Positions 1 to 64,000 of a DNA stretch of 64,000 nt are shown in pieces. Where the stretch lies: positions 8,940 to 72,939 of the forward strand of contig CAWDJS010000008.1 in NCBI GenBank assembly GCA_963802585.1, written 5' to 3'. Each line of letters starts with the position of its first letter. Position 1 is the first letter of the stretch. A model generated the notes under the pieces. The model worked only from the letters and a program-made list of their open reading frames with translations. It made no database searches and was not told the origin of the DNA. The position numbers were made by a program, and so were the translations under genes. Origin of the DNA: an uncultured Alphaproteobacteria bacterium (lineage in GTDB: Bacteria; Pseudomonadota; Alphaproteobacteria; Rhizobiales; Xanthobacteraceae).

Positions 1-159
1 GATCGCGGCGTCGACGGCGTTGCCGCCGGCCGCCAGCATCTCCGCGCCGGCGGCGGAGGCGAGCGGATGATTGCTCACCACCATGCCGCGGCTGCCGGTG
101 GCGGGCTGCTTTTGACATTCGAAGGTCGTTGCCGTCCGGTCGCGCCAGTTGCCGCTCAT
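1..159 (-). CDS. ggt: Gamma-glutamyltransferase, N-terminal part (runs off the left edge)
   Basis: Manual translation from ATG at 159: MSGNWRDRTATTFECQKQPATGSRGMVVSNHPLASAAGAEMLAAGGNAVDAAI. The GMVVSNHPLAS...GGNAVDAA motif is the GGT N-terminus. Not in the ORF track because it is partial. Confidence 0.9.
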   Translation of the reverse strand, partial: MSGNWRDRTATTFECQKQPATGSRGMVVSNHPLASAAGAEMLAAGGNAVDAAI

Positions 160-271
160 CAGCCGTTCCTGCGTTCTTGTTGGCAGGATGTGAGCGGCAA
201 TTCACCGCGCGGTCAAGCGAACAAAACCCCGATGCCGTCATGCGCCAGCGCCGGGTTTTTCGTCGCGCGGA

Positions 272-694
272 TTATTCCGGCAGCGTCTCACCGGAGCCGC
301 CGAGCTCGGCTGGAAAATCCTTCATCTTCGGCAACCCATCTTTCATGCGCAAAACCGTCTCGCCATAATTGACGTGGACGGCGGCGGCGAATTTCAGGTC
401 GGGGATGGTCGCGGCATAGACGTCGATCAGCCCGACCGGCTTGTGGCCCGTCATCAGATGACCACCGCACTTCCTGCAGTACATGCGCTGGCTGAACGCC
501 GTCTTCTCGAAGGTGCCGACATGCTCGGCGCCGGCCTTGACCTTCACATAATCCGATTTCCAGAGCGTGAAGGCGTTGACCGGAGCGGCCGACCAGGAGC
601 GGCAGGAACTGCAGTGGCAATAACCCATCGCTTCCGGCGCGCCGTCAGCCTCGATTTCAACTGCGCCGCAAAAGCAGCGTCCGACATAACCCAT
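272..694 (-). CDS. GFA family (glutathione-dependent formaldehyde-activating / CENP-V) zinc protein
   Basis: GRCFCG, YCHCSSCR and YCRKCGGHL Cys motifs. Start set at MGYVG (ATG 694), preceded by an AGGAGA RBS. Confidence 0.88.
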   Translation of the reverse strand: MGYVGRCFCGAVEIEADGAPEAMGYCHCSSCRSWSAAPVNAFTLWKSDYVKVKAGAEHVGTFEKTAFSQRMYCRKCGGHLMTGHKPVGLIDVYAATIPDLKFAAAVHVNYGETVLRMKDGLPKMKDFPAELGGSGETLPE

Positions 695-750
695 TGATGT
701 TCTCCTTGAGTGGACAAGCAATGCTGCAGTTATCGGCCTCCCGCTAAATC

Positions 751-772
751 GGTCCAGTTCAGGAACTGTACC
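751..772. promoter_or_regulatory. Palindromic operator upstream of gfa (putative HxlR-family site)
   Basis: GGTCCAGTTC-AG-GAACTGTACC. Two 17/20 matches to 753-772 lie upstream of the HxlR gene. Confidence 0.6.
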
Positions 773-914
773 AGCGCGTGAATCCATAAATCTGAGAGCG
801 GTCGGCAGAGGTCCGCTTTGGTGTGAATTGCGGGCGCGCGGGTGGAGATGCCAATCCGAGTGCAAGCTCGTCCAGCCGCTGGCTTTTCGAGCCGCATGCC
901 CTGGCTCACGCGTG

Positions 915-1613
915 TCAGCTCGCGAGCTTGCGCTCCTTCGCGAACGGGCTGAGGCCGAGCCAGGTCTGCATCGAGGCGGCGAGTGACCTGCTTCCGGTCA
1001 GGACCATGCGCTGGCTCGCCACCGCGGCGCGCACGGTGTCGAGCCCCATCCAGATCGCGGTCATCGTCCGCAGGTCGACGGAAGCATAGAGATCGACATC
1101 GAAACCGGGATCGATCTTGCAGAGATCGGCGCCGGTGTCCGGATCGACCACCAGCCAGTAGCGGCGCTGCGCCGGCGGCTGGCCGGGAAACACGAACTCG
1201 ATCACGCTGCGGCTTGGCGGCAGCGGCGTGGGGTTGAGGCTGCGCCGCATGTCCCACATCAGAAGATCGGCATCGAGATGCTGCAGCGAGACATCGGCCT
1301 CGATCCGGCGCTGGCCCCAGATGCCGAAGGCTTCCACCAGCGGACCGAGCTCGCGGCCGGATTCGGTCAGATGATATTCGAACAATCTGGCATCGCCCCC
1401 TGAGGCGGCGCGCACGACGATGCCGGCCTCCTCCAATTCCTTCAGGCGGCGCGAGAGCAGCGCGGGCGACATCCGCGGTACGCCGCGGCGCAATTCATTG
1501 AAGCGCGTCGAGCCCGCGAACATTTCGCGCAACAACACGACGGTCCAGCGCGTGCACAGGATCTCCGCCGCCATCGCGACCGGACAGAACTGCTGATAGC
1601 TGGTGACACTCAT
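915..1613 (-). CDS. HxlR-family winged-helix transcriptional regulator with C-terminal extension
   Basis: YQQFCPVAMAAEILCTRWTVVLLRE...TRFNELRRGVPRMSPALLSRRLKELE...EYHLT is the HxlR signature. Confidence 0.9.
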   Translation of the reverse strand: MSVTSYQQFCPVAMAAEILCTRWTVVLLREMFAGSTRFNELRRGVPRMSPALLSRRLKELEEAGIVVRAASGGDARLFEYHLTESGRELGPLVEAFGIWGQRRIEADVSLQHLDADLLMWDMRRSLNPTPLPPSRSVIEFVFPGQPPAQRRYWLVVDPDTGADLCKIDPGFDVDLYASVDLRTMTAIWMGLDTVRAAVASQRMVLTGSRSLAASMQTWLGLSPFAKERKLAS

Positions 1614-1660
1614 GTTGCTCTCCTGATCGGCAAATCGGCTAGGCCCCGGCCGGCTTCTTT

Positions 1661-1706
1661 TCCAGTTCAGATTCTGTACCGGGCGGAGTTCACTTCCTGA
1701 ACTGGA
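1661..1706. promoter_or_regulatory. Two inverted copies of the 20-bp gfa operator motif
   Basis: TCCAGTTCAGATTCTGTACC (1661-1680) and the reverse complement of 1687-1706 (TCCAGTTCAGGAAGTGAACT). Each is 17/20 identical to 753-772. Confidence 0.6.
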
Positions 1707-1828
1707 GGCGAGCCGCCCCCTGCCCTATTTCACGGACAACGAATGCAGGGGCCTTTAAGCCCGGCCTGCGGCGAGATCGCCGCCACGTAAGGCCGCGGCC
1801 CGCGCTTTTTTCGACAAGGATCATTTCG

Positions 1829-2026
1829 ATGAATTTGGACGCACGGCATTTGGCATGGTTGATTCTGATCGCGACGCTTGGCGCCGTCATCCTCATTGGT
1901 CTTTCGCTGTCGCCGGCGGTCGCGGCGGCACTGTCGCCGGGCTATCCAGTTGACGCCATTTTGTTGGCGATGCGTGCGGTGCTCAAACGGACACGCCAGA
2001 CGCTCGCCGCCTGCCACAGAGGTTAA
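1829..2026 (+). CDS. Small hypothetical membrane protein (65 aa)
   Basis: Hydrophobic N-terminal segment LAWLILIATLGAVILIGLSL. Lies in otherwise intergenic space. Confidence 0.45.
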   Translation: MNLDARHLAWLILIATLGAVILIGLSLSPAVAAALSPGYPVDAILLAMRAVLKRTRQTLAACHRG

Positions 2027-2226
2027 CGCTTGATAACACTTCGGTACTTGCACGGACTTTGAAATTATGGCGATCGTGTCATGGTCGATGATCGTTGCCG
2101 GCATCTGATTCGACTTCGGAATGGGCCCGGAACGTCCTGAGCAAGAATGCTCCGCACCGCGCATGCGATGCACTCAGTTCGGCGTATCCGAGACAGCTCC
2201 ATCAATCATCCGAAGGATGCTTGCAA

Positions 2227-3021
2227 ATGCAGACCATCGTGTTGGCCACCCAAAAAGGCGGCAGCGGCAAGAGCACGCTTGCCATCGGGCTGGCGATGGC
2301 CGCCAGAGAGGCCGGGCACACCGTCCGCCTGATCGAGACCGACCAGCAGGGCACCCTGTCGAACTGGCAGCGCCGCCGCGGCCCCGCCAAACCGCTGGTC
2401 GAGGCCGTCCACAACGCGCGTGAGATCGAATCCCGGCTGCAGTCCCTCGCGTTCGCCGGCGTGACGCTCACGATCATCGACACCGCCGGCGGCATCACGG
2501 CCGCGACCACGGAGGCCGTCCGTTATTGCGATCTCTGCATGATCCCGGCACGTCCCTCGATCGTCGACATCGAAGCCAGCGCCGCGACGCTCGAGCTCGT
2601 GCGCGCCTGGCGAAAGCCGTTCGCCTTCATCCTCAACCAGACGCCGATCCGCAGCCAGCGCCTCAACGGCGCCGCCGAGTCGATCGGCGAGGCCGCCGCG
2701 CGTGACCTGAACGATGTCCTCGCCCGTCCCTATATCGTCATGCGCAACGACCACCAGGACGCGCTCGCCGCCGGCCTTGCGGTCAGCGAGCTCTCGCCGT
2801 TCGGCAAGTCGGCCGACGAGATCCGCGACCTGTGGCGGTGGATCGACACGCGTATGAATGGCCACGTCGCGGTCAACGAGGAAATCAGCGACGACGTCTC
2901 GGACGTCGAGTTTCCCATCATCCTCTCGCCCGAACACACCAAGGCCCCCGCCGTGGCTGGGATGGCGCTGCAGGCTCAGCGGGACCCCCGCGACGACATC
3001 ACCTGGGACGCGGGCCTGTAA
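2227..3021 (+). CDS. ParA/MinD-family ATPase (orphan, no parB)
   Basis: Deviant Walker A QKGGSGKST, plus ETDQQG and IIDTAG motifs. Start at MQTIVLA. Confidence 0.88.
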   Translation: MQTIVLATQKGGSGKSTLAIGLAMAAREAGHTVRLIETDQQGTLSNWQRRRGPAKPLVEAVHNAREIESRLQSLAFAGVTLTIIDTAGGITAATTEAVRYCDLCMIPARPSIVDIEASAATLELVRAWRKPFAFILNQTPIRSQRLNGAAESIGEAAARDLNDVLARPYIVMRNDHQDALAAGLAVSELSPFGKSADEIRDLWRWIDTRMNGHVAVNEEISDDVSDVEFPIILSPEHTKAPAVAGMALQAQRDPRDDITWDAGL

Positions 3022-3030
3022 CGGCGCGCA

Positions 3031-3909
3031 TCACTTCTGACACTGCGGACACCAGAAGGTCGAACGTCCGTTCTGGGTGAAGCGGCGGATCACGCCGCCG
3101 CTTCCGTTTCCGCACTTCTCGCCTTCGCGGTCATAGACCTGGAAGGAATGCTGGAAATAGCCGAGCTCACCCGAGGTCTGGCGGTGGTCGCGCAGCGACG
3201 AGCCGCCGGCCTTGATCGCCTGGTTCAACACCTCGTGAATCGCGTCGACCAAACGCTTGGCGCGGTCGTTCGGCTCGCCCTTCCTGTCGGCAAGCGTCGA
3301 GGCTTGCCGCTTCGGCGACAAATGCGCGCGATAGAGCGCCTCGCAGACATAGATATTGCCGAGCCCCGCCACCACGCGCTGGTCGAGCAAGGCCGCCTTC
3401 AGCGTGGTCGACTTGCCGGCACAGGCGCGCGCCAGCATGGCGGCATCGAATTCATTGCCGAGCGGCTCAGGGCCGAGCCCCTTGAGCAGCGGCTCATCAT
3501 CGAGCGCATTCCGCGCGATGATCTTCATGTAGCCGAAACGGCGCGGATCGTTGAACACGATGTCGGCGCCGGAGGACATCCGAAACAACACGTGGTCGTG
3601 GGCGGCATCCTTGCCGCGCGGATGGTGGAACTCGCCCAGTGTGCTGCCATCGTCCTTCATCTCGACGCGAAATGAGCCCGACATGCCCAGATGCATGAGC
3701 AGGACGTCGCCGGAGCCGAGGTCGGCCATCAGATATTTGGCGCGGCGCCCAAGCCCGGTGACGGTCTGGCCGGTCAGCCGCGCGACAAAATCCTTCTGGA
3801 AGGGAAAACGCAGGTCCTTGCGGCGGGCCTCGGCGTGCAGAATTTTTGCACCTTCCATGACCGGCTGCAGGCCGCGGCGGACGGTCTCGACCTCGGGCAG
3901 TTCAGGCAT
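3031..3909 (-). CDS. mutM: Formamidopyrimidine-DNA glycosylase
   Basis: [10 protein letters not shown]-terminus, GLGNIY H2TH motif, C-terminal [11 protein letters not shown] finger. Confidence 0.97.
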
Positions 3910-4004
3910 GGAAAACCATCACCTTCAAGTCATTCACCTTATGAAGGTGACGTGATAGCCCCATTGCGCCGGGCGCGCTATGGTCCGGGTGTGGAGTAGT
4001 GTTG

Positions 4005-4766
4005 ATGGATCGGCCGGACCAGACCACCCATTTTGGCTTCCGCGACGTGCCGCTGGAAGAAAAGCAGACGCTGGTGAACGACGTGTTTCACAGCGTGGCA
4101 CGGCGTTACGACCTGATGAACGATTTGATGTCGGCGGGCCTGCACCGGGCCTGGAAGGACATCATGGTCACCACGCTCAACCCGCCCAAGAACGACAGGC
4201 CTTACGCGCTGCTTGATGTCGCCGGCGGCACCGGCGACATCGCCTTCCGCGCCGCGCAGGCCTCTGGCGCGGGATTCCGCGCGACCGTCTGCGACATCAA
4301 TGCCGACATGCTTGCCGTCGGCCGCGACCGCGCCGCCAAGCGCCATCTCGACGACCGTGTGGCATTTGTCGAGGGCAATGCCGAGGCGCTCGCCTTTCCC
4401 GACCACAGTTTTGACGGCTACACCATCGCCTTCGGCATCCGCAACGTGCCGCGGATCGATCTGGCGCTCACTGAGGCCTTCCGCGTGCTCAGGCCGGGCG
4501 GGCGATTGCTGTGCCTGGAATTTTCCTCTGTCGATGTGCCGGGGCTCGACCGGCTCTATGATCTCTTCTCCTTCAGGGTGATCCCCGAGCTCGGCCGCGC
4601 GGTGACCGGCGACGCCGAGTCCTATCGCTATCTCGTGGAGTCCATCCGCCAATTTCCGAAACCGGCGGCATTTGCCGACATGATCCGCACCGCCGGCTTC
4701 TCCCGCGTCAACTGGCAGACGCTTTCCGGCGGTATCGTGGCCTTGCATTCGGGCTGGCGTTTGTGA
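4005..4766 (+). CDS. ubiE: Ubiquinone/menaquinone C-methyltransferase
   Basis: [30 protein letters not shown] and GRLLCLEFS motifs. GGAG RBS upstream of ATG 4005. Confidence 0.96.
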
Positions 4767-6337
4767 TCTCGGCTCTCACCCACATCTCGCGGCTCGCGCG
4801 CGCCGGCTTCGTGTTCGCACACGAAGGCGTCTTTGGCGCCGTCGATCCCTCGCTGGTGCCGCCGCCCGGTCAACTCGCGCTGAAGCTCGCGCGGCTGGTC
4901 GAGCGCCGTGGCGCCAAGTCCGGGCCGAGATTGTCGCGCGCGCTGGAACGGATGGGCCCGGCCTATCTGAAGCTCGGCCAGTTCCTTGCGACCCGGCCTG
5001 ACGTGGTCGGTGTCACCATGGCGCGGGACCTCGAAGCGCTGCAGGACCGCTTGCCGCCGTTTTCGCAAAGCGAGGCGGAAGCGGCGATATCGACCTCGCT
5101 GGAACGCCCGGTATCGCAGGCCTTTGCTGCTCTCGGGCCGCCGGTCGCCGCCGCCTCGATCGCGCAGGTGCATCGCGGCGAGGTACTGCGTGACGGCGTG
5201 CGCCATCCGGTCGCGGTGAAAGTATTGCGGCCCAACGTGGCCTCGCGTTTCCGCCGCGACCTCTCCGACTTCTTCTTCGTTGCGCACAAGGCCGAAGCCT
5301 ATTCCGCGGAAGCGCGGCGACTGCGGCTGGTCGAAGTCATCAACACCATGCAGCGTTCGGTCGCGATGGAGATGGATTTGCGGCTGGAGGCCGCCGCGCT
5401 CTCCGAGATGGCCGAGAACACCCGCGACGATCCGGATTTCCGCGTGCCCGTGGTCGACTGGGACCGCACCACGCATAATGTGCTGACGATGGAGTGGATC
5501 GACGGCATTGCGCTCAGCGATCACGCCCGGCTCGAGCAGGCGCAGGTCGATTTGGCCGATCTCGGCCGCAAGGTGATCCAGAGTTTCCTGCGCCACGCAC
5601 TGCGCGACGGTTTCTTCCACGCCGACATGCATCCGGGAAATCTCTTCCTCGACAAGGAAGGCCGCCTGGTCGCGGTCGATTTCGGCATCATGGGAAGGCT
5701 GGGCCTGAAGGAGCGGCGCTTCCTCGCCGAAATCCTGCTCGGCTTCATCACCCGCAACTATCGCCGCGTCGCCGAGGTGCATTTCGAAGCGGGCTATGTG
5801 CCCTCGCATCACTCGGTGGAGAATTTCGCGCAGGCGATTCGCGCCATCGGCGAGCCGATCCACAACCGCACCGCCGAAGAAATTTCCATGGCGCGGCTGC
5901 TGACCCTGCTGCTCGAAGTCACCGGCCTGTTCGACATGCGCACGCGGCCCGAGCTGATCCTGCTGCAGAAGACCATGGTGGTGGTCGAGGGCGTGGCGCG
6001 CGGCTTCGATCCAAAACTCGACATCTGGAAGACCGCCGATCCCGTGGTGCGCGAATGGATCGAGCGCAATCTCGGGCCGCTCGGGCGGATCCAGGGCGCG
6101 GTGTCCGGCGCCGGCGAGCTGGGTCATTTGCTTTCCAAGCTGCCGGAGATCGCCAGCCGGGCGGTGACCGTGCTGCAGCAGTTGGAAGACATGACCCGGG
6201 AGGGTCACATGCTGTCGTCGGACACGATCGAGGAATTGGGGCGCAAAGAGGCGAAGAAAGCCCGTTTGAGCACGATTGCGCTCTGGGTCATCGCTGTCGC
6301 CTCCGTTGGAATTTTGATTGCCATGACCCGCCTTTGA
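4763..6337 (+). CDS. ubiB: 2-polyprenylphenol 6-hydroxylase / UbiB kinase-like protein
   Basis: [24 protein letters not shown] and [10 protein letters not shown] motifs. 4-bp overlap with ubiE. Confidence 0.96.
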
Positions 6338-6374
6338 TTGCGATGCAATCACTATAATGATAGCATTGCTGTCA
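6335..6374. promoter_or_regulatory. Two tandem 17-bp palindromes flanking TATAAT upstream of coaBC (putative RHH operators)
   Basis: TGATTGC-GAT-GCAATCA (6335-6351), TATAAT (6353-6358) and TGATAGC-ATT-GCTGTCA (6358-6374). Confidence 0.65.
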
Positions 6375-6393
6375 TTGCCGGGAGGAAGCCGTC

Positions 6394-7821
6394 ATGGCCA
6401 GCCTGACCATCCGAAAGCTCGACGACGCCGTCAAAACCTATCTCCGCCTGCGCTCGGCCGGCAATGGCCGGTCGGTCGAGGAGGAGGTCCGGGTGATCTT
6501 GGGCGAGCTGATTCAGGGCCAGCCCGAGGGGGCTGCGCTGGCGGCACCAGCTCCCGCCCGATCGCTGCAGCCCCGCAGCGGGTCCGGTGAGGCGCGCGTC
6601 ACCCTGATCATCGGCGGCGGTATTGCCGCCTACAAGGCGCTGGACCTGATCCGGCGGCTGAAGGAGCGCCACATCCGTGTCCGCTGCGTGCTGACCAGGG
6701 CCGCGACGCAATTCGTCACGCCGCTGGCGGCGAGCGCGCTGTCGGGGGAGCGGGCCTACACCGACCTGTTCGATCCCGAGAGCGAATTCGACGCTGGCCA
6801 CATCAGGCTGGCGCGTGACTGCGATTTGATCGTGGTGGCGCCCGCGACCGCAGACCTGATGTCGAAGATGGCGCATGGCGCCGCCGATGATCTCGCCAGC
6901 GCCATCCTACTCGCGGCAAGCCGGCCGATCCTGCTCGCCCCCGCCATGAACCCGGTGATGTGGAGCAATGCCGCAACCCGCCGCAACGCCGCGCAGCTCG
7001 CGCGCGACGGCGTCGCCATGGTCGGCCCGAATGCGGGCGAGATGGCGGAGCGAGGCGAAGCCGGAATCGGCCGCATGGCGGAGCCGATCGAAATTGCCGA
7101 TGCCGCCGAGCGCTTCCTGCGTCCGGTGCTGCCGCGTCCGCTCGCGGGCAAGCGCGTGCTGATTACGGCCGGCCCCACGCATGAGCCGATCGACCCCGTG
7201 CGCTATATCGCCAACCGCTCCTCCGGCAAACAGGGTTTTGCCATTGCCGCCGCCGCGCAAGCCGCGGGCGCCGACGTGGTGCTGATCTCCGGCCCGGTCG
7301 AACTCGACGATCCCAACGGCGTGCATGTCGTGCGGGTCGAATCCGCGCGCGACATGCTGAGCCGGGTGGAGGCCTCACTGCCGGCGGACATCGCGATCTT
7401 CGCCGCGGCGGTGGCCGACTGGCGCGTCGCCAGTGAAGGCGGGCAGAAGCTGAAGAAGACCGATACGGCGATGCCGCCGCTGGCGCTGGTGGAAAATCCC
7501 GACATCCTCGCCACCATCTCGCATTTGAAGGAGCGCCGGCCACCGCTGGTCATCGGCTTCGCCGCCGAGACCGAGCACCTCATCGACAATGCCAAGGCAA
7601 AACTCGCGCGCAAGGGCTGCGACTGGATTGTCGCCAACGACGTTTCGCCCGCGACCGGCGTCATGGGCGGCGACCGCAACACCGTGCATCTGCTCACCCG
7701 GCACGGCACCGAGATCGACGTCGACTCCTGGCCGGTCATGACCAAGGAGCAGGTCGCGGTGGAATTGATCGCGCATGTCGCGAAGGAATTTTCGTCCAAG
7801 AGCGCGGAGAAAACCTCTTGA
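6394..7821 (+). CDS. coaBC: Bifunctional CoaBC with an N-terminal FitA-like ribbon-helix-helix domain
   Basis: [51 protein letters not shown] and GFAAET motifs. The first ~42 aa ([11 protein letters not shown]...[12 protein letters not shown]) are RHH-like. Confidence 0.95.
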
Positions 7822-8276
7822 GCAGCGCTATCCGTGTGGATATCCGACAATTGCCGCATGGCGAAGGCTTGCCGCTACCGTCCTATCAGAGCACGCATGC
7901 GGCCGGACTCGATCTGCTGGCCGCCGTCGCCGAGAACGCGCCGCTCGTTCTCGCGCCGGGCAAGCACGCCCTGGTCCCGACCGGACTCGCCATCGCGCTG
8001 CCGGAAGGCTTCGAAGCACAGGTGCGGCCGCGTTCGGGGCTGGCCGCGAAGCACGGCGTCACCGTGCTCAATTCACCCGGCACGATCGACGCCGATTATC
8101 GCGGCGAGATCCAGGTGATCCTGATCAACCACGGCGCCGAGCCGTTTACGATCAAGCGCGGCGAGCGGATCGCGCAGATGGTGATCGCGCCCGTGGTTCA
8201 GGCCGAGCTCGTGGCGGTTGCGATGCTTTCGGACACCGATCGCGGCAGCGGCGGCTTCGGCTCAACCGGCCGCTAA
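7818..8276 (+). CDS. dut: dUTP diphosphatase
   Basis: [24 protein letters not shown] and [10 protein letters not shown] motifs. Confidence 0.97.
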
Positions 8277-8338
8277 CGCATTCTTCCTGTTATGGAATAT
8301 GGCGTGAGACCACCTCGTCTTTCGGTGTCTCTTGCTTT

Positions 8339-8354
8339 TACCTACTAATAGGTA
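8339..8354. promoter_or_regulatory. Palindrome TACCTA-N4-TAGGTA, putative TetR operator
   Basis: Perfect 6-bp arms 40 bp upstream of the MAPEG start. The operon ends in a TetR gene. Confidence 0.6.
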
Positions 8355-8394
8355 GATAAGTCTCTCCGTTCGCCTCCAAACGAAAGGGAAGACC

Positions 8395-8793
8395 GTGACC
8401 ACCGAACTCTACTGGCTGACGCTAACCGCCCTCATGACGGCGCTGTTCTGGGTGCCCTACGTCCTCAACCGCATGGCCGTCACCGGCCTCGGCAACACGC
8501 TCGCCGGCACTCCGCCTGAGATCGGCAAGCTTTCCGACTGGGCACAGCGCGCCTGTCGCGCGCACACCAATGCCATCGAAAATCTCGCGATCTTCGCCCC
8601 CATCGTGCTGACCGCGCATGTGCTCGGCATCTCCAACGCGGCGACCAAGGCCGCGGTGGTCGTCTACTTCTTCGCGCGGCTCGCCCACTTCGTGGTCTAT
8701 TCCGCCGGCATTCCCGCCGCACGCACGCTGACCTTCACCGCGGGCTGGCTCGCGCAGATCGCGATCATCCTCAGCATCCTGCGCTGGATCTGA
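8395..8793 (+). CDS. MAPEG family membrane protein
   Basis: RACRAHTNAIENLAIF and FFARLAHFVVY motifs. GTG start after an AGGGAAG RBS. Confidence 0.88.
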   Translation: MTTELYWLTLTALMTALFWVPYVLNRMAVTGLGNTLAGTPPEIGKLSDWAQRACRAHTNAIENLAIFAPIVLTAHVLGISNAATKAAVVVYFFARLAHFVVYSAGIPAARTLTFTAGWLAQIAIILSILRWI

Positions 8794-8798
8794 AAACG

Positions 8799-9500
8799 AT
8801 GGCTCGGCGCAGTTTGCTCATCACCGGCATTGGCGAAGGTCTGGGCGCCGGGATCGCCGCCGCCTTCGCCCGCGCCGGCTACGATGTGCTCGGCCTGTCG
8901 CGCACGGACCGCGCGTCGGAATCCATCAGGACGTCCGTCGAACAGGGCGGCGGCAGCTACACGCATCTCGCCTGCGATCTCACGCGTCCGACCGAATTGG
9001 CCTGCATGCTAAGCCCGGTCGCGGAACGCATCGATGTGCTGATCCACAATGCGCATCTGTTGCTGATCAAGCCGTTCGCGGAGATTTCGCCTGATACGTT
9101 CGAGCAGGTCTGGCGCGTCGCCTGCCTCGGCGCGATGGCGTCGGCACAAGCTGTGCTGCCGCACATGGCGGCGCGCAAGGCCGGCACCGTGATCTTCTCC
9201 GGCGCCACCGCAGGTTTGCGCGGCGGCGCCAATTTTTCCGCCTTCGCCTCGGCCAAATTCGCGCTGCGCGGCCTCTCGCAAGCGCTGTCGCGCGAGTTCG
9301 GCCCGAAGGGCGTTCATGTCGCGCACGTCGTCATCGACGGCTTGATCGATGCGCCGCAGACGGACCGGCGGTTCGGACCGGCCCAGGCCGGGCGGATGGA
9401 TTCGAAATCGGTTGCGGAAGCCTATCTCGGCCTCGCCGCCCAACATCCCTCGGCGTGGACGCAGGAGATGGACCTTCGCCCGTTCGCCGAGCGCTTCTAG
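8799..9500 (+). CDS. Short-chain dehydrogenase/reductase
   Basis: GIGEGLG nucleotide-binding motif, SGATAGLRG, FASAKFALR and HVAHVVIDG. Confidence 0.9.
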   Translation: MARRSLLITGIGEGLGAGIAAAFARAGYDVLGLSRTDRASESIRTSVEQGGGSYTHLACDLTRPTELACMLSPVAERIDVLIHNAHLLLIKPFAEISPDTFEQVWRVACLGAMASAQAVLPHMAARKAGTVIFSGATAGLRGGANFSAFASAKFALRGLSQALSREFGPKGVHVAHVVIDGLIDAPQTDRRFGPAQAGRMDSKSVAEAYLGLAAQHPSAWTQEMDLRPFAERF

Positions 9501-9509
9501 GAGACCCTC

Positions 9510-10175
9510 ATGTCGAACGAACGCATCCATGCCGACTTCACCCAACGCATCGTGCTCGCGACCGGGGAGATGCCGTGGATTCCCTCGCCGCAATCCGGCG
9601 TCGAGCGCCGGCTGCTTGACCGCATCGGCGGCGAGGTGGCGCGGGCGACCTCGCTGGTGCGTTACGCCGCCGCCAGTTCATTCCCGGCGCACGACCATCT
9701 GCTTGGCGAGGAATTCTTTGTGCTTAGCGGCGTGTTCTCCGACGAGCATGGCGACTACTCGGCCGGGACCTATGTCCGCAATCCGCCGCTCAGCCATCAT
9801 GCGCCGCGCACCGCGCCGGGCTGCACGATCTTCGTGAAGCTGCGGCAGATGCGGCCTGACGAGACGGACCGGGTCGTCATCGATACCTCCAGCGCGGCGT
9901 GGAAGAGCGAGCCGGCTGGTTTGGCGACACTGCCTCTCTACAGGGGTCCCGATGGCGAAAGCGTCGCGCTGGAACGCCTTGACCCCGGCGCGGTTCAGGC
10001 GGAGATGGACTGTCCGGCCGGCGAAGAGATATTCATACTGTCCGGCGACCTCCATGATGGGTATGGCATCCACCAAACCGGCACATGGATCAGAAATCCC
10101 CGCGGGTTCCGGCGTGTTCTGGGGTCGCCAAACGGAGCGACCTATTGGGTGAAGCGAGGGCATCTCGCCCCATGA
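9510..10175 (+). CDS. ChrR-like double cupin protein
   Basis: GVERRLLDRIGGEVARATSLVRY...HDH..GEEFFVLSGVFSDEHGDY, with a second GEEIFILSGDLHD repeat. Confidence 0.88.
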   Translation: MSNERIHADFTQRIVLATGEMPWIPSPQSGVERRLLDRIGGEVARATSLVRYAAASSFPAHDHLLGEEFFVLSGVFSDEHGDYSAGTYVRNPPLSHHAPRTAPGCTIFVKLRQMRPDETDRVVIDTSSAAWKSEPAGLATLPLYRGPDGESVALERLDPGAVQAEMDCPAGEEIFILSGDLHDGYGIHQTGTWIRNPRGFRRVLGSPNGATYWVKRGHLAP

Positions 10176-10185
10176 CAGGAAATCG

Positions 10186-10785
10186 ATGACGACGACGGCG
10201 CCGAAGCAGAGATCTGAAACCGCCGAGAAGATTCTCGACCTCGCCGAGACGCTGATCCAGACCCGCGGCTACAGTGCCTTCAGCTACCAGGACATTTCCG
10301 ACAGCCTCGGTATCCGCAAGGCCAGCATCCACTATCACTTCCCCTCGAAGACCGAGCTCGGCATCGCCGTTGTCGACCGCTATGTGGCGCGCTTCGGCGC
10401 GGCGCTGGCGATGCTTGCCGAAGACGAATCACGGCCGTCGATGGCGGTGCTGGATCTCTATGTCGAGCCCTATGCCGGTTTCGCCGACACTCCGGACCGG
10501 GTTTGCCTGTGCGGGGCGCTGGCCGGCGAAATGCTGGCGCTGCCGGGCGAACTGCGCTCGCGCGTCGAGATCTTCTTCCGCACCCATCAGGAGTGGCTCG
10601 CGAAAATGCTCAGCCGCGGCGCGGCGCGGGGCGAGTTCAACCTCGTGGCGCCGGCCGGCAAGCAGGCCCGCTTCATCTTCAGTGCGCTGCAGGGCGCGCT
10701 GCTGGTGAAACGCACCACGGGCGACGCGACGCAACTGCGCGACGTCATCACCGTGATGAAGCTGCAACTCACTTCCGGCACGTGA
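10186..10785 (+). CDS. TetR/AcrR family regulator (NemR/AcuR-like)
   Basis: RGYSAFSYQDISDSLGIRKASIHYHFPSK helix-turn-helix, plus a C-terminal CLCG motif. Confidence 0.92.
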   Translation: MTTTAPKQRSETAEKILDLAETLIQTRGYSAFSYQDISDSLGIRKASIHYHFPSKTELGIAVVDRYVARFGAALAMLAEDESRPSMAVLDLYVEPYAGFADTPDRVCLCGALAGEMLALPGELRSRVEIFFRTHQEWLAKMLSRGAARGEFNLVAPAGKQARFIFSALQGALLVKRTTGDATQLRDVITVMKLQLTSGT

Positions 10786-11010
10786 GCGGCAAAACTCCGG
10801 CGAATCACGGAGCGAGTTTTCTTAAAATGCGGTGAGTGCGTCTTATTGTTGGCGCGGAATCCGGCTTTTTTCCCCAGCGAGACTCCCGTTCACGGTCTGG
10901 ACTCTTACCCCTGGAGTCCCCTTGGCGATATTGTCTTTTGATTCGCGGGCAGTGGGGAAAATGCTGCACGCCAAATCATGTTCTCTTAAGGCTTCCCTGG
11001 GGCGCGAAGG

Positions 11011-13509
11011 ATGTCGGGCGTAATCGGATCGATGCGTCAGACGCTGCTGTCGTGCACTGCGCTTGCACGTGCCGGCCTGATGGGCCTCGTCGCGGGCACG
11101 CTGCCCTTTGCGCGGCCTGCCTGGGCCGGCGATGGGTCGCTGATCTCCGCGATCTTCGACTTCAACCGGCAGGAAGTCGCGGTGCTGACCACCGCGCTGG
11201 CGCTGCTCGGCTTTTCGGTGCTGGCCGCGATTCTCTTGATGCACACCCGCATCCGCTCCGCCAAAGCCGAGGCGCGGCTGCACACCAAGATCGAGGGGCT
11301 GCAGCTGCAGGCCGACCGCTACCGCGCGCTGCTGTTCGCGGAACCCCAGATCCTGATCTCCTGGGCCGCCGGCGACAACCGGCCGCGGATTTCCGGCGAC
11401 ATCTCGCTGTTGATGCAGCAGGACACCCCGCAGCGCATCCTCGCCTTCGGAACCTGGCTGCCGCCGGAACCGGCGCTGCAGATGGACCATGCGGTCGACG
11501 CGCTGCGCGAGAGCGGCGAAGGCTTTGTGCTCAACCTCACCACCTCGAACGGCCACTCGATCGAGGCGATGGGCCGCGCGATCGGCGGCCAGGCCATTGT
11601 GCGGATTCGCGAATTGTCGGGGCTGCGGCGTGAACTGGCGGAAACAAATTTCCGCCTGAAGGCGCTGATGGAAGAGACCGAGATGCTGCGCGGCTTTGCC
11701 GACGCCTCGCCCTTCCCGATCTGGGCCAAGGGCGCCAAGGGCGAGCTCGCCTACGCCAACGCCGCCTATGTCCAGGCGACCGAAGCCGGCAGCATGGCGG
11801 ATGCGGTCGGCCGGCATATCGAGTTGCTCGATTCCCCTCACCGCGCCGAGATGGAACGCGCGCTCGGCGCGGCAAATTCTTTCAACGCGCGGCTGCCGAT
11901 CGTGACGCGCGGCGAGCGCCGCATCTATGACGTGCGCGCGATCAATGTCGGCGGCGGCTGCGTCGGCGTTGCGATCGACGCCAGCGAGGCCGACGCGTTG
12001 AGCTCGGCGCTGGTGCGGATGGCGGAGGCGCATCGCCGCGCGCTCGACCAGCTGTCCTCGGGCGTCGCCGCGTTCGACGGCCAGAAGCGGCTCGCCTTCT
12101 ACAACGATTCCTATCGAAGGCTATGGGACCTCGAGCCGCAATTCCTCGACAGCAACCCCGATGATTCCAGCGTGCTCGACCGGCTGCGCGCGGCGCGCAA
12201 GCTGCCCGAACAGGCGGATTTCCGCGCCTGGAAGGCAAAGCTGCACGAGGCCTATCGCGCCGACGAAACCGTCAAGGACACCTGGTTCCTGCCCGACGGC
12301 CGCGCGCTCAGCGTCGTCACCACGCCCAATACCGAAGGCGGCGTCACCTATCTGTTCGACGACGTCACCGAGAGCCTCAATCTGGCGCGGCAATTCGACC
12401 GCCTCAACCGGGTGCAGCGCGAGACGCTCGACAGCCTTGCCGAAGGCGTCGCGGTCTTTGGCAGCAATGGCCGCGCCCAATTGTTCAATCCGGCCTTCGT
12501 CAAGATGTGGAAGCTGTCGCCGGAAGCGCTGCGCGAGGAGCCGCATATCGACACGGTCGAGGCCTGGTGCAAGCCGCTGTTCGACGAAGCCAAGGCCTGG
12601 CGCACCATCCGCGAGGCGGTCACTGCGATCGAAAGCCGCGCCGACGTGTATCTCAAGCTAGATCGCAAGGACGGCAGCGTGCTCGACTGCATGAGCCGGC
12701 CCTTGCCCGACGGCGCCACCATGCTGACCTTCCAGGACATCACCGACACCGAGAATGTCGAGCGGGCGCTGCGCGAGAGCAACGACGCGCTGAAGGCCGC
12801 CGACCAGATGAAGATCGACTTCGTCCACCACGTCTCCTACGAATTGCGCGCCCCGCTCACCACCATCATCGGCTTCGCGCATTTCCTCTCGGACCCCTCG
12901 ACCGGGCCGCTGACGCCGAAGCAGGCCGAATATCTCGATTACGTCACCAAATCGACCAATGCGCTGCTGGCGCTGACCAACAACATCCTCGATCTTGCCA
13001 CCATCGACGCCGGCGCCATGAAGCTCGAGCTTGGCCCGGTCGACATCAGGAAGGCGATCGAGGCCGCCGCCGAAGGCCTGCAGGACCGCCTCGCCACCGA
13101 CCGCATCCGCCTCAGGATCGACATCGATTCCAACATCGGCAGCTTCATCGGCGACGAGCGGCGCGTGGTGCAGGTGCTCTATAACCTGCTGGCCAACGCC
13201 GTCGGCTTCTCGCCGCAGGATGCGATCGTAGGCATCAGCGCCAACCGGACCGAGCGCAGCGTGGTCTTCACCGTGACCGATGCCGGACCCGGCATGCCGC
13301 CGGAGGTCCGCGACAAGGCGTTCGACATGTTCGAGAGCCATTCCCAGGGCTCGCGGCATCGCGGCGCCGGACTCGGCTTGTCGCTGGTGCGCTCCTTTGT
13401 CAAACTGCATGGCGGCGAGGTGCGCTTCGCACCGCCGGCGGGCAAGGGAACCACCGTGATCTGCGAATTTCCGCTTCAACAGGCCGTGCAGCGCGACGCC
13501 GCTGAATGA
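11011..13509 (+). CDS. divL: PAS-domain sensor pseudokinase DivL-like
   Basis: Multiple PAS-like repeats. The H-box reads HHVSYELRAPLT (Tyr at the phospho-His position). HATPase N/G boxes present. Conserved position upstream of tsaE. Confidence 0.85.
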   Translation: MSGVIGSMRQTLLSCTALARAGLMGLVAGTLPFARPAWAGDGSLISAIFDFNRQEVAVLTTALALLGFSVLAAILLMHTRIRSAKAEARLHTKIEGLQLQADRYRALLFAEPQILISWAAGDNRPRISGDISLLMQQDTPQRILAFGTWLPPEPALQMDHAVDALRESGEGFVLNLTTSNGHSIEAMGRAIGGQAIVRIRELSGLRRELAETNFRLKALMEETEMLRGFADASPFPIWAKGAKGELAYANAAYVQATEAGSMADAVGRHIELLDSPHRAEMERALGAANSFNARLPIVTRGERRIYDVRAINVGGGCVGVAIDASEADALSSALVRMAEAHRRALDQLSSGVAAFDGQKRLAFYNDSYRRLWDLEPQFLDSNPDDSSVLDRLRAARKLPEQADFRAWKAKLHEAYRADETVKDTWFLPDGRALSVVTTPNTEGGVTYLFDDVTESLNLARQFDRLNRVQRETLDSLAEGVAVFGSNGRAQLFNPAFVKMWKLSPEALREEPHIDTVEAWCKPLFDEAKAWRTIREAVTAIESRADVYLKLDRKDGSVLDCMSRPLPDGATMLTFQDITDTENVERALRESNDALKAADQMKIDFVHHVSYELRAPLTTIIGFAHFLSDPSTGPLTPKQAEYLDYVTKSTNALLALTNNILDLATIDAGAMKLELGPVDIRKAIEAAAEGLQDRLATDRIRLRIDIDSNIGSFIGDERRVVQVLYNLLANAVGFSPQDAIVGISANRTERSVVFTVTDAGPGMPPEVRDKAFDMFESHSQGSRHRGAGLGLSLVRSFVKLHGGEVRFAPPAGKGTTVICEFPLQQAVQRDAAE

Positions 13510-15032
13510 ACGCGCCTGCGACCTTTTCCGTGGCGCTCGCAAATGAGGCGGCGACCGCGCAGCTGATGGCCGATCTCGCCCTCCTGATCGGCCCCGGCGA
13601 CCTCATCACGCTCTCGGGCGATCTCGGCGCCGGCAAGACCGCTGCGGCGCGGGCGATGATCCGCTACCTCGCCGATGACGAGGCGCTCGAGGTCCCGAGC
13701 CCTACCTTCACGCTGGCGCAAAACTACGACCTGCCGTCGTTCCCGCTGGTGCATGCCGACCTCTATCGCATCAGCGACCCCTACGAGCTGGAGGAGATCG
13801 GGCTGTCGCCGCTGCCGGAAGGCACGGTCGCGCTGATCGAATGGCCGGAGCGTGCGGCAAACACGCTGCCGGTCGACCGGATCGACATCGCCTTCAACCA
13901 CCGCCCGGCGCTGGGCTCGACCGCGCGCGTCGCCGAAATCACCGGCTATGGCAAGGCCGCTGCGGTAGTCGAGCGGCTCAAGGCGTTGCGGCAATTCCTC
14001 GAAGGCGCTGACTTCATCGACGCCCGCCGCAAGCGCATGGCGGGCGATGCCTCGATCCGCTCCTATGCCCGGCTGATCAAGGACGACGGCGTTTTCATCC
14101 TGATGAATTCACCGAAGCGTCCGGATGGCCCCGCGATCTATGACGGCAAGCCTTACAGCGCCGCCGTGCATCTCGCCGAAGACGTCAAACCCTTTGTCGC
14201 CGTTGACAAGGGCCTGCGCGGGCGCGGGCTCTCGGCGCCCGAAATCCATCATGCCGATCTCGAAGGCGGGTTCCTGATCACCGAAGATCTCGGCAGCGAG
14301 CCCTTCATCGAGGGCGATCCGCCGGCGCCGATCGCCCAGCGCTACGAAGCCGCGACCGACATGCTGGCGGCGCTGCATCACGAGGCGGTGCCCGAAGTGT
14401 TGCCGCTGGTGCCTGAGGCCGACTATCCGATTCCGGTGTTCGATATCGATGCGTGGCTGATCGAGATCGGGTTGATGCTGGAATGGTACCTGCCGGACCG
14501 AGGGGTCACGCCAGGCGATGAACTCCGCGCCGAGTTCGTGACGATGTGGCGCGATATCCTGCAGAAGCCTGCGGCCGCCGCCAGGACCTGGGTGCTGCGC
14601 GACTTCCATTCGCCCAATTTGATCTGGCTCGCCGATCGCGACGGCATCAAGCGGGTCGGCATCATCGATTTCCAGGATGCAGTGCTGGGACCTGCGGCCT
14701 ATGACGTCGTGTCGTTGCTGCAGGATGCGCGCATCGACGTGCCTGAAATGACCGAGCTGTCGCTGTTCTCGCGCTACATCAAGGCAAGGCGCGCGGCCGA
14801 TGCCGGCTTCGATGCCGCCGAGTTCGCCACGCTTTATGCCATCCTGTCGGCGCAGCGAAACACGCGGCTGCTCGGCACCTTCGCCCGGCTCAACCGCCGC
14901 GACGGCAAGCCCCAATATCTGCGCCACCAGCCGCGGATCTGGGGCTATCTCAACCGCTCGCTGGCACATCCGTCGCTGGCGCCGCTGAAGGACTGGTATG
15001 CGGCGAATGTGCCGTCGCCGAGTGCTGCCTAA
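13506..15032 (+). CDS. tsaE: TsaE (t6A ATPase) fused to an AmgK-like aminoglycoside/choline-kinase-fold sugar kinase
   Basis: GDLGAGKT, VPSPTFTL and HADLYR in the N-half. GDASIRSYAR, RDFHSPNL and IIDFQDA in the C-half. Confidence 0.92.
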   Translation: MNAPATFSVALANEAATAQLMADLALLIGPGDLITLSGDLGAGKTAAARAMIRYLADDEALEVPSPTFTLAQNYDLPSFPLVHADLYRISDPYELEEIGLSPLPEGTVALIEWPERAANTLPVDRIDIAFNHRPALGSTARVAEITGYGKAAAVVERLKALRQFLEGADFIDARRKRMAGDASIRSYARLIKDDGVFILMNSPKRPDGPAIYDGKPYSAAVHLAEDVKPFVAVDKGLRGRGLSAPEIHHADLEGGFLITEDLGSEPFIEGDPPAPIAQRYEAATDMLAALHHEAVPEVLPLVPEADYPIPVFDIDAWLIEIGLMLEWYLPDRGVTPGDELRAEFVTMWRDILQKPAAAARTWVLRDFHSPNLIWLADRDGIKRVGIIDFQDAVLGPAAYDVVSLLQDARIDVPEMTELSLFSRYIKARRAADAGFDAAEFATLYAILSAQRNTRLLGTFARLNRRDGKPQYLRHQPRIWGYLNRSLAHPSLAPLKDWYAANVPSPSAA

Positions 15033-15062
15033 GTCTCACCCAACTATCGTCGAACTCCGTCC

Positions 15063-15082
15063 ACCTCTCCCTTGGGAGAGGT
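15063..15082. repeat. Short REP-like palindrome
   Basis: ACCTCTCCC-TT-GGGAGAGGT. Confidence 0.5.
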
Positions 15083-15204
15083 AAAACTACCGCCCAGGCC
15101 AAGCTCCGTAGATTTACCGGTTGTTAGCCAGCCGCCCTTACGCTGGCATAGGCCACGGCTCGCATGCGCGCGGGAGGCCCATCGATCAGAGCTGGAGCGA
15201 GGAC

Positions 15205-15522
15205 ATGGCGGCGACAGAACGGCGCAAGGGCGACCGCGTCATCTTCGAGCGTGGAATCCCCGCCCACATGATGGGGATCGACGGCACCTGGCGGCGCGAC
15301 TGCATCATGGAGGATGTCTCCGAGACCGGCGCCAAGCTGACGGTGGATGGCTCCGTGGAGGGGCTGCACCTGAAGGAATTTTTCCTGCTGCTGTCGTCGA
15401 CCGGCCTCGCCTACCGCCGCTGCGAGCTGTCCTGGGTCAATGGCGACCAGATCGGCGTTAACTTTTTAAAGCAGGGCGACAAGAAGAAGAAGCTCGGCCG
15501 CCGTACGCCGGCGGACGCCTGA
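15205..15522 (+). CDS. Stand-alone PilZ domain protein
   Basis: RKGDR (RxxxR) and DVSETG (DxSxxG) c-di-GMP motifs. Start after a GAGGAC RBS. Confidence 0.88.
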   Translation: MAATERRKGDRVIFERGIPAHMMGIDGTWRRDCIMEDVSETGAKLTVDGSVEGLHLKEFFLLLSSTGLAYRRCELSWVNGDQIGVNFLKQGDKKKKLGRRTPADA

Positions 15523-15642
15523 CCTTGGGTGGGCCGCTGCCGTCGTACAGCCGTCATCAGGGACGACTATGGCGTCGGCGCAACTATACCAACCCTCCCG
15601 CCGTGGTATGATTCGCGGCGTTCTTACCGAGATTTCCCTGAC

Positions 15643-16365
15643 ATGTCCGTCAAACCCACCAAAGCCATGGTCCTCGCTGCCGGCCTCGGCCTGCGCATGC
15701 GCCCGCTGACGGACCACATGCCAAAACCACTGGTGCCTGTGGCCGGACGGCCGCTGCTGGACCACGTGCTGGACAAGCTCGCCGCGGCCGGCGTTGGCGA
15801 AGCGGTGGTCAATGTGCATTACCTGCCGGACCAGATCATCCAGCATGTGGCCGCGCGCAAATCGCCGCACGTCATCATTTCCGACGAGCGCGACCAGGTG
15901 CTCGGGACCGGCGGCGGCGTGGTAAAGGCCTTGCCGCTGCTGGGCCAACAGCCGTTCTTCCATGTCAATTCCGACACGATGTGGATCGACGGCGTGCAGT
16001 CCAACCTGAAGCGGCTCGCGGAAGCGTTCGATCCCGCGCGCATGGATATTCTGCTGCTGATGGCGCCGACCGCGAACAGCATCGGCTATGGCGGCCGCGG
16101 CGATTATTCCATGCTGCCGGACGGCGCGCTGCGCAAGCGCAGGGAGCACCAGGTGGTGCCGTTCGTCTATGCCGGCGCCGCGATCCTGTCGCCAGCGATT
16201 TTCGATCGTGCGCCGGAGGGCGCGTTCTCACTGACCAAAATGTTCGACGCTGCCAACGAGCAGGAACGGCTGTTCGGCCTGCGCCTCGACGGCGTCTGGA
16301 TGCATGTCGGCACGCCCGATGCCGTGGACGCCGCCGAAGAGGCGTTTCTGGAGAGCGTGGCGTAG
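15643..16365 (+). CDS. murU: MurNAc-1-phosphate uridylyltransferase-like nucleotidyltransferase
   Basis: AMVLAAGLGLRMRPLTDHMPKPLV, VNVHYL and WMHVGTP motifs. Sits downstream of the amgK-like domain. Confidence 0.85.
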   Translation: MSVKPTKAMVLAAGLGLRMRPLTDHMPKPLVPVAGRPLLDHVLDKLAAAGVGEAVVNVHYLPDQIIQHVAARKSPHVIISDERDQVLGTGGGVVKALPLLGQQPFFHVNSDTMWIDGVQSNLKRLAEAFDPARMDILLLMAPTANSIGYGGRGDYSMLPDGALRKRREHQVVPFVYAGAAILSPAIFDRAPEGAFSLTKMFDAANEQERLFGLRLDGVWMHVGTPDAVDAAEEAFLESVA

Positions 16366-16374
16366 CCGGCGCCA

Positions 16375-16459
16375 TCGTCGTTGCCGGGCTTGACCCGGCA
16401 ATCCATCGCTTGAATAAACTCTTTTTGATGGATGCGCGGGTCAAGCCCGCGCATGACGA
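16375..16459. repeat. REP doublet (GTCnTnnnCGGGCTTGACCCG type)
   Basis: TTGCCGGGCTTGACCCGGCAATCCATC...GATGGATGCGCGGGTCAAGCCCGCGCATGAC. A second copy is at 23600-23688. Confidence 0.8.
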
Positions 16460-16504
16460 GCCGAGAATCCCTATATTCGCCGCGACTATCGAATCAGGCC
16501 CTCC

Positions 16505-19500
16505 ATGCGCGTTTTCAGCGTCCCCCTTTCCGTACCGTTCCTGCGCTGCGTCATCGCGGCGCTGATCGATGGCCGGCTGGTCGAAGGCTTTGAAGCGCGC
16601 AGCAATCCCGCAAAACTCGCGGGCGCGATACTCTATCTGCCGACCCGGCGCGCCATGCGCGTCGCGAGAGAGGTTTTTCTCGACGAACTGAACAGCGACG
16701 CCGCGGTGCTGCCGCGCATTGTCGCGCTCGGCGACATCGACGAGGATGAGCTCGCCTTCGCCGACGAGGCGGAGCAACTTTCCGGTGCCGCGCCGCTCGA
16801 CATTCCGCCCAAACTCGGCGAGCTGGAACGGCGGCTGACGCTGGCGCGCCTAGTCGCCGCCTGGGCCAAGGGTCCCGTACTGGCGCCGCTGGTGGTCGGC
16901 GGGCCGGCCTCGACGCTGGCGCTCGCGGGCGATCTCGCCCGGCTGATCGACGACATGGTGACGCGTGGCGTCGACTGGAACGCGCTCGACGGACTCGTGC
17001 CCGATCAGCTCGACGTCTATTGGCAGCACTCGCTGCAATTCCTGAAGATCGCGCGCGAGACCTGGCCGAACTACCTCACCGAGATCGGCAAGATCGAACC
17101 GGCGGCGCGCCGCGATCAGTTGATCACGGCCGAAGCCGCGCGGCTGACCGCCCGTCATAGGGAACCGGTGATCGCTGCCGGCTCGACCGGTTCGATGCCG
17201 ACCACCGCAAAATTCCTGCATGCAGTGGCAAAGCTCCCTCAGGGCGCGGTGGTGCTGCCCGGCCTCGACACCGATCTCGACGAAGAGTCCTGGCGGGGCA
17301 TCGGCGGCAAGCGCGATGAGAGCGGCAAATTCGTCGAGCATCCCGCCTCGAACCATCCGCAATTCGCGATGCAGGCGCTGCTGGAGCGTTTTGGCATCAA
17401 ACGAAGCGACGTGGAAATTCTGCAGCGGCCCGCACCTGACGGCCGCGACGTGCTGCTGTCGGAAGCGATGCGTCCTTCGAACGCGACGGCGCAATGGCAT
17501 GACCGGCTGAAACAGCCTGACATCGCCGCGCACATTGCCAACGGCATGAAACATCTCGCCGTGATCGAGGCGCCCAATCCGGAAATGGAGGCGCTCGCGA
17601 TTGCGGTGGCGCTGCGCGAGGCGCGGCATCTCGGCAAGACGGCGGCCTTGGTCACGCCGGACCGCGCGCTGGCGCGCCGCGTGATGGCCTCGCTCGGGCG
17701 CTGGAACATCGATTATGAGGATTCCGGCGGTGATGCGCTGATCGAAACACCCGCCGGCATCTTTGCGCGGCTTGCGGCGGAAGCCGTCGCGGGCGGACTG
17801 GAGCCGCCGACACTGCTGGCGCTGCTGAAACACCCAATGTGCCGGCTCGGCGGCGCGGAAGGCGCTTTGAAGTCGGCGATCGAACGGCTGGAGCTGGCGC
17901 TGCTGCGAGGCACGCGGCCGCAACCGGGAACGAGCGGCCTTGCGGAGGATTTTAAGCGGTTCCGCAGCGAGCTCGACAAGCTCAACCGCGGCGAGGTGTC
18001 GTCACTGCACCGCGCCGAGCGGCGCGCGCGCTTGAACCAACGCGAGCTTGATCGCGCACAAGCGCTGGTCCGTACGTTGCAGACGGCGCTGGCGCCGCTG
18101 GAAAGCCTTTCATCGACGAAACCATACGACTTCGCCGAACTGGCCACACGTCATCGCGAAACCTTGATCGAACTGTCGCGCGACGAAAGCGGCATCTCGG
18201 TCGCCTTCGAGGATCAGGAAGGCCTCGCGCTCGCCGCCGCTTTCGACGACCTGTTGTCGGCGCAACAGCAAAGCGGGCTGATGGTCGCGCTTCCTGATTA
18301 TCCTGAAGTGTTCCAGACCGCCTTCGCCGATCGCGCGGTGCGGCGGCCGGAACGGCCGGGTACGAAACTCCACATCTACGGCCCACTGGAATCGCGGCTG
18401 ATGCAGGCCGACCGCGTCATCGTCGGCGGCCTGATCGAGGGCGTGTGGCCACCGGCGCCGCGGATCGATCCCTGGCTCAGCCGGCCGATGCGGCACGAGC
18501 TCGGCCTCGATCTGCCAGAGCGGCGCATCGGCCTTTCCGCGCACGATTTTGCACAACTGCTCGGACATGAGGACGTGGTCCTGAGCCACAGCGCAAAAGC
18601 CGGCGGCGCGCCGGCGGTGGCTTCACGCTTCCTGCATCGCCTTGAGGCAGTCGCCGGCGAGGGACGTTGGAAGGAAGCTACGGCAGCGGGTGAACAATAT
18701 GTCCACTTCGCCGAGGAGCTGGACCGGCCCGAGGTGGTCAAGCCGATTGCGCAGCCCGCACCTAAGCCGCCGCGTGCGACACGGCCGCTCGAATTGTCGG
18801 TCACGGCGATCGAGGACTGGCTGCGCGATCCCTACACCATCTACGCCAAACATATCTTGAAGCTCGACGCGCTCGATCCCGTCGATATGCCGCTGTCGGC
18901 GGCGGATCGCGGCTCGGCGATCCATGACGCCATCGGTGACTTCACCAAGACTTCATGCGGGCAAGCTGCCCGACGATCCCGAGCGGGCCTTACGCGATAT
19001 CGGCCAAAAGTATTTTGCGCCGCTGATGGAACGCCCCGAAGCGCGCGCACTGTGGTGGCCGCGCTTTCAGCGCATCGCGAGATGGTTTGTCGAATGGGAG
19101 GCCGGCCGCCGTGGCGGAATCGATGCGATCGAGGCCGAGATCAAGGGCGAGATCGCGATCCAGCTCGACAATGAGCGCATCTTCCATCTCTCCGCGCGCG
19201 CCGACCGGATCGAGCGCCGCGCCGATGGCACGTTCGCCATCCTCGACTACAAGACCGGGCAGCCGCCGACGGGAAAACAGGTGCGCATGGGCCTGTCGCC
19301 GCAGCTCACGCTGGAAGCGGCGATCCTGCGCGAAGGCGGCTTTGAGGGCATCGACGCGGGCGCTTCCGTCGGCGAGCTGGTCTATGTGCGCTTGAGCGGC
19401 AACAATCCGCCGGGCGAGGAGCGATCGCTGCAACTGAAGATCAAGAACGAGACACCGCAGCCTCCCGATGCCGCCGCCGATTATGCGCGGGCGCAGCTGG

Positions 19501-19649
19501 AAACGCTGATCCGGAAATTCGAGAACGAGGACGAGCCCTATCGCTCACTGGTGCTGTCGATGTGGACCGGCCGCTACGGCACCTATGACGACCTTGCCCG
19601 GATCAAGGAATGGTCCGCGGCCGGCGGATTGGGACTTCCGGAATGGTGA
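16505..19649 (+). pseudogene. addB: Double-strand break repair protein AddB, split by an apparent +1 frameshift near 18950
   Basis: ORF 16505-19174 is AddB up to HDAIGDFTK. ORF 18924-19649 continues LHAGKLPDDP...ARADRIE...LDYKTG (nuclease domain). Deleting one A in ACCAAGACTTCAT restores the frame. Confidence 0.85.
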
Positions 19650-22600
19650 AGGCGCCGCGCCAGATTCCGCCCGCCGTCCGCGACGTGCAGCAGCGCGCGT
19701 CCAACCCTGCCTCCTCGTCATTCGTGTCGGCCAATGCCGGCTCGGGCAAGACGCATGTGCTGGTGCAGCGCGTGATCCGGCTCCTGCTCGATGAAGTGCC
19801 GCCGGAAAAGATTCTCTGCATCACCTTCACCAAGGCGGCCGCCGCCAACATGGCCGAGCGCGTGTTCACCACGTTGGGGCATTGGGTCACGCTCGACGAC
19901 ACTGCATTGGATGACGCGATCCGCGGCGTCGGCATTCTCCACCCGAGCACAAAACTGAGAAAAGCCGCGCGGGAACTGTTCGCCCGCGCGCTGGAGACGC
20001 CGGGCGGGTTGAAGGTGCAGACCATCCACGCGCTCTGCACGCGGCTGCTGCAGCAATTCCCGTTCGAGGCCAATGTGCCGGCGCGCTTTGCCGTGCTGGA
20101 TGACCGCGACCAGAACGACATGATGGAGCGCGCCAATCTGAAAGTGTTCATGGAGGCCGCGCGCGCCCCCGACAGCGCCATCGGCCGCGCGCTGCAGACC
20201 GCGATGGCGAATGCCGCCGACGTCACCTTCAAGGACGTCGTGCGCGAGGCGTGCCTGTCCCGCGATCACTTCATGGCGTGGGCCGATGCCGGCGGCACCG
20301 AGGCGGCAGTGGCGCAGGCCTCTACCGTGCTCGGGGTCAGCGAGGACGATCGGATCGAGTATATCGAGAATGAAATTCTCGACGGCCCCTATCTGCCGCG
20401 GCGGCGATGGCCGGAGATCGCGGCAGCACTCGATGGCGGCAGTAAGACCGATCAGAAGCAGGCGGATCAGTTGCGCGCCGCCCTGGCCTTTACCGGCGCT
20501 GCGCAAGTCGACGAATATCTCTGCGTGTTCCTGACCGACGATCGCGCGCCACGATCTGCGGTGCTCACCAAGGGATTCGTTCGGGACAATCCATCCGTTG
20601 CCCGCCTGTTCGAAAATGAAATCCAGCGCCTCACGCCGCTGATTGAAAAGCGCCGGGCCGTCGTCACCCGCGACCGTACGCAGGCGCTGCTGCATATCGC
20701 CACCTCGGCCGCGGCGAACTATCGCCGCGAGAAGCTGGAGCGCGGGCTGCTCGACTACGACGACCTGATCGACAAGACACTCGCGCTGCTCAGCAACGTT
20801 TCCGCCGGCTGGGTGCACTACAAGCTCGACCGCGGCGTCGACCACGTGCTGATCGACGAGGCGCAGGACACCAGTCCCCGGCAATGGGAAATCGTCGACC
20901 ATATCATCTCCGAGTTCACCGCTGGCGCCGGCGCACGCGATCGTCTCAACCGCACGGTCTTTGCGGTCGGCGACGAGAAGCAGTCGATCTTCTCGTTCCA
21001 GGGCGCCGCGCCGCGCGAGTTCGACACCCGCCGCCGCGAGCTGCAGCGAAAATTCAGCGCGGCCGGGCTGAAATTCGATCCGGTGTCGTTCACCTACTCG
21101 TTCCGCTCGGGGCTTGCGATCCTGCGATCCGTCGACCACGTGTTCCGCGAGGAAGCGATCTATCGCAGCATCCATTCGCCCGACATCGGCTATCCCATCC
21201 ATAACTCGCTCGAAGACGCCGGCCCGGGCCTGATCGAGCTATGGCCGCTGGCCGAGGCCGACGAGAAAAAGGACATCGAGGGCTGGCGCGCGCCGTTCGA
21301 CGGCGTGTCGCTGACGAGTCCCGAGGTCAAGCTTTCAAAACGCATCCAGGCCGAGATCAGGCGCTTGATCGAATCGGGCACCATGACCGGCCACAGCGGC
21401 GACCGGCGGCCCTTGCGCTACGGCGACGTGCTGGTGCTGGTGCGCCGGCGCGGCAACATCTTTGATGCAATCATCCAGGCGTTGAAGCAGGCGGGTGTCC
21501 CGGTGGCGGGCGCCGACCGGTTGAAGCTGACCGAGCACATCGCAATCATCGACCTGATGAACCTCGCCGACGCGCTGCTGCTGCCGCAGGACGATCTCGC
21601 GCTGGCGGTGGCGCTGAAGAGCCCGCTGTTCGGCCTTTCCGAGGACGATCTGTTCGAGCTGGCCCGGGAGCGCAAGGGATCGCTGCGCGAGGCGCTGACA
21701 AAGCATGCGGCAACCGAGAAAAAATTCAGAGGTGCGGACGATCGCTTCGTCCAGTGCGAACGGCGCTTTGCGCAGGAAACACCCTTCGCATTCTACGCCT
21801 GGCTGCTCGGTGGCGACGGCGGACGCCAGCGCATCCTGAAACGGCTCGGACATGAAGCCAATGACGCGCTCGACGAATTCCTCGAGCTGGCGCTGAATTA
21901 CGAACGCAAGGCGCCGGCCTCGCTGCAGGGTTTCATGGCCTGGCTGCGTTCGGCCGATACCGAGGTGAAGCGCGATATGGAAATCTCGCGCGACGAGGTG
22001 CGCGTCATGACCGTGCACGGCGCCAAGGGGCTGGAAGCCTCCGTCGTGTTCATGGTCGATACGACGTCGTCGCCCACGGATACGCAGCGGCTGCGGCTGA
22101 TCAACGTGCCGCGCGGCAATGGCGGCAAGGTCGTGGTCTGGGCCGGCAGGAAGGCCGACGACCCGCAAATCGTTGGCACCGCGCGTGAGGCGATGCTTGA
22201 GGATACCGAGCACGAGTATCGGCGCTTGCTCTATGTCGCGATGACGCGCGCAGCCGATCGTCTGGTCATCGCGGGCTGCATGCCCGGCAACAGGAACAGC
22301 GTGAGGGACCTGTGCTGGTATGACCTGATCGGCAAGGGGCTCGCTGGTTCTGGGCTGCGGGAGCAGACGATCGAGACGCCGGACGGCCCGATCAAACGCT
22401 ATTCGCGGCCGGAGGATGGCGCGGCGGCCACCGGCGCGGCCGCGCAAACAGCCGGCGCACGGCGCGAGCTGCCGGATTGGCTGCGCACGCCGGTGTCCGC
22501 GCCGACCTCGAACGATCATTTCCTGCGTCCGTCCGATGCCGGCAGCGCCGCGCCGAAACGCAAGTCCGGCGAATCGATCGAGCAGCGCACCAAGGCCCTG

Positions 22601-23128
22601 CAGCGCGGCACGCTGGTGCATCGCCTGCTGCAGTCGCTGCCCGATCTGGCCGCCGATCGCAGGCGCGATGCGGCGGAAAAATTCCTGGCGCGCAACGCCG
22701 CCACCTGGAGCGAGGCCGAACGCGCGGAGCTCGCGGAAAAGGTGCTGGCGCTGATTTCCGATCAGCGATTCGCCCCCGTATTTGCCGAAGGCAGCCGGGC
22801 CGAGGTCGCCATCGTCGGCCGGCTCGACCTGCCAGACCGGCCGCAGGCGCTCGTTTCCGGCCAGATCGACCGCCTGGTGGTGACGGAAAACGAGGTTTTG
22901 ATCGTCGATTTCAAGACAAATCATGCCCCACCCGCATCCGCCACCGAGGCGCCGCCGGCCTATGTCGGCCAACTCGCGCTGTATCGGGCGGTTTTGCGCA
23001 AGCTTTATCCCCAGCACGCGGTCCGGGCCGCTCTGCTCTGGACCGAAACCACTGATTTGATGGATATTTCCGCACCCGCGCTGGACGCGGCACTGGCATC
23101 CCGCGGCAGCGGGGAAGCGCGTGCTTGA
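19643..23128 (+). CDS. addA: Double-strand break repair helicase/nuclease AddA
   Basis: SANAGSGKT, LIDEAQD, VGDEKQSIFSFQGA, MTVHGAKGLE, YVAMTRA and GQIDRL/VDFKT motifs. ATGGTGA overlap with the addB stop. Confidence 0.96.
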   Translation: MVKAPRQIPPAVRDVQQRASNPASSSFVSANAGSGKTHVLVQRVIRLLLDEVPPEKILCITFTKAAAANMAERVFTTLGHWVTLDDTALDDAIRGVGILHPSTKLRKAARELFARALETPGGLKVQTIHALCTRLLQQFPFEANVPARFAVLDDRDQNDMMERANLKVFMEAARAPDSAIGRALQTAMANAADVTFKDVVREACLSRDHFMAWADAGGTEAAVAQASTVLGVSEDDRIEYIENEILDGPYLPRRRWPEIAAALDGGSKTDQKQADQLRAALAFTGAAQVDEYLCVFLTDDRAPRSAVLTKGFVRDNPSVARLFENEIQRLTPLIEKRRAVVTRDRTQALLHIATSAAANYRREKLERGLLDYDDLIDKTLALLSNVSAGWVHYKLDRGVDHVLIDEAQDTSPRQWEIVDHIISEFTAGAGARDRLNRTVFAVGDEKQSIFSFQGAAPREFDTRRRELQRKFSAAGLKFDPVSFTYSFRSGLAILRSVDHVFREEAIYRSIHSPDIGYPIHNSLEDAGPGLIELWPLAEADEKKDIEGWRAPFDGVSLTSPEVKLSKRIQAEIRRLIESGTMTGHSGDRRPLRYGDVLVLVRRRGNIFDAIIQALKQAGVPVAGADRLKLTEHIAIIDLMNLADALLLPQDDLALAVALKSPLFGLSEDDLFELARERKGSLREALTKHAATEKKFRGADDRFVQCERRFAQETPFAFYAWLLGGDGGRQRILKRLGHEANDALDEFLELALNYERKAPASLQGFMAWLRSADTEVKRDMEISRDEVRVMTVHGAKGLEASVVFMVDTTSSPTDTQRLRLINVPRGNGGKVVVWAGRKADDPQIVGTAREAMLEDTEHEYRRLLYVAMTRAADRLVIAGCMPGNRNSVRDLCWYDLIGKGLAGSGLREQTIETPDGPIKRYSRPEDGAAATGAAAQTAGARRELPDWLRTPVSAPTSNDHFLRPSDAGSAAPKRKSGESIEQRTKALQRGTLVHRLLQSLPDLAADRRRDAAEKFLARNAATWSEAERAELAEKVLALISDQRFAPVFAEGSRAEVAIVGRLDLPDRPQALVSGQIDRLVVTENEVLIVDFKTNHAPPASATEAPPAYVGQLALYRAVLRKLYPQHAVRAALLWTETTDLMDISAPALDAALASRGSGEARA

Positions 23129-23214
23129 CCCGGCAACGCCTCGTTCATAGGTTTCACCCATGCTCCCCGGCGCGATTCTAGCGCGCCCTCTCTCCAACCG
23201 AACGAGGTACTCCC

Positions 23215-23535
23215 ATGGCCGTTGGCAAGGTTTCTGACGCCGATTTCGAAGCCGAAGTGCTGAAGGCCCACGGGCCTGTCGTGGTCGACTTCTGGGCCGA
23301 ATGGTGCGGCCCCTGCCGCATGATCGCTCCCGCGCTCGACGAGATCGCCGGTGCGATGGGCGAGAAGGTCAAGATCGTGAAGCTCAACGTCGACGAGAGC
23401 CCGAAGACGGCGTCGAAGTACGGCGTGATGTCGATCCCGACCCTGATGATCTTCAAGGGCGGCGAGATGGCTTCCCGCCAGGTCGGCGCTGCGCCGAAGG
23501 CGAAGCTGCAGCAGTGGATCACCGCTGCGGTCTGA
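23215..23535 (+). CDS. trxA: Thioredoxin
   Basis: WAEWCGPC active site. Confidence 0.98.
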
Positions 23536-23562
23536 TCGGCTACGCAATTAGATGTTTGCAGG

Positions 23563-23593
23563 ACGGCCGGCCACGAGCCGGCCGTTTTGTTTT
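23563..23593 (+). terminator. Rho-independent terminator of trxA
   Basis: ACGGCCGGC-CACGA-GCCGGCCGT followed by TTTGTTTT. Confidence 0.75.
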
Positions 23594-23599
23594 GCCCCA

Positions 23600-23688
23600 C
23601 TCGTCATGCGCGGGCTTGACCCGCGCATCCATCGAGAAAGAGTTTTCTCAAGGTGATGGATTGCCGGGTCGAGCCCGGCAATGACGAG
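23600..23688. repeat. REP doublet, second copy
   Basis: CTCGTCATGCGCGGGCTTGACCCGCGCATCCATC...GATGGATTGCCGGGTCGAGCCCGGCAATGACGAG. Confidence 0.8.
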
Positions 23689-23728
23689 CTGGTGGGCAAC
23701 CGCACGGTGTCCGAAACACGAGATTGAG

Positions 23729-24469
23729 CTATTTGAGCCAGCCCGTCGCGATTGCTGTCGCGAGCTCGAGCTGGCCATTCTGCCGCGCCAGCGCCGCCAT
23801 CGCCTGATGGTCATAGGGCACATGGCGAAAGGTCACCTGCCAGGCATCATCAGCGAATTCGAAGATCGCATAGCGTGCGTCGGGCGAACCGGCTTCGACG
23901 ACATGCGGGAATGGATGCACGTCGCGATAGCCGGGACTGCCGACGCTGCCGGGGTTGACGATCAGACGACCGTCCCGCAGGCGCGCGGCACGCGCAAGAT
24001 GCGTATGCGCGCAGAGAATCAGCCTCTCGGTGATGCCCTCTGCCAGTTGCCCGATCCGCTCATGGGGCGACATCGCTACCGTGCCGTCTGGAAGTACCGT
24101 GTCGAGCCAATAGACTTCATCGCTGGCGGGCGTTGCGTGACAGAGGAAAACCCGATCGCGAAATACGCTAGTCGGCGGCAAGGTCCGCAGCCAATCGAGA
24201 TGAGCCGCATCAAGCTGGGCATGTGCCGGCCGGTCCCATGATCCCATCTTCTCCGGCGGACGATCGATCAGATAACGATCATGATTGCCGAGCACATGGA
24301 CGGCATCGAGCGCCATCAACGCATCCATGGTGCGCCGCGCGTCCAGCGGGCCGCTGGCGATGTCGCCGAGATTGACGATATCTTCAACGCCTTGCGCGCG
24401 GATATCCGCGATCACCGCTTCCAGCGCGAGATAGTTTCCGTGAACATCGGCAATCGCGGCAAAGCGCAT
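23729..24469 (-). CDS. Metallophosphoesterase (YfcE/calcineurin-like)
   Basis: ADVHGN, LGDIA, LGNHD, HAT, HTH and NPGSVG motifs. Confidence 0.92.
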   Translation of the reverse strand: MRFAAIADVHGNYLALEAVIADIRAQGVEDIVNLGDIASGPLDARRTMDALMALDAVHVLGNHDRYLIDRPPEKMGSWDRPAHAQLDAAHLDWLRTLPPTSVFRDRVFLCHATPASDEVYWLDTVLPDGTVAMSPHERIGQLAEGITERLILCAHTHLARAARLRDGRLIVNPGSVGSPGYRDVHPFPHVVEAGSPDARYAIFEFADDAWQVTFRHVPYDHQAMAALARQNGQLELATAIATGWLK

Positions 24470-24472
24470 GCG

Positions 24473-25801
24473 TTAGTCCGGCGGCGTGCCGTTGAGGGCG
24501 AGCACGTGGCCGGCGAGATAGAGCGAGCCGGCGATCAGAATGCGCGGCGGCACCTCATAGGCCAGCCTCGCGATTCCGCGCAGCGCCGCCTCGACGCTGC
24601 CCGAGATCTCGACGCGCATGCCGAGCGCACGCGCTGCATCGGCCAGCCGATCCTGCGGCATCGTGTTGTCTTGGCCGGGAATCTCCACGGTGATGATATG
24701 GCGCGTGAGACCCGCAAAATTCGCCAGGAACGCGCCGGCATCCTTGCTGGCCATCATGCCCGCAATCACCACCAGCGGGCGCGACACCCGCTCCTCGAGA
24801 TCGCCGAGCGCGGCAGCGGCAACGCGGCCGCCTTCGGCATTGTGCCCGCCATCGAGCCAGATCTCGCTGCCCGGAGGCCCTAGCTCGATCAGCTTGCCGG
24901 AGGAAAGCCGCTGCATCCGCGCCGGCCACTCGGCATGGACGATGCCCTCAAAGGCCGCGTGACCGAGCTTGAGGGTGTCGATCGCTCGCAGGGTCGCGAT
25001 CGCGAGCCCGGCATTGTCGAACTGATGCCGGCCGAACAATCTGGGCGCCGCCAGATCCATCAACCCGCGTTCGTCCTGATAGACCAGCCGGCCGCGTTCG
25101 ACGCTGACATGCCATTCCATTCCGTTCATATGCAGCGGCGCGCGCATCCGCCGCGCCTGCTGCTCGATCACTTCCATCGCTTCCGGCGGCTGCCCGGCGG
25201 AAATCACCGGCACATCGCGCTTGATGATCGCGGCCTTCTCGCCCGCGATGGAGGTGAGCGTGTCGCCGAGGAACTCCATGTGATCCATGCTGATGGGCGC
25301 AATCACGCTCGCGAGCGGCGTCTCGACCACATTGGTAGAGTCGAGCCGGCCGCCGAGGCCGACTTCGAGCAGCAGCATGTCCGCCGGATGTCGCGCGAAC
25401 AGCAGGAAGCCGGCCGCGGTCTTCGCCTCGAAGAAGGTGAGCGGTTCTCCCGCATTGGCCTGCTCGACATGCTCGAGCGCGGCCTGCAATTCGTCATCGC
25501 CGACCAGTTGGCCTGCGAGACGAAAACATTCGTTGATGCGCACCAGCCAGGGCGAGGTATAGGCGTGAACGCGCAGGCCCGCAGTCTCCAGGATCGCGCG
25601 CAAGTAAGCGACCGTCGACCCCTTGCCATTGGTGCCGGCGACATGGATTACCGGCGGCAGTTTCTTCTCGGGGTTATCGAGCCGCGTCAGCACGCGATGC
25701 ATGCGATCGAGGCTGAGGTCGATGCGCTTCGGATGCAGCGCGGAGAGCCGCGCGAGCACGTCGCCAAGCGGATCCCTGGGTTTGGCGGCCGGCGCGTTCA
25801 C
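24473..25801 (-). CDS. folC: Folylpolyglutamate synthase/dihydrofolate synthase
   Basis: [29 protein letters not shown] and LDGGHN motifs. Confidence 0.96.
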
Positions 25802-26739
25802 GCGTGCGGCGCGGCCGGCGCCGTTTCCGGAGCCGACACGATCTGGGCCGGCTCGGGCACGAGCGGCGCGGCTTTAGGCGCAGTCTCCAGCGCCGGCGAT
25901 CTGGTCAGGATACGGCAGAGCCGCGCCAGGGTCGGGCGCAGATCATGGCGGTGCACGACCATGTCGACCATGCCATGGTCGCGCAGATATTCGGCGCGCT
26001 GGAATCCTTCCGGCAGTTTCTCGCGGATGGTCTGCTCGATCACGCGCGCACCGGCGAAACCAATGAGCGCGCCGGGCTCGGCGATCTGGACGTCGCCAAG
26101 CATCGCGTAGGAGGCGGTGACGCCGCCGGTAGTCGGATTGGTCAGCACCACGATGTAGGGCAGTTTCGTTTCGCGCAGCATCTGCACCGCCACCGTCGTG
26201 CGCGGCATCTGCATCAGCGACAGAATGCCTTCCTGCATGCGTGCGCCGCCGGAAGCGGCGAATACGATGAAGGGCGATTTCTTCTCGACCGCGAGCTCCA
26301 TGCCGCGCACGATCGCTTCGCCTGCGGCCATGCCAAGCGAACCGCCCATGAAATCGAAATCCTGCACGGCGATGACGACGGCCGCACCTTCGAGCTTGCC
26401 GTAACCGACCTTGATCGCGTCGTTCATCCCGGTGCGGGCGCGCGCATCCTTGATGCGGTCGGCGTAGCGCTTCTCGTCGCGGAATTTCAGCGGATCGGCG
26501 GTCACTTCGGGCAGCGCGATGTCATACCAGGTCTCGTTGTCGAAGATCGATTTCAGCCGCGCGGCTGCGCCCATGCGCAGATGATAGTTGGAGCCGGGGA
26601 TCACCATCTGGTTGGCCTCGACGTCCTTGTAGAACACCAGCTGCCCGGAATCCGGGCACTTGATCCAAAGATTCTCCGGAGTCTCGCGGCGCAGGATGTT
26701 GCGGATCTTCGGCCGAACGACGTTGGTGAGCCAATTCAT
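25798..26739 (-). CDS. accD: Acetyl-CoA carboxylase carboxyltransferase beta subunit
   Basis: MNWLTN...[23 protein letters not shown] and [11 protein letters not shown] motifs. Confidence 0.97.
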
Positions 26740-26870
26740 GTTTCGCTCCGATCGCCTCAATATATGGCTTCCCGGATCGGGCCCGGCAAGCCGTCTCTCA
26801 ACGCCTATCTCAGCACGAAATTAGGCCAGAGCACGGCGGCGAATCACCGTCGCACTCCGGATTCTTGATT

Positions 26871-26921
26871 GAGCATGATCTCTTCGGAAAACCGGTAGCC
26901 ACTTTTCCGGATCATGCTCTA
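26871..26921. repeat. RIME/Bru-RS-like palindromic element (copy 1)
   Basis: GAGCATGATCTCTTCGGAAAACCGG...CACTTTTCCGGATCATGCTCTA. Its end supplies the trpA TAG stop. Confidence 0.85.
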
Positions 26922-27751
26922 TTCCGCGGCCTGCCGCGCACCCCGCACGCCCTGCGCGAGCGAAGCGGCGAGATCGGCCACCGCGTTAACGGTTTTGGCG
27001 GTGGCGTGCCCTTCCGCATCGAGGCTGCCGCGCAACGCATCGACCAGCGCGGTTCCGACCACGGCGCCATTGGCGCGTTCGGCGATGGCGCGGGCAGCGT
27101 CCGGCGTGCGGATACCGAAGCCGACGCAGACGGGAAGATCGGTGTGCCGCTTGATGCGCGCGACCGCATCACCCACGGCCGTCGAATTGGCGGACGTACT
27201 GCCAGTGATGCCGGTGATCGAGACGTAATAGACAAAGCCCGAAGTATTCGCGAGCACGGCCGGCAGCCGCTTGTCATCGGTGGTCGGCGTCGCCAGACGG
27301 ATGAAGTTAAGCCCGGCCTTCAGCGCAGGCACACAGAGCTCGGCGTCCTCTTCCGGCGGCAGGTCGACGATGATCAGGCCGTCGACACCGGCAGTCTTGG
27401 CGTCGGCGAGGAACTTGTCGACGCCGTAGATGTAGACCGGATTGTAATAGCCCATCAGCACCAGCGGTGTCGTATTGTCGTCCTTGCGGAAGCCCGCCAC
27501 CAGCTCCAGCGTCTTCTTCAGCGTCATGCCGGCTTTCAGCGCGCGCAAGCCGGCGGCCTGGATCGACGGACCATCCGCCATCGGATCGGTGAAGGGGATG
27601 CCGATCTCGAGGACATCGGCGCCGGCTTTCGGCAACGCCTTGATGAGGTCGAGCGAGGTTTTCGGATCGGGATCGCCCGCCATCAGATAGGTGACGAAAG
27701 CCGAGCGGCCTTCTTTCGCGAGTTGCGCGAAACGCGCGTCGATGCGGGTGG

Positions 27752-27755
<4 letters not shown>
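26919..27755 (-). CDS. trpA: Tryptophan synthase alpha chain
   Basis: [27 protein letters not shown] and VGFGI motifs. Confidence 0.98.
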
Positions 27756-28965
<1,210 letters not shown>

Positions 28966-28969
<4 letters not shown>

Positions 28970-29625
28970 CGGACGGATAACTCTTCGGTAGCGCGGGCAG
29001 CGCGGATGAAATCGCGGATCATCTCGATGTCCTTGATGCCGGGGGCGCGCTCCACGCCCGAGGAAACATCGACGCCGCCGGCGCGGGTGACGCGAACGGC
29101 TTCCGCGACATTGCCGGCATTCAGGCCGCCGGAAACCATGAAGGGCAGGCTGAGGTCAAGATTCTTGAGCAGCTCCCAGTCGAACACGGCGCCGAGGCCG
29201 CCCGGGCGCGTCGCGCCCTTGGGCGGGCGGGCATCGAACAGGATGCGGTCGGCAACCTTGGTGTAATCCGGCAGCGACGCGAGATCGGCCGCGCGTTCGA
29301 CCGGCAGTGCCTTCATCACCTCGCGGCCGAACTTCCGCTTGATCTCCGACAGGCGCGCCGCGGTCTCATGGCCGTGCAGCTGCAGAATATCGGGCTGCAG
29401 CGCTGCGACGATGGCTTCCAGCGTCGCGTCATCGGCATCTACGGTCAACGCGACCTTGATGGCGCGCTGCTTCACCCGGCCGCCAAGCTCGCGCGCGGTT
29501 TCCAGCGAGAGGTGGCGCGGCGACGGCGGAAAGAACACGAAGCCGACCATATCGGCGCCGGCGTCAAGCGCCGCATCGAGCGTCTCGCGCGTGGACAGGC
29601 CACAGATTTTGACAGCCAGGGACAT
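28966..29625 (-). CDS. trpF: Phosphoribosylanthranilate isomerase
   Basis: VKICGL, LQLHG, SGGLN and VDVSSGVE motifs. Confidence 0.97.
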
Positions 29626-29668
29626 GGTCGTTTCGCAGAGCGGAAATAGAGGGTTCAGATACTTGTTT

Positions 29669-29718
29669 GCGCATGATCTTTTCGGAAAACCGCCTGCACA
29701 CTTTTCCGGATCATGAGC
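29669..29718. repeat. RIME/Bru-RS-like palindromic element (copy 2)
   Basis: GCGCATGATCTTTTCGGAAAACCG...CACTTTTCCGGATCATGAGC. Confidence 0.85.
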
Positions 29719-29729
29719 TGGGGCCGGGT

Positions 29730-30122
29730 TTACAACGTCGCGCCCTGCTTGTCTCGCCCCGCAGCACCATGGAAACCCACCCGCGAGGTCGGCGCCAGCC
29801 GCTGGGCGTCGCTGCGTGCGGCCAGCGCATCGGCACGCAGTTCCGCAAGCTGCGCCTTGGCGGTGCGCGCATCGGCCTCGTGATGTCGCGCCGCCCGCCG
29901 CCAGCGGCGCTGGCCGAACCAGGTGGCACAGCCGCCCGCCACCACGCCCAGGATCGCCACCGCGATGATCAGCACGAACAGCGGCATCGAGACCCTGATC
30001 GAGGGGTCGACCGAGTTGAAGGGATCGAACGACACCGTGACGAAATGCCGGTTCGCGACGGCAAAGATCACAAAGATCAGCCCCAGCAGAATGGCGAACA
30101 GGGTGCTGAAGAATTTTCGCAT
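29730..30122 (-). CDS. LapA-family (DUF1049) membrane protein
   Basis: Transmembrane segment plus FAVANRHFVTVSFDPF, a second TM, then WFGQRRWR. Located downstream of ihfB. Start at MRKFF. Confidence 0.8.
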   Translation of the reverse strand: MRKFFSTLFAILLGLIFVIFAVANRHFVTVSFDPFNSVDPSIRVSMPLFVLIIAVAILGVVAGGCATWFGQRRWRRAARHHEADARTAKAQLAELRADALAARSDAQRLAPTSRVGFHGAAGRDKQGATL

Positions 30123-30197
30123 GACGATGGCCCGCATTGATCGCAGCTGGTGATCCGAACCGGCGGCCACAGGCTTTGGGCCGCCGCGCGCGAGAAC

Positions 30198-30497
30198 CTA
30201 AGCGCCGGCCTCGGGATTGTCGCGGTTCAGCCGCTCGCGCATTTCCTTGCCCGTCTTGAAGAACGGGACGCTCTTCTGATCGACCGGCACATGGGCGCCG
30301 GTGCGCGGATTGCGGCCGGCCCGGGCCGGGCGATGCTTCACCGAGAATGCGCCAAAGCCGCGCAGTTCCACCCGGTCGCCGCGCGCCAGGGCAGCCACGA
30401 TCTCGTCGAGGATCGCATTCACGATATTCTCGACATCCCGCTGGTAGAGGTGCGGGTTGTGCTCGGCGATGCGCTGAACAAGTTCGGATTTGATCAT
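30198..30497 (-). CDS. ihfB: Integration host factor beta subunit
   Basis: [25 protein letters not shown] and [13 protein letters not shown] motifs. Confidence 0.98.
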
Positions 30498-30669
30498 CGA
30501 GAGTTCGGACCCGGGAACGTCAGTTATCCATTTCCGTGAAAATGCCTTGAACTGTCAAGACGCTAAATCAAGTTTGCGCGCCGCGAAATTGCGTGACAAA
30601 CGCCCGAACAGGGGGGTGTCGCGCTACTCGCGGTGCGGGAGCGACCGCCACAATCGCTTTTCGGCGGCT

Positions 30670-31638
30670 TCAATTGGCCGCGGCCGGCTGCCACAGCGCA
30701 AGCATCCCATCGAGACCGAGGCGATCGATGCCCGCGCTCTCGACCTGGCGTGCAATCGCACCCAGACCGAGCGCGTCCAGGGTGATGGAGGCCGCGGTCC
30801 GCAGGAACGACAGGTCGCCGAAGCGGGGTTCGAGCTTGTAGTCGCGCACCGGCAGGTCCTTCTTGACGCCCTTCTGCTCGACCAGCCAGGCGATCGCGGT
30901 CTTCTCGTCGCCGAGCTGGTCGATCAGCTTGAGATCGACCGCCTGGCGGCCGGTGAACACGCGCCCGTCCGCGACCTTCTCAAGCTGCGCGTCGTCCATG
31001 CCGCGCCTCTCCTTCACCAGTCCCTTGAACCAGGCGTAGGAATCCTTCACCAGCGAATCCAGCGCATCGCGGGCTTCGGGGCTGGTCGGCTCAAAGCCGT
31101 TGGGGGCCGCTTTCAGCGGCGAAGACTTCACTTCCTCGACCTTGACGCCGACCGTCTTCAGCACCTCGGAAAAATTCGGAAACTGGAACAGCACGCCGAT
31201 CGAACCGACCAGCGAGGTCTGCTGCGCCACGATATGATCGGCCGCGATCGCCGTGATGTAGCCGCCGGAGGCCGCCAGGCCCTCGACCACCACCACCAGC
31301 GGCTTCTTCGCCTTCAGCTGCACCAGCGAATCATAGAGCTGCTCGGATCCGGCGGTGGTCCCGCCGGGCGAGTTGATATGGACCACGACGGCGGCGGCCC
31401 GCGACTTCGCCAGCCGCTCCAGCGCCTCGACCCGGTCGCGGTCGCTGCGAATCAGGCCTTCGATATTGACGCGCGCGATCGAGCCGGATGAGGTGAAGCT
31501 GCCGCGGCTGCCGGGCGACACCAATGCGGCGACGACGGCGATCGCCGCAATCGCGATCACCACGGCCGCCACGCGCCAGAAGGTCAGCTTGCGGCGCATC
31601 CGCCGACGATCGACGATCACATCGGAATCCAGCGACAT
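30670..31638 (-). CDS. sppA: Signal peptide peptidase SppA (S49)
   Basis: INSPGG, AASGGY, GSIGV and DGRVFTGRQA motifs. Confidence 0.96.
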   Translation of the reverse strand: MSLDSDVIVDRRRMRRKLTFWRVAAVVIAIAAIAVVAALVSPGSRGSFTSSGSIARVNIEGLIRSDRDRVEALERLAKSRAAAVVVHINSPGGTTAGSEQLYDSLVQLKAKKPLVVVVEGLAASGGYITAIAADHIVAQQTSLVGSIGVLFQFPNFSEVLKTVGVKVEEVKSSPLKAAPNGFEPTSPEARDALDSLVKDSYAWFKGLVKERRGMDDAQLEKVADGRVFTGRQAVDLKLIDQLGDEKTAIAWLVEQKGVKKDLPVRDYKLEPRFGDLSFLRTAASITLDALGLGAIARQVESAGIDRLGLDGMLALWQPAAAN

Positions 31639-31776
31639 CGAAATTCTCCTGAAAATATTCCTGGAGCGTATTTGCGCCCGCAGCGTAACCGGTTCGTTAT
31701 TTAGTTACATCAATTGCGGCGCAATATGAAGAAATGAAGGCCCTCTTCACCTTCTCACCTTGTGGCACAGGGAAAG

Positions 31777-31802
31777 AAAAAAGCCCCGGTCGTGACCGGG
31801 GC
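31777..31802 (-). terminator. Rho-independent terminator of rpsA
   Basis: Stem GCCCCGGTC/GACCGGGGC followed by a T-run on the minus strand. Confidence 0.8.
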
Positions 31803-31831
31803 CTTTGGATTCGTGACAGGTGAGCGAAAGC

Positions 31832-33544
31832 TTACTTCTCGGTAGCGCGGTTCTTGAGCGCGGTACCGAGGATGTCGCCGAGCGTCGCCCCCGAATCGGA
31901 AGAGCCGTACTGGGCGATGGCTTCCTTTTCTTCGGCGACTTCGAGCGCCTTGATGGAAACCTGCACCTTGCGGGCCTTCTTGTCGAACTGGATCACCCGC
32001 GCATCGACCTTCTCGCCGACGGCAAAGCGTTCGGCGCGCTGGTCGTTGCGGTCGCGGGCGAGCTCGCTTCGCTTGATGAAGGTGGTGAAGTCGGTACCGA
32101 CGATCTTCACCTCGATGCCGGCTTCCTTCACTTCCAGCACTTCGCAGGTGACGACCGCGCCCTTCTTGACGTCGCCGGGCTCTGCGAAGGGATCGCCTTC
32201 GAGCTGCTTGACCCCGAGGGAAATGCGCTCCTTCTCGACATCCACATCGAGGACGATGGCCTTGACCATGTCGCCCTTCTTGTAATTGTCGATGACCTGC
32301 TCGCCCGGAAGCTTCCAGTCGAGGTCGGAGAGATGGACCATGCCGTCGACGTCGCCCTCGAGGCCAAGGAACAGGCCGAACTCGGTCTTGTTCTTGACTT
32401 CGCCTTCGACGGTCGAACCGACCGGGAATTTCTCGACGAAGACTTCCCAGGGATTGCGCATGGTCTGCTTGAGACCAAGCGAGATGCGGCGCTTGACGGA
32501 ATCGACTTCCAGCACCTGCACTTCGACTTCCTGCGAGGTCGAAACGATCTTGCCGGGGTGCATGTTCTTCTTGGTCCACGACATCTCCGAGACGTGGATC
32601 AGGCCTTCGATGCCGGGCTCGAGCTCGACGAACGCGCCGTAGTCGGTGATGTTGGTGACGCGGCCATGGAAGCGGGCGTTCAGCGGATACTTCGCCTCGA
32701 TGCCCTGCCACGGATCGTCGAGCAGCTGCTTCATGCCGAGCGAGATGCGGTGCGTCTCATGGTTGATCTTGATGATCTTGACCTTCACGGTCTGGCCGAT
32801 CGTCAGCACCTCGGTCGGGTGGTTGACGCGACGCCAGGCAATGTCGGTGACATGCAGCAGGCCGTCGATGCCGCCGAGGTCGACGAACGCACCGTAATCG
32901 GTGATGTTCTTCACGACGCCGTCGATCACCTGGCCCTCTTCGAGGTTCTGCACCAGCTCCTGGCGCTGCTCGGCGCGGGTCTCTTCCAGAACCGTGCGGC
33001 GGGAGACGACGATGTTGCCGCGGCGGCGATCCATCTTGAGGATCTGAAACGGCTGCGAGTTGTTCATCAGGGGAGCCACGTCGCGGATCGGACGGATGTC
33101 CACCTGCGAGCGCGGCAGGAAGGCCACGGCGCCGTCGAGGTCGACGGTGAAGCCGCCCTTGACCTGGTTGAAGATGACACCCATGACCTTTTCGTTGCCC
33201 TGGAACGCCTTCTCGAGCTTGCCCCAGCTCTCCTCGCGGCGCGCCTTGTCGCGCGACAGCACGGCTTCGCCGAGCGCATTCTCGATACGGTCGAGGAACA
33301 CTTCGACGGTGTCGCCGACCTTCAATTCGCTTTCACGGCCGGGGCCCGAAAATTCGCGCAGCGCGACGCGGCCCTCGGTCTTCAGGCCGACGTCGATGAC
33401 GGCCATGTCCTTTTCAATCGCAACCACCGTGCCCTTGATGACGGAGCTTTCCTGAAGGTTGCCGCCAGCAAAGGACTCATCCAGCATCGCCGCGAAATCG
33501 TCGCGGCTGGGGTTGTAGGAATTTGCAGTAGCAGTCGAAGCCAT
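31832..33544 (-). CDS. rpsA: 30S ribosomal protein S1
   Basis: Repeated S1 domains (ITDYGAFV, IEGLIHVSE, RISLG). Start at MASTAT after a GGAGA RBS. Confidence 0.98.
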   Translation of the reverse strand: MASTATANSYNPSRDDFAAMLDESFAGGNLQESSVIKGTVVAIEKDMAVIDVGLKTEGRVALREFSGPGRESELKVGDTVEVFLDRIENALGEAVLSRDKARREESWGKLEKAFQGNEKVMGVIFNQVKGGFTVDLDGAVAFLPRSQVDIRPIRDVAPLMNNSQPFQILKMDRRRGNIVVSRRTVLEETRAEQRQELVQNLEEGQVIDGVVKNITDYGAFVDLGGIDGLLHVTDIAWRRVNHPTEVLTIGQTVKVKIIKINHETHRISLGMKQLLDDPWQGIEAKYPLNARFHGRVTNITDYGAFVELEPGIEGLIHVSEMSWTKKNMHPGKIVSTSQEVEVQVLEVDSVKRRISLGLKQTMRNPWEVFVEKFPVGSTVEGEVKNKTEFGLFLGLEGDVDGMVHLSDLDWKLPGEQVIDNYKKGDMVKAIVLDVDVEKERISLGVKQLEGDPFAEPGDVKKGAVVTCEVLEVKEAGIEVKIVGTDFTTFIKRSELARDRNDQRAERFAVGEKVDARVIQFDKKARKVQVSIKALEVAEEKEAIAQYGSSDSGATLGDILGTALKNRATEK

Positions 33545-33791
33545 TTGTTCTCCACTTGCGATGGTCTTGCCGGCCATTGGGGTTTGAGGGCGTATCGCTA
33601 CGTGAAGGGTCAGGGCTCGCAAAACCCGCGACGACCGCTCGTTGCATAACATGCAAGAGCGGGCCGGCAGATGCCTGCACGTTCAATACGTTGATTTTTG
33701 TCCGGCGACGGATGGTCTCGAAAATTCTGTTCGAGATATCGACCAGTCTTGAGGGCGGGAGCGGGCTCTACCTCCAGTGACGGCAGCGACG

Positions 33792-34430
33792 TTAACTCCG
33801 CTGCCGGCCCGCTCGAACGGCCTCGACAATGTCGATGGCGGCCCGGACGCCGCCTTCTATATCCAGATTGGAATTATCAAGCAAGTAAGCATCTTTTGCC
33901 GGCTTTAAAGGCGCCACGGCCCTGTTCTGGTCACGTTCGTCGCGCGCCAGGATATCGGCCAGCGCCGCCGCCTCGTCGGCCTCCTCGCCCCGGGAGCGGG
34001 CTTCCAGAGTCCGGCGATGGGCCCGGATTTTGGGATCGGCGACCACGAAAATCTTCACCTCGGCGTCCGGGCAGATCACGGTGCCGATATCGCGGCCGTC
34101 GAGGACGGCGCCGGGCGGTTTGGCGGCGAATTGGCGCTGAAACTCGACCAAAGCCTCCCGGACCTGCGGAATCGCCGAGACGACGGAAGCGGCAGTGCCC
34201 ACCTTCTGCGACTTCAGGGCGGGATTTTCGAAAGTTTCGGGGTCGAGTTCCCGGGCGGCCCGGACCGCGGCAGCCTCGTCCTTGAGCTCAGCGCCGGCGT
34301 TGATCAAGGCGTAGGCAACGGCCCGATAGATCACGCCGGTGTCGAGGTGGCGAAACCCGTAATGGATGGCGAGGCGTTTTGCGAGCGTACCCTTGCCGGA
34401 AGCGGCAGGTCCGTCGATGGCGATGATCAT
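33792..34430 (-). CDS. cmk: Cytidylate kinase
   Basis: [19 protein letters not shown] and VLDGRDIG motifs. Confidence 0.97.
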
Positions 34431-34435
34431 TCGTT

Positions 34436-34843
34436 CTATTTCCCTGCCGGCACCGGACCGCGGGCCCGTCGCAGCGGACGTTCCCCGGTGAAGATATTGC
34501 GCGAGGCAAATTCGCCGGGACTGGCGAAGCTCAGGTATTCGCGCATGGCGGGTGACGGCGATGTCGTAGTGAACCATGGATCGGAGAGACGTCGCTCTGG
34601 CCCACCCACCCAGGCAGGGACGCGGCCCAGACGGCGATTCTTGGCGAGATATTCGGCCATCGCGCCGACTAGGGCATTGAGCCTCTTATCCTGCGACAAT
34701 GGCGGCTCCCGTTCGATCGTCACGTACTTGGCATCAATGGTTGGCGCGAGATCGAACGTATCGACGAATTCTGCCAGAGCAACATCTTGCGAGACGCCGG
34801 CCGCGATTCTCTCCACCGCTTCAGCGAGGGTATTTGGGCGCAT
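34436..34843 (-). CDS. Conserved-looking hypothetical protein, partner of the upstream nucleotidyltransferase (putative antitoxin)
   Basis: 135-aa ORF with EPP..D.R..AL..A.AEYLA...VP.W....R.L..PWF and SP.EF..RNIF patterns. Overlaps the NTase end and stops 6 bp before cmk. Confidence 0.75.
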
Positions 34844-35426
34844 CTACTCCTCCCTCACGATTCATGTTCTTCAATAGAAAGCGTTGTTTCTCGGGTGACG
34901 CTGCGCTCAACGGAAAGTACTTGCTCAACAAGGCTACGGCCTCGTCGGCGGTCGAGATGCCAATTACGCGCATCAAGTTAAGTATATCCAACCGCTCGTC
35001 TTCGCCGCGAAGCGGGTCCATGATCCGAAAGGCCTTCAGCTTGAGCGCCAACAAATATTCCGCGGTAGGCACCGAAACAACGAGCCGGGGCGACGTGCCG
35101 TCGCGCGGAAAAGTTCCGAACTCCAGATGATCGTCGGCACTGTCCGCAAGCGAGCTGAGGTGAAATACGACCGCATCGTTGAACCAATCCTCCTGCCAGC
35201 CTCTTTCCCTGGCGATTTCCTGCACCGTCCTCGTCAGCCACTCCGGTAGCGGCCGCGGCAGTTCAGACACATCGACATCTTCCGTCGCGAAGCGAAAATT
35301 GCTGGCCAGCATCCGCGCCGAGCCGCCGTAGACCGCGATTTGCAGCTTCATTCCCGCCTCTACCGCCGCGCGGGCGATCCGGTCGAAGGCATCCAGCAGG
35401 GCATCGCGGCCGAGGGCAACGGTCAT
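34821..35426 (-). CDS. AbiEii/DUF6036/MenT-like nucleotidyltransferase (putative toxin)
   Basis: YGGSA, FATEDVD, WFND, EYLLALKLKA and R..DERLDI patterns match the polymerase-beta-like NTase motifs. GAGG RBS immediately after the aroA stop. Confidence 0.78.
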   Translation of the reverse strand: MTVALGRDALLDAFDRIARAAVEAGMKLQIAVYGGSARMLASNFRFATEDVDVSELPRPLPEWLTRTVQEIARERGWQEDWFNDAVVFHLSSLADSADDHLEFGTFPRDGTSPRLVVSVPTAEYLLALKLKAFRIMDPLRGEDERLDILNLMRVIGISTADEAVALLSKYFPLSAASPEKQRFLLKNMNREGGVDAPKYPR

Positions 35427-35436
35427 CGGACCTCGT

Positions 35437-36774
35437 TCACGAAAACTCCGCGCCAAGCGCGCGCATCATCGGGATGAAGTCCGGGAAACTGGTGGCGATG
35501 AAGGCGGTGTCGTCGACCTTCACGGGCTTGTCGGCCGCCAAACCCATCACCAGCGCGGACATGGCGATGCGGTGGTCCATGTGGGTTTTCACCAGGCCGC
35601 CACCCGGCACATGGCCCCTGCCCTCGACAATGAGATCGTCGCCGGAAACCTCGACCTTGACGCCGTTCACGCGCAGCATGTCGGCGGTGGCTTCCAGCCG
35701 GTCGGATTCCTTGACCCGCAACTCTTTAAGGCCGCGCATCACGGTGGTGCCTTCGGCAAAGGAGGCCGCAACCGCGAGCACCAGATATTCATCGATCATC
35801 GACGGCGCGCGCTCGGGCGGCACCTCGACGCCGCGCAGCTTCGAGGCGCGCACGCGCAATTGCGCCATCGGCTCGCCGGCATCGCCGCGCGCGGCACTTT
35901 CCTCGATCGAGGCGCCCATTTCCCGCAGGGTCGTGAACAGGCCGGTGCGCAGCGGATTGGTCATGACATCCGATAATACGAGGTCGGAACCTTCGACGAT
36001 CAGCGCCGCGACGATGGGAAACGCCGCGGAGGACGGATCGGCCGGCACCACGACCTCGGCACCGTGCAGCTCCGGTTGTCCGGTCAGCGCGATCCTGCGG
36101 CCGTGCAGGCCCTCTTTCGACGAGACGATGTTCGCGCCAAAATGCTTGAGCATCAGTTCGGTATGATCGCGGCTCGCTTCCTGCTCGATCACGGTGGTGA
36201 CGCCCGGCGCGGCGAGGCCCGCGAGCAGCACCGCCGACTTGATCTGGGCGGAAGCCACCGGCGTCCTGTAGGTGATCGGAACGGGATCATGGGCGCCGTG
36301 CAGGGTCAGCGGCAGGCGGCCGCCCTCACGTGTTTCGCCCGCCGTGGCCCCCATCAGTTCCAGGGGATCGAGGATCCGCCGCATCGGCCGGCTGCGCAGC
36401 GAGGCGTCGCCGTCGAACACCGCCGTGATCGGGCAGCCCGCCACCGCCCCCATCACCAGGCGGCAGCCGGTGCCGGAATTGCCGAAATCGAGCGGATTTT
36501 GCGGCCGGGCGAAGCCGGCTACGCCGACGCCATTGACCTTCCACGCGAAATTCCCGGTCCGTTCGACCCTGGCGCCGAGCGCTCGCATCGATTTGGCGGT
36601 GTTGAGGACGTCTTCGCCCTCCAAAAGGCCGGAAATCCGGCTTTCGCCGACCGCGAGCGCGCCCAGGATCAGGGCCCGGTGCGAAATCGACTTGTCGCCG
36701 GGAACGCGGACTTTGCCGCTCAGAGGGCCGCTGGAACGGGCTTCCAGCGGGGTCGGATGGTCGGAATCGGTCAA
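35437..36774 (-). CDS. aroA: 3-phosphoshikimate 1-carboxyvinyltransferase (EPSP synthase)
   Basis: [33 protein letters not shown] and DHRIAM motifs. TTG start after a GGAAAGGA RBS. Confidence 0.97.
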
Positions 36775-36916
36775 GATGGGGTCCTTTCCGCCGGGCCAGT
36801 AGCACGCCGACCCGGTAGCGTCACGGCCCGGTATTTCATGCACAAAGCGCTATTGACAGCGGCCTCTCAACTAGCCAAGTGAAGCACCGCTTTTCAGACA
36901 TTCCCAGGATTCCGCC

Positions 36917-37336
36917 GTGGCCAAATCCGATCTCGGAACCAAACGCATTTGCCCGACCACGGGCAAGAAATTTTACGACCTCAACAAGAGCCCGGTGATC
37001 TCGCCCTATACCGGCGAGGTCGTGCCGATTGCACCGGTCGCGCCGCCGCGCGCCTTGCGTGGCGAAGCCGCGCGCGCCCATGCCGCTGCCGCCACCGCCG
37101 AGGCTACGCCGGAGCCGGCGGAGGCCGAAGAGTTGGTGCCGCTCGAGGAAGCCGACGCCGAGGAGAACACCGGGAAGGTCAAGGCTGTTGTCCCTGAGTT
37201 CGAGGACGATATCGAGATCGACGAAACCATCGAAGACGATGATGACGACGATTCGACCTTCATCGCCGACGAGGAAGAGGGCGATGAGGATGTCACCGAC
37301 ATCATCGGCGACGTCGGCGGCGACGAAGAGACTTGA
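36917..37336 (+). CDS. TIGR02300 (FYDLN_acid) family protein
   Basis: MAKSDLGTKRICPTTGKKFYDLN followed by an acidic tail. Confidence 0.93.
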   Translation: MAKSDLGTKRICPTTGKKFYDLNKSPVISPYTGEVVPIAPVAPPRALRGEAARAHAAAATAEATPEPAEAEELVPLEEADAEENTGKVKAVVPEFEDDIEIDETIEDDDDDDSTFIADEEEGDEDVTDIIGDVGGDEET

Positions 37337-37435
37337 GATCAGCCCTGATCTGTGATCAGGGTTCGGCCCGCGAGTCGACCTAGAGCTCGCGGCACGGCAT
37401 GAACCTCGAAAAGGATCATGCTAAAAGACGGTTAC

Positions 37436-37511
<76 letters not shown>

Positions 37512-37612
37512 GCCTTCGCTCGCTTCGCGAGCTTCGGCTCGGCAAGCCAGCCCAAACTCTCTCGTAGCGAAGTGAGCGATGGCTGCCGCGCCGTAGCCTG
37601 CAGGGCGAAGGC
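37512..37612. repeat. Structured palindromic element abutting the tRNA CCA end
   Basis: Terminal inverted repeats GCCTTCGC/GCGAAGGC enclose an internal CTCGC-TTC-GCGAG hairpin. Confidence 0.55.
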
Positions 37613-37640
37613 GGGCCTCGGCGAGCCGCATTTGGCCCCA

Positions 37641-38102
37641 CTACTCCCCCACCACCTCATTCAGCCGATCCCGCAGCGCCACGATCTCGTTCTTCATCGC
37701 CGTCAGCTCCCCGACCGAGCACGCGGACGCGGACAGGATCGACATCGGCACGGCTCGTGCCTTTTCCTTCAACGCCTGCCCCTGCACCGTGAGCGCGATC
37801 AATACCTGGCGCTCGTCCTCGGTACTGCGCGTGCGCTTGATCAACTGCGCCGTCTCCAGACGCTTGAGCAACGGCGTCAGCGTGCCGGAATCCAGGAATA
37901 GCCGTTCACCGATATCCTTCAGCGGCACGCCGTCGCGCTCCCACAGCACCAGCATCACCAGGTATTGCGGATAGGTCAGGCCGAGCCGGTCCAGCAGCGG
38001 CTTGTAGACGCGGTTAAAGGCGTGCGCGGCCGAATAGACCGCAAAGCAGATCTGGTTGTCGAGCTTGAGCGGTTGGTCCGCTGCCGTCTGTTTTCGGGCC
38101 AT
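37641..38102 (-). CDS. ohrR: Organic hydroperoxide resistance repressor (MarR family)
   Basis: LDNQICFAVY (sensing Cys), LTYPQYLVM and LDSGTLTPLLKRLE motifs. Second Cys near the C-terminus. Divergent from ohr. Confidence 0.93.
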   Translation of the reverse strand: MARKQTAADQPLKLDNQICFAVYSAAHAFNRVYKPLLDRLGLTYPQYLVMLVLWERDGVPLKDIGERLFLDSGTLTPLLKRLETAQLIKRTRSTEDERQVLIALTVQGQALKEKARAVPMSILSASACSVGELTAMKNEIVALRDRLNEVVGE

Positions 38103-38157
38103 TTGGCATCCCCGTCACGAATCCCAGCCATTGTGGGCCTGGGAGGCACCGCATTCA

Positions 38158-38220
38158 ATTGCGAACAATTAAATGTGAGGCGATGCTTTTTATATTGTGC
38201 GCAATATAATTGTACGCAAT
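38158..38220. promoter_or_regulatory. Three ATTG-N4-CAAT boxes between ohrR and ohr (putative OhrR operators)
   Basis: ATTGCGAACAAT (38158-38169), ATTGTGCGCAAT (38194-38205) and ATTGTACGCAAT (38209-38220). Confidence 0.65.
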
Positions 38221-38257
38221 ATGCGCCCGATAGAAATTCAAACCTAAGGAGATCCCG

Positions 38258-38683
38258 ATGTCCGTGAATGTGCTCTACAAGACCCAGGCCAAGGCCACCG
38301 GCGGCCGCGACGGCCACGCCGCAACGCTGGACGGCGCGCTCGATGTCAAACTCACCACGCCGAAGGAGCTCGGCGGCGGTGGCGGCGCCGGCAACAATCC
38401 CGAGCAGCTTTTCGCGGCCGGCTACGCCGCCTGCTTTATCGGGGCCATGAAGTTCGTGTCCTCCCAGGGCGGCCCGAAAGTGCCTGCCGACGCCTCGGTT
38501 ACCTCCACGGTCGGCATCGGCCCGCGCTCGGAAGGCGGTTTCGGCCTCGACATCGCGCTCGACGTCTCCCTGCCCGGCCTCTCGCGCCCAGACGCCGAAG
38601 CTCTGGTAGCCAAGGCGCACCAGGTGTGCCCCTACTCCAATGCCACGCGCGGCAATGTCGATGTGAAGCTGAACGTCGTCTAA
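38258..38683 (+). CDS. ohr: Organic hydroperoxide resistance protein
   Basis: [14 protein letters not shown] and [13 protein letters not shown] motifs. Confidence 0.97.
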
Positions 38684-38695
38684 ATCCGCGATGCG

Positions 38696-38728
38696 GAATG
38701 GTCCGCCGTTCTGACCGGCGGGCCATTC
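38696..38728 (+). terminator. Hairpin after ohr
   Basis: GAATGGTCCGCCG...CGGCGGGCCATTC. Confidence 0.55.
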
Positions 38729-38762
38729 GCTTGCTGCCGCTTGATGCCGCCTGCGAAGACCG

Positions 38763-38858
38763 CTAAAGCGCGATGACTAAAGTCTCATCGCGCTTTAGCT
38801 GCTCGTTTTTGGGCATGATCTTTTCGGAAAACCGCTTCGCACTTTTCCGGATCATGCC
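38763..38858. repeat. Complete two-module RIME/Bru-RS-like element (copy 3)
   Basis: CTAAAGCGCGATGA...TCATCGCGCTTTAG module followed by GGCATGATCTTTTCGGAAAACCG...CACTTTTCCGGATCATGCC. Confidence 0.85.
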
Positions 38859-38897
38859 TTAGCTCTGAAACCTCTTTTTCTTGAGCGAAGGTCTTCC

Positions 38898-40103
38898 ATG
38901 AATTCACAGGCGGTTGCAGGCGCAATGACAGGACTGCGCGTGATCGATCTCACGCGCGTGCTAGGCGGCCCCTATTGCACGCAGATCCTCGCCGACCACG
39001 GCGCCGACGTGATCAAGGTCGAGCCGCCGGCCGGCGACGAGACGCGCGACTGGGGCCCGCCCTTCCACGAGGAAGACGCGGCCTATTTCATCGGTATCAA
39101 CCGCAACAAGCGTTCGATCGGGCTCGACCTCGCCTCGGAAGGCGGGCGCGCAGTGCTGATGAAGCTGCTCGAGACGGCCGACGTGCTGATCGAGAACTTC
39201 AAGCCGGGCACGCTCGACAAATGGGGCATCGGCAACGACGTGCTGCGCGCGAAATTCCCGCGCCTCATTCATTGCCGGATTTCCGGCTTCGGCGCCGACG
39301 GTCCGCGCGGCGGCAATCCCGGCTATGACGCCATCATCCAGGCCATGACCGGCATGATCGCCGCGACCGGCTCGCGCGAGAGCGGGCCGATACGGATCGG
39401 CGTTCCCGTCGTCGACATCACCACCGGGCTTTATGCCGCGATTGGAATCCTGATGGCGCTGTCGGAGCGGCAGAAATCGGGACTCGGGCAATTCCTGGAA
39501 ACCACGCTGTACGAAGCGGGCCTCGCGGTGATGCATCCGCACGCCGCGAATTATTTCATGCATGGCAAGCCGCCGAGCCTGACCGGCAACGAGCATCCGA
39601 ACCTCGTGCCTTACGCGATTTTCCCGACCAAAACCGACGACATCTTCATCGGTGTCGGCAATGACGGCACCTTCAGGAAGCTCGCAAAGGAAATCGGCAA
39701 GGCCGAGCTCGGCACCGATCCGCGCTTTGCGCGCAACAGGGATCGTATCGCCAATCGCGAAGCGCTGCGCCAGGAGCTCGCGGCAGTCTTCGCGCAACAC
39801 GAAGCCGAGCCGCTGTGCAATCGCTTGCTCGCCGCAGGGCTGCCCGCGGGTCCGGTGCAGAAGATCGACCAGGCCCTCACCAATGAGCACACCATCCACC
39901 GCGGCGATGTGATCGCCAAGGACTGGTACAAGGGCGTCGCCTCGCCGATCCGGATGGAGCGCTCCAAACCGAGCCTGCGCCGCACGCCACCGAAATTCAG
40001 CCAGCACACCAAGGAAGTGCTCGCCGAGTTCGGCTATTCCGGCGGCGAAATCGACACACTGATAAAAAGCGGCGTGGTCTGCGGCGCTGAGCGTAAGCGC
40101 TGA
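38898..40103 (+). CDS. CaiB/BaiF class III CoA-transferase
   Basis: VIDLTRVLGGP, GADVIKVEPP, NRNKRSI and GYDAIIQA motifs. Confidence 0.94.
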   Translation: MNSQAVAGAMTGLRVIDLTRVLGGPYCTQILADHGADVIKVEPPAGDETRDWGPPFHEEDAAYFIGINRNKRSIGLDLASEGGRAVLMKLLETADVLIENFKPGTLDKWGIGNDVLRAKFPRLIHCRISGFGADGPRGGNPGYDAIIQAMTGMIAATGSRESGPIRIGVPVVDITTGLYAAIGILMALSERQKSGLGQFLETTLYEAGLAVMHPHAANYFMHGKPPSLTGNEHPNLVPYAIFPTKTDDIFIGVGNDGTFRKLAKEIGKAELGTDPRFARNRDRIANREALRQELAAVFAQHEAEPLCNRLLAAGLPAGPVQKIDQALTNEHTIHRGDVIAKDWYKGVASPIRMERSKPSLRRTPPKFSQHTKEVLAEFGYSGGEIDTLIKSGVVCGAERKR

Positions 40104-40110
40104 TTGCGGT

Positions 40111-40139
40111 TTCGTCCCGGCGGCGAAAGCCGGGACGAA
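40111..40139. terminator. REP-like/terminator hairpin after the CoA-transferase
   Basis: TTCGTCCCGGC-GGCGAAA-GCCGGGACGAA. Confidence 0.55.
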
Positions 40140-40212
40140 TTGTCAATACGCCCTCCTCCCGATTTGGGCTTCCTTGGGCCCTTCTTCCCCCTTACGATCC
40201 CGCCGTTTTCAA

Positions 40213-40230
40213 CGGTCATTTGTACGTCAT
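40213..40230 (+). promoter_or_regulatory. Pho-box-like direct repeat upstream of ugpB
   Basis: CGGTCAT-TTGT-ACGTCAT, GTCAT repeats with an 11-bp period. Confidence 0.45.
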
Positions 40231-40280
40231 CCGGCGCTGATAACGCGCAACCACAGGAATGACGGTCCAACGGGAGGGTT

Positions 40281-41600
40281 TTGATGACTTTTCGACACTT
40301 CGGCGCGGCTGCCGCCACCGCTATCACGCTTGCCTTCGCGGCAACGCCGGCGAGCGCGGCGACAGAGATCCAGTGGTGGCATGCGATGACCGGCCCGAAC
40401 AACGACGTCGTGGTCAAGCTCGCCAATGATTTCAACGCCTCGCAGAGCGAGTACAAGATCGTTCCCTCGTTCAAGGGCAGCTACGCCGATACGCTGAATG
40501 CCGGCATCGCCGCGTTCCGTGCCGGCAACGCGCCGGGCATCATGCAGGTGTTCGAAGTCGGCACCGCGACCATGATGGCCGCCAAGGGCGCGATCAAGCC
40601 GGTGTCCGAACTGATGAAGGAACAGGGCGAAGCCTTCGATCCCAAATCCTACCTGCCGGCGATCACCGGCTATTACTCGACCGCGAAGGGCGACATGCTG
40701 TCGTTCCCCTTCAACTCGTCGAGCATGGTGATGTGGGTCAATCTCGACGCGCTGAAGAAAGCCGGCATCGACGCGCCGCCGAAAACCTGGCCGGAAGTAT
40801 TCGCGGACGCCAAGAAGCTGCATGCGACGAGCCCGACCTGCGGCTTCTCGTCGAGCTGGGTGACCTGGGGCTTTGTCGAGCAGTTCTCGGCCTGGCACAA
40901 CGAAGCGATCGGCACCAAGGCCAACGGCCTCGACGGCTTTGACACCGTGCTGAAGTTCAACACGCCGCTCGAAATCAAGCTTTTGGACAATCTCGTCGAG
41001 CTGCAGAAGGACAAGAGCTACGACTATTCCGGTCGCACCAACACCGGCGAGGGGCGCTTCACCTCGGGCGAATGCGGCTTGTACATGACGTCGTCGGCGT
41101 TCTATCCGAGCGTGAAGGCCAACGCCAAGTTCGAATACACGGCGGTGCCGATGCCGTATTTCCCCGACGTCAAGGGCGCGCCGCAGAACTCGATCATCGG
41201 CGGCGCCTCGCTGTGGGTGATGGGCGGCAAGTCGGCCGACGAATACAAGGGCATCGCGAAATTCTTCACCTTCCTGTCGGACACCGACCGGCAGGTCTAT
41301 CTGCACCAGGTCTCCGGCTACCTGCCGATCACCAAGGCGGCCTATGAGAAGGTCAAGGCCTCGGGCTTTTATGAGAAGAACCCGATCCTCGAAGTGCCGC
41401 TGAAGGAACTGACCAACAAGGAGCCGACCGAGAATTCGCGTGGCCTGCGCTTCGGCGGCATGGTGCAGATGCGCGACGTCTGGTCGGAGGAGATCGAGGC
41501 AGCGCTGGCCGGCAAGAAGTCGGCCAAGGAAGCGCTCGACACGGCGGTGAGCCGCGGCAACGATATGCTGCGGCAGTTCGAGCGCACCGCGGTCAAGTAA
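40281..41600 (+). CDS. ugpB: sn-glycerol-3-phosphate ABC transporter substrate-binding protein
   Basis: Signal peptide, EIQWWHAM, QVFEVGTATM, PFNSS and APQNSIIGGASLW motifs. Confidence 0.94.
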   Translation: MMTFRHFGAAAATAITLAFAATPASAATEIQWWHAMTGPNNDVVVKLANDFNASQSEYKIVPSFKGSYADTLNAGIAAFRAGNAPGIMQVFEVGTATMMAAKGAIKPVSELMKEQGEAFDPKSYLPAITGYYSTAKGDMLSFPFNSSSMVMWVNLDALKKAGIDAPPKTWPEVFADAKKLHATSPTCGFSSSWVTWGFVEQFSAWHNEAIGTKANGLDGFDTVLKFNTPLEIKLLDNLVELQKDKSYDYSGRTNTGEGRFTSGECGLYMTSSAFYPSVKANAKFEYTAVPMPYFPDVKGAPQNSIIGGASLWVMGGKSADEYKGIAKFFTFLSDTDRQVYLHQVSGYLPITKAAYEKVKASGFYEKNPILEVPLKELTNKEPTENSRGLRFGGMVQMRDVWSEEIEAALAGKKSAKEALDTAVSRGNDMLRQFERTAVK

Positions 41601-41619
41601 CTCAAGCAAGAGCTGCAGG

Positions 41620-41652
41620 GATCGTGGCTGCGGCGGGACCGCAGCCACGATC
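41620..41652. other. 14-bp stem-loop after ugpB (mRNA-stabilising or partial terminator)
   Basis: GATCGTGGCTGCGG-CGGGA-CCGCAGCCACGATC. Confidence 0.6.
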
Positions 41653-41700
41653 TCGGAGAGCGCAGGCTCTTCGTGTTGAGTAAGTGAGGCGGGGGGCTTC

Positions 41701-42582
41701 ATGGAAAACCGCGCGATCTTTTCGGGAAAGGCGCTCGCCTATCTCCTGATACTGCCGCAGCTTGCGGTCTCCCTGATCTTTTTCTACTGGCCGGCGGCGC
41801 AGGCGCTCTGGCAATCCTTCCTCGTCCAGGATGCCTTCGGGCTCTCGACCGAATTCGTCTGGTTCGAGAACTACGTCGTTCTGCTGCAGCAGCCCGGCTA
41901 CTATCACGCCATCGGCGTGACCTTCCTGTTCTCGGCGCTGGTGGTGTTCTTTTCCATGAGCCTCGGGCTGCTGCTTGCCGTGATGGCCAACCACAACATT
42001 CGCGGCGTGCAGGTCTACCGCACTTTCCTGATCATCCCCTATGCCGTGGCGCCGGCGGTCGCGAGCGTGCTCTTCATCTTCATGTTCCAGCCCGGGCTCG
42101 GCATGATCGCCCGTGCCTTGCAGCGCAACGGCATCGACTGGAATCCGGTGCTCAACGGCAACCATGCGATGATCCTGATCGTCATCGTCGCGGTCTGGAA
42201 CCAGATCAGCTACAATTTCCTGTTCTTCCTCGCCGGCCTGCAGTCGATCCCGAAGAGCGTGATCGAGGCCGCCGCGATCGACGGGGCGCGGCCGATGCGG
42301 CGGTTCTGGACCATCATCTTCCCGCTGCTGTCGCCGACCACCTTCTTCCTGATCGTGGTCAACATCACCTACGCGTTCTTCAACACGCTTGGCATCATCG
42401 ACACCGCGACCGGCGGCGGCCCGAACGGCGCCACAGCCACGCTGGTCTACAAGGTGTTCCTGGACGGCAAGGCCGGCTCCGATCTCGGCGGCTCGGCGGC
42501 ACAGTCGGTGATCCTGATGATCATCGTGGTCGCGCTGACCGCCTTCCAGTTCCGCTACGTCGAGAAGAAGGTGCATTACTAG
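41701..42582 (+). CDS. ugpA: Glycerol-3-phosphate ABC permease
   Basis: EAAAIDGA EAA loop, FYWPAAQAL and SAAQSVILM motifs. Confidence 0.93.
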   Translation: MENRAIFSGKALAYLLILPQLAVSLIFFYWPAAQALWQSFLVQDAFGLSTEFVWFENYVVLLQQPGYYHAIGVTFLFSALVVFFSMSLGLLLAVMANHNIRGVQVYRTFLIIPYAVAPAVASVLFIFMFQPGLGMIARALQRNGIDWNPVLNGNHAMILIVIVAVWNQISYNFLFFLAGLQSIPKSVIEAAAIDGARPMRRFWTIIFPLLSPTTFFLIVVNITYAFFNTLGIIDTATGGGPNGATATLVYKVFLDGKAGSDLGGSAAQSVILMIIVVALTAFQFRYVEKKVHY

Positions 42583-42744
42583 TGCCGCCGATTTGAAGTT
42601 CCTTCAGAGCAAGCGGCAAATTCGGTTAGGAACTTCAAATCGATAAGCGGCACTAGAATTATGAGTTTGGCTAGCGCCCTTATCTTTCCGAAGTTCGAAA
42701 GAAAGGCGCTGAAACTGATGACGAACTTCGGAAAGGGGCGCTAG
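42579..42744. repeat. Pair of CTAG-bounded long palindromes between ugpA and ugpE
   Basis: 42579-42656 and 42671-42744 each begin and end with CTAG, share a GAAGTTC core and carry mirrored ATAA/TTAT 4-nt bulges. Confidence 0.75.
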
Positions 42745-42746
42745 CT

Positions 42747-43595
42747 ATGGTCGAGCACCGGCGATTTGGAAATTGGCTGCCTCACCTCGTACTGCTCCTG
42801 GGCGTGATCGTCGTCGCCTTCCCGGTATATCTGGCGATTGTCGCCTCGACCTATGACAATGCCACCATCGCCAACGGGCAGATGCCGCTCTATCCGGGCA
42901 CGCATGGCCTGGAAACCTATTGGCACACCATCGTCTCCGGCACCGGCAAAACCACACGCCAGCCGGTTGGCAGCATGATGGTCGCGAGCTTCGTCATGGC
43001 GGTCGGCATCGCGCTCGGCAAAATCGCAATCTCGATCATCTCGGCCTATGCGATCGTGTTCTTTTCCTTCCCGTTCCGGATGACCGCGTTCTGGGCCATC
43101 TTCATCACGCTGATGCTGCCGGTCGAGGTGCGCATTTTCCCGACCTACAAGATCACCTCCGACCTGCACCTGCTGGATTCCTATTCCGGCCTGATCCTGC
43201 CCCTGATCGCGTCCGCCACCGCGACGCTGTTGTTCCGGCAGTTCTTCATGACCGTACCAAAAGAGCTGGTGGAAGCCTCGAAGATGGACGGCGCCGGCCC
43301 GATCCGCTTCTTCTTCGATACGCTGCTGCCGCTGTCGGTGACCAATATCGCAGCCCTGTTCGTGATCCTCTTCATCTATGGCTGGAATCAATATCTGTGG
43401 CCGCTCCTGATCACGACGCGCGACGACATGCAGACCATCGTCATCGGCATCAAAAAGATCATCGACGTCCATGACGCGCTCACCGAATGGTCGGTGGCGA
43501 TGGCAACCGCCGTGCTCGCCATGCTGCCACCGGTCGCGGTCGTCGTGCTGTTGCAGCGCCTGTTCGTCAAAGGCCTGATCGAGACGGAGAAGTAA
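42747..43595 (+). CDS. ugpE: Glycerol-3-phosphate ABC permease
   Basis: LPVEVRIFPTY, EASKMDGA and WNQYLWP motifs. Confidence 0.93.
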   Translation: MVEHRRFGNWLPHLVLLLGVIVVAFPVYLAIVASTYDNATIANGQMPLYPGTHGLETYWHTIVSGTGKTTRQPVGSMMVASFVMAVGIALGKIAISIISAYAIVFFSFPFRMTAFWAIFITLMLPVEVRIFPTYKITSDLHLLDSYSGLILPLIASATATLLFRQFFMTVPKELVEASKMDGAGPIRFFFDTLLPLSVTNIAALFVILFIYGWNQYLWPLLITTRDDMQTIVIGIKKIIDVHDALTEWSVAMATAVLAMLPPVAVVVLLQRLFVKGLIETEK

Positions 43596-43598
43596 GGT

Positions 43599-44684
<1,086 letters not shown>

Positions 44685-44721
44685 CGCAGGGTTAACGGCC
44701 TTTAGGGCACTTCCAGAGGTG

Positions 44722-44750
44722 CTTGAACGCCCTGACGGCGATGCCCATAT
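44722..44750 (+). promoter_or_regulatory. Sigma-32 (RpoH)-type promoter
   Basis: CTTGAA-N16-CCCATAT upstream of a small heat-shock gene. Confidence 0.7.
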
Positions 44751-44788
44751 TGATGCGCAAGGGGTGCCGTAAAGGGCCCTGAAACATC

Positions 44789-44810
44789 AAAGTCGCTTCG
44801 AGAGGACTTT
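44789..44810 (+). promoter_or_regulatory. ROSE-like RNA thermometer hairpin over the Shine-Dalgarno
   Basis: AAAGTCGCT-TCG-AGAGGACTTT. The U(U/C)GCU motif pairs with AGAGGA. Confidence 0.6.
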
Positions 44811-44817
44811 GTAAACT

Positions 44818-45243
44818 ATGTCTCGTGTTCCTTCGCTCTCCAGTCCGTTCCTGCTGGGATTCGACGAAATCGAGCGCGTGCTCGATCGCGTCGTCAAGGG
44901 CGCCGACGGTTACCCTCCCTACAATATCGAGAGGTGTGAACGGTCAAACGGTGCGCCCGAAAGGTTGCGAATCACGCTGGCGGTGGCGGGTTTTACCCGT
45001 GACCAACTCGATGTAACCATTGAGGAAAACCAGCTCGTGATCCGGGGCCGGCAGCAGGACGACAAGGCCCGGCAATACATTCATCGCGGCATTGCGGCGC
45101 GCCACTTTCAGCGCACCTTCGTGCTCGCGGAAGGGATGCACGTGCTGGGTGCGGATCTAAAGAACGGGCTGTTGTCGATCGATCTTGCCCGGCCCGAACC
45201 GGAGAAGGTCGTTAAGACAATCGCTATCAATGAACACGAATAA
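44818..45243 (+). CDS. Hsp20/IbpA-family small heat shock protein
   Basis: GYPPYNIE, LAVAGF, HRGIAARHFQRTF and LKNGLLSIDL motifs. Confidence 0.95.
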   Translation: MSRVPSLSSPFLLGFDEIERVLDRVVKGADGYPPYNIERCERSNGAPERLRITLAVAGFTRDQLDVTIEENQLVIRGRQQDDKARQYIHRGIAARHFQRTFVLAEGMHVLGADLKNGLLSIDLARPEPEKVVKTIAINEHE

Positions 45244-45292
45244 TGGAACGAGTAGCGGACTCGACCGCTTATGTCTCAGAGGAGTCGAGACC

Positions 45293-45556
45293 ATGACTGA
45301 AGGTAATGTTGCGTCAGAACCGCGCGTCTCGCTGGAGGCGCTGGCCCATCTTGGCGAAGGTCATATCGCCTATGTGAAGCAGATCCGCTCCGAGGACGTG
45401 CCGGGGCTGTTCCCGCAGGCGCCGAACCTTGCGCCGGGACTAAAACTTTTCGCGCTTCACGCCGCTGACGGCACGCCGATCATGCTGACCGATTCGCGCG
45501 AAGCCGCGGTCGCGAATGCCTGGAGCAACGAGCTGCAGGCGGTTAGCGTCCACTAG
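45293..45556 (+). CDS. DUF1150 family protein
   Basis: LGEGHIAYVK, LFALHAADGTPIML and SVH C-terminus. Typical hsp20 neighbour. GAGGAG RBS. Confidence 0.85.
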   Translation: MTEGNVASEPRVSLEALAHLGEGHIAYVKQIRSEDVPGLFPQAPNLAPGLKLFALHAADGTPIMLTDSREAAVANAWSNELQAVSVH

Positions 45557-45610
45557 GCCGATCGCCGGCCGGCGCGTGCGTCGACGCGCCGCAGGGCACG
45601 AGTTTTCAAG

Positions 45611-45646
45611 GCGCGGGTGTTGTCTCCAAGGAGACGGCGCCCGCGC
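45611..45646. terminator. Hairpin between convergent DUF1150 and ptsN
   Basis: GCGCGGGTGTTGTCTCC-AA-GGAGACGGCGCCCGCGC. Confidence 0.55.
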
Positions 45647-45743
45647 ATTTTTAATTGCAGACGTCTTTAGTTGCAGACTTGGCCCAAGCGTTGGCGTTCA
45701 CGGACAAGACCGTGTGCAATTCGCGGAAAGCAGCTAACGGGAG

Positions 45744-46205
45744 TCAGGCGGCGGTCGCCGGCGGCAGCGCCAGCACCGAATAGATCGCCTGCGCGTCGCG
45801 GGAGGCGCGCAGCTTCTTGGCGACATCCTGGTCGCGCAGCAGCCGGGCGATGCGCGCCAGCGCCTTCAGGTGGTCGGCGCCGGCCCCTTCCGGCGCAAGC
45901 AGCAGGAAGACGAGGTCGACCGGCTGGCCGTCCATGGCTTCGAAGTCGATGGGACGTTCCAAACGAGCAAAGAGGCCGAACAGCTTTTCAAGCTTGGGCA
46001 GCTTGCCGTGGGGAATGGCGACGCCATAGCCGACCGCGGTGGTACCGAGCTTCTCGCGCTGCAACAGAACCTCGAATACGGCGCGCTCGTTCTGGCCGGT
46101 CAGCTCGGCGGCTTTCGCCGCCAGCTCCTGCAATGCCTGCTTCTTGCTGTTCACTTTCAACGCCGGGAGGATCGCCTCGGGTGCGACCAGGTCGGTAATC
46201 GTCAT
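45744..46205 (-). CDS. ptsN: PTS IIA-Ntr nitrogen regulatory protein
   Basis: REKLGTTAVGYGVAIPHGK and GADHLKALARIAR motifs. Start at MTITD. Confidence 0.96.
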   Translation of the reverse strand: MTITDLVAPEAILPALKVNSKKQALQELAAKAAELTGQNERAVFEVLLQREKLGTTAVGYGVAIPHGKLPKLEKLFGLFARLERPIDFEAMDGQPVDLVFLLLAPEGAGADHLKALARIARLLRDQDVAKKLRASRDAQAIYSVLALPPATAA

Positions 46206-46424
46206 TGGGCGTTCCGAGGTGAATTGAACCGTCAGGTTGCGAAATAGGCCTTGGCCGGCCGGCGTCAAGAAGCTTGGCTGGGAGGCGGGCTCTGCGTGCC
46301 CGGGTCCGTGATTTGGGGGGCTTCTACTCCAACACAACGGCGGTGCCAACACCTGCGAGCAGCTAACCTTAAAAACCGTGGAGGAAAGTGGGCGGCCCAA
46401 AAAAGCGTCAAAAAGCCCGCAAGT

Positions 46425-47027
46425 TTACGGCTTGACCGCGGGCGGATCGACCCAGCCGATATTGCCGTCCGAGCGGCGGTAGATGATGTTCAGCCGGCCG
46501 CTCGAGCCATGCTGGAATACCAGGCAGGCCGCACCGGTCAAATCCAGCTCCATCACGGCTTCCGAGACCGAAAGCCGCTTCAGTGAGGTGGTCGCCTCCG
46601 CGATGATGACGGGGCTATAGCCGGAGACTTCGTCATCGCCTTCGCCAGGGGCCTCGATCACATAGCTCGGCGCATCCAGGGTCGGCGCGTCGATCTCCGC
46701 CAGCGCCGCGGCGGCCACATGCGCCTTGCGCGCCGAGCGATCCTTCAACCTGCTCTTGTAGCGGCGCAACCGCTTTTCGATCATGAGCAGCGCCGCGTCG
46801 GCACTGGCATAGGCGTCGGCGGCGTTCGATTCGGCTTCCAGCGTCACGCCGGAATCCAGGTGCAGCGCGCAATCGGTGCGGAAACCGAAGCCATCCTTGG
46901 AGAGCGTGATGTGTCCGGAATAATTGCCGTCGAAATATTTGCGCAGCACTTCGTTGGTGCGTTCGCTGACGCGGTCGCGCAGCGCTTCACCGACGCTGAT
47001 GCTCTTTCCCGAAATCCGGAGAGTCAT
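46425..47027 (-). CDS. hpf: Ribosome hibernation promoting factor (long HPF)
   Basis: MTLRISGKSISVG, RLRRYKSRLK and SVSEAVMELD...YRRSDGNIGWVDP motifs. Confidence 0.94.
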   Translation of the reverse strand: MTLRISGKSISVGEALRDRVSERTNEVLRKYFDGNYSGHITLSKDGFGFRTDCALHLDSGVTLEAESNAADAYASADAALLMIEKRLRRYKSRLKDRSARKAHVAAAALAEIDAPTLDAPSYVIEAPGEGDDEVSGYSPVIIAEATTSLKRLSVSEAVMELDLTGAACLVFQHGSSGRLNIIYRRSDGNIGWVDPPAVKP

Positions 47028-47120
47028 GGGATGCCTCGTTTCGATAGTCCAAAAAAGCCGAGACTAAACCGATTTGAACAAGGCGCAACAATGGCCTTGG
47101 CCATTGCAGCTTTGGCAATT

Positions 47121-48740
47121 TCAGGTCGGCAACAGAAGCGAGCTCTGCTTGTCACGGCGGCGCTGCACCGAGGAAGGAATACGCATGGCCTCGCGGTATT
47201 TCGCGACCGTGCGGCGGGCAATATCAATGCCGGATTCGCGCAATCGTTCCACGATGGTGTCGTCGGAGAGGATCGCGGTCGGATTTTCCGCGTCGATCAG
47301 CTGCTTGATGTGATGACGGACGGCTTCGGCCGAATGGGCTTCGCCGCCGTCGGCGGACGCGATCGAGGCGGTGAAGAAATATTTTAGTTCAAAGGTACCG
47401 CGATTCGTCGCCATGTATTTGTTGGCGGTGACGCGAGAGACCGTCGATTTGTGCATCTGGATCGCATCCGCCACCGCTTTCAGATTGAGCGGCCGCAAAT
47501 GCGCGACACCATGGGTGAAGAATCCGTCCTGCTGGCGCACGATTTCGGTCGCGACCTTCAGGATGGTGCGGGCGCGCTGGTCGAGCGCGCGCACCAGCCA
47601 GGTCGCGTTCTGCAGGCAATCCGTGAAATAGGACTTGTCGCCATCCTTGCGGATCGTCTTCGACAATTCGGTGTAATAGGTCTGGTTCACCAGCACGCGC
47701 GGCAACGTGTCGCTGTTGAGCTCGACATGCCAGCCGCCGTCGGGACCGGGCCGCACATAGACGTCCGGCACCATGGTCTGCATCCGCGACGCGCCGAATT
47801 TCAATCCGGGCTTCGGATCGAGCCGGCGGATTTCGCCGATCATGTCGTTGATGTCGTCGTCATCGACGCCGCAGAGTTTTCGCAGACCGGCGACGTCGCG
47901 CTTGGCGAGGAGATCGAGATGCTCGACCAGCGCCTGCATGGCGGGGTCGTAGCGGTTGAGCTCGCGGAGCTGGATCGCCAGGCATTCGCTCAGGTTGCGC
48001 GCACAGACGCCGGGCGGATCGAATTTCTGCAGCGCTGCCAGCACGACCTCGACCTCGGCCTGCGAGGCCCCCAACCGCTCGGCGACCCCTCCAAGATCGG
48101 CCGGCAGGTAACCGGCGTCGTCGACGAGATCGATCAAATATTGCCCGATCATGCGCTGCGCCGGGGCGGAGAAGGCGACCGCGAGTTGCTCGGCGAGATG
48201 GCCGGACAAGGTCACTTCGGCGGCGACAAAGGCCTCGAGATTGTAGTCCTCGTCGTTGGACGCGCCGCCACCCCATTCGGTGTAGGTGGTGGGCGCGGCA
48301 TCCTGCGCGTTGCGGGCTGCGGCTTCCGCCGGCTCTTCGGAAAACACGTTGTCGAGGCCGGTATCCAGCGTCTGCTCGATCTCGGCCCGGCTGCCGAGAT
48401 CGGGGCTCATCCATTCTTCCTGGGCCGGCTCAGAACCGGCCTCGAACCCCTCGCCGCCACCTGCGGCCTCGGCGTGGCCGGCCGAAAACTCCTCGCCGTT
48501 GAAACTGGAGCCCTCGTCGTCGCCGGAGAATTCGGGCCGTTCCGGACCCAGTTCGCCCGCGACCGTCGGTTCCGGGCCGTCGCTGGCCCGATCCAGGAGC
48601 GGATTGCGCTCCAGTTCTTCCTCGACGAAGGCCGACAGATCGAGATTGGAGAGCTGCAGCAGCTTGATGGCTTGCATCAGCTGCGGGGTCATCACCAGCG
48701 ACTGCGACTGGCGGAACTCTAATCTCTGGGTTAGCGCCAT
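47121..48740 (-). CDS. rpoN: RNA polymerase sigma-54 factor
   Basis: QSQSLVMTPQLMQAIKLLQ N-terminus and the RpoN box ARRTVAKYRE. Located in the lptB-rpoN-hpf-ptsN cluster. Confidence 0.97.
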   Translation of the reverse strand: MALTQRLEFRQSQSLVMTPQLMQAIKLLQLSNLDLSAFVEEELERNPLLDRASDGPEPTVAGELGPERPEFSGDDEGSSFNGEEFSAGHAEAAGGGEGFEAGSEPAQEEWMSPDLGSRAEIEQTLDTGLDNVFSEEPAEAAARNAQDAAPTTYTEWGGGASNDEDYNLEAFVAAEVTLSGHLAEQLAVAFSAPAQRMIGQYLIDLVDDAGYLPADLGGVAERLGASQAEVEVVLAALQKFDPPGVCARNLSECLAIQLRELNRYDPAMQALVEHLDLLAKRDVAGLRKLCGVDDDDINDMIGEIRRLDPKPGLKFGASRMQTMVPDVYVRPGPDGGWHVELNSDTLPRVLVNQTYYTELSKTIRKDGDKSYFTDCLQNATWLVRALDQRARTILKVATEIVRQQDGFFTHGVAHLRPLNLKAVADAIQMHKSTVSRVTANKYMATNRGTFELKYFFTASIASADGGEAHSAEAVRHHIKQLIDAENPTAILSDDTIVERLRESGIDIARRTVAKYREAMRIPSSVQRRRDKQSSLLLPT

Positions 48741-48765
48741 GGAGGCAAGAACGATCCGTGAAAAC

Positions 48766-48781
48766 TGGTCCGATTCTTGCT
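48766..48781 (+). promoter_or_regulatory. Sigma-54 (-24/-12) site antisense to rpoN, putative autorepression site
   Basis: TGGTCC-GATTC-TTGCT (GG-N10-GC), 26 bp upstream of the rpoN start codon. Confidence 0.65.
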
Positions 48782-48888
48782 TAGCTTAGTCCACAGCCCT
48801 TGTATATGGCTTGACGGATGCAATTTTTGGGCTAAAGCCGCGCATCCCACAAAGTAGTTACCGGACTTTCGCTGCGCTGCGGTACGGA

Positions 48889-50031
<1,143 letters not shown>

Positions 50032-50051
50032 CCCCGCTTTGCCCAGGCCTG

Positions 50052-50137
50052 GCGCATGATCCGGAAAAGTGGAGACCGGTTTTCCGAAAGATCATGCGCA
50101 AACAAGAATCTAAGAGCGCGACAGCCATCGCGCTCTT
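50052..50137. repeat. RIME/Bru-RS-like element (copy 4, reverse orientation, two modules)
   Basis: GCGCATGATCCGGAAAAGTGG...CCGGTTTTCCGAAAGATCATGCGCAAACAAG followed by AAGAGCGCGA...TCGCGCTCTT. Confidence 0.8.
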
Positions 50138-50304
50138 CGTGAGGCGTCCTGACAGCCGCACGCAGCGTGTTTGATTCGCCCGCCCAGCATGAAGCAAGGG
50201 ATGTTCCTTGCCCAGCGGAGCACCCCAAATCCCCCGGCGTAGATACAGGCTCGCAGCCGACGGTTCAACCTCGCCGCACCGCACTATTTAACAAGTGACT
50301 GATG

Positions 50305-51048
50305 TTATTTCGGTTTGCCCGGAGTGACGGCCGGCAGCGGCGAGCCGCCACCAGGCTTGGCCGGGCCGCAATCGCCTCCGCCGCCCTGCGGGAGCAGAGC
50401 CTGCACCCTGCCGCTGTCGGACTCGACGCGCGACACGCCGGTCGTCATGTCCACCATCAGGCGGTCGCCCCGCAGCACGTTCTTGCACTGGGTCAGCACC
50501 ACTTGATCACCATGGCCGCCGAGCATGGTGATCAGATTGGCCTTGGTGTCGAACACCGCGGTCTCGCCGGTGACGACCTGGTCCTTTTGGACCACGACAA
50601 CATTGCCGCGCGCTTCCAGCCGCTTGATCGACGACGCGCCGCCGGGACCGGGGGTTGCCGACTGCATCGGCGCGCCGGCGGCGGGTTTCGCGCCGGCCTT
50701 GGCATTCGCGGGCGCCGCCGACGGAGGTGTGCCAGATCCGCCGCTCAACTCGTAAAACACCACCAGCGTCTTCGACGTCATGGTGGTGTCGCCCTGCACC
50801 ACCTTCACATTGCCGGAGAAGGTCGCTTCCTTTTTCTTGTCACGCATCTCGAGCGATGCGGCTTCGATCTGGATCGGCTGATCGCGATTTTGCGTAAAAC
50901 CCTGCATCGCATTGGGCACATTCGACACCGCGCTTTGCGCGCGGGTCTCGAAGGCCGTCGCCGCCGACGCGAGCACCAGCGCCGCCGCGATGGCGCGCCC
51001 TGCCCTCGGTTCGAGGCCGCATCGGAAAAACTGCGTCATGGGGCTCAT
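50305..51048 (-). CDS. lptA: LPS transport periplasmic protein LptA (OstA-like)
   Basis: Signal peptide, PIQIEAASLE, FSGNVKVVQG and NVLRGDRL motifs. Confidence 0.9.
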   Translation of the reverse strand: MSPMTQFFRCGLEPRAGRAIAAALVLASAATAFETRAQSAVSNVPNAMQGFTQNRDQPIQIEAASLEMRDKKKEATFSGNVKVVQGDTTMTSKTLVVFYELSGGSGTPPSAAPANAKAGAKPAAGAPMQSATPGPGGASSIKRLEARGNVVVVQKDQVVTGETAVFDTKANLITMLGGHGDQVVLTQCKNVLRGDRLMVDMTTGVSRVESDSGRVQALLPQGGGGDCGPAKPGGGSPLPAVTPGKPK

Positions 51049-51776
51049 TTCGAGTTGGCGGATTTGTTGTTCGATTTCGTCTTCGCCGGCGGCGCCGGCT
51101 CCGGCGCGGCCTGCGAGCCGTCGTCGGTGTTGAGATGGTCGAGATTCATCACGACGTTGCCTTCGAAGCGGATGATTTCGCCGCCGTTGATGATGCGGAG
51201 ACGATCCGAGGACAACGTGCCGTTGGTCAGCTTGACGTCGACATGCTCATCGGAATCGACGGTGTTCTTGACCATGTCGACATGGGCCTGGGTCAGACGC
51301 GCTTCATAGCCGGTCGTGGTCTGCAGGAAGATATCCTTGTGCAGATCGAGCGTCTGGGCCTTGTTGTCGAACAGGCCGGTCAGCGAATCCAGGAACACGG
51401 TCGAACCATCCTGCATCAGGAGCTTGGTCCTGAGCTTGTTGAGTTCGACATGATCGGGGTCGGTCACGTCCTGGATCGCCGTCTTGGCCCACATTTCATA
51501 GGGCCGCCGGTCCGGCGTGTAGCCGGCCAGATGCGGCGCCTCCATGGTGATCTTGGTGCCGGAAACCACCAGGTTTCCCATGTCCAGCGGCAGTTTCGGC
51601 ATCAGCATGCGGAACGGGTTGAAGACCGAAATCCCGACCACGGCGGCCATCGCCAGCCCCACGGCGCCCGGCACCGCGATGCGCAGGATCCGCACCATGC
51701 GGCTGTGACGCGCGGCCATGGCAAAGCGCGCCTCGAGGCTCGCCTGCTGCAGGGCTGGGTTCTGGACCGAATTCAC
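51045..51776 (-). CDS. lptC: LPS export protein LptC
   Basis: HSRMVRILRIAVP plus a TM segment, KITMEAPHLAG and RFEGNVVM. GTG start after a GGAGC RBS. Confidence 0.88.
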   Translation of the reverse strand: MNSVQNPALQQASLEARFAMAARHSRMVRILRIAVPGAVGLAMAAVVGISVFNPFRMLMPKLPLDMGNLVVSGTKITMEAPHLAGYTPDRRPYEMWAKTAIQDVTDPDHVELNKLRTKLLMQDGSTVFLDSLTGLFDNKAQTLDLHKDIFLQTTTGYEARLTQAHVDMVKNTVDSDEHVDVKLTNGTLSSDRLRIINGGEIIRFEGNVVMNLDHLNTDDGSQAAPEPAPPAKTKSNNKSANSK

Positions 51777-51912
51777 GGCTGCTCCGACGCACGAATAAGC
51801 GCCATCATACCCGGCCCGGCCGGACAATGCAGCCTGCGACAGGCCTCATGAACGTGTCCGAAACGGGGCGAATCGCCCCAGTTTCGCTGGGATGGGTGAA
51901 CGAAGCGTTGGT

Positions 51913-52527
51913 TCACGAATGCGCGAAAATGTCCTCGGCTTCCCAGCCGGAAAGATCGAGCTTGGCCCGCGAAGGCAGGAAATCGAAGCAGGCCTGTGCG
52001 AGCTCGGTGCGGCCCTCGCGCGCCAGCATTGCATCGAGCTTCTCGCGCAGCGCATGCAAATGCAGCACGTCGGAGGCGGCATAAGCGAGCTGCGCTTCGG
52101 TCAGCGTGGACGAGCCCCAGTCGCTCGATTGTTGCTGCTTCGACAGATCGATGTTGAGCACCTCGCGCACGAGGTCCTTCAATCCGTGGCGATCGGTATA
52201 GGTGCGCGTCAGGCGCGAAGCGATCTTGGTGCAATAGACCGGCTGCGGCATCACACCGAAGGCGTGATAGAGTGCCGCGATGTCGAAGCGGGCGAAATGA
52301 AAGATTTTCGTGAGCGTCGGATTCGCCAGCAGCGCCTTCAGGTTCGGCGCATCCGTATGCCCCTTCGGAATCTGCACGACGTCAGCGCTGCCGTCGCCAT
52401 TCGACAGCTGCACCACGCAGAGCCGGTCGCGATGCGGATTGAGCCCCATGGTCTCGGTGTCGATCGCAACCGATCCGGTGTAGCGGGAGAGATCGGGCAG
52501 GTCGCCGCGATGCAGTCGTACGGTCAT
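51913..52527 (-). CDS. rnd: Ribonuclease D-like 3'-5' exonuclease
   Basis: AIDTETMG, KIFHFARFD, CTKIASR and YAASDV (DEDDy motifs). Confidence 0.9.
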   Translation of the reverse strand: MTVRLHRGDLPDLSRYTGSVAIDTETMGLNPHRDRLCVVQLSNGDGSADVVQIPKGHTDAPNLKALLANPTLTKIFHFARFDIAALYHAFGVMPQPVYCTKIASRLTRTYTDRHGLKDLVREVLNIDLSKQQQSSDWGSSTLTEAQLAYAASDVLHLHALREKLDAMLAREGRTELAQACFDFLPSRAKLDLSGWEAEDIFAHS

Positions 52528-52741
52528 TGTTTTGTTGAACCCCGTCGAATCGTGCGGATCGTAACTGCCGCCTTCGAGGGAAGCGAGCGGCGGACAGCAT
52601 AATCCCAGCCGTTTAACACAGCGACTGGCGGAATGGGGAACCTGCCATAACAAAAAATTGGCTGTCTCACCGGCCGCGTTGCCGATATCGCTGCGCCGCC
52701 CTGCCCCAATGCTCGCGGGGCAGCCAATTCAACGAGGAATC

Positions 52742-54013
52742 ATGACGGAACAGGCCCTGACGGCACCTATCGACAACGGACAGGAACTGCAGCGCGGCTT
52801 TTCCCGCTACCAGTCGGGCCTTGTCGCTCTCCTGGCCGTCGTCCAATTCACGATCATCCTCGACTTCATCATCATGTCGCCGCTCGGCGCGATCCTGATG
52901 CCCGCGCTGGACATCACGGCTGCGCAATTTGGCGTGGCGGTTTCCGCCTACGCTTTCAGCGCCGGCATTTCCGGTGTGCTCGCCGCAGGCTTTGCCGACC
53001 GGTTCGACCGCAAGCGTATCCTGCTGTTTTTCTATGTCGGCTTTACCGCCGGAGCGGCACTGTGTGCGCTGGCCCCGAACTATCACCTGCTTTTGCTGGG
53101 CCGGATCGTGACCGGGCTGTTCGGAGGCGTGGTCGGCTCCGTCGTGCTCGCCATCGTCACCGACCTCTTTCCCCTGCATCTGCGCGGCCGCGTGATGGGC
53201 TATGTGCAGACGGCGTTTGCGGCAAGCCAGGTGCTCGGTATTCCCGTCGGATTGTTTCTCGCCAACCGCTGGAACTGGCACGTCGCGTTCGGCGCGATCG
53301 TCGTCATGGCCATCGCCGTGATTGCAGCGATCCTGCTGCTGATGCGGCCAGTGAATGAGCATCTGCGGCTCAAGCAGGAGAGGAACGCGTTCGCGCATTT
53401 GATCGCGACCGTTGGAGAGCCCAGCTACACGTTGGCGTTTGGCGTGACCACCCTGCTGGCGACGGGCGGCTACATGCTGATGCCGTTCGGCAGCGCCTTC
53501 ACCGTACACAATCTCGGGATCGACATCGCGCACCTGCCGACGATCTATCTCGTATCCGGGCTCTTCAGCATCTTCACCGGTCCTCTCGTCGGCCGGGCCA
53601 GCGGTGCGTTTGGGAATTTTCCGACCTTCATGTTCGGCACCGCCATGTCGATCATCATGGTGACGATCTATACCCATCTCGGCCCGTCGACATTGACCGT
53701 CGTGATAACAGTCAACGTCCTGATGTTCGTCGGCATCTTCTCCCGCATGATCCCGTCGCAGGCGTTGATTTCAGCTATCCCCGCGCCGCATCAGCGCGGA
53801 TCGTTCAGCGCCATCAGCGCCTCGCTGCAGCAGCTTTCCGGCGGGCTCGGATCGGTGTTCGCCGCGGCGATCATCGCGCAGAATGCCGACGGCTCGCTCC
53901 GGCATTTCGACCGCCTCGGCTATGTCGTGGTCGGGACCTCGCTCGTCGCGCTGGTCGCGATGTACTTCGTGCAGAGGCAGGTGGCGAAGAAGGTCGCCGC
54001 GGCGGTCGTATGA
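52742..54013 (+). CDS. MFS transporter
   Basis: About 12 hydrophobic segments, motif A ADRFDRK and LRGRVMG. Confidence 0.92.
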   Translation: MTEQALTAPIDNGQELQRGFSRYQSGLVALLAVVQFTIILDFIIMSPLGAILMPALDITAAQFGVAVSAYAFSAGISGVLAAGFADRFDRKRILLFFYVGFTAGAALCALAPNYHLLLLGRIVTGLFGGVVGSVVLAIVTDLFPLHLRGRVMGYVQTAFAASQVLGIPVGLFLANRWNWHVAFGAIVVMAIAVIAAILLLMRPVNEHLRLKQERNAFAHLIATVGEPSYTLAFGVTTLLATGGYMLMPFGSAFTVHNLGIDIAHLPTIYLVSGLFSIFTGPLVGRASGAFGNFPTFMFGTAMSIIMVTIYTHLGPSTLTVVITVNVLMFVGIFSRMIPSQALISAIPAPHQRGSFSAISASLQQLSGGLGSVFAAAIIAQNADGSLRHFDRLGYVVVGTSLVALVAMYFVQRQVAKKVAAAVV

Positions 54014-54028
54014 GGTGAGACTTCGCGC

Positions 54029-54460
54029 CTATTTGCCGCGAAGTTGGCCGATCGCGCTGAGCCAGTTTTCCATGTGATAGGTTTTGGCGATCCTGCTGTC
54101 GCGAATGGTCTGGATGTCGACCGCCATGATGCGGAAGCTCCGGCCCGTATGCGGCACGCCGAACAACTCGCCCGCGGGCGTGCCGCTGACTTCGCCACGC
54201 ACGACGACGCGGTCGCCCGCGACCAGTACTTCCTTGATGTCGAAGCTCATGTCGGGAATCGTGTTGGCGAAATTCGCGACCACCTTGATCGAAGTCTCGC
54301 GGCCCCAGCATTCGCCAGGCAGATAGCCCGCGCAGGATTCGTAATCTTCCGTCAGCAGCGCCTCCTGGATGGCGCGGACATCGCCACGGCTCTTGATGTT
54401 GAACAGGCTGTACCAGGGCGCGATCACTTCGCGCGCCTGCTGTTCGCTGAGTTGGGTCAT
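54029..54460 (-). CDS. SnoaL-like ester cyclase (NTF2 fold)
   Basis: AGDRVVVR, GELFGVPHTGRSF and HMENW motifs. Start at MTQLS. Confidence 0.88.
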   Translation of the reverse strand: MTQLSEQQAREVIAPWYSLFNIKSRGDVRAIQEALLTEDYESCAGYLPGECWGRETSIKVVANFANTIPDMSFDIKEVLVAGDRVVVRGEVSGTPAGELFGVPHTGRSFRIMAVDIQTIRDSRIAKTYHMENWLSAIGQLRGK

Positions 54461-54474
54461 GCATGCTCGCTTAC

Positions 54475-54511
54475 TATGTAGGTCATCATACATGCTATGA
54501 CGGTCGACATA
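54475..54511. promoter_or_regulatory. Two inverted TATG-N8-CATA boxes between the ester cyclase and TetR genes
   Basis: TATGTAGGTCATCATA (54475-54490) and TATGACGGTCGACATA (54496-54511). Confidence 0.55.
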
Positions 54512-54537
54512 CCGATTTGCAACCGGTATTTTCGGCC

Positions 54538-55116
54538 ATGCCCAAGACCACTGATTCAAAAGGGAAAACGCTGTCCGCCGCAGCGAAGCTGTTTCGCCGG
54601 CAGGGTTTTCATGGCACCGCGCTGCACGACATTCTGGAAGCCAGCGGCTCGCCGCGAGGCTCGCTGTATTTCCACTTCCCAAAGGGCAAAGAGGAGATCG
54701 GCGAGGCGGCGCTGACGCTTGCGGGAGAAGCCGTTCGGCAAGCCATTGCCAACGCGGCGGACACCTCCGAAAGCGCGGAAGTCTTTGTGACCCGCGTGGC
54801 GCGCGGAATGGCGTCCGACCTCGAAAAATCCGGCTTTGCCGAGGGCTGCCCGATCGCGACCACCGCGCTCGAAACATCAGCGCAATCAGAAATGCTCGCG
54901 GCGGCGACGCGCGGGGCCTTTCAGAAATGGGAAGCCGAAATCGCGCGCGCCCTGCAACGCTTTGGCATGAAATCCGACAAGGCCAATCCTGCCGCGACAA
55001 CCGTGCTCAGCCAACTCGAGGGCGCGCTATTGCTGGCGCGGACCTATCGCAGCCTGGAGCCGATGCAGCGCGCCGAGGAGGCGCTAAAACTGTTGCTGCG
55101 CGGCTCGGCAGATTGA
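54538..55116 (+). CDS. TetR family regulator (LmrA/YxaF-like)
   Basis: QGFHGTALHDILEASGSPRGSLYFHFPKGKEE helix-turn-helix and a GCPIA motif. Confidence 0.92.
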   Translation: MPKTTDSKGKTLSAAAKLFRRQGFHGTALHDILEASGSPRGSLYFHFPKGKEEIGEAALTLAGEAVRQAIANAADTSESAEVFVTRVARGMASDLEKSGFAEGCPIATTALETSAQSEMLAAATRGAFQKWEAEIARALQRFGMKSDKANPAATTVLSQLEGALLLARTYRSLEPMQRAEEALKLLLRGSAD

Positions 55117-55169
55117 TTGCTCGGATTGGCTGGCTCACCGACCGCCCCCAGCCGGTTCAGGTCTGAAGG

Positions 55170-55328
55170 TCAGGCCGATTTCGATTCCACCGATTTCGGC
55201 GGCTGCAGGCCAGGGCTGTTGGCCCAGCGCTCAAGATTCTCGATGACCTTCTGGTGGCTCGGGCGGCGCGGCTTGGGGGCCTTAGGCTCGTCCGACAGCT
55301 TGCGAAGCAGCTTGAGTTCCTCAGACAT
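55170..55328 (-). CDS. Small basic hypothetical protein (52 aa)
   Basis: MSEELKLLRKLSDEPKAPKPRRPSHQKVIENLERWANSPGLQPPK..., with a GGAGAAT RBS. Confidence 0.6.
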   Translation of the reverse strand: MSEELKLLRKLSDEPKAPKPRRPSHQKVIENLERWANSPGLQPPKSVESKSA

Positions 55329-55460
55329 GGCTATTCTCCATGTCCGCAGCATGCGCCTCCGCCAGACCGAAATCAACACCTAACTTATTGTTTTTATTGT
55401 GTAATTCGACTAATTTGGCAGCGTCGGCTGGATTCACGGAACCAACGCCCACTTACAAAG

Positions 55461-55477
55461 TTGAGTAAATTACTCAA
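55461..55477. promoter_or_regulatory. Perfect palindrome in a divergent promoter region
   Basis: TTGAGTAA-A-TTACTCAA. Confidence 0.55.
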
Positions 55478-55500
55478 TCGGCAAAAATTGGGTGTTTCCG

Positions 55501-55746
55501 ATGAACAGTGACATGAGGGGTGAACGGCTGCAGGTCATGCTCTCGCCGGAGGAGCTCTCAGCCGTCGACGACTTTCGCTTCAAGTATCGCATGCCGACCC
55601 GCGCCGCAGCCGTGCGCGAGCTGTTGAAGCTCGGGTTGACGGTCGCCGTTTCCGATGCGGGCGGCGGCATGAAATCAAGCAATTACGGCGTGTTCAGCCG
55701 CGGCCCTGAAAGCCACAAGCAGAACGGCGGCAGTGCGGAGGATTAG
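55501..55746 (+). CDS. Small ribbon-helix-helix/CopG-like DNA-binding protein
   Basis: RLQVMLSPEELSAVDDFRFKYRMPTRAAAVRELL, a beta-strand-helix-helix pattern. Start uncertain (55492, 55501 or 55513). Confidence 0.7.
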   Translation: MNSDMRGERLQVMLSPEELSAVDDFRFKYRMPTRAAAVRELLKLGLTVAVSDAGGGMKSSNYGVFSRGPESHKQNGGSAED

Positions 55747-55809
55747 CGCGCGGCATGGCTGCGCGCCTTAGCGCCATTTGCATCTCAGCGATTCGGAGCT
55801 TGAGAGGCG

Positions 55810-55909
55810 TGGTGCCCAGGAAAGGATTGTCGGGCACCGTGCGTAAAACAAGCAAAATCAATGACTTAACGTCAACGCCCTTGTCTCGTTTGTACCAAGG
55901 AAATGTACC
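55810..55909 (-). mobile_element. att-like junction: degenerate tRNA 3'-end copy plus flanking repeats
   Basis: The minus strand reads AATCCTTTCCTGGGCACCA (tRNA-Leu-like T-arm/acceptor end). Next to it are AAAATCAATGACTTA and a TGTACC direct repeat (55891, 55904). Base composition shifts from here. Confidence 0.6.
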
Positions 55910-56033
55910 GTTGTCGACCGACGCCGCACTTGACGGTCCGCCGGCATCTGACGTCCAAACCACGCACCAAGCCGGCCCATCCGCCAGGCTGACCAACTTT
56001 ATGCCAAAGCGGCGCTCGACTAAGAGGCGATGA

Positions 56034-56210
56034 TCACTCTGGCAGCCCCGCTCTTCGCAGGCCGACTATCAATCTCGCACTCTGTTCCGAGTGACGAAAC
56101 GGCATTCGTTTCTTCAGCTGAGAAATGCATTGGATGGGATCGAGCTCACGAATGCGCGCTATCGTCCTTTTCGCTCGATGCATGGCTCCAACTAAAGCGC
56201 TGCTCGTGGC
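56034..56210 (-). pseudogene. C-terminal remnant of a TPR-containing adenylate/guanylate cyclase or CadC-like regulator
   Basis: ATSSALVGAMHRAKRTIARIRELDP...ISQLKKRMPFR....ARLIVGLRRAGLPE resembles the typical C-terminus of that family. No upstream body is present. Confidence 0.6.
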
Positions 56211-56389
56211 GCCGGGGCCACACCTGTCGGGGATGGAGGTAGTAAAATCAAAACGGGAGAGGTGGGCAAGGGGATGGTCCTTTTGACTTTTCCCAACCTC
56301 CGAATGTCGCACGGAGATCAGTCATTGAAGCTAGATTTATCTATCAGAACCGATCGGATGGCCGATTTTACGATGCGTCCACGGGAGAA

Positions 56390-56728
56390 ATGCGCGGCGG
56401 TCCTGATAAGGTGATTGTGTACGTCAATGGCCTCCTTTGCGCGATGGATCGCGAGTCAAAGATCGTCATACCCGTTTCGCGATGGAAACTGATGGAGATC
56501 GGCGCTGCCTGCTTTTTTGCGGCGCTCAAAGCTAAGGGCGCAGCGTCCGGTTCGCTTAAGTCTGTGCCCGTTCCTGCACCACCTCCAGCACTTCCCGAAG
56601 CCGTCGACGAGTATCTCTCGCGCAGCCTCGACGACGACGAAAGGGCACCCCCGGAAGCTATACATCAGGAGAGATCCGAACCCGAATGGGAGCATCTCTT
56701 GCGGGAAATGCGCAATCTATCTCGATAA
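56390..56728 (+). CDS. Hypothetical protein (112 aa)
   Basis: ATG preceded by GGGAGA. No family recognised. Confidence 0.45.
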   Translation: MRGGPDKVIVYVNGLLCAMDRESKIVIPVSRWKLMEIGAACFFAALKAKGAASGSLKSVPVPAPPPALPEAVDEYLSRSLDDDERAPPEAIHQERSEPEWEHLLREMRNLSR

Positions 56729-56746
56729 TAGATGGAGCTTTGGGCC

Positions 56747-56953
56747 GTGCGAATGATCATTCTGGCTTGCCTTATTCTAGCGATCGCGTCGGTGTCACCG
56801 GCCGATGCTCGCAGTCACCGGCACGCCTATCCTGGCAAGCGGCCAGCGGCTCAGACCACGCAGGCAGACGACAAGACGGCAGCGGAGAAGGCGTCCGCCG
56901 ATACGGACGAAGCTCTGGACAAGCGGATGAAGAGCATCTGCCGCGGCTGCTAG
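56747..56953 (+). CDS. Small secreted peptide ending in ICRGC
   Basis: Signal peptide with an ADA cleavage motif and a C-terminal KSICRGC. GTG start 9 nt after GGAG. Confidence 0.7.
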   Translation: MRMIILACLILAIASVSPADARSHRHAYPGKRPAAQTTQADDKTAAEKASADTDEALDKRMKSICRGC

Positions 56954-57137
56954 AGATAAAGGCCGCGCCCGCCTCGTTTCTGGGTGATTGTAGCAGAACG
57001 CAGCCAGCAGCAGCACGCCCCCCGCGGCGTTTGCCCAAGCTGTCGCTGAGCCAGAGTTAACGATTTCGAGCTATGTGCAGGCTGGAGCGTTTCTTGACTG
57101 AGAAGATCATGTTGCGTGCGCGTGGGGACAGCTGCTG

Positions 57138-57335
57138 TTGCGAGGTGCCGTGAGTCTGGGGGTCGTCGCCGTGACAGCGCTCTGCTTGACCGGGTTCTTA
57201 TCTTTGATCGCGACGAGTTTTCAGCCGAAAAAGCAAGCGGTCGCTGAAACGATCACTACCGGCAACTGTAAGCCCGGCCATTGCCGTCCCAAGACAAGCA
57301 ACGGGCGCCAGGTCGTTGCCGCAAAAGCCCAATAG
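57138..57335 (+). CDS. Small membrane-anchored hypothetical peptide (65 aa)
   Basis: N-terminal hydrophobic helix and a CKPGHC motif. Confidence 0.4.
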   Translation: MRGAVSLGVVAVTALCLTGFLSLIATSFQPKKQAVAETITTGNCKPGHCRPKTSNGRQVVAAKAQ

Positions 57336-57419
57336 AGCCCTGAAGACGCTTCGACGTTCGAGCGCATCCGCCGTTCCTACCCGCGCTCCCGACGTGGAGC
57401 GTATAGGAACACTTGCCTA

Positions 57420-57518
57420 TCAGATGACAGACGCCCAAGTGCCGGCGCCAGCCGCTGCGATCATTATGGTAATAAAAATTGCCGCTTCGATTGGCGACAA
57501 AGTCCATGGGGTGCGCAT
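57420..57518 (-). CDS. 32-aa hydrophobic peptide
   Basis: MRTPWTLSPIEAAIFITIMIAAAGAGTWASVI, with GGAG 8 nt upstream of the ATG. Confidence 0.45.
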   Translation of the reverse strand: MRTPWTLSPIEAAIFITIMIAAAGAGTWASVI

Positions 57519-57852
57519 GTGGATAACTCCGGTATTTGTCGCCCCATTCGACAAAATAGCTTTTGATTTTGAAAAAGTTATGAAGGGCCTGTACAGGCCG
57601 TCCTTTGGGCGCCACCTGTGGAGAAGTCGCGCGCCTATACCGTGTCCATCGTTGCGGCATCGTATCCATCGCGGCCCGCCCGGGGGTTGCTTTGATGAGG
57701 TTGCATCGTCAGGCCATTTGGTGGTGTGCGGGCGGCGATCCAGGGCGGCATTGCGACCGGGTTGCGAACTAAGGTAGCGGCACGTCTTTTGGCATGGCCG
57801 CCTTCTGCAGCTCGGCCGCGCCGCTCGAACCAGCGACGAGGACTTTTGTCGC

Positions 57853-59109
57853 TCAAGCAGCGGCGGCGCAGCATGAGAGCAAGGCTCGCTGCTGACGTAT
57901 CCAGATTTCGAGATCGGCGACGAGCGGCCTCGACTTCTCACGACGTACGGCAAGCCGCTGTTCCGGCGTTTTGCCGTTGATAGTGCGCTCGATCTCGAAC
58001 AGAACATCGATGCGCCGCACGGCCTCGCTGGCAATCGGTGCCTCTCCCGATTTCGCCAGGTCGAAGAACTTTCTGCGGCCGTGGCTCCAGCAGGCGGCTT
58101 CAAGGATTGGGGCCGGCTTTCTTTGAGCCTTATAGAGCTGGTTGTATCCATCAAAGGCATCGGCCTGCATGAGGCCCACATAGCCAGCGAGATGGCTTTG
58201 CGGATGCTCTCCAGCCCGGTTGCGTGAGTAGTAGAACAAGGCTGCCGGCGGATCCGTGCTGCCAAACGGCCGGTCATCGCGAACATAGGTCCAAATCCGG
58301 CCGGTGACAGTCTTCAGTTTCGCGAGTACGGGCACCGTCGTGTCATCGGCGTGGATACGCTCCGCGCTCATGACGTGGGTCCGGATCGCCTCAATAATGG
58401 GATCGAGCGCCACCACGCAGGCGCCGACCCGATCCGCCAGGGTCGAGACATCGATCTCGATCCCTTCGCGGGCATAGGTCTTGCTCTGGCGGTTCAACGG
58501 TTGATGCAGCAGGAACTTGTTGACCAGCACCATCGCCAGCAGGTTCGGTCCGGCAAAGCCGCGCGGGATCGGATGGGAGGGCGCCGGCGCCTCGGTGATC
58601 GCCTCGCAATCCCGGCAGGAGAACTTTTCGCGGACGTGCTCGATAACCTTCCAGCGCCGCGGCTCGCATTCCAGGGTCTTCGATACCACCTCGCCGAGCT
58701 TGTGCAGCCGCTCGCTGCCGCATTTGCCGCACGCGCAAGGCGCCGGTTCGACGATGCGTTCGACCGGCAGGTTATCTGGCAGGGGACGTCGGGGCGGCCG
58801 CGGATTTTGCGAACGCTTCTGTTTGGCGGCTTCTGGTGCTGCGATCTCGGCCTTGGTTTCCTGCTCCGCCTGGGTCTCTTCAAGATCCTCGATGGCGAGT
58901 TCGAGCTGCTCGACCAGCAGCTTGCCGCGTTCGGAGGATTGCCCGAACTGCTCGCGCCGCGCCTTGGCCAGCATCAGCTTCAGCCGTTCGATTTCCAGCC
59001 GGCCGACCGTCACTTCGCTCTTCGCCAATGTCAGCTGTTCGCGCTGCGCAATGATCATCGCATGCGCAGCGGCAAGGTCGGCGGGAAGCGGATCGGAGGG
59101 CGTCGTCAC
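57853..59109 (-). pseudogene. tnpC: IS66 transposase TnpC, C-terminally truncated
   Basis: REQFGQSSE, the Cys finger, HADDTTV, QADAFDGY and CWSHGRRKF are present. The NNAAER third catalytic segment is missing. Confidence 0.88.
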
Positions 59110-59179
59110 GATGACGAATCAATCATATTCGCCGTAAAAAATCCCACCAGATTGCTGTCGTAAGTCAAAAAGCCACAGC

Positions 59180-59527
59180 TTAACCGGAAGCCTGCGGACG
59201 CCATGTTGCCTGCGGCATGCGCCAGTCGATTCCCGACAGGAGATAGGATAGTTGCGCAACGCTGATCGTGATAACGCCGTCCGCAAGCGATGGCCACAGA
59301 AAGCGGCCGCGCTCCAACCGCTTCGTGAACAGGCACGCGCCCTGGCCGTCATGCCAAATGATCTTGACCAGGTCGCCGCGGCGGCCCCTAAAAACATAGA
59401 GATCACCAGCGTGCGGATCCCGCTTCAAGCCCTCCTGAACCAAACGCGCAAGGCTCGGGAATCCGCGGCGCATATCGGTATGGCCGGTCGCAAGCCATAC
59501 CCGTACATTGCCCGGTATGGCAATCAT
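59180..59527 (-). CDS. tnpB: IS66 accessory protein TnpB
   Basis: VWLATGHTDMRRGF, YVFRGRRGDLVK, KRLERGRF and LLSGIDWR motifs. Confidence 0.95.
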   Translation of the reverse strand: MIAIPGNVRVWLATGHTDMRRGFPSLARLVQEGLKRDPHAGDLYVFRGRRGDLVKIIWHDGQGACLFTKRLERGRFLWPSLADGVITISVAQLSYLLSGIDWRMPQATWRPQASG

Positions 59528-59922
59528 CGGCGCTCAAGCACCGCAAGGACCCGAGCCAGCGCATCCGGGTCGACGTGCGCATCCACCCGGATGCGTCGTC
59601 GGTTGCCAAGATCGATCTCGATCAATCCAATCCGGGCGACTGCCACCGATCGCACCCGCCTGTCATCCTCGGGCAAAACCTTCGCAGTTTCCTCGAGCGC
59701 TTCCGCGGCCGCGATCTGCACCGGCGCAAAACACGGTCCAGCCTGCTCCACCGTCCGAGCCTGTCGACGCCAGGTGAACACCACGCTCGCCGCTACCCCG
59801 TTGCGACGGGCGACCTCCGTCACCTTCGCGCCCGGCGCCAGCGTCTCCTCGACAATCCGCGCCTTGTCATCCTGCGACCAGCGCCGCCGCCGCTCCAACC
59901 CGCCCAAAACCTCGACCCGCAT
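59524..59922 (-). CDS. tnpA: IS66 accessory protein TnpA (HTH)
   Basis: RRRRWSQDDKARIVEE...VARRNG....VFTWRR motif. Confidence 0.93.
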   Translation of the reverse strand: MRVEVLGGLERRRRWSQDDKARIVEETLAPGAKVTEVARRNGVAASVVFTWRRQARTVEQAGPCFAPVQIAAAEALEETAKVLPEDDRRVRSVAVARIGLIEIDLGNRRRIRVDAHVDPDALARVLAVLERR

Positions 59923-60026
59923 CGCTTGATGACCTTAAAGCTAGACTTAAGGTCACACGCTTCGCGAAATACCACGCCTCAGACAAGACGGCGCTCGTCG
60001 GATGCGTACCTCCGTTCATCAACCTC

Positions 60027-60359
60027 ATGACAATTGAAAAAGGCGCGGTACGCCTGATAACGGTATCCCGTCCAAACGAACAAGAACTCGCTCGTGAACT
60101 CATTATGACATTATCTAATCCGCGTGGGATGCACTTCACGCCGGCGAGCGCTCCAATTGTGCTAAGACGTGTCGCGGTCGAGATACCTCGACTTGGCTTT
60201 CTCCGGCCGAACTCACCTGACTATGAATCCTACCGTCGAGAACTCGAAACGGTGATCCCCGCCTTCGGTTTGTTGAGCATGGTTCCACGACCAGCCGCCG
60301 AGCCCGAGCTGGGTTCTTCTAGATCGGCGGAGGACATTCACCTGTCCATCGTGAGGTGA
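60027..60359 (+). CDS. Hypothetical protein or fragment adjacent to the IS66 left end
   Basis: 110-aa ORF starting 18 bp outside the IS end. No family recognised. Confidence 0.35.
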   Translation: MTIEKGAVRLITVSRPNEQELARELIMTLSNPRGMHFTPASAPIVLRRVAVEIPRLGFLRPNSPDYESYRRELETVIPAFGLLSMVPRPAAEPELGSSRSAEDIHLSIVR

Positions 60360-60602
60360 TCGGGCGTGGCGGCGGCATCATCACGTTCACACAAACTGAG
60401 GTCAAAGCGTCCAGCCTCGTCAGCAACGAGCCAAGATCACGCCTGAGCTTTGGCGAAAGGCCAACATTGTGTTAATCGGCATCCTAACATCGGTGGGGCT
60501 TTTACACAGGCTGGACCCTTAGCTGACACTGCGTGATGAACGTAGGTGTAAGTCGCGGACATACACAGCCCTTAACTGCCGGCGGTGTATTTCCGCCGGA
60601 GA

Positions 60603-63600
60603 TCATTCGCTCGTCGCCTTACAAACATCGATGGGAGGCTGATTATCGGCGGCACCAATAAGACGCATTTCTGCGGGTGGAGAGAGAATAGTGACACCCG
60701 CGAGTTCGCTGCTACAAAGCTCTTCGACAATCTTACTAATCGGTTTGGTAACCTGCTCTACGTACCAAATTCTCGTAGCCACCTCAGATGTCACAACAAT
60801 CTCTTTGCCGCTCGGACTAAAATTCGCTGAAGCGACACCGATTTCCCTTGCGTTTCCTTGGTCGTCAAACCTCACCGGGATATCGTTTGCATCTTGGAAA
60901 GTTGCCAGCACGCCGCGCGTGTTCGAGTCCCCAGATCCGAACGGTTCCGTCGTCCGAAGACGTACTATTCGGTTCCCATCGGGACTATAACTTGCTGAGT
61001 TCACGCCAAGCTCATGGTTCCCGAGAGTGGTTATCTTACGGTCCCCCTTCAGCTCGATGATCTGAACCTGGCCGTCATCCAAACCAATTACGAGATGACT
61101 GCTGTCTGGGCTAAATGCCATGCTTTCAATGGCCGCTAGCGTACCCATTTCGAGAACTGCATCATTCGTATCGACTATTCTGACGCTCAACCGGCGTGAG
61201 CTTTCAAGTGACGTGGTGGCAATCATCTTCCCATCTGGGCTAAACGCTACACATTGAACTTCGACCGGTCTTGCGGCTGTTGGCGCTGAATTGTCATTTG
61301 ACTTCAAAAGGAATGTTCCGGGCTTCATTGATATTAAGGCGGCCAAGCGATCCTTATCTTGAACAGCGGTCAATTGATCCGTCTGCTTGTCCCAGATTTG
61401 GATTTTTCCGTCGATCGTGGATGTAATAATTCGCGATCTATCTTGGCTGAAGGCTATTGAGATAATTCCGGTGCTCAGTCGAAGTGGCGTTCCGATAACC
61501 TTTCTAAGCTGTGCATCCCAAACTGTCGCCGTTCCACGATTGGATCCCACAACAATACTCTTTCCGTCTGGATCAAAGGTGGAGGAAAGGAACTGGTCAT
61601 CGCCTGCTTCGATTGTATTTAAGAGCCTGATTGACGTAGATGTCGCGAACACGCAGTGTCCCTGCGTCAGACGTTGTAACAAGCTTCGAGCCATCGGGGC
61701 TGAAGCTTATAGACGACACGACGTCCGGGAAAACATTCAGCTCGATATTCGTTTAATTCTTGCCGATGTCCCAAACTCGAATTCTGTTTTTAGACCCCAC
61801 AGCCAACTGCCTACCGTCACGGCTGAGCGCCATCGACGCGACGTCTTCGAAAGACCCCTCGAGCGAGCCGAGTTCAACTCCACTTTTTGTATCAAAAACT
61901 ATTACCGAACCGCCTCGTAAATCAACCAAAAGTTTTGTGCCATCCAAACTGAATAACAAATTGACTACGTCGCCCGAGCGCACGTCAATGGTGCGGGTTT
62001 GAGATCCAACCAAGATCTTGACAGGGCGATCGCGAGATTCGTTCCACGATAGCCAGTTGCTCCCCCTTTGATGAAATTGCGGCCAGCTTTGCGGTCGCTC
62101 GGATCGAAGAAACGAGCTCTGCACGTGTTGTATTTCAAATCTCGATATTCCCGCCATCAAGGATTGTTAGGAGGAAAGCTCCATCGGCACTAAACCTCGC
62201 AAATTTGACCTCTAAGTTTTTATCTTTCTCTTCTGATCGGTCTAATTCACGGAGTTTCGGCGATGGGAGCCTGGCCACAATTTCTCCAGTCGCGATCTCC
62301 CATATTGCCTGTTCATGCGTGATGTTGAACTGGTGATGGGGATCTTGTTCCGACGCCGAGAAGCCGATGAAGGCCAGTGTTCCGTCGACGCTCTGGGCAA
62401 ACGAATAGAGCCTACCTGTTATCATGTCGCTTACTTTGTGCAGCGCACGGCTCGTGTTGTCGAACAAAAATCCCAAATATCAATTCTGCCATTGTCAGAC
62501 TAGTAGGATTTCAGAAGAATTATTCAAGAATGTTGCTGTCGTTAAGTGGTCGTTCGCAACAATTTGCCATGACGATTGCGATGCAGCTCTTGCTAATTCT
62601 GAATTGGCCAAAGATCCTTCTGCTCGGGCCGGGCCTGACCGCGAGTCATAGCGGCTACCAAGAATGGCAAACCTCATAGCGCCGTTCAAATCACCGACCG
62701 CGCGTCTATTGGACGCCAGCCCAGCAAAATAGTTGGCTTGAGTATGTGCGAGGGCCTGGGCCTGAATTTTTTATCTAGCCGTTGACTTTGGGTCGCAGCT
62801 AGAGCCTGCGCGTCCTCTATTGCGCGGCTTTTGACTTCAATCTCATGCGCAAGTCGCTCGGTCTTCTTGTGTTCGCTTTCGGCTTCTGCTTTTCGCGATC
62901 AAAAGTGCATCGGCTTGTATTTTGAGCTCCACACTTCTTCTCTCTTGATAAACTGCATTTTGAAAGAGACCAAAGCTTACAGTGGCCAGCGGTAGAAGTA
63001 GAATTGAAGCCACTGTCGCCCACCTGACGACCCTCTCTCTGCGGCGCCTTCTCTGCTCACGATCAAAGGAAAGCGCCACAAACTCCTGAAGGTCGTCTGT
63101 CGTCAAATCACCCGGGTCACTGAGCAGATTTCGGGCCCGCTCAAGTTGAAAGCCCGCAGACAGAAGAAGATCTTCCCGTCGGCCCTGCTGGTCCCATTCC
63201 GCTTTTGCCTGCAGTATCGCTGTGCGAGCGCGTAGCTTTACGCAATTCGCGTTTATCCAATCCTTCAAACGCGGCCAAGTCCGAATCAGTGCCTCGTGGG
63301 CGACCTCTACCGTTGGTCGACCGGCGCGGTCTGAACCAGTCACCAATAATCGCACTCGCTGTCCAGCAAACTGATCTACTATTCGACGCTGCTGAGTTTC
63401 GGCTGGCATTACCGCGCGGGCGCGCGTATCTTCTTGACCTTCGCCAGGCGTAACGAGGCGGAGAAACAGCTGTCGAGCTGCTCGCTGATCGGATGAAGAC
63501 AGCGAGTTAAACGCTCGCTCCGCCGTATTGCGAATAGCTTCTCGAACTCCACCAGAACGCGCATAAGCGTCGGCGTCTATCGATGCCCCTTTACATAGAC

Positions 63601-64000
63601 CCCATGTTTCTTTCAGAGCATATTGGAGGAGTGGCAACATACCCTCGTCTTCGCCAGCATCATCCAATATACGCTCGACCAGCGAGCTAGGATCGAACGT
63701 AACGCCAACTTTTTTCGCCGGCTCAACAATAGTTTGTTGCAACTGATCGCGCTGCATCTTGCCGAGAAGGATTTGGTAAGTAGGCAATAATGCTTTTAGT
63801 CCCTCGTGAGAAATCAAAGGATCATAAAAATCCGCGCGTACCGTTCCAACGATAGTTACGGGACCACTTCTGCCTAGTTCAAAATTAGATCAATCGAGCT
63901 TCACATCCTCTCTGCAGCGTGAGCCACGCGTCAGCGTCGCGTCGAGGCGCCTGCGCATACAGTTCTTCCCATTGATCAATATATAACAAGAGACGATCTG
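60603..64000 (-). pseudogene. nSTAND1 NTPase - transmembrane - WD40 beta-propeller protein, multiply disrupted, 5' part beyond the window
   Basis: Walker B LLLYIDQWEELY at the right edge, then GTVRADFY, LPLLQYAL, GGV..AI...AE, LFLRLV and EVAHEALIRTW (STAND). TM helix follows RRRRRER, then many FSPDG...IW/VWD repeats across the fragments 62843-63817, 62495-62689, 62135-62476, 61753-62160 and 60603-61694. Confidence 0.88.

Follow-up and report, generated by a model that had tools for sequence, protein, structure and literature searches.

A FitA-like ribbon-helix-helix domain on CoaBC of Hyphomicrobiales, its predicted operators and its apparent descent from a toxin-antitoxin module

The CoaBC protein of a Bradyrhizobium-like bacterium, encoded in the 64,000-nucleotide stretch of DNA analysed here (the window), comprises a FitA-like ribbon-helix-helix (RHH) domain, a flexible linker and a complete CoaC-CoaB enzyme. 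Judging from the sequences of relatives, the fusion is what remained of a toxin-antitoxin (TA) module after loss of the toxin, and it seems to have arisen more than once. We consider it likely that RHH-CoaBC and its TA-derived operator keep the amounts of CoaBC and Dut under simple negative feedback. Many soil, symbiotic and animal-associated Hyphomicrobiales appear to control the essential coaBC-dut operon by such an enzyme-borne repressor domain. To our knowledge, next to nothing has been charted of how coaBC is regulated at the level of transcription, since the control of coenzyme A synthesis is mainly attributed to feedback on pantothenate kinase. Targeted literature searches on coaBC or phosphopantothenoylcysteine enzymes together with RHH, FitA or antitoxin yielded no description of an RHH-CoaBC regulation, and the first-pass annotation of this DNA had known of none either.

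The RHH-CoaBC protein and its start of translation

The N-terminus of CoaBC had been read in that annotation as a FitA-like RHH domain followed by a linker and a normal CoaC start, and profile searches bear this out (Table 1). The Pfam family PF22513 scores 53.8 bits on the whole protein and 57.4 bits on residues 1-65 (gathering cut-off 27), with a match that covers residues 2-38 and the profile positions 1-37 of 39. The solved structures matched by this N-terminus are those of FitA only (PDB 2H1O and 2BSQ; alignment of residues 2-44), and the FitA sequence quoted earlier is correct. CoaC and CoaB domains are both found in one chain with the RHH, encoded by an uninterrupted reading frame, and the whole CoaBC reaches 393.1 bits with the TIGR00521 equivalog (cut-off 219.7), of which the positions 5-391 of 392 are matched. 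A genome search showed that this fused copy is the single coaBC of the 8.58-Mb genome, and its N-terminus is the sole strong FitA-type RHH encoded there. One other RHH-like protein, a weak Arc-like match (25 bits), is encoded on contig C30. The dut gene is presumably co-transcribed with coaBC.

Table 1. Positions of the genes, protein domains and putative control elements in the window.
Feature	Position	Strand	Remarks
ubiB	4763..6337	+	ABC1 atypical kinase-like; ORF; Pfam PF03109, E 1.3e-75; upstream neighbour of coaBC
Operator palindrome 1 (predicted), TGATTGC-GAT-GCAATCA / TGATTGCgaTGCAATCA	6335-6351	.	17 bp; two 8-bp half-sites, 1-bp spacer
Candidate -35, TTGCGA	6338..6343	+	inside palindrome 1
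TATAAT hexamer	6353-6358	+	between the palindromes; doubtful function
Operator palindrome 2 (predicted), TGATAGC-ATT-GCTGTCA / TGATAGCAtTGCTGTCA	6358-6374	.	17 bp; conserved upstream of RHH-coaBC
Candidate -10, TAGCAT	6361..6366	+	inside palindrome 2
Shine-Dalgarno sequence, GGGAGGAAG	6380-6388	+	strong; 5 nt 5' of ATG; GGAG-type at the equivalent place in relatives
coaBC	6394-7821	+	ATG at 6394
FitA-like RHH domain, CoaBC residues 1-38	6394..6507	+	PF22513, E 1.8e-14
Pro/Ala/Gly-rich flexible linker, CoaBC residues 39-66	6508..6591	+	variable sequence and length; low pLDDT
CoaC domain (phosphopantothenoylcysteine decarboxylase, flavoprotein), residues 68-236	6595..7101	+	PF02441, E 6.7e-29
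CoaB domain (phosphopantothenate-cysteine ligase), residues 250-434	7141..7695	+	PF04127, E 4.1e-71
dut (dUTPase)	7818..8276	+	ORF; PF00692, E 2e-34; 4-nt overlap with coaBC stop

Translation might have started downstream of the RHH, a pitfall pointed out in the first-pass annotation. From the position of the start codon and the Shine-Dalgarno sequence, we conclude that the RHH belongs to the translated protein. No in-frame ATG, GTG or TTG occurs at the CoaC start, the in-frame candidates being codons 34, 36 and 99 only. An internal start producing an RHH-less enzyme is unlikely, as GTG34 and TTG36 sit in helix 2 and are unconserved.

In the AlphaFold2 (AF2) monomer, the RHH helices span residues 11-24 and 28-40, whereas a short helix takes the place of the strand at residues 2-7 (pLDDT 62-77). 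The dimer partner is absent from this model, and a helical conformation of these residues would be expected when it is missing; the ribbon is not confirmed by the monomer.

Palindromes and candidate promoter upstream of coaBC

The gap between ubiB (stop codon TGA, 6335-6337) and coaBC is 56 bp long (6338-6393), and the two palindromes sit between the ubiB stop and the ribosome-binding site. Their sequences and the 23 bp between their centres are as originally described, but they are not both confined to the gap: palindrome 1 opens on the ubiB stop codon, which provides its first three bases, and therefore lies partly outside. The half-site TGATAGCA, given for FitA in the first-pass annotation, does occur verbatim at 6358-6365. 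Uniqueness in the genome and conservation upstream of orthologues set the palindromes above chance level. With at most one mismatch, the 17-mer TGATTGCANTGCAATCA has one site in the 8.58-Mb genome, the coaBC one. A wider regulon was rejected on two grounds. First, the genome matches with two mismatches are only two, both unrelated (a TetR-gene operator and an intra-ORF site). Second, TGNNNGCANTGCNNNCA, a loose form of the motif, has 10 matches in the genome for about 9.8 expected and is thus not enriched.

The perfect TATAAT that the palindromes sandwich is present as claimed, and its role as a -10 element is doubtful. This hexamer is peculiar to this genome, the 6-nt spacer there being different in every relative; no -35 element lies 16-18 nt upstream of it, and a strict sigma-70 scan of positions 6200-6500 reported no promoter. 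We therefore rejected it as the -10 element. A better candidate is TTGCGA-N17-TAGCAT, which matches the consensus at 8 of 12 positions, and on which the strict scan is silent for that reason. The corresponding TTGCAn-N17-TAGCAT spacing is kept in Bradyrhizobium loci, and TAGCAT is conserved genus-wide within TGATAGCAT or TGCTAGCAT. This conservation suggests a candidate promoter inside the two palindromes. The portion of the B. japonicum USDA 110 dRNA-seq tables available to us (PMC4842269) contained neither the gene names nor the operator sequences.

The operator follows the RHH domain among relatives

As had been anticipated, the fusion is shared by relatives. It occurs in about 85 of the 148 sampled species of the host's family (Xanthobacteraceae), as well as in Mesorhizobium, Phyllobacterium and Brucella relatives, and more than 100 database proteins among the matches listed have the PF22513+PF02441+PF04127 architecture. 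The palindrome TGnnnGCA-n-TGCnnnCA lies upstream of 85 of the 90 RHH-coaBC genes and of none of the 44 RHH-less ones, and the proposed check, whether the palindromes accompany RHH-bearing coaBC only, came out in favour. The five other fused loci lack the full palindrome under the criterion used and retain half-sites. Synteny is mostly kept, since ubiB stands directly 5' of coaBC in 27 of the 44 RHH-less relatives. Correction for shared descent leaves only six phylogenetically independent contrasts; on average 5.2 of them show the operator going with the RHH, and none shows the reverse (sign test, median p 0.06). Across RHH-coaBC loci the sites keep fixed distances from the coaBC ATG, with centres near -50 and -28, the second one being found in 60 of the 90 loci, and the motif is kept upstream of coaBC orthologues in many genera. 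This co-occurrence argues for the earlier suggestion that CoaBC may regulate its own gene.

The palindromes might instead be bound by a different regulator, the fused RHH having another target or none, and the genome does encode the weak RHH-like protein of contig C30. We regard this reading as practically negligible, because the operator type is seen only where a FitA-like RHH, fused or free, is encoded directly downstream. The C30 protein was rejected as the true partner of the operator; besides being a single weak match, it differs in strand sequence and is not conserved together with the operator. We also considered whether residue 3 of the RHH covaries with base 4 of the half-site (Ser goes with TGAT; Thr or Arg with TGAC); the pattern concerns two to three lineages, too few to serve as evidence.

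From toxin-antitoxin module to fused domain

In five relatives (G809, G745, G683, G423 and G630), a free FitA-like antitoxin (PF22513) and a PIN toxin are encoded between ubiB and coaBC; Pfam PF01850 (PIN) was confirmed for three of them, G809, G423 and G630. These free pairs stand behind the same operator type as RHH-coaBC, and the coaBC genes of all five relatives are RHH-less. The free antitoxins are 81-91 amino acids long and have a distinct tail. This toxin-binding tail is absent from CoaBC, in which residues 39-66 form the variable, disordered Pro/Ala linker, and the window contains no PIN ORF beside the RHH, which runs directly into CoaBC. A recent case is provided by G586: compared with G423 (flanks 87% identical), it lacks about 670 nt that comprise the end of the antitoxin as well as the PIN gene, and its fusion is in frame. 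These free TA pairs and this fresh fusing deletion are new here. From the TA pairs at the same site and the G586 deletion, we conclude that the fusion corresponds to the TA module minus its toxin, in line with the captured antitoxin domain and operator suspected in the first-pass annotation.

The comparison shows the following course of events. A FitA-like antitoxin/PIN-toxin module formerly separated ubiB from coaBC, and coaBC-dut followed it directly. A deletion then took both the toxin-binding tail of the antitoxin and the toxin gene, joining the RHH in frame to CoaBC, and left the promoter and operators of the TA module in place. A single origin of the fusion was rejected, as the tree of the CoaBC core needs at least 8 state changes, of which well-supported branches force 6, and G586 represents an independent deletion. 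This tree implies at least 6-8 changes between the empty, TA and fused states, and it nests TA loci among fused loci inside one genus.

Such repeated shifts between the three states, and the overlap of palindrome 1 with the ubiB stop codon, would also suit an RHH that binds the operators for a selected role other than CoaBC homeostasis, namely silencing incoming FitAB-type modules with an identical operator (anti-addiction) or blocking ubiE-ubiB read-through. We judge this highly improbable: toxin neutralisation is impossible with the toxin-binding tail gone, the genome has no second copy of the operator, and the fixed distances of the two sites from the coaBC ATG fit a control of coaBC itself.

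The mode of origin likewise makes it conceivable that the RHH is an inert remnant, unable to bind DNA, the codons of which survive only as carriers of the ribosome-binding site and start codon; the fusion came by a deletion inside a TA operon already driving coaBC, and any deletion that purges the toxin must keep promoter and start codon. This reading appears very unlikely in view of the following lines of evidence. First, the RHH codons are, by sequence comparison, under purifying selection, with a dN/dS of 0.26 (81 loci) that is near the 0.19 of the catalytic CoaC domain. Second, residues T5, R7, A22, S27, E29 and R33 are invariant in the 81 loci, S3 is 98% conserved, and T5, R7, S27, E29 and R33 are unchanged across families; S3, T5 and R7 (98-100% conserved) are likely the DNA-facing residues. 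Third, the palindromes are non-coding and yet persist at 85 of the 90 loci, also in genera far apart. Fourth, a neutral RHH would decay as the linker has.

A model for the control of coaBC-dut

Homology and conservation lead us to infer that CoaBC binds the palindromes and represses its own gene. The RHH domains of two CoaBC chains would pair as dimers, which would fill all four half-sites (8 bp each) of palindromes 1 and 2. The half-sites are predicted to overlap the candidate -35, the candidate -10 and the transcript start, so that the bound RHH would block RNA polymerase and possibly also read-through from ubiB. On its own, FitA is a much weaker DNA binder than FitAB, and the oligomeric CoaBC core would probably give bridging and avidity, as the PIN toxin dimer does in FitAB.

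Autorepression via promoter operators is an established behaviour of FitAB and VapBC (PMC3378870, PMC3920265). FitAB of Neisseria gonorrhoeae (PDB 2H1O, 2BSQ) resembles the present system in three respects: the RHH of FitA belongs to the same Pfam family as that of CoaBC, an inverted repeat of 8-bp half-sites lies in its own promoter (a feature predicted from sequence for coaBC), and homologous free FitA-like/PIN pairs are found at the ubiB-coaBC locus of relatives. It differs in that CoaBC has neither toxin gene nor toxin-binding tail, its RHH being covalently attached to an essential enzyme; the coaBC half-sites are adjacent (1-bp spacer), whereas those of FitAB are separated and bridged by the toxin dimer; and the regulated product is a metabolic enzyme instead of a TA pair.

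The enterobacterial PutA, in which an RHH is joined to proline dehydrogenase and P5C dehydrogenase, is a self-repressing trigger enzyme. Like PutA, CoaBC combines an N-terminal RHH, a bifunctional flavoenzyme and predicted operators at its own promoter, and a single chain would serve as both enzyme and repressor; the joining of catalytic and DNA-binding domains, a trait of trigger enzymes, is conserved here in many genera. RHH family, enzyme and pathway are all unrelated, however, the PutA switch operates by flavin reduction and membrane binding whereas no switch is indicated for CoaBC, and the traceable TA origin is a feature of the CoaBC RHH. In BirA and NadR, an enzyme of cofactor biosynthesis is fused to a DNA-binding domain by which it represses genes of its own pathway, but this domain is a helix-turn-helix, the corepressor is a reaction intermediate, and they have no known link to mobile elements.

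By analogy with PutA, where repression is set by the catalytic state, CoaBC could be a ligand-gated trigger enzyme: CTP, 4'-phosphopantothenate, cysteine, CoA, FMN or the way CoaBC is assembled would then affect operator occupancy, and transcription would sense pathway flux rather than the amount of protein alone. The linker, with a modelled pLDDT below 50 at residues 44-64, is a disordered 28-residue tether that holds the RHH beside the CoaC core, and a linker is always kept even though RHH plus linker range from 66 to 93 residues among loci. We nevertheless hold ligand gating to be unlikely, as the linker sequence is unconserved and hence a poor candidate for specific docking, the sequence data are silent on ligand dependence, and plain negative autoregulation covers all observations. 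We also advance, as a somewhat speculative idea of rather low probability, that the oligomeric CoaBC core substitutes for the PIN toxin in bridging RHH dimers, and that the number of RHH pairs able to reach the DNA depends on its assembly state, its substrate or its product (CTP, 4'-phosphopantothenate, CoA, FMN). If true, the bridging core would be a metabolite-sensing transcriptional switch for coenzyme A synthesis, built repeatedly from a TA module that had earlier taken over an essential operon's promoter.

Simple negative feedback, the reading we prefer, would place CoaBC next to the exapted antitoxins that act as transcription factors, the DNA-binding domain of which is kept for host regulation after separation from the toxin (PMC8987985). 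Those described are free-standing regulators, whereas the RHH of CoaBC is fused to the enzyme it would control, and, unlike them, the coaBC locus displays the empty, TA and fused states among relatives. The locus is also a rare stepwise record of the taming of a selfish TA module, from insertion before an essential gene, through toxin loss by deletion, to an RHH and operator left as a putative host circuit. The RHH fusion is invisible in current annotation, where databases label such proteins plain CoaBC.

An RHH domain at the N-terminus of CoaBC

Profile searches of the CoaBC N-terminus, annotated at first pass as FitA-like ribbon-helix-helix (RHH), place it in the FitA-like RHH family: residues 2-38 match FitA-like_RHH (Pfam PF22513, E 1.8e-14, 53.8 bits, cut-off 27), ahead of the CoaC flavoprotein domain (68-236) and the CoaB (DFP) domain (250-434; both Pfam), and the whole protein is a CoaBC equivalog (NCBIfam, 393 bits, cut-off 219.7). 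For the first 65 residues, the sole relatives of solved structure are those of Neisseria gonorrhoeae FitA (2H1O and 2BSQ, alignment 2-44). The AlphaFold2 model of the CoaBC monomer, built from 45 homologues, has helices at 11-24 and 28-40, disorder at 44-64 (pLDDT < 50), then the CoaC Rossmann fold; the first RHH strand does not form in it, which is unsurprising for a single RHH chain lacking its dimer partner. The genome holds no second CoaBC, and upstream of codon 110, alternative in-frame starts occur only at codons 34, 36 and 99, none of them at the CoaC boundary. Hence, translation starting downstream of the RHH is not borne out, and the working enzyme is evidently the full RHH-CoaBC chain. 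A stretch resembling a Shine-Dalgarno sequence, GAGGAGGAGG (6475-6493), formed by the EEE codons in helix 2 of the RHH, precedes the in-frame GTG codon 34 by 8 nt; relatives do not keep this GTG.

The fusion is shared by relatives, as anticipated. PF22513 and the flavoprotein domain occur in all of the best 120 database relatives (the full-length ones also have DFP), and the RHH-bearing ones carry the plain CoaBC name in their sources. Of 148 species sampled evenly across the family to which the window belongs, about 85 are fused; four of these were initially scored RHH-less owing to long linkers. Named genomes with the fusion belong to Bradyrhizobium, Nitrobacter, Afipia, Tardiphaga, Pseudolabrys and other Xanthobacteraceae, and further to Mesorhizobium, Phyllobacterium, Brucella, Zhengella and Rhizobiaceae. 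When the order was sampled evenly, the fusion turned up in just two families, and a class-wide sample yielded none elsewhere in the class. Across 81 loci, dN/dS is 0.26 for RHH codons 2-37 versus 0.19 for an equal-length CoaC stretch, no variation occurs at T5, R7, A22, S27, E29 or R33, and conservation of S3 is 98%, with a linker that varies among loci in both length and sequence; we therefore conclude from these comparisons that purifying selection acts on the RHH as a protein. Two variants were noticed: in P0117, a database protein of 623 aa, a single chain comprises RHH, CoaBC and dUTPase, the product of the downstream dut having joined the fusion; and at locus L123 (genome G739, ~500-760) the RHH ORF is out of frame with coaBC by a shift within the Pro/Ala linker, which is an assembly indel or else a genuine frameshift parting RHH from enzyme.

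Origin of the fusion

The proposed capture of a toxin-antitoxin (TA) antitoxin domain with its own operator is supported by two lines of evidence. First, five RHH-less loci hold a free antitoxin-toxin pair between ubiB and coaBC, adjoining the coaBC start (G809 and G745 of the window's family, G683 and G423 of the Mesorhizobium-like family, and G630 of a third family). The antitoxin is FitA-like (81-91 aa, PF22513 E 1e-14 to 1e-18) and is followed by a PIN toxin (PF01850, 135-142 aa). Ahead of it stand palindromes of the same kind as the coaBC operator (TGATTGCAaTGCAATCA, TGATTGCAtTGCAATCA, TGACTGCAtTGCAGTCA or TGACAGCAaTGCTGTCA; imperfect in G809, TGACTGCAaTGCAATCA, 7/8 pairs, with TGATTGCA half-sites directly upstream), which marks the palindromes as the operator of the antitoxin itself. 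Here, coaBC already lies behind the TA promoter. Second, relative to its close relative G423 (flanks 87% identical), G586 lacks ~670 nt, having lost the entire PIN gene together with the last part of the antitoxin region, and its RHH runs in frame into CoaBC across sequence that is 5' leader in G423. We thus read G586 as a fusion seen soon after its formation. At the G423 locus (L146), the ubiB-coaBC interval contains two tandem FitA-like RHH genes (1305-1514 and 1517-1771) and, after them, a single PIN toxin gene.

A minimum of 8 changes is needed to explain the fused state on a CoaBC-core tree (136 loci); well-supported branches force 6 of these, and TA-bearing loci are dispersed among empty (RHH-less, no TA) and fused states. 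Therefore, the locus appears to alternate between empty, TA and fused, the fusion having formed more than once.

The operator tracks the RHH

On re-reading, the coordinates and sequences of the first-pass annotation for the ubiB-coaBC region were correct. Both palindromes had been placed in the ubiB-coaBC gap; palindrome 2 lies there, and palindrome 1 starts on the ubiB stop codon.

Features of the ubiB-coaBC-dut region (positions in the window)
Feature	Position	Remark
ubiB (ABC1 kinase-like)	4763-6337	stop TGA at 6335-6337
Palindrome 1, TGATTGCGATGCAATCA	6335-6351	followed by a single c
Candidate -35, TTGCGA	6338-6343	17 nt before TAGCAT; conserved alternative
TATAAT hexamer	6353-6358	between palindromes; final T is base 1 of palindrome 2
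Palindrome 2, TGATAGCATTGCTGTCA	6358-6374	followed by tgcc
Candidate TAGCAT	6361-6366	17 nt after TTGCGA
Shine-Dalgarno sequence, GGGAGGAAG	6380-6388	ahead of coaBC ATG
coaBC	6394-7821	ATG at 6394
dut	7818-8276	overlaps coaBC end

In the 90 nt preceding each of 80 orthologues, TGATTGCA-n-TGCAATCA or a near match is present with few exceptions: two palindromes in Bradyrhizobium, three half-sites at 9-bp steps (TGATTGCAtTGATTGCAaTGCAATCA) in many Xanthobacteraceae, and a single palindrome plus a half-site adjoining the ATG in Mesorhizobium. With a loose pattern (TGNNNGCANTGCNNNCA, at most 1 mismatch), a site occurs within 300 nt upstream in 85 of 90 RHH-coaBC loci (centres at about -50 and -28 relative to the ATG; two sites in 60 loci) and within 400 nt in 0 of 44 RHH-less loci (Fisher's exact test p ~4e-30, a figure inflated by shared descent). 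The control is fair because ubiB lies directly upstream of coaBC in 27/44 of the latter, as in the window. The CoaBC-core tree offers only 6 independent contrasts; in an average of 5.2 of these the operator goes with the RHH, and in none does it do the opposite (sign test median p 0.06), in keeping with the expectation that the palindromes co-occur only with RHH-bearing coaBC.

In the 8.58-Mb genome, the loose pattern is not enriched, and the specific 17-mer, allowing up to 1 mismatch, is confined to the site upstream of coaBC; 2 mismatches add the operator of a TetR gene and one intragenic site. As the CoaBC RHH is also the only strong FitA-type RHH of the genome, the circuit looks self-contained, with one repressor domain and one target. 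The large palindrome with TGATTGCAATGCAATAG on contig C17 (~210845-210891), between a TetR-like gene and the divergent gene of a 498-aa protein, is probably a TetR operator resembling that of coaBC by chance. A 180-aa protein on contig C30 (636-1178, minus strand) has an Arc-like RHH scoring only 25 bits with PF22513.

Predicted autorepression of coaBC-dut

TATAAT, taken at first as a promoter element, is not supported as one: no -35 lies within usable reach of it, and relatives do not conserve it. The candidate alternative takes the form TTGCAn-N17-TAGCAT elsewhere in the genus and TTGCAA-N17-TAAnnT in Xanthobacteraceae. Under either choice, the predicted operators cover the candidate core promoter and start region, which points to repression.

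FitAB and other VapBC modules are autorepressed: antitoxin dimers sit on operator half-sites in the module's promoter, and toxin dimers bridge them (PMC3378870, PMC3920265). By homology, RHH dimers formed between CoaBC chains would occupy four half-sites at 6335-6374. CoaBC forms large oligomers, from which we infer that the enzyme core would bridge the RHH dimers in the toxin's place. The core of the initial proposal is supported: the TA-derived RHH and operator very probably give autorepression of coaBC-dut. The ligand gating suggested as a possibility at first pass is not supported by these comparisons. The locus itself is not a toxin-antitoxin system, since toxin and toxin-binding tail are absent. 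PutA, BirA and NadR are enzymes that repress their own or own-pathway genes, and RHH-CoaBC would be functionally similar. It also fits the general idea of antitoxins recruited as host regulators (PMC8987985). Our literature search found no description of an RHH-CoaBC fusion or of RHH control of coaBC, consistent with the first-pass view that this regulation is not known to have been described. RHH-CoaBC is of interest in being widespread, unannotated, mechanistically testable and evolutionarily transparent; new above all are the free TA modules and the recent deletion, which reveal the fusion's origin, and also the RHH-less control set, the genome-wide operator uniqueness and the selection measure.

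In Mesorhizobium-type loci (L068-L080, L129-L132), the 10 nt adjoining the ATG contain a third half-site, TGCAATCA, at ~40 bp from the main palindrome, an arrangement suggestive of an oligomeric repressor that loops the DNA or binds several sites. Half-sites starting with TGAT go with Ser at RHH residue 3, and those starting with TGAC go with Thr or Arg (L145, L146 and L148 versus other RHH loci); the residue may be a specificity contact, but no more than 2-3 lineages show the pattern. Ahead of the ubiE-ubiB-coaBC-dut row, the window has a ParA-like P-loop ATPase ORF (2095-3021) and a putative formamidopyrimidine-DNA glycosylase gene (3031-3909, minus strand; read from translation).

What the first reader, a model, noticed from the sequence alone, without database searches (positions are those of the whole stretch)
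34436..35426. Nucleotidyltransferase plus partner gene wedged seamlessly into aroA-cmk-rpsA
Seen: aroA stop, a 10-bp gap with a GAGG RBS, the NTase (GGSA, TEDVD, KLKA...R..D..D), a 23-bp overlap, the 135-aa partner, a 5-bp gap, then cmk. The cassette has no promoter space and no HTH domain, and it looks slightly AT-richer than its flanks. Known: aroA-cmk are normally adjacent. AbiEii/MenT-type NTases are toxins or abortive-infection effectors, and MenT toxins block tRNA acceptor ends. Inferred: a promoterless, toxin-first TA-like or anti-phage module driven by an essential operon, which makes it hard to delete or silence. The partner fold is not one I can assign. The Arg in GGSAR, where a hydrophobic residue is usual, may be an attenuating change.
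Basis: partly seen in the sequence, partly recalled or inferred. Interest (0 to 1): 0.66.

Follow-up and report, generated by a model that had tools for sequence, protein, structure and literature searches.

The report
MenT-like toxin pair inside aroA-cmk operon
Two extra genes sit seamlessly between the essential genes aroA and cmk of this Bradyrhizobium: an enzyme related to the tRNA-poisoning MenT/AbiEii toxins and a partner of unknown fold that most likely neutralises it. Relatives lose the enzyme again and again but keep the partner under selection, which a plain toxin-antitoxin model does not explain.

Summary
On the minus strand the order is aroA stop, 10 nt with GAGG, a 201-aa nucleotidyltransferase (NT, 34821-35426), a 23-nt overlap, a 135-aa partner (34436-34843), 5 nt, then cmk.

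The NT belongs to the MenT/AbiEii-DUF6036 superfamily. It has GGS, T48-x-D50-x-D52, K129 and D147, and its best structural match is the toxin MenT1. The partner folds confidently but matches nothing in PDB or BFVD. The same domain also occurs with an XRE head directly upstream of such an NT, and fused HTH-partner-NT in mycobacterial proteins. So the two proteins work together.

In 401 Bradyrhizobium species genomes about 73% have an empty site (aroA and cmk overlap in ATGA). 75 have the intact pair, 26 keep an intact partner without an intact NT, and only 1 has the reverse. The states changed at least 12 times, so the cassette is not hard to delete. Homology plus this asymmetry favour NT as toxin and partner as antitoxin, in a headless, promoterless, toxin-first variant.

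One result is unexplained: orphan partners stay under purifying selection (dN/dS about 0.1) in genomes with no NT at all. This genome's NT carries a unique L38R beside GGS. Nothing has been tested experimentally.

The parts
35437..36843 (-). aroA (EPSP synthase), upstream gene of the operon. Its TGA stop lies at 35439-35437.
   Evidence: ORF; Pfam EPSP_synthase E 2.5e-102
35427..35436 (-). 10-nt aroA-NT spacer ACGAGGTCCG, with the GAGG ribosome-binding site at 35434-35431
   Evidence: Sequence read. The same geometry is seen in all 10 first loci. A remnant, GCGAGGTCCGA, is retained in the NT-deleted relative G122.
34821..35426 (-). 201-aa nucleotidyltransferase (NT, P0001) of the MenT/AbiEii-DUF6036 superfamily; the putative toxin
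   Evidence: Translation. Weak DUF6036 hit, E 0.035. Family members hit DUF6036 (34 of 52) and AbiEii (18 of 52). The family profile hits MenT1 8an4 at E 8e-5. AF2 pLDDT 92.3. Foldseek top hit is MenT1, prob 0.90. dN/dS 0.07-0.18.
35271..35327 (-). Codons for the active-site stretch G34-G35-S36-A37-R38 ... T48-E49-D50-V51-D52. This covers the Pol-beta GS motif, the putative phospho-acceptor Thr and the DxD metal site. R38 (35315-35313) is unique to this genome.
   Evidence: In 42 orthologues G34, G35, S36, T48 and D52 are invariant; L38 is present in 41 of 42; D50 in 40 of 42. Mapping to MenT1 T39/D41xD43 comes from the alignment and PMC11375011.
35040..35042 (-). Codon of K129, the invariant catalytic Lys equivalent to MenT1 K137. 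R134 and D147 follow it.
   Evidence: Invariant in the 52-member family alignment and in 42 orthologues. Aligned to the MenT1 AMKLLA...D..D segment.
34821..34856 (-). NT-partner junction: Shine-Dalgarno GGGAGGAG (about 34848-34856) inside the NT 3' end, partner ATG at 34843, and the 23-nt overlap 34821-34843
   Evidence: The overlap is conserved in the related loci.
34436..34843 (-). 135-aa partner (P0002). It is mostly helical with no known fold, and is the putative antitoxin or regulatory domain of the NT.
   Evidence: Translation. No hit in Pfam, NCBIfam, PADLOC, PHROGs or PDB sequences. AF2 pLDDT 90.5. No Foldseek match in PDB or BFVD. The homologous domain occurs fused to an NT (E 1e-23) and with an XRE head upstream of an NT. 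dN/dS 0.07-0.17.
34431..34435 (-). 5-nt partner-cmk spacer (AACGA)
33792..34430 (-). cmk (cytidylate kinase), downstream gene
   Evidence: Pfam Cytidylate_kin E 1e-56
31779..33652 (-). rpsA (ribosomal protein S1) and the intrinsic terminator at 31806-31779 that ends the operon
   Evidence: ORF; terminator with a 12-bp stem and T tract

Best explanation
The two genes form a toxin-antitoxin-like module of the MenT/AbiEii nucleotidyltransferase superfamily (DUF6036 branch). It is an unusual 'stripped' form: toxin first, antitoxin second, with no promoter and no DNA-binding head. It is transcribed and translationally coupled as part of the aroA-cmk-rpsA operon.

Shown:
- The NT has the fold and every catalytic residue of MenT1.
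- The partner is a distinct conserved domain that always accompanies this NT family, as a separate downstream gene, as an XRE-headed upstream gene, or fused to the NT.
- The NT is never kept without the partner, whereas the partner is often kept without the NT.

Inferred:
- The NT adds nucleotides to tRNA 3' ends, or to another RNA, and arrests growth.
- The partner binds and neutralises it, possibly by inducing auto-phosphorylation of T48 as MenA1 does for MenT1 T39.
- Because the host operon supplies transcription, the autoregulatory HTH head seen in relatives is dispensable.
- The cassette is old at this site, at family level, and is being lost lineage by lineage, NT first.
- In this genome the NT may already be attenuated by L38R.
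- The partner must also have a role that does not need the NT.
For: - Family placement: alignment A1 motifs; Pfam DUF6036 and AbiEii hits of family members; the family profile hits MenT1 8an4 at E 8e-5, aligning T-x-D-x-D and K...D..D; Foldseek top three hits are MenT1 and MenAT1.
- MenT1 functional residues are T39, D41, D43, K137 and D152 (PMC11375011). Their equivalents T48, D50, D52, K129 and D147 are conserved.
- Obligate pairing: all 15 paralogous NT loci in Bradyrhizobium have the partner immediately downstream. So does a distant alphaproteobacterium (L090). An XRE-partner gene overlaps the start of an NT gene by 4 nt (L103). A 359-aa HTH-partner-NT fusion is conserved in 86 protein clusters of mycobacteria.
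- Loss asymmetry in 401 genomes: 75 intact pairs, 26 with an intact partner but no intact NT, and 1 the other way round; binomial p 4e-7.
- NT deletions left at least four different junctions.
- NT active-site substitutions D50A and D50H occur in two orthologues, and L38R occurs here.
- Plasmid copies in Rhizobium, Methylorubrum and Azospirillum have a full partner but only NT fragments.
- Some paralogous pairs lie beside a VapC-type PIN gene, a transposase and another MNT gene.
- Deeply divergent cassette alleles (56% aa identity) sit between flanks that are 88-89% identical in nucleotides.
Against: - No toxicity, binding or tRNA data exist for any member of this branch.
- P0001 itself scores below the Pfam cut-off for DUF6036 (14.3 against 23.6 bits) and gives no AbiEii hit. 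Foldseek TM-scores to MenT1 are low, 0.33-0.37.
- Orphan partners remain under purifying selection as strong as in pairs: dN/dS 0.07-0.14 with dS up to 0.87. In 18 of 21 such genomes no NT-family gene exists anywhere. A pure antitoxin should decay in that situation.
- One genome (G403) has an apparently intact NT beside a partner with a 1-nt insertion.
- Synteny at one site across 9 genera, with dN/dS about 0.1 for both genes, is more stable than is typical for selfish TA modules.
- A permanent partner-NT fusion in mycobacteria fits a regulatory domain at least as well as a classical antitoxin.
Confidence: 0.55

Rival explanations
1. Partner-centred module. The partner is a free-standing protein with its own cellular function, somehow useful next to aroA, cmk and rpsA. 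The NT is a non-toxic, optional accessory that modifies or regulates the partner or acts with it. NT-only genomes are then missing because the NT is useless alone, not because it is lethal.
For: - Orphan partners show dN/dS 0.07-0.14 after NT loss.
- 18 of 21 partner-only genomes have no NT-family gene anywhere.
- Partner-only paralogues occur at other loci (L078-L080, L086, L087).
- The cassette is syntenic across 9 genera.
- The mycobacterial fusion puts both in one chain.
- G403 has an intact NT with a frameshifted partner.
Against: - The NT has every catalytic residue of proven toxins, including the phospho-acceptor Thr used for neutralisation.
- XRE-headed partners directly upstream of the NT have the classical type II antitoxin architecture.
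- Most of the genus, about 73%, lacks both genes, so the partner's function is dispensable.
- No fold or family hint points to any enzymatic or binding function for the partner.
Confidence: 0.2
2. Abortive-infection or anti-phage system. The partner domain holds the NT inactive and releases it when it senses a phage component, in the way fused toxin-antitoxin defence proteins work. The operon position only supplies constitutive expression.
For: - AbiEii, a relative of the NT, belongs to a proven abortive-infection system (PMC11375011).
- The fused HTH-partner-NT architecture on mycobacterial plasmids resembles single-chain toxin-antitoxin sensors.
- Two deeply divergent alleles sit at one locus in close relatives.
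- The distribution is patchy.
Against: - No hit in PADLOC, PHROGs or 50,697 phage genomes.
- The site is not in a defence island; the flanks are housekeeping genes.
- A partner alone, as in 26 genomes, could not defend yet is still conserved.
Confidence: 0.15
3. Reverse polarity, like type VII HEPN-MNT. The helical partner would be the toxin, and the NT the antitoxin that nucleotidylylates it.
For: The gene layout resembles MNT-HEPN pairs: a small NTase gene first, overlapping a helical partner of about 130 aa.
Against: - The partner has no invariant His and no Rx4-6H motif.
- It has no HEPN fold match, although many HEPN structures are in the PDB.
- 26 genomes keep the partner without a working NT, and 18 of 21 tested have no NT of the family at all. 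That would leave a toxin unneutralised inside an essential operon.
- The NT is closest to toxins of the MenT type, not to MNT antitoxins.
Confidence: 0.05
4. These are ordinary housekeeping genes of the aroA-cmk-rpsA operon.
For: They are co-oriented and tightly coupled to essential genes, under purifying selection, and at the same site in several genera.
Against: They are absent from about 73% of Bradyrhizobium species, where aroA and cmk overlap directly. They are absent from 348 of 350 other Alphaproteobacteria sampled. Pseudogenes and deletions are frequent.
Confidence: 0.03

Closest known systems
MenAT1 (MenA1 Rv0078B / MenT1 Rv0078A) of Mycobacterium tuberculosis; structures 8AN4, 8AN5, 8RR5
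   Same: - A compact NTase of about 200 aa, and the best structural and profile match to this NT.
- It shares the GG[S] motif, T-x-D-x-D with the phospho-acceptor Thr, the catalytic Lys and the C-terminal D..D.
- Its partner is a small protein without a DNA-binding domain.
   Different: - About 14% sequence identity.
- MenA1 is a 68-aa helical hairpin encoded upstream. Here the partner is a 135-aa globular domain of unrelated sequence with no fold match, encoded downstream.
- There is no promoter of its own.
- tRNA modification and auto-phosphorylation are proven for MenT1 and only inferred here.
AbiEi/AbiEii (Streptococcus agalactiae, Lactococcus) and MenAT3/MenAT4 (COG5340-DUF1814 pairs)
   Same: The four NTase motifs are shared, and family members hit Pfam AbiEii at up to E 3e-10. 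It is a two-gene, overlapping module.
   Different: - AbiEii and MenT3 are larger (DUF1814). P0001 itself does not reach PF08843.
- The antitoxin there is a winged-HTH COG5340 protein encoded upstream that autoregulates the operon. Here there is no HTH and no promoter, and the order is reversed.
Uncharacterised DUF6036-type nucleotidyltransferase cassettes with the same partner domain: the XRE-HTH+partner gene upstream of an NT (P0476, L103) and the fused HTH-partner-NT proteins of mycobacterial plasmids (e.g. WP_007172361.1 on pMK12478)
   Same: Both domains are homologous. In the fusion the partner profile scores E 1e-23 over aa 60-174 and the NT profile E 5e-40 over aa 188-358. In L103 the NT profile scores E 3e-46. 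This is the true family of the window's pair.
   Different: In those relatives the partner carries a DNA-binding head and precedes or is fused to the NT. They lie on plasmids or in variable DNA beside ParDE. The Bradyrhizobium form is headless, toxin-first and embedded in a housekeeping operon. None has been tested experimentally.
HEPN-MNT type VII toxin-antitoxin pairs
   Same: The layout is similar: a small Pol-beta-type NTase gene followed by an overlapping helical protein of about 130 aa.
   Different: The partner lacks the Rx4-6H motif and the HEPN fold. The pattern of gene loss points to the NT, not the partner, as the harmful component.

Membership tests
MenT/AbiEii (DUF1814-type) nucleotidyltransferase toxins | Pol-beta NTase motif I, hG[GS] | tested here: met
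   Y33-G34-G35-S36 is invariant in 42 orthologues and nearly invariant in the 52-member family alignment.
MenT/AbiEii (DUF1814-type) nucleotidyltransferase toxins | Metal-binding DxD (motif II), preceded by the Ser/Thr phospho-acceptor (MenT1 T39-R-D41-V-D43) | tested here: met
   T48-E-D50-V-D52 aligns with MenT1 T-R-D-V-D in the profile alignment. T48 and D52 are invariant and D50 is present in 40 of 42 orthologues. Residue roles are taken from PMC11375011.
MenT/AbiEii (DUF1814-type) nucleotidyltransferase toxins | C-terminal motifs III/IV: catalytic Lys in hhAhKhhA, followed by R...D..D | tested here: met
   L-A-L-K129-L-K-A-F-R134 ... E144-R-L-D147. K129 is invariant in the family. This segment aligns with MenT1 K137...D149..D152. 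Position 144 is Glu in 35 and Asp in 7 of 42 orthologues.
MenT/AbiEii (DUF1814-type) nucleotidyltransferase toxins | Match to Pfam PF08843 (AbiEii) above the curated cut-off | tested here: not met
   P0001 gives no AbiEii hit at E<=1. Only 18 of 52 distant family members match at E<=0.01. This is a relation at superfamily level only.
MenT/AbiEii (DUF1814-type) nucleotidyltransferase toxins | MenT-like three-dimensional fold | tested here: inconclusive
MenT/AbiEii (DUF1814-type) nucleotidyltransferase toxins | Growth inhibition on expression, and nucleotide addition to tRNA 3' ends | not testable with these tools
   This needs expression, tRNA 3'-end sequencing and in-vitro assays.
MenT/AbiEii (DUF1814-type) nucleotidyltransferase toxins | Cognate antitoxin of a known MenA/AbiEi family, encoded upstream | tested here: not met
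   The partner lies downstream. It has no Pfam, NCBIfam or PDB relative and no fold match, including to AbiEi or MenA1 entries.
Pfam DUF6036 (PF19502) | Score above the gathering threshold (23.6 bits) | tested here: not met
   P0001 scores 14.3 bits, E 0.035. 34 of 52 relatives match at E<=0.01. The fused mycobacterial homologue scores 20.3 bits, yet RefSeq names it 'DUF6036 family'. The window's NT is therefore a peripheral member or sister of DUF6036.
Type II toxin-antitoxin module (autoregulated, HTH antitoxin) | Own promoter, and a DNA-binding antitoxin that represses it | tested here: not met
   The partner has no HTH. The spacers are 10 nt and 5 nt, and there is no promoter-like site on the coding strand. 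Relatives of the partner domain do carry an XRE head (P0476: HTH_3 E 9e-12).
Type II toxin-antitoxin module (autoregulated, HTH antitoxin) | The toxin is not maintained without its antitoxin, while orphan antitoxins are tolerated | tested here: met
   26 genomes have an intact partner without an intact NT, against 1 with the reverse, among 401 genomes (p 4e-7). Among paralogous loci there are 0 NT-only and 6 partner-only.
HEPN-MNT (type VII) | The partner is a HEPN domain with an Rx4-6H motif | tested here: not met
   The invariant partner residues include no His. There is no HEPN hit in the PDB fold search.
Known anti-phage defence systems (PADLOC-DB) | Match to a defence-system protein model | tested here: not met
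   No hit for either protein at E<=1.

The most novel reading that the evidence does not exclude
The 'partner' is not merely an antidote. It would be a new-fold, free-standing protein with its own selected function, kept for long periods in genomes that have no nucleotidyltransferase of this family. The MenT-like enzyme would be an optional add-on that the partner controls. The aroA-cmk cassette would then be a domesticated regulatory switch of an essential translation and nucleotide operon. For example, it could be a reversible brake on tRNA 3' ends, gated by the partner through Thr48 auto-phosphorylation, rather than a selfish toxin-antitoxin element. The partner domain would be a general controller of DUF6036 enzymes that can work headless, XRE-headed or fused.
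Probability: 0.25. Interest if true: 0.75.

Novelty: new variant of a known kind. Interest (0 to 1): 0.55.

Why it matters
MenT/AbiEii nucleotidyltransferases are a large toxin family, and their antitoxins are strikingly diverse. The DUF6036 branch has no tested member.

This locus gives that branch a defined partner domain with no known fold. The domain appears in three architectures: headless downstream, XRE-headed upstream, and fused. That is a Rosetta-stone argument that the two proteins act on each other.

The locus is also a natural experiment. One chromosomal site, in one genus, shows pair, partner-only and empty states that changed many times. The states can be compared directly in isogenic laboratory strains.

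If the toxin model is confirmed, it would show that such a module can dispense with its own promoter and repressor by living inside an essential operon. It would also show that this does not protect the module from loss.

The conserved orphan partners raise a testable question about what 'antitoxins' do when no toxin is left.

Tried and rejected
- The search for related loci with family alignments A1 and A2 failed because no conserved 7-10-column stretch was found. The genome search was used instead.
- A chimeric aroA-C-terminus plus cmk query, meant to measure the aroA-cmk distance in all 401 genomes, returned a truncated match table. Only its 30 loci were used.
- Apparent NT-partner 'fusions' among metagenomic cluster representatives (P0279, P0318, P0348, P0378) are garbled, frame-shifted translations and were discarded. 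The mycobacterial fusion is different: it is annotated in complete RefSeq plasmids and conserved in 86 clusters.
- NCBIfam, PADLOC, PHROGs, phage genomes and sequence searches of the PDB gave nothing for either protein.
- The HEPN idea for the partner was rejected.
- 'Recent insertion of a mobile cassette' was rejected. No repeats or integrase are involved, and the cassette is at the same site in other genera.
- One dN/dS pair (aroA, L010/L036) gave a nonsensical value because of a frame problem and was ignored.
Full report
ANATOMY. All genes of interest lie on the minus strand. aroA (35437-36843; EPSP synthase, Pfam E 2.5e-102) ends in TGA. Ten bases follow (ACGAGGTCCG, containing GAGG), and then the ATG of a 201-aa protein (P0001, 34821-35426). 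The ATG of a 135-aa protein (P0002, 34436-34843) lies 23 nt before the P0001 stop, behind a GGGAGGAG Shine-Dalgarno. Five bases after the P0002 TAG stop, cmk starts (33792-34430; cytidylate kinase, E 1e-56). rpsA and a strong terminator at 31806-31779 follow. No sigma-70-like site is found on the coding strand. The cassette is somewhat AT-richer than its flanks: GC3 is 0.66-0.71 against 0.76-0.84.

THE ENZYME. P0001 alone gives only a sub-threshold DUF6036 hit (E 0.035). It gives nothing in NCBIfam, PADLOC, PHROGs or PDB sequences. An exhaustive search finds 772 clusters at 50% identity. An alignment of 52 diverse full-length members (A1) shows the motifs YGGSA, T-x-D-V-D, W..DWLND and Y.LAMK..A.R...D..D.

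Of these members, 34 hit DUF6036, 18 hit AbiEii and 5 hit DUF2204. The family profile hits the toxin MenT1 (8an4) at E 8e-5. That alignment places T-x-D-x-D on MenT1 T-R-D-V-D, and K...D..D on the MenT1 AMKLL...D..D segment. The AlphaFold model is confident (pLDDT 92.3). Its three best PDB matches are MenAT1 and MenT1 chains (prob 0.84-0.90), although with low TM-scores.

In MenT1, T39 is the phospho-acceptor used for neutralisation, D41xD43 binds metal, and K137 and D152 are catalytic (PMC11375011). The equivalents here are T48, D50/D52, K129 and D147. They are invariant or nearly so in 42 orthologues. The enzyme is thus a MenT/AbiEii-superfamily nucleotidyltransferase on the DUF6036 branch, with a complete active site. 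It evolves under purifying selection (dN/dS 0.07-0.18).

THE PARTNER. P0002 has no hit in any family library or in PDB sequences, alone or as a 27-member profile. It folds confidently (pLDDT 90.5, mostly helical). It has no significant Foldseek match in the PDB or in BFVD. It lacks a conserved His, so it is not HEPN.

The same domain was found in two other architectures. On mycobacterial plasmids such as pMK12478, a 359-aa protein annotated 'DUF6036 family nucleotidyltransferase' has three parts: an N-terminal HTH-like segment, the partner domain (aa 60-174, E 1e-23) and the NT domain (aa 188-358, E 5e-40). This fusion is conserved in 86 protein clusters of Mycobacterium, Mycolicibacterium, Mycolicibacter and Mycobacteroides. 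Separately, a 201-aa protein (P0476) carries an XRE HTH (HTH_3, E 9e-12) followed by the partner domain. Its gene overlaps by 4 nt the start of an NT-family gene (A1 profile E 3e-46).

The Bradyrhizobium partner is therefore the 'headless' form of a domain that in other lineages has the classical architecture of a DNA-binding antitoxin, or is covalently joined to the enzyme. This fits the absence of a promoter here. The host operon supplies transcription, so an autoregulatory head is not needed (inference).

DISTRIBUTION AND DYNAMICS. Among 401 species-level genomes of the genus, there are 75 intact pairs at this locus. Twenty genomes have an intact partner and no NT. Six have an intact partner beside a broken NT (stops, frameshifts, truncation). 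One has an intact NT beside a partner with a 1-nt insertion (G403). A few hold only remnants, and about 293 have neither gene. The 26:1 asymmetry has binomial p 4e-7.

Every orthologue locus that was inspected lies between aroA and cmk with the same spacers and overlap. Empty sites show the aroA TGA overlapping the cmk ATG as ATGA. Partner-only sites show a clean loss of the NT, with at least four different junctions (17, 24-25, 33 and 39 nt). One of them still carries the aroA-NT ribosome-binding spacer.

On an aroA+cmk tree of 63 genomes the three states are thoroughly intermixed. Well-supported branches alone force at least 12 changes. The window's own small clade contains all three states. 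Close relatives (flanks 88-89% identical) can carry cassette alleles that are only 56% identical in protein.

The cassette is also present at the same site in 8 other genera of the family (aroA 70-75% identical). Two of those copies have frameshifted NTs beside intact partners. It is almost absent from the rest of the Alphaproteobacteria (2 of 350). The cassette is therefore old at this site and is being lost repeatedly, NT first. It is clearly not 'hard to delete'.

THE SAME RULE ELSEWHERE. Distant paralogous pairs (33-38% identity) occur at other loci in Bradyrhizobium. All 15 NT paralogues have a partner immediately downstream. Six loci have a partner only, one of them with an NT stub. None has an NT only. 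Some of these pairs lie beside a PIN toxin gene, a transposase and another MNT gene; others lie between metabolic genes. Plasmid copies in Rhizobium sp. BG4, Methylorubrum extorquens AM1 and Azospirillum ramasamyi all have a full-length partner but only NT fragments. In Azospirillum a TnpB element sits between them.

INTERPRETATION. Three lines of evidence make a toxin-antitoxin-like relation the best explanation, with NT as the harmful enzyme and the partner as its neutraliser. They are the homology to proven toxins with all functional residues, the obligate association with one partner domain in three architectures, and the one-sided pattern of loss. I give this about 55%.

The target (tRNA 3' ends) and the mode of neutralisation (binding, perhaps with induced auto-phosphorylation of T48) are inferred by analogy with MenT1/MenA1. 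They are not shown.

This genome's NT has Arg at position 38, where 41 of 42 orthologues have Leu. The position is two residues after the GGS motif. Two other orthologues have D50A or D50H.

WHAT DOES NOT FIT. In three independent lineages that share an NT deletion, the partner has continued to evolve with dN/dS 0.07-0.14 over dS 0.34-0.87. That is the same as in pair-bearing lineages, where it is 0.07-0.17. A profile search finds no NT-family gene anywhere in 18 of 21 partner-only genomes. An antitoxin with no toxin to neutralise should decay. The partner therefore very probably has a function of its own, or protects against NT enzymes that arrive from outside.

Three further observations keep a 'partner-centred' or regulatory reading alive (about 20-25%). 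They are the long-term synteny, the mycobacterial fusion, and the single G403 case.

An anti-phage role remains possible but has no direct support. Reverse polarity of the HEPN-MNT type, and a housekeeping role, are contradicted by the data.

NOVELTY AND SCORE. The enzyme class is known. The partner domain, the headless toxin-first promoterless layout inside aroA-cmk-rpsA, and the three-state polymorphism with conserved orphan partners are new variations. Earlier notes of this scan list many DUF6036-like NT cassettes with other partners. The general theme therefore recurs, although it has not been tested experimentally. I rate the finding as a new variant of a known kind, with interest 0.55.

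LIMITS. There is no model of the complex, because the structure jobs were exhausted. The state counts rest on tblastn or HMM matches in draft genomes of varying quality. The loci used for the tree were the best-scoring ones, not a random sample.

Noticed in passing
L094 (G004), L095 (G094), L096 (G159), L097 (G150), L099 (G257); the site corresponding to window 34431-34435: In some Bradyrhizobium genomes a further 0.8-1.4 kb lies between the partner (or aroA) and cmk. It carries an opposite-strand gene with a Tat-like signal and the sequence 'WPSKPIKII', which looks like a Bug/TctC-type solute-binding protein (not checked against Pfam). In G150 and G257 a duplicated fragment of the aroA 3' end follows the partner. 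The aroA-cmk junction is thus a more general variable spot.
   Followed up: partly
L093 (G403:C5), 1590-2010 minus strand: This is the only genome with an apparently intact NT (all catalytic residues present) beside a partner disrupted by a 1-nt insertion (GAG-T-CGCGAG) after codon 44. It could be a real pseudogene or an assembly error. It is a counter-example to NT lethality.
   Followed up: partly
L006 (G005) and L004 (G006), NT codon 50: Two otherwise intact NT orthologues carry D50A or D50H in the metal-binding DxD. These are probable inactivating point mutations.
   Followed up: partly
L101 (Mycobacterium kansasii plasmid pMK12478), 2704-3783: A conserved 359-aa single-chain HTH + partner domain + DUF6036 NT protein, next to a ParDE pair. 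RefSeq annotates the whole protein simply as a 'DUF6036 family nucleotidyltransferase', so the partner domain in it is unannotated.
   Followed up: partly
L091 (G543, another alphaproteobacterial family), 811-2341: Here a partner-like region lies upstream of the NT. Two separate stretches of the 327-aa upstream frame match the partner profile (aa 15-107 and 231-305). This is another gene order for the same pair, possibly with a duplicated partner domain.
   Followed up: no
window 36917-37336 (+), 37436-37511 (+), 37641-38102 (-), 38258-38683 (+): Upstream of aroA and divergent from it lies a FYDLN_acid family zinc-ribbon protein (Pfam E 9e-28), followed by tRNA-Ala(GGC). Then come what look like a MarR/OhrR-type regulator and an Ohr/OsmC-type peroxidase; these last two were judged by eye from the translations and not searched.
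   Followed up: partly
L069 (G232:C3), 6230-6613 and 7337-8134: One paralogous NT-partner pair lies in a low-GC3 stretch, next to a second minimal nucleotidyltransferase (NTP_transf_2) and a DDE transposase. This looks like a small islet of toxin-antitoxin and mobile genes.
   Followed up: no

Follow-up and report, generated by a model that had tools for sequence, protein, structure and literature searches.

A relic TIR-nSTAND1-TM-WD40 gene on a tRNA-Leu(CAG) genomic island of Bradyrhizobium and the predicted topology of its family

Domains and breaks of the relic gene

The window analysed here, a stretch of 64,000 nucleotides, corresponds to positions 8940-72939 of contig C8. The contig ends at 73790, 851 nt past the window; coordinates above 64000 are given as window-equivalents on C8, in which the contig end is 64850. 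Stop-to-stop frames across 64851-60400 formed a chain of protein-like pieces on the minus strand, and a three-frame map combined with Pfam searches on the pieces placed a relic gene on this strand, running from the end of C8 to window position 60603. Its domain order is TIR, nSTAND1 NTPase, Arg-rich stop-transfer sequence with one transmembrane (TM) helix, helical stalk, WD40 region and a tail with two Cys. The individual features are:

60603..64000, minus strand: pseudogene body in the window (three-frame map, Pfam on pieces)
Final 851 nt of C8 (L001:2702-3551), minus strand: remainder of the pseudogene with TIR and Walker A, outside the window
64850-64521, minus strand: TIR_2 domain (PF13676; Pfam E 1.6e-13)
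L001:2589-3116, minus strand: N-terminal half of nSTAND1 in a 176-aa frame, profile positions 21-141 (Pfam E 1.3e-23, 84.7 bits)
Start 63998, within 63888..64000, minus strand: Walker B LLLYIDQWEELY / LLLYIDQWEE at the end of the nSTAND1 N-half (from the frames)
62846..63889, minus strand: helical and winged-helix half of nSTAND1, linker, stop-transfer sequence and TM helix in a clean 348-aa frame
63032..63052, minus strand: stop-transfer sequence RRRRRER, on the predicted cytoplasmic side of the helix (translated frame)
62963..63022, minus strand: predicted single TM helix WATVASILLLPLATVSFGLF (Kyte-Doolittle 19-mer maximum 1.99)
62498..62898, minus strand: post-membrane helical stalk in two frames (f0, 62898-62689; f2, 62770-62498)
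60765..62560, minus strand: decayed WD40 region of about 12-14 blades, crossing frames f2, f0 and f1
60606..60764, minus strand: C-terminal tail with two Cys (ELCSS...IDVCK), followed by a stop at 60603-60605

The initial annotation had described a relic that is legible only when frames are stitched, carrying Walker B, RRRRRER with a TM helix, a coil, WD40 repeats and a Cys-containing tail. All of these elements were confirmed at their places on the minus strand, in an agreement far beyond chance, and the need for stitching is explained by the multiple frameshifts and stops described below. An effector had also been expected just beyond the window; a TIR domain, fused N-terminally, was found there together with Walker A in the last 851 nt of C8. 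The lack of either one upstream had been named as evidence against this expectation, and both are present.

A frameshift near 64600 interrupts the TIR domain. Where alignment A2 has the nearly invariant Q74/E77, the relic reads QQYER, and with the conserved Glu present the domain is classified, by sequence, as a predicted TIR of the NAD-cleaving type. The start motif of nSTAND1, CPYRGL...FFFGR, sits one frame after the TIR piece. Walker A (searched as GxxGxGKS) occurs past the window end as GRSGSGKSS, Walker B was searched as hhhhD(Q)xEE, and the columns of both motifs are invariant or nearly so in alignments A1 and A2. Stops and a frame shift follow the Walker B piece. The 348-aa frame, the longest uninterrupted one of the half predicted to be cytoplasmic, matched PF20703 over profile positions 151-378 of 379 with E 1.7e-65 and 222.6 bits, compared with a curated cut-off of 27.1 bits, so that the NTPase had been named correctly.

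Downstream of the helix, the coil AEAESEHKKTERLAHEIE and the string QANYFAGLA were found in f0 and f2 between 62898 and 62498. Pfam WD40 matches were obtained in three frames downstream of the 348-aa piece, the last of these frames (367 aa) matching PF00400 with E 2.9e-24. A blade profile derived from an intact paralogue in the same genome matched 13 times in the interval 62499-60765, with E<0.01 for nine of the matches. Identity of the WD40 region to any known protein is only 24-37%; in the absence of a relative above 37% identity, no intact orthologue of the relic is known. The Cys pair of the tail is shared by the family consensus and the paralogue. Cys content as such was rejected as evidence for a periplasmic location, the difference between the parts before (0.28%) and after (0.54%) the TM helix being too weak.

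The breaks were listed by reading the three frames side by side and by scanning with the paralogue-derived blade profile. The relic does not form one open translatable gene, being interrupted by about nine changes of reading frame and by four or more in-frame stops. The frame is lost near 64600 (in TIR) and 64340, at 63940-63880 (after Walker B), near 62900 and 62775 (in the stalk), and around 62000 and 61650. Two further shifts, near 60980 and 60925, compensate each other and are concealed within the long last ORF; the affected blade is divided between two frames, with YSPDGNRIV read in one and SSDDGTVRIWGLE in the other. The in-frame stops are at 62497-62495, 62482-62480, 62137-62135 and 61755-61753. 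At its other end the relic lacks its first codons, since C8 ends 1 nt ahead of VDVFISYSR and homologues have 6-25 residues before this motif.

We considered whether the gene is really intact, with breaks that arose as errors of assembly or sequencing or that are programmed frameshifts, given that the frameshifts are known from assembled sequence alone and that the locus lies at a contig end. Against this stand the number and kind of the breaks, with about nine changes of frame and four or more stops of the substitution type within 4.2 kb, and the state of other genes in the same assembly, in which the 1425-aa paralogue is unbroken and core genes (rpoN, aroA and the lpt genes among them) are full-length. 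Two further genomes of the genus (G081 and G058) likewise carry fragmented copies of the family. An independent soil metagenome run containing 5% of the words of the locus yielded two near-identical 151-nt contigs at the 3' end of the relic and a 35-nt match at 63417-63451 with 5 mismatches. Sequencing error is thus unlikely in view of the intact paralogue and core genes, the substitution-type breaks and the fragmented copies elsewhere, and we regard an intact gene as extremely improbable. The locus is very probably a non-functional pseudogene of a single-chain TIR-nSTAND1-TM-WD40 protein on a tRNA-Leu(CAG) genomic island, and the relic copy is inert in its genome.

A tRNA-Leu(CAG) genomic island

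GC content over the locus is 0.49-0.52, compared with about 0.63 for the genome, a composition that marks the DNA as foreign. The following features accompany the relic in the window:

55810..55826, minus strand: att repeat at the far island boundary, a 17-nt exact copy of the 3' end of tRNA-Leu(CAG)
57853..59922, minus strand: IS66-family element adjoining the relic, single copy in the assembly
59524-59922, minus strand: tnpA of IS66 (Pfam HTH_Tnp_1)
59180-59527, minus strand: tnpB of IS66, assigned by its position between tnpA and tnpC
57853-59109, minus strand: truncated tnpC of IS66 (zf-IS66, LZ_Tnp_IS66, DDE_Tnp_IS66)

The 17-nt repeat was identified against the 52 tRNAs of the genome with E 6e-5. 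The single tRNA-Leu(cag) gene of the genome lies on contig C23 (complement, 4372-4458) and is adjoined by an ORF with DUF6538 and phage-integrase matches, i.e. a tyrosine integrase, after which a metallophosphatase and an unknown ORF extend up to the start of C23. An empty site is found in the relatives G012 and G013, in which the TetR gene of the window, tRNA-Leu(cag) and the epimerase of C23 are contiguous. Taken together, the repeat, the tRNA and integrase on C23 and the empty site in relatives place the relic on an island of at least 13.4 kb, made up of 9.0 kb on C8 and 4.4 kb on C23, plus an unassembled gap between the two. The locus thus belongs to a tRNA-anchored integrative genomic island, the C8-C23 join being inferred from synteny and not assembled; no sequence overlap of the C8 end with other contigs was found.

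The initial annotation had likewise proposed a tRNA-anchored island. Its anchoring at a tRNA gene stands, while the anchor is tRNA-Leu(CAG) on C23 and not the tRNA-Ala of the window. This tRNA-Ala(ggc), at 37436, is the only tRNA in the window and was rejected as island anchor, since core genes occupy the stretch of 37.6-55.1 kb between it and the locus (MarR, OsmC, ABC transporter, ptsN, hpf, rpoN, lptB, lptA, lptC and others). Besides the relic, the island carries the DUF6538-type tyrosine integrase, the metallophosphatase, the decayed IS66 element, in which the DDE_Tnp_IS66 match of tnpC stops at profile position 220 of 284, and orphan ORFs. Comparison of the metallophosphatase and a 419-aa ORF of the island with the neighbours of the intact paralogue revealed no meaningful similarity.

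Intact relatives and the membrane helix

The intact paralogue (P0121, 1425 aa; L014:4328-8602) is encoded on contig C9 of the same genome at native GC, and 38 nt downstream of it lies a 621-aa gene whose product bears a clear Sec signal peptide. An AF2 model of its N-terminal 673 residues (pLDDT 84) comprised TIR, NBD, helical and winged-helix domains and a long helix. The same helix appeared in the model of the C-terminal 793 residues (pLDDT 81), in which it is predicted to run continuously for 73 residues through the membrane; two short helices, about 14 blades and the helical Cys-pair tail complete this model. Foldseek searches with the N-terminal model gave best matches that include the TIR-NLR RPP1 (7crc, 583 columns), CED-4 and ORC/Cdc6. 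For the C-terminal model the best matches were the tandem double propellers 2ymu, Utp/Pwp2 and Apaf-1, and the module is predicted to consist of two tandem seven-bladed WD40 propellers. Sequence searches of NCBIfam and the PDB returned nothing for the NTPase, including no solved structure related to it by sequence in the PDB.

The family is large and unevenly distributed. Long homologues of the 348-aa piece number more than 2000; the 120 best share 60-76% identity over the NTPase half and carry WD40, TPR, Sel1, FGE-sulfatase, dCache, pentapeptide or PDZ parts at the C-terminus. Searching 300 genomes of the genus at the DNA level revealed no orthologous locus, only 68-70% matches to the NTPase core, and a search for related loci gave two, at 63% identity. 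The family was present in 24 of 120 other Bradyrhizobium genomes, with at least three broken loci (the relic and those in G081 and G058), which shows that such genes are gained and lost within Bradyrhizobium. Genome G016, flagged as unpublished, underlies none of the statements made here.

A single strongly hydrophobic 19-mer (Kyte-Doolittle, KD>=1.6) was present 40-120 residues past the end of nSTAND1 in 113 of the best 120 homologues, and the same helix was detected in 25 of 29 distant nSTAND1 proteins, a sample picked by WD40 similarity. At KD>=2.0, a helix was found in the expected window in 93/120, compared with 4/120 elsewhere in the same proteins; the median maximum hydrophobicity was 2.24 in the expected window and 1.43 elsewhere. 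The 15 residues on the N side of the helix contained on average 5.0 K+R, those on the C side 2.4, and K+R was higher on the N side in 102 of the 113 proteins and lower in 2. Members of the dCache type have a second TM after the dCache domain, and a dCache domain between two TMs is the usual arrangement of a periplasmic loop. From their sequences, intact members are predicted to be type-II single-pass inner-membrane proteins with TIR and STAND inside and WD40 in the periplasm. The topology put forward in the initial annotation, with the NTPase inside and the propeller outside, is in this way supported at the level of computation.

The alternative is that the hydrophobic segment does not span the membrane and that the WD40 part senses in the cytoplasm, like the sensors of Apaf-1, Avs and bNACHT proteins. 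Characterised STAND sensors do act in the cytoplasm, and at the lower KD threshold of 1.6 some soluble fungal NACHT-WD40 proteins likewise score as having the helix. Some nSTAND1 targets of DGRs have moreover been predicted to be cytoplasmic (Dore et al. 2024). Against this reading stand the contrast in hydrophobicity within the same proteins, seen also at the stricter threshold, and the Arg/Lys-rich N side in 102 of 113 members. The helix predicted by AF2 is isolated and 73 residues long, family members with dCache have this domain flanked by two TMs, and a 'TM' is marked at the same position in the source data of Kaur, Burroughs, Iyer and Aravind (eLife 2021, PMC8195603). A cytoplasmic sensor appears unlikely.

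That study described the nSTAND1 NTPases of conflict systems, and its Figure 2 source data list 'nSTAND1+TM' 412 times, 'nSTAND1+TM+BetaPropeller' 278 times and 'TIR+nSTAND1+TM+BetaPropeller' 6 times (PMC8195603). The relic has the same NTPase (E 1.7e-65) and the same domain order including the TM, here as a pseudogene, and its architecture being listed makes it a dead member of a catalogued kind. The main text of Kaur et al. does not discuss an extracytoplasmic sensor (PMC8195603), and none of the published main texts searched, this one included, discusses the TM after nSTAND1; the architecture is in print solely as rows of that supplement.

With Avs, bNACHT and plant TIR-NLRs (RPP1) the family shares the tripartite layout of N-terminal effector, STAND ATPase and C-terminal repeat sensor. 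These are soluble cytoplasmic sensors, whereas the relic family has a TM between switch and sensor. Similarly, the predicted double propeller of the paralogue resembles Apaf-1 and the Nostoc 14-WD40 protein 2ymu but, unlike these, is predicted to be extracytoplasmic and to carry a Cys-pair helical tail. The receptor-like type-II single-TM TIR-ParA / PCTM proteins (bioRxiv 10.64898/2026.10.19.760177) also combine a cytoplasmic effector and NTPase, one TM and a variable periplasmic sensor (TPR, pentapeptide); their NTPase, however, is ParA (SIMIBI) and not STAND.

Possible function of the family

The data establish domain content, breaks, island structure and the conserved helix with its charge bias. 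For intact members the topology is a prediction, and ligand, oligomerisation and output are deduced from established STAND proteins and TIR effectors. A ligand would bind the periplasmic WD40 propeller, which would then release the ATPase switch via the continuous helix spanning membrane and stalk. The ATPase would drive oligomerisation of the protein within the membrane plane and so bring the TIR domains together, whose activation would lead to NAD depletion or signalling.

A role in defence or conflict, as suggested in the initial annotation, did not find support, because no PADLOC 2.0 model matched the NTPase (only the TIR part was matched) and because the neighbours of the three intact loci inspected, those of the paralogue, a B. 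betae homologue and a MAG homologue, were housekeeping genes, with no defence genes seen around them. The B. betae and MAG homologues are each followed by an overlapping gene of the PF00144 beta-lactamase/PBP family. Together with the exported 621-aa gene, these genes hint at envelope-related partners.

The family may not be an anti-phage system, and may instead provide envelope-surveillance or signalling receptors, responding to cell-wall state, competitors or kin conflict with the help of exported partners. We consider this a serious prospect, if somewhat short of an even chance. It would accommodate the Sec-signal gene 38 nt past the intact paralogue, the PF00144 genes overlapping the B. 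betae and MAG homologues, the housekeeping neighbourhoods and the want of a PADLOC model for the NTPase. It is less readily reconciled with the domain pairing, as TIR plus STAND is the standard immune or abortive-infection combination and the TIR piece matches the TIR models of Thoeris and CBASS. The relic copy, furthermore, rides a mobile island, and patchy occurrence in the genus (24 of 120 genomes) with repeated decay is as expected of conflict genes.

Tentatively, and as a view that is possible rather than probable, nSTAND1 proteins could be trans-envelope immune-type receptors, in which a conserved TIR-NTPase cassette and a TM are combined with swapped periplasmic sensors. The cassette, 60-76% identical, is found with WD40, TPR, Sel1, FGE, dCache and pentapeptide parts in the position of the putative sensor.

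In itself the locus is of little consequence, a decayed gene carried along by a small tRNA-Leu island. The intact paralogue with its exported partner gene offers a convenient subject for asking whether TM-bearing STAND switches sense the periplasm. If nSTAND1 proteins are trans-envelope receptors of the immune type, components of phage entry, toxins of competitors or damage to the wall may trigger them in the periplasm, perhaps with the help of exported partners, and the family would represent a bacterial hybrid that joins the topology of a TLR to the mechanism of an NLR.

Sensor parts of TIR-nSTAND1 homologues

Among the best 120 of more than 2000 long homologues of the relic's 348-aa NTPase piece (P0001-P0120), the cytoplasmic TIR-nSTAND1 cassette was 60-76% identical, and the parts following the transmembrane (TM) helix were mutually unrelated (WD40, TPR, Sel1, FGE-sulfatase, dCache, pentapeptide or PDZ). 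Because a similar cassette is thus joined to unrelated post-TM parts, these sequences suggest that sensors are swapped at the TM boundary.

In the two closest named loci, the TIR-nSTAND1-TPR gene forms a conserved pair with a PF00144 beta-lactamase/PBP-family gene, which overlaps its stop in both:

L029:8948-13653, TIR-nSTAND1-TPR gene (1147 aa) with overlapping PF00144 gene, Bradyrhizobium betae Opo-243
L028:9002-13605, TIR-nSTAND1-TPR gene (1114 aa) with overlapping PF00144 gene, alphaproteobacterial MAG

A strong hydrophobic helix was also seen between kinase and propeller in the Ser/Thr-kinase-WD40 proteins P0125, P0129, P0130 and P0211, which were retrieved with the relic's WD40 piece; post-TM WD40 propellers are thus not limited to nSTAND1 proteins.

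Intact paralogue in the source genome

Contig C9 of the source genome carries an intact paralogue at native GC, followed at a distance of 38 nt by a second gene:

L014:4328-8602, minus strand, TIR-nSTAND1-TM-14 WD40-Cys tail (1425 aa)
L014:2422-4287, minus strand, 621-aa gene 3' of the paralogue, Sec signal peptide

The 621-aa product had no Pfam match. Judging from its N-terminus, a clear Sec signal peptide (MRFTGFIWLVWIPLMLPAQAAAG), it may be an exported partner of the paralogue.

Island ends and the neighbouring IS66 element

The tRNA-proximal part of the island lies on contig C23 (L015:1-4371) and contains:

L015 c2752-4350, DUF6538/phage-integrase ORF
L015 c1710-2315, metallophosphatase
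within L015:1-4371, hypothetical 419-aa ORF
within L015:1-4371, HTH fragment, interrupted by the contig start

Window segment 55170-55720, which is flanked by the TetR gene and the tRNA-Leu repeat, had no Pfam match and is about 70% conserved in many genomes of the genus; its counterpart in one of them (G018) directly adjoins tRNA-Leu(cag). The segment may represent a variable insert that is older but occupies the same site.

Beside the relic lies the following element:

57000-59922, IS66 element with left flank, TnpC truncated

The DDE profile match of TnpC reaches only 220/284, and short repeats on contigs C24 and C17 share 85-89% identity with the left flank (57000-57630). It follows that the IS66 element, too, has decayed or been interrupted.

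Decay and further copies of the gene

The relic's 3' end (60620-60931) was represented by two near-identical 151-nt contigs in a 2024 soil metagenome run (X1), one of which lacks 3 nt at 60679. Broken genes also occur in two further genomes of the genus:

G081:C14:93403-94649, nSTAND1 gene broken over two or three frames
G058:C36:45161-46413, nSTAND1 gene broken over two or three frames

Given these split genes, decay of the gene is recurrent in the genus.
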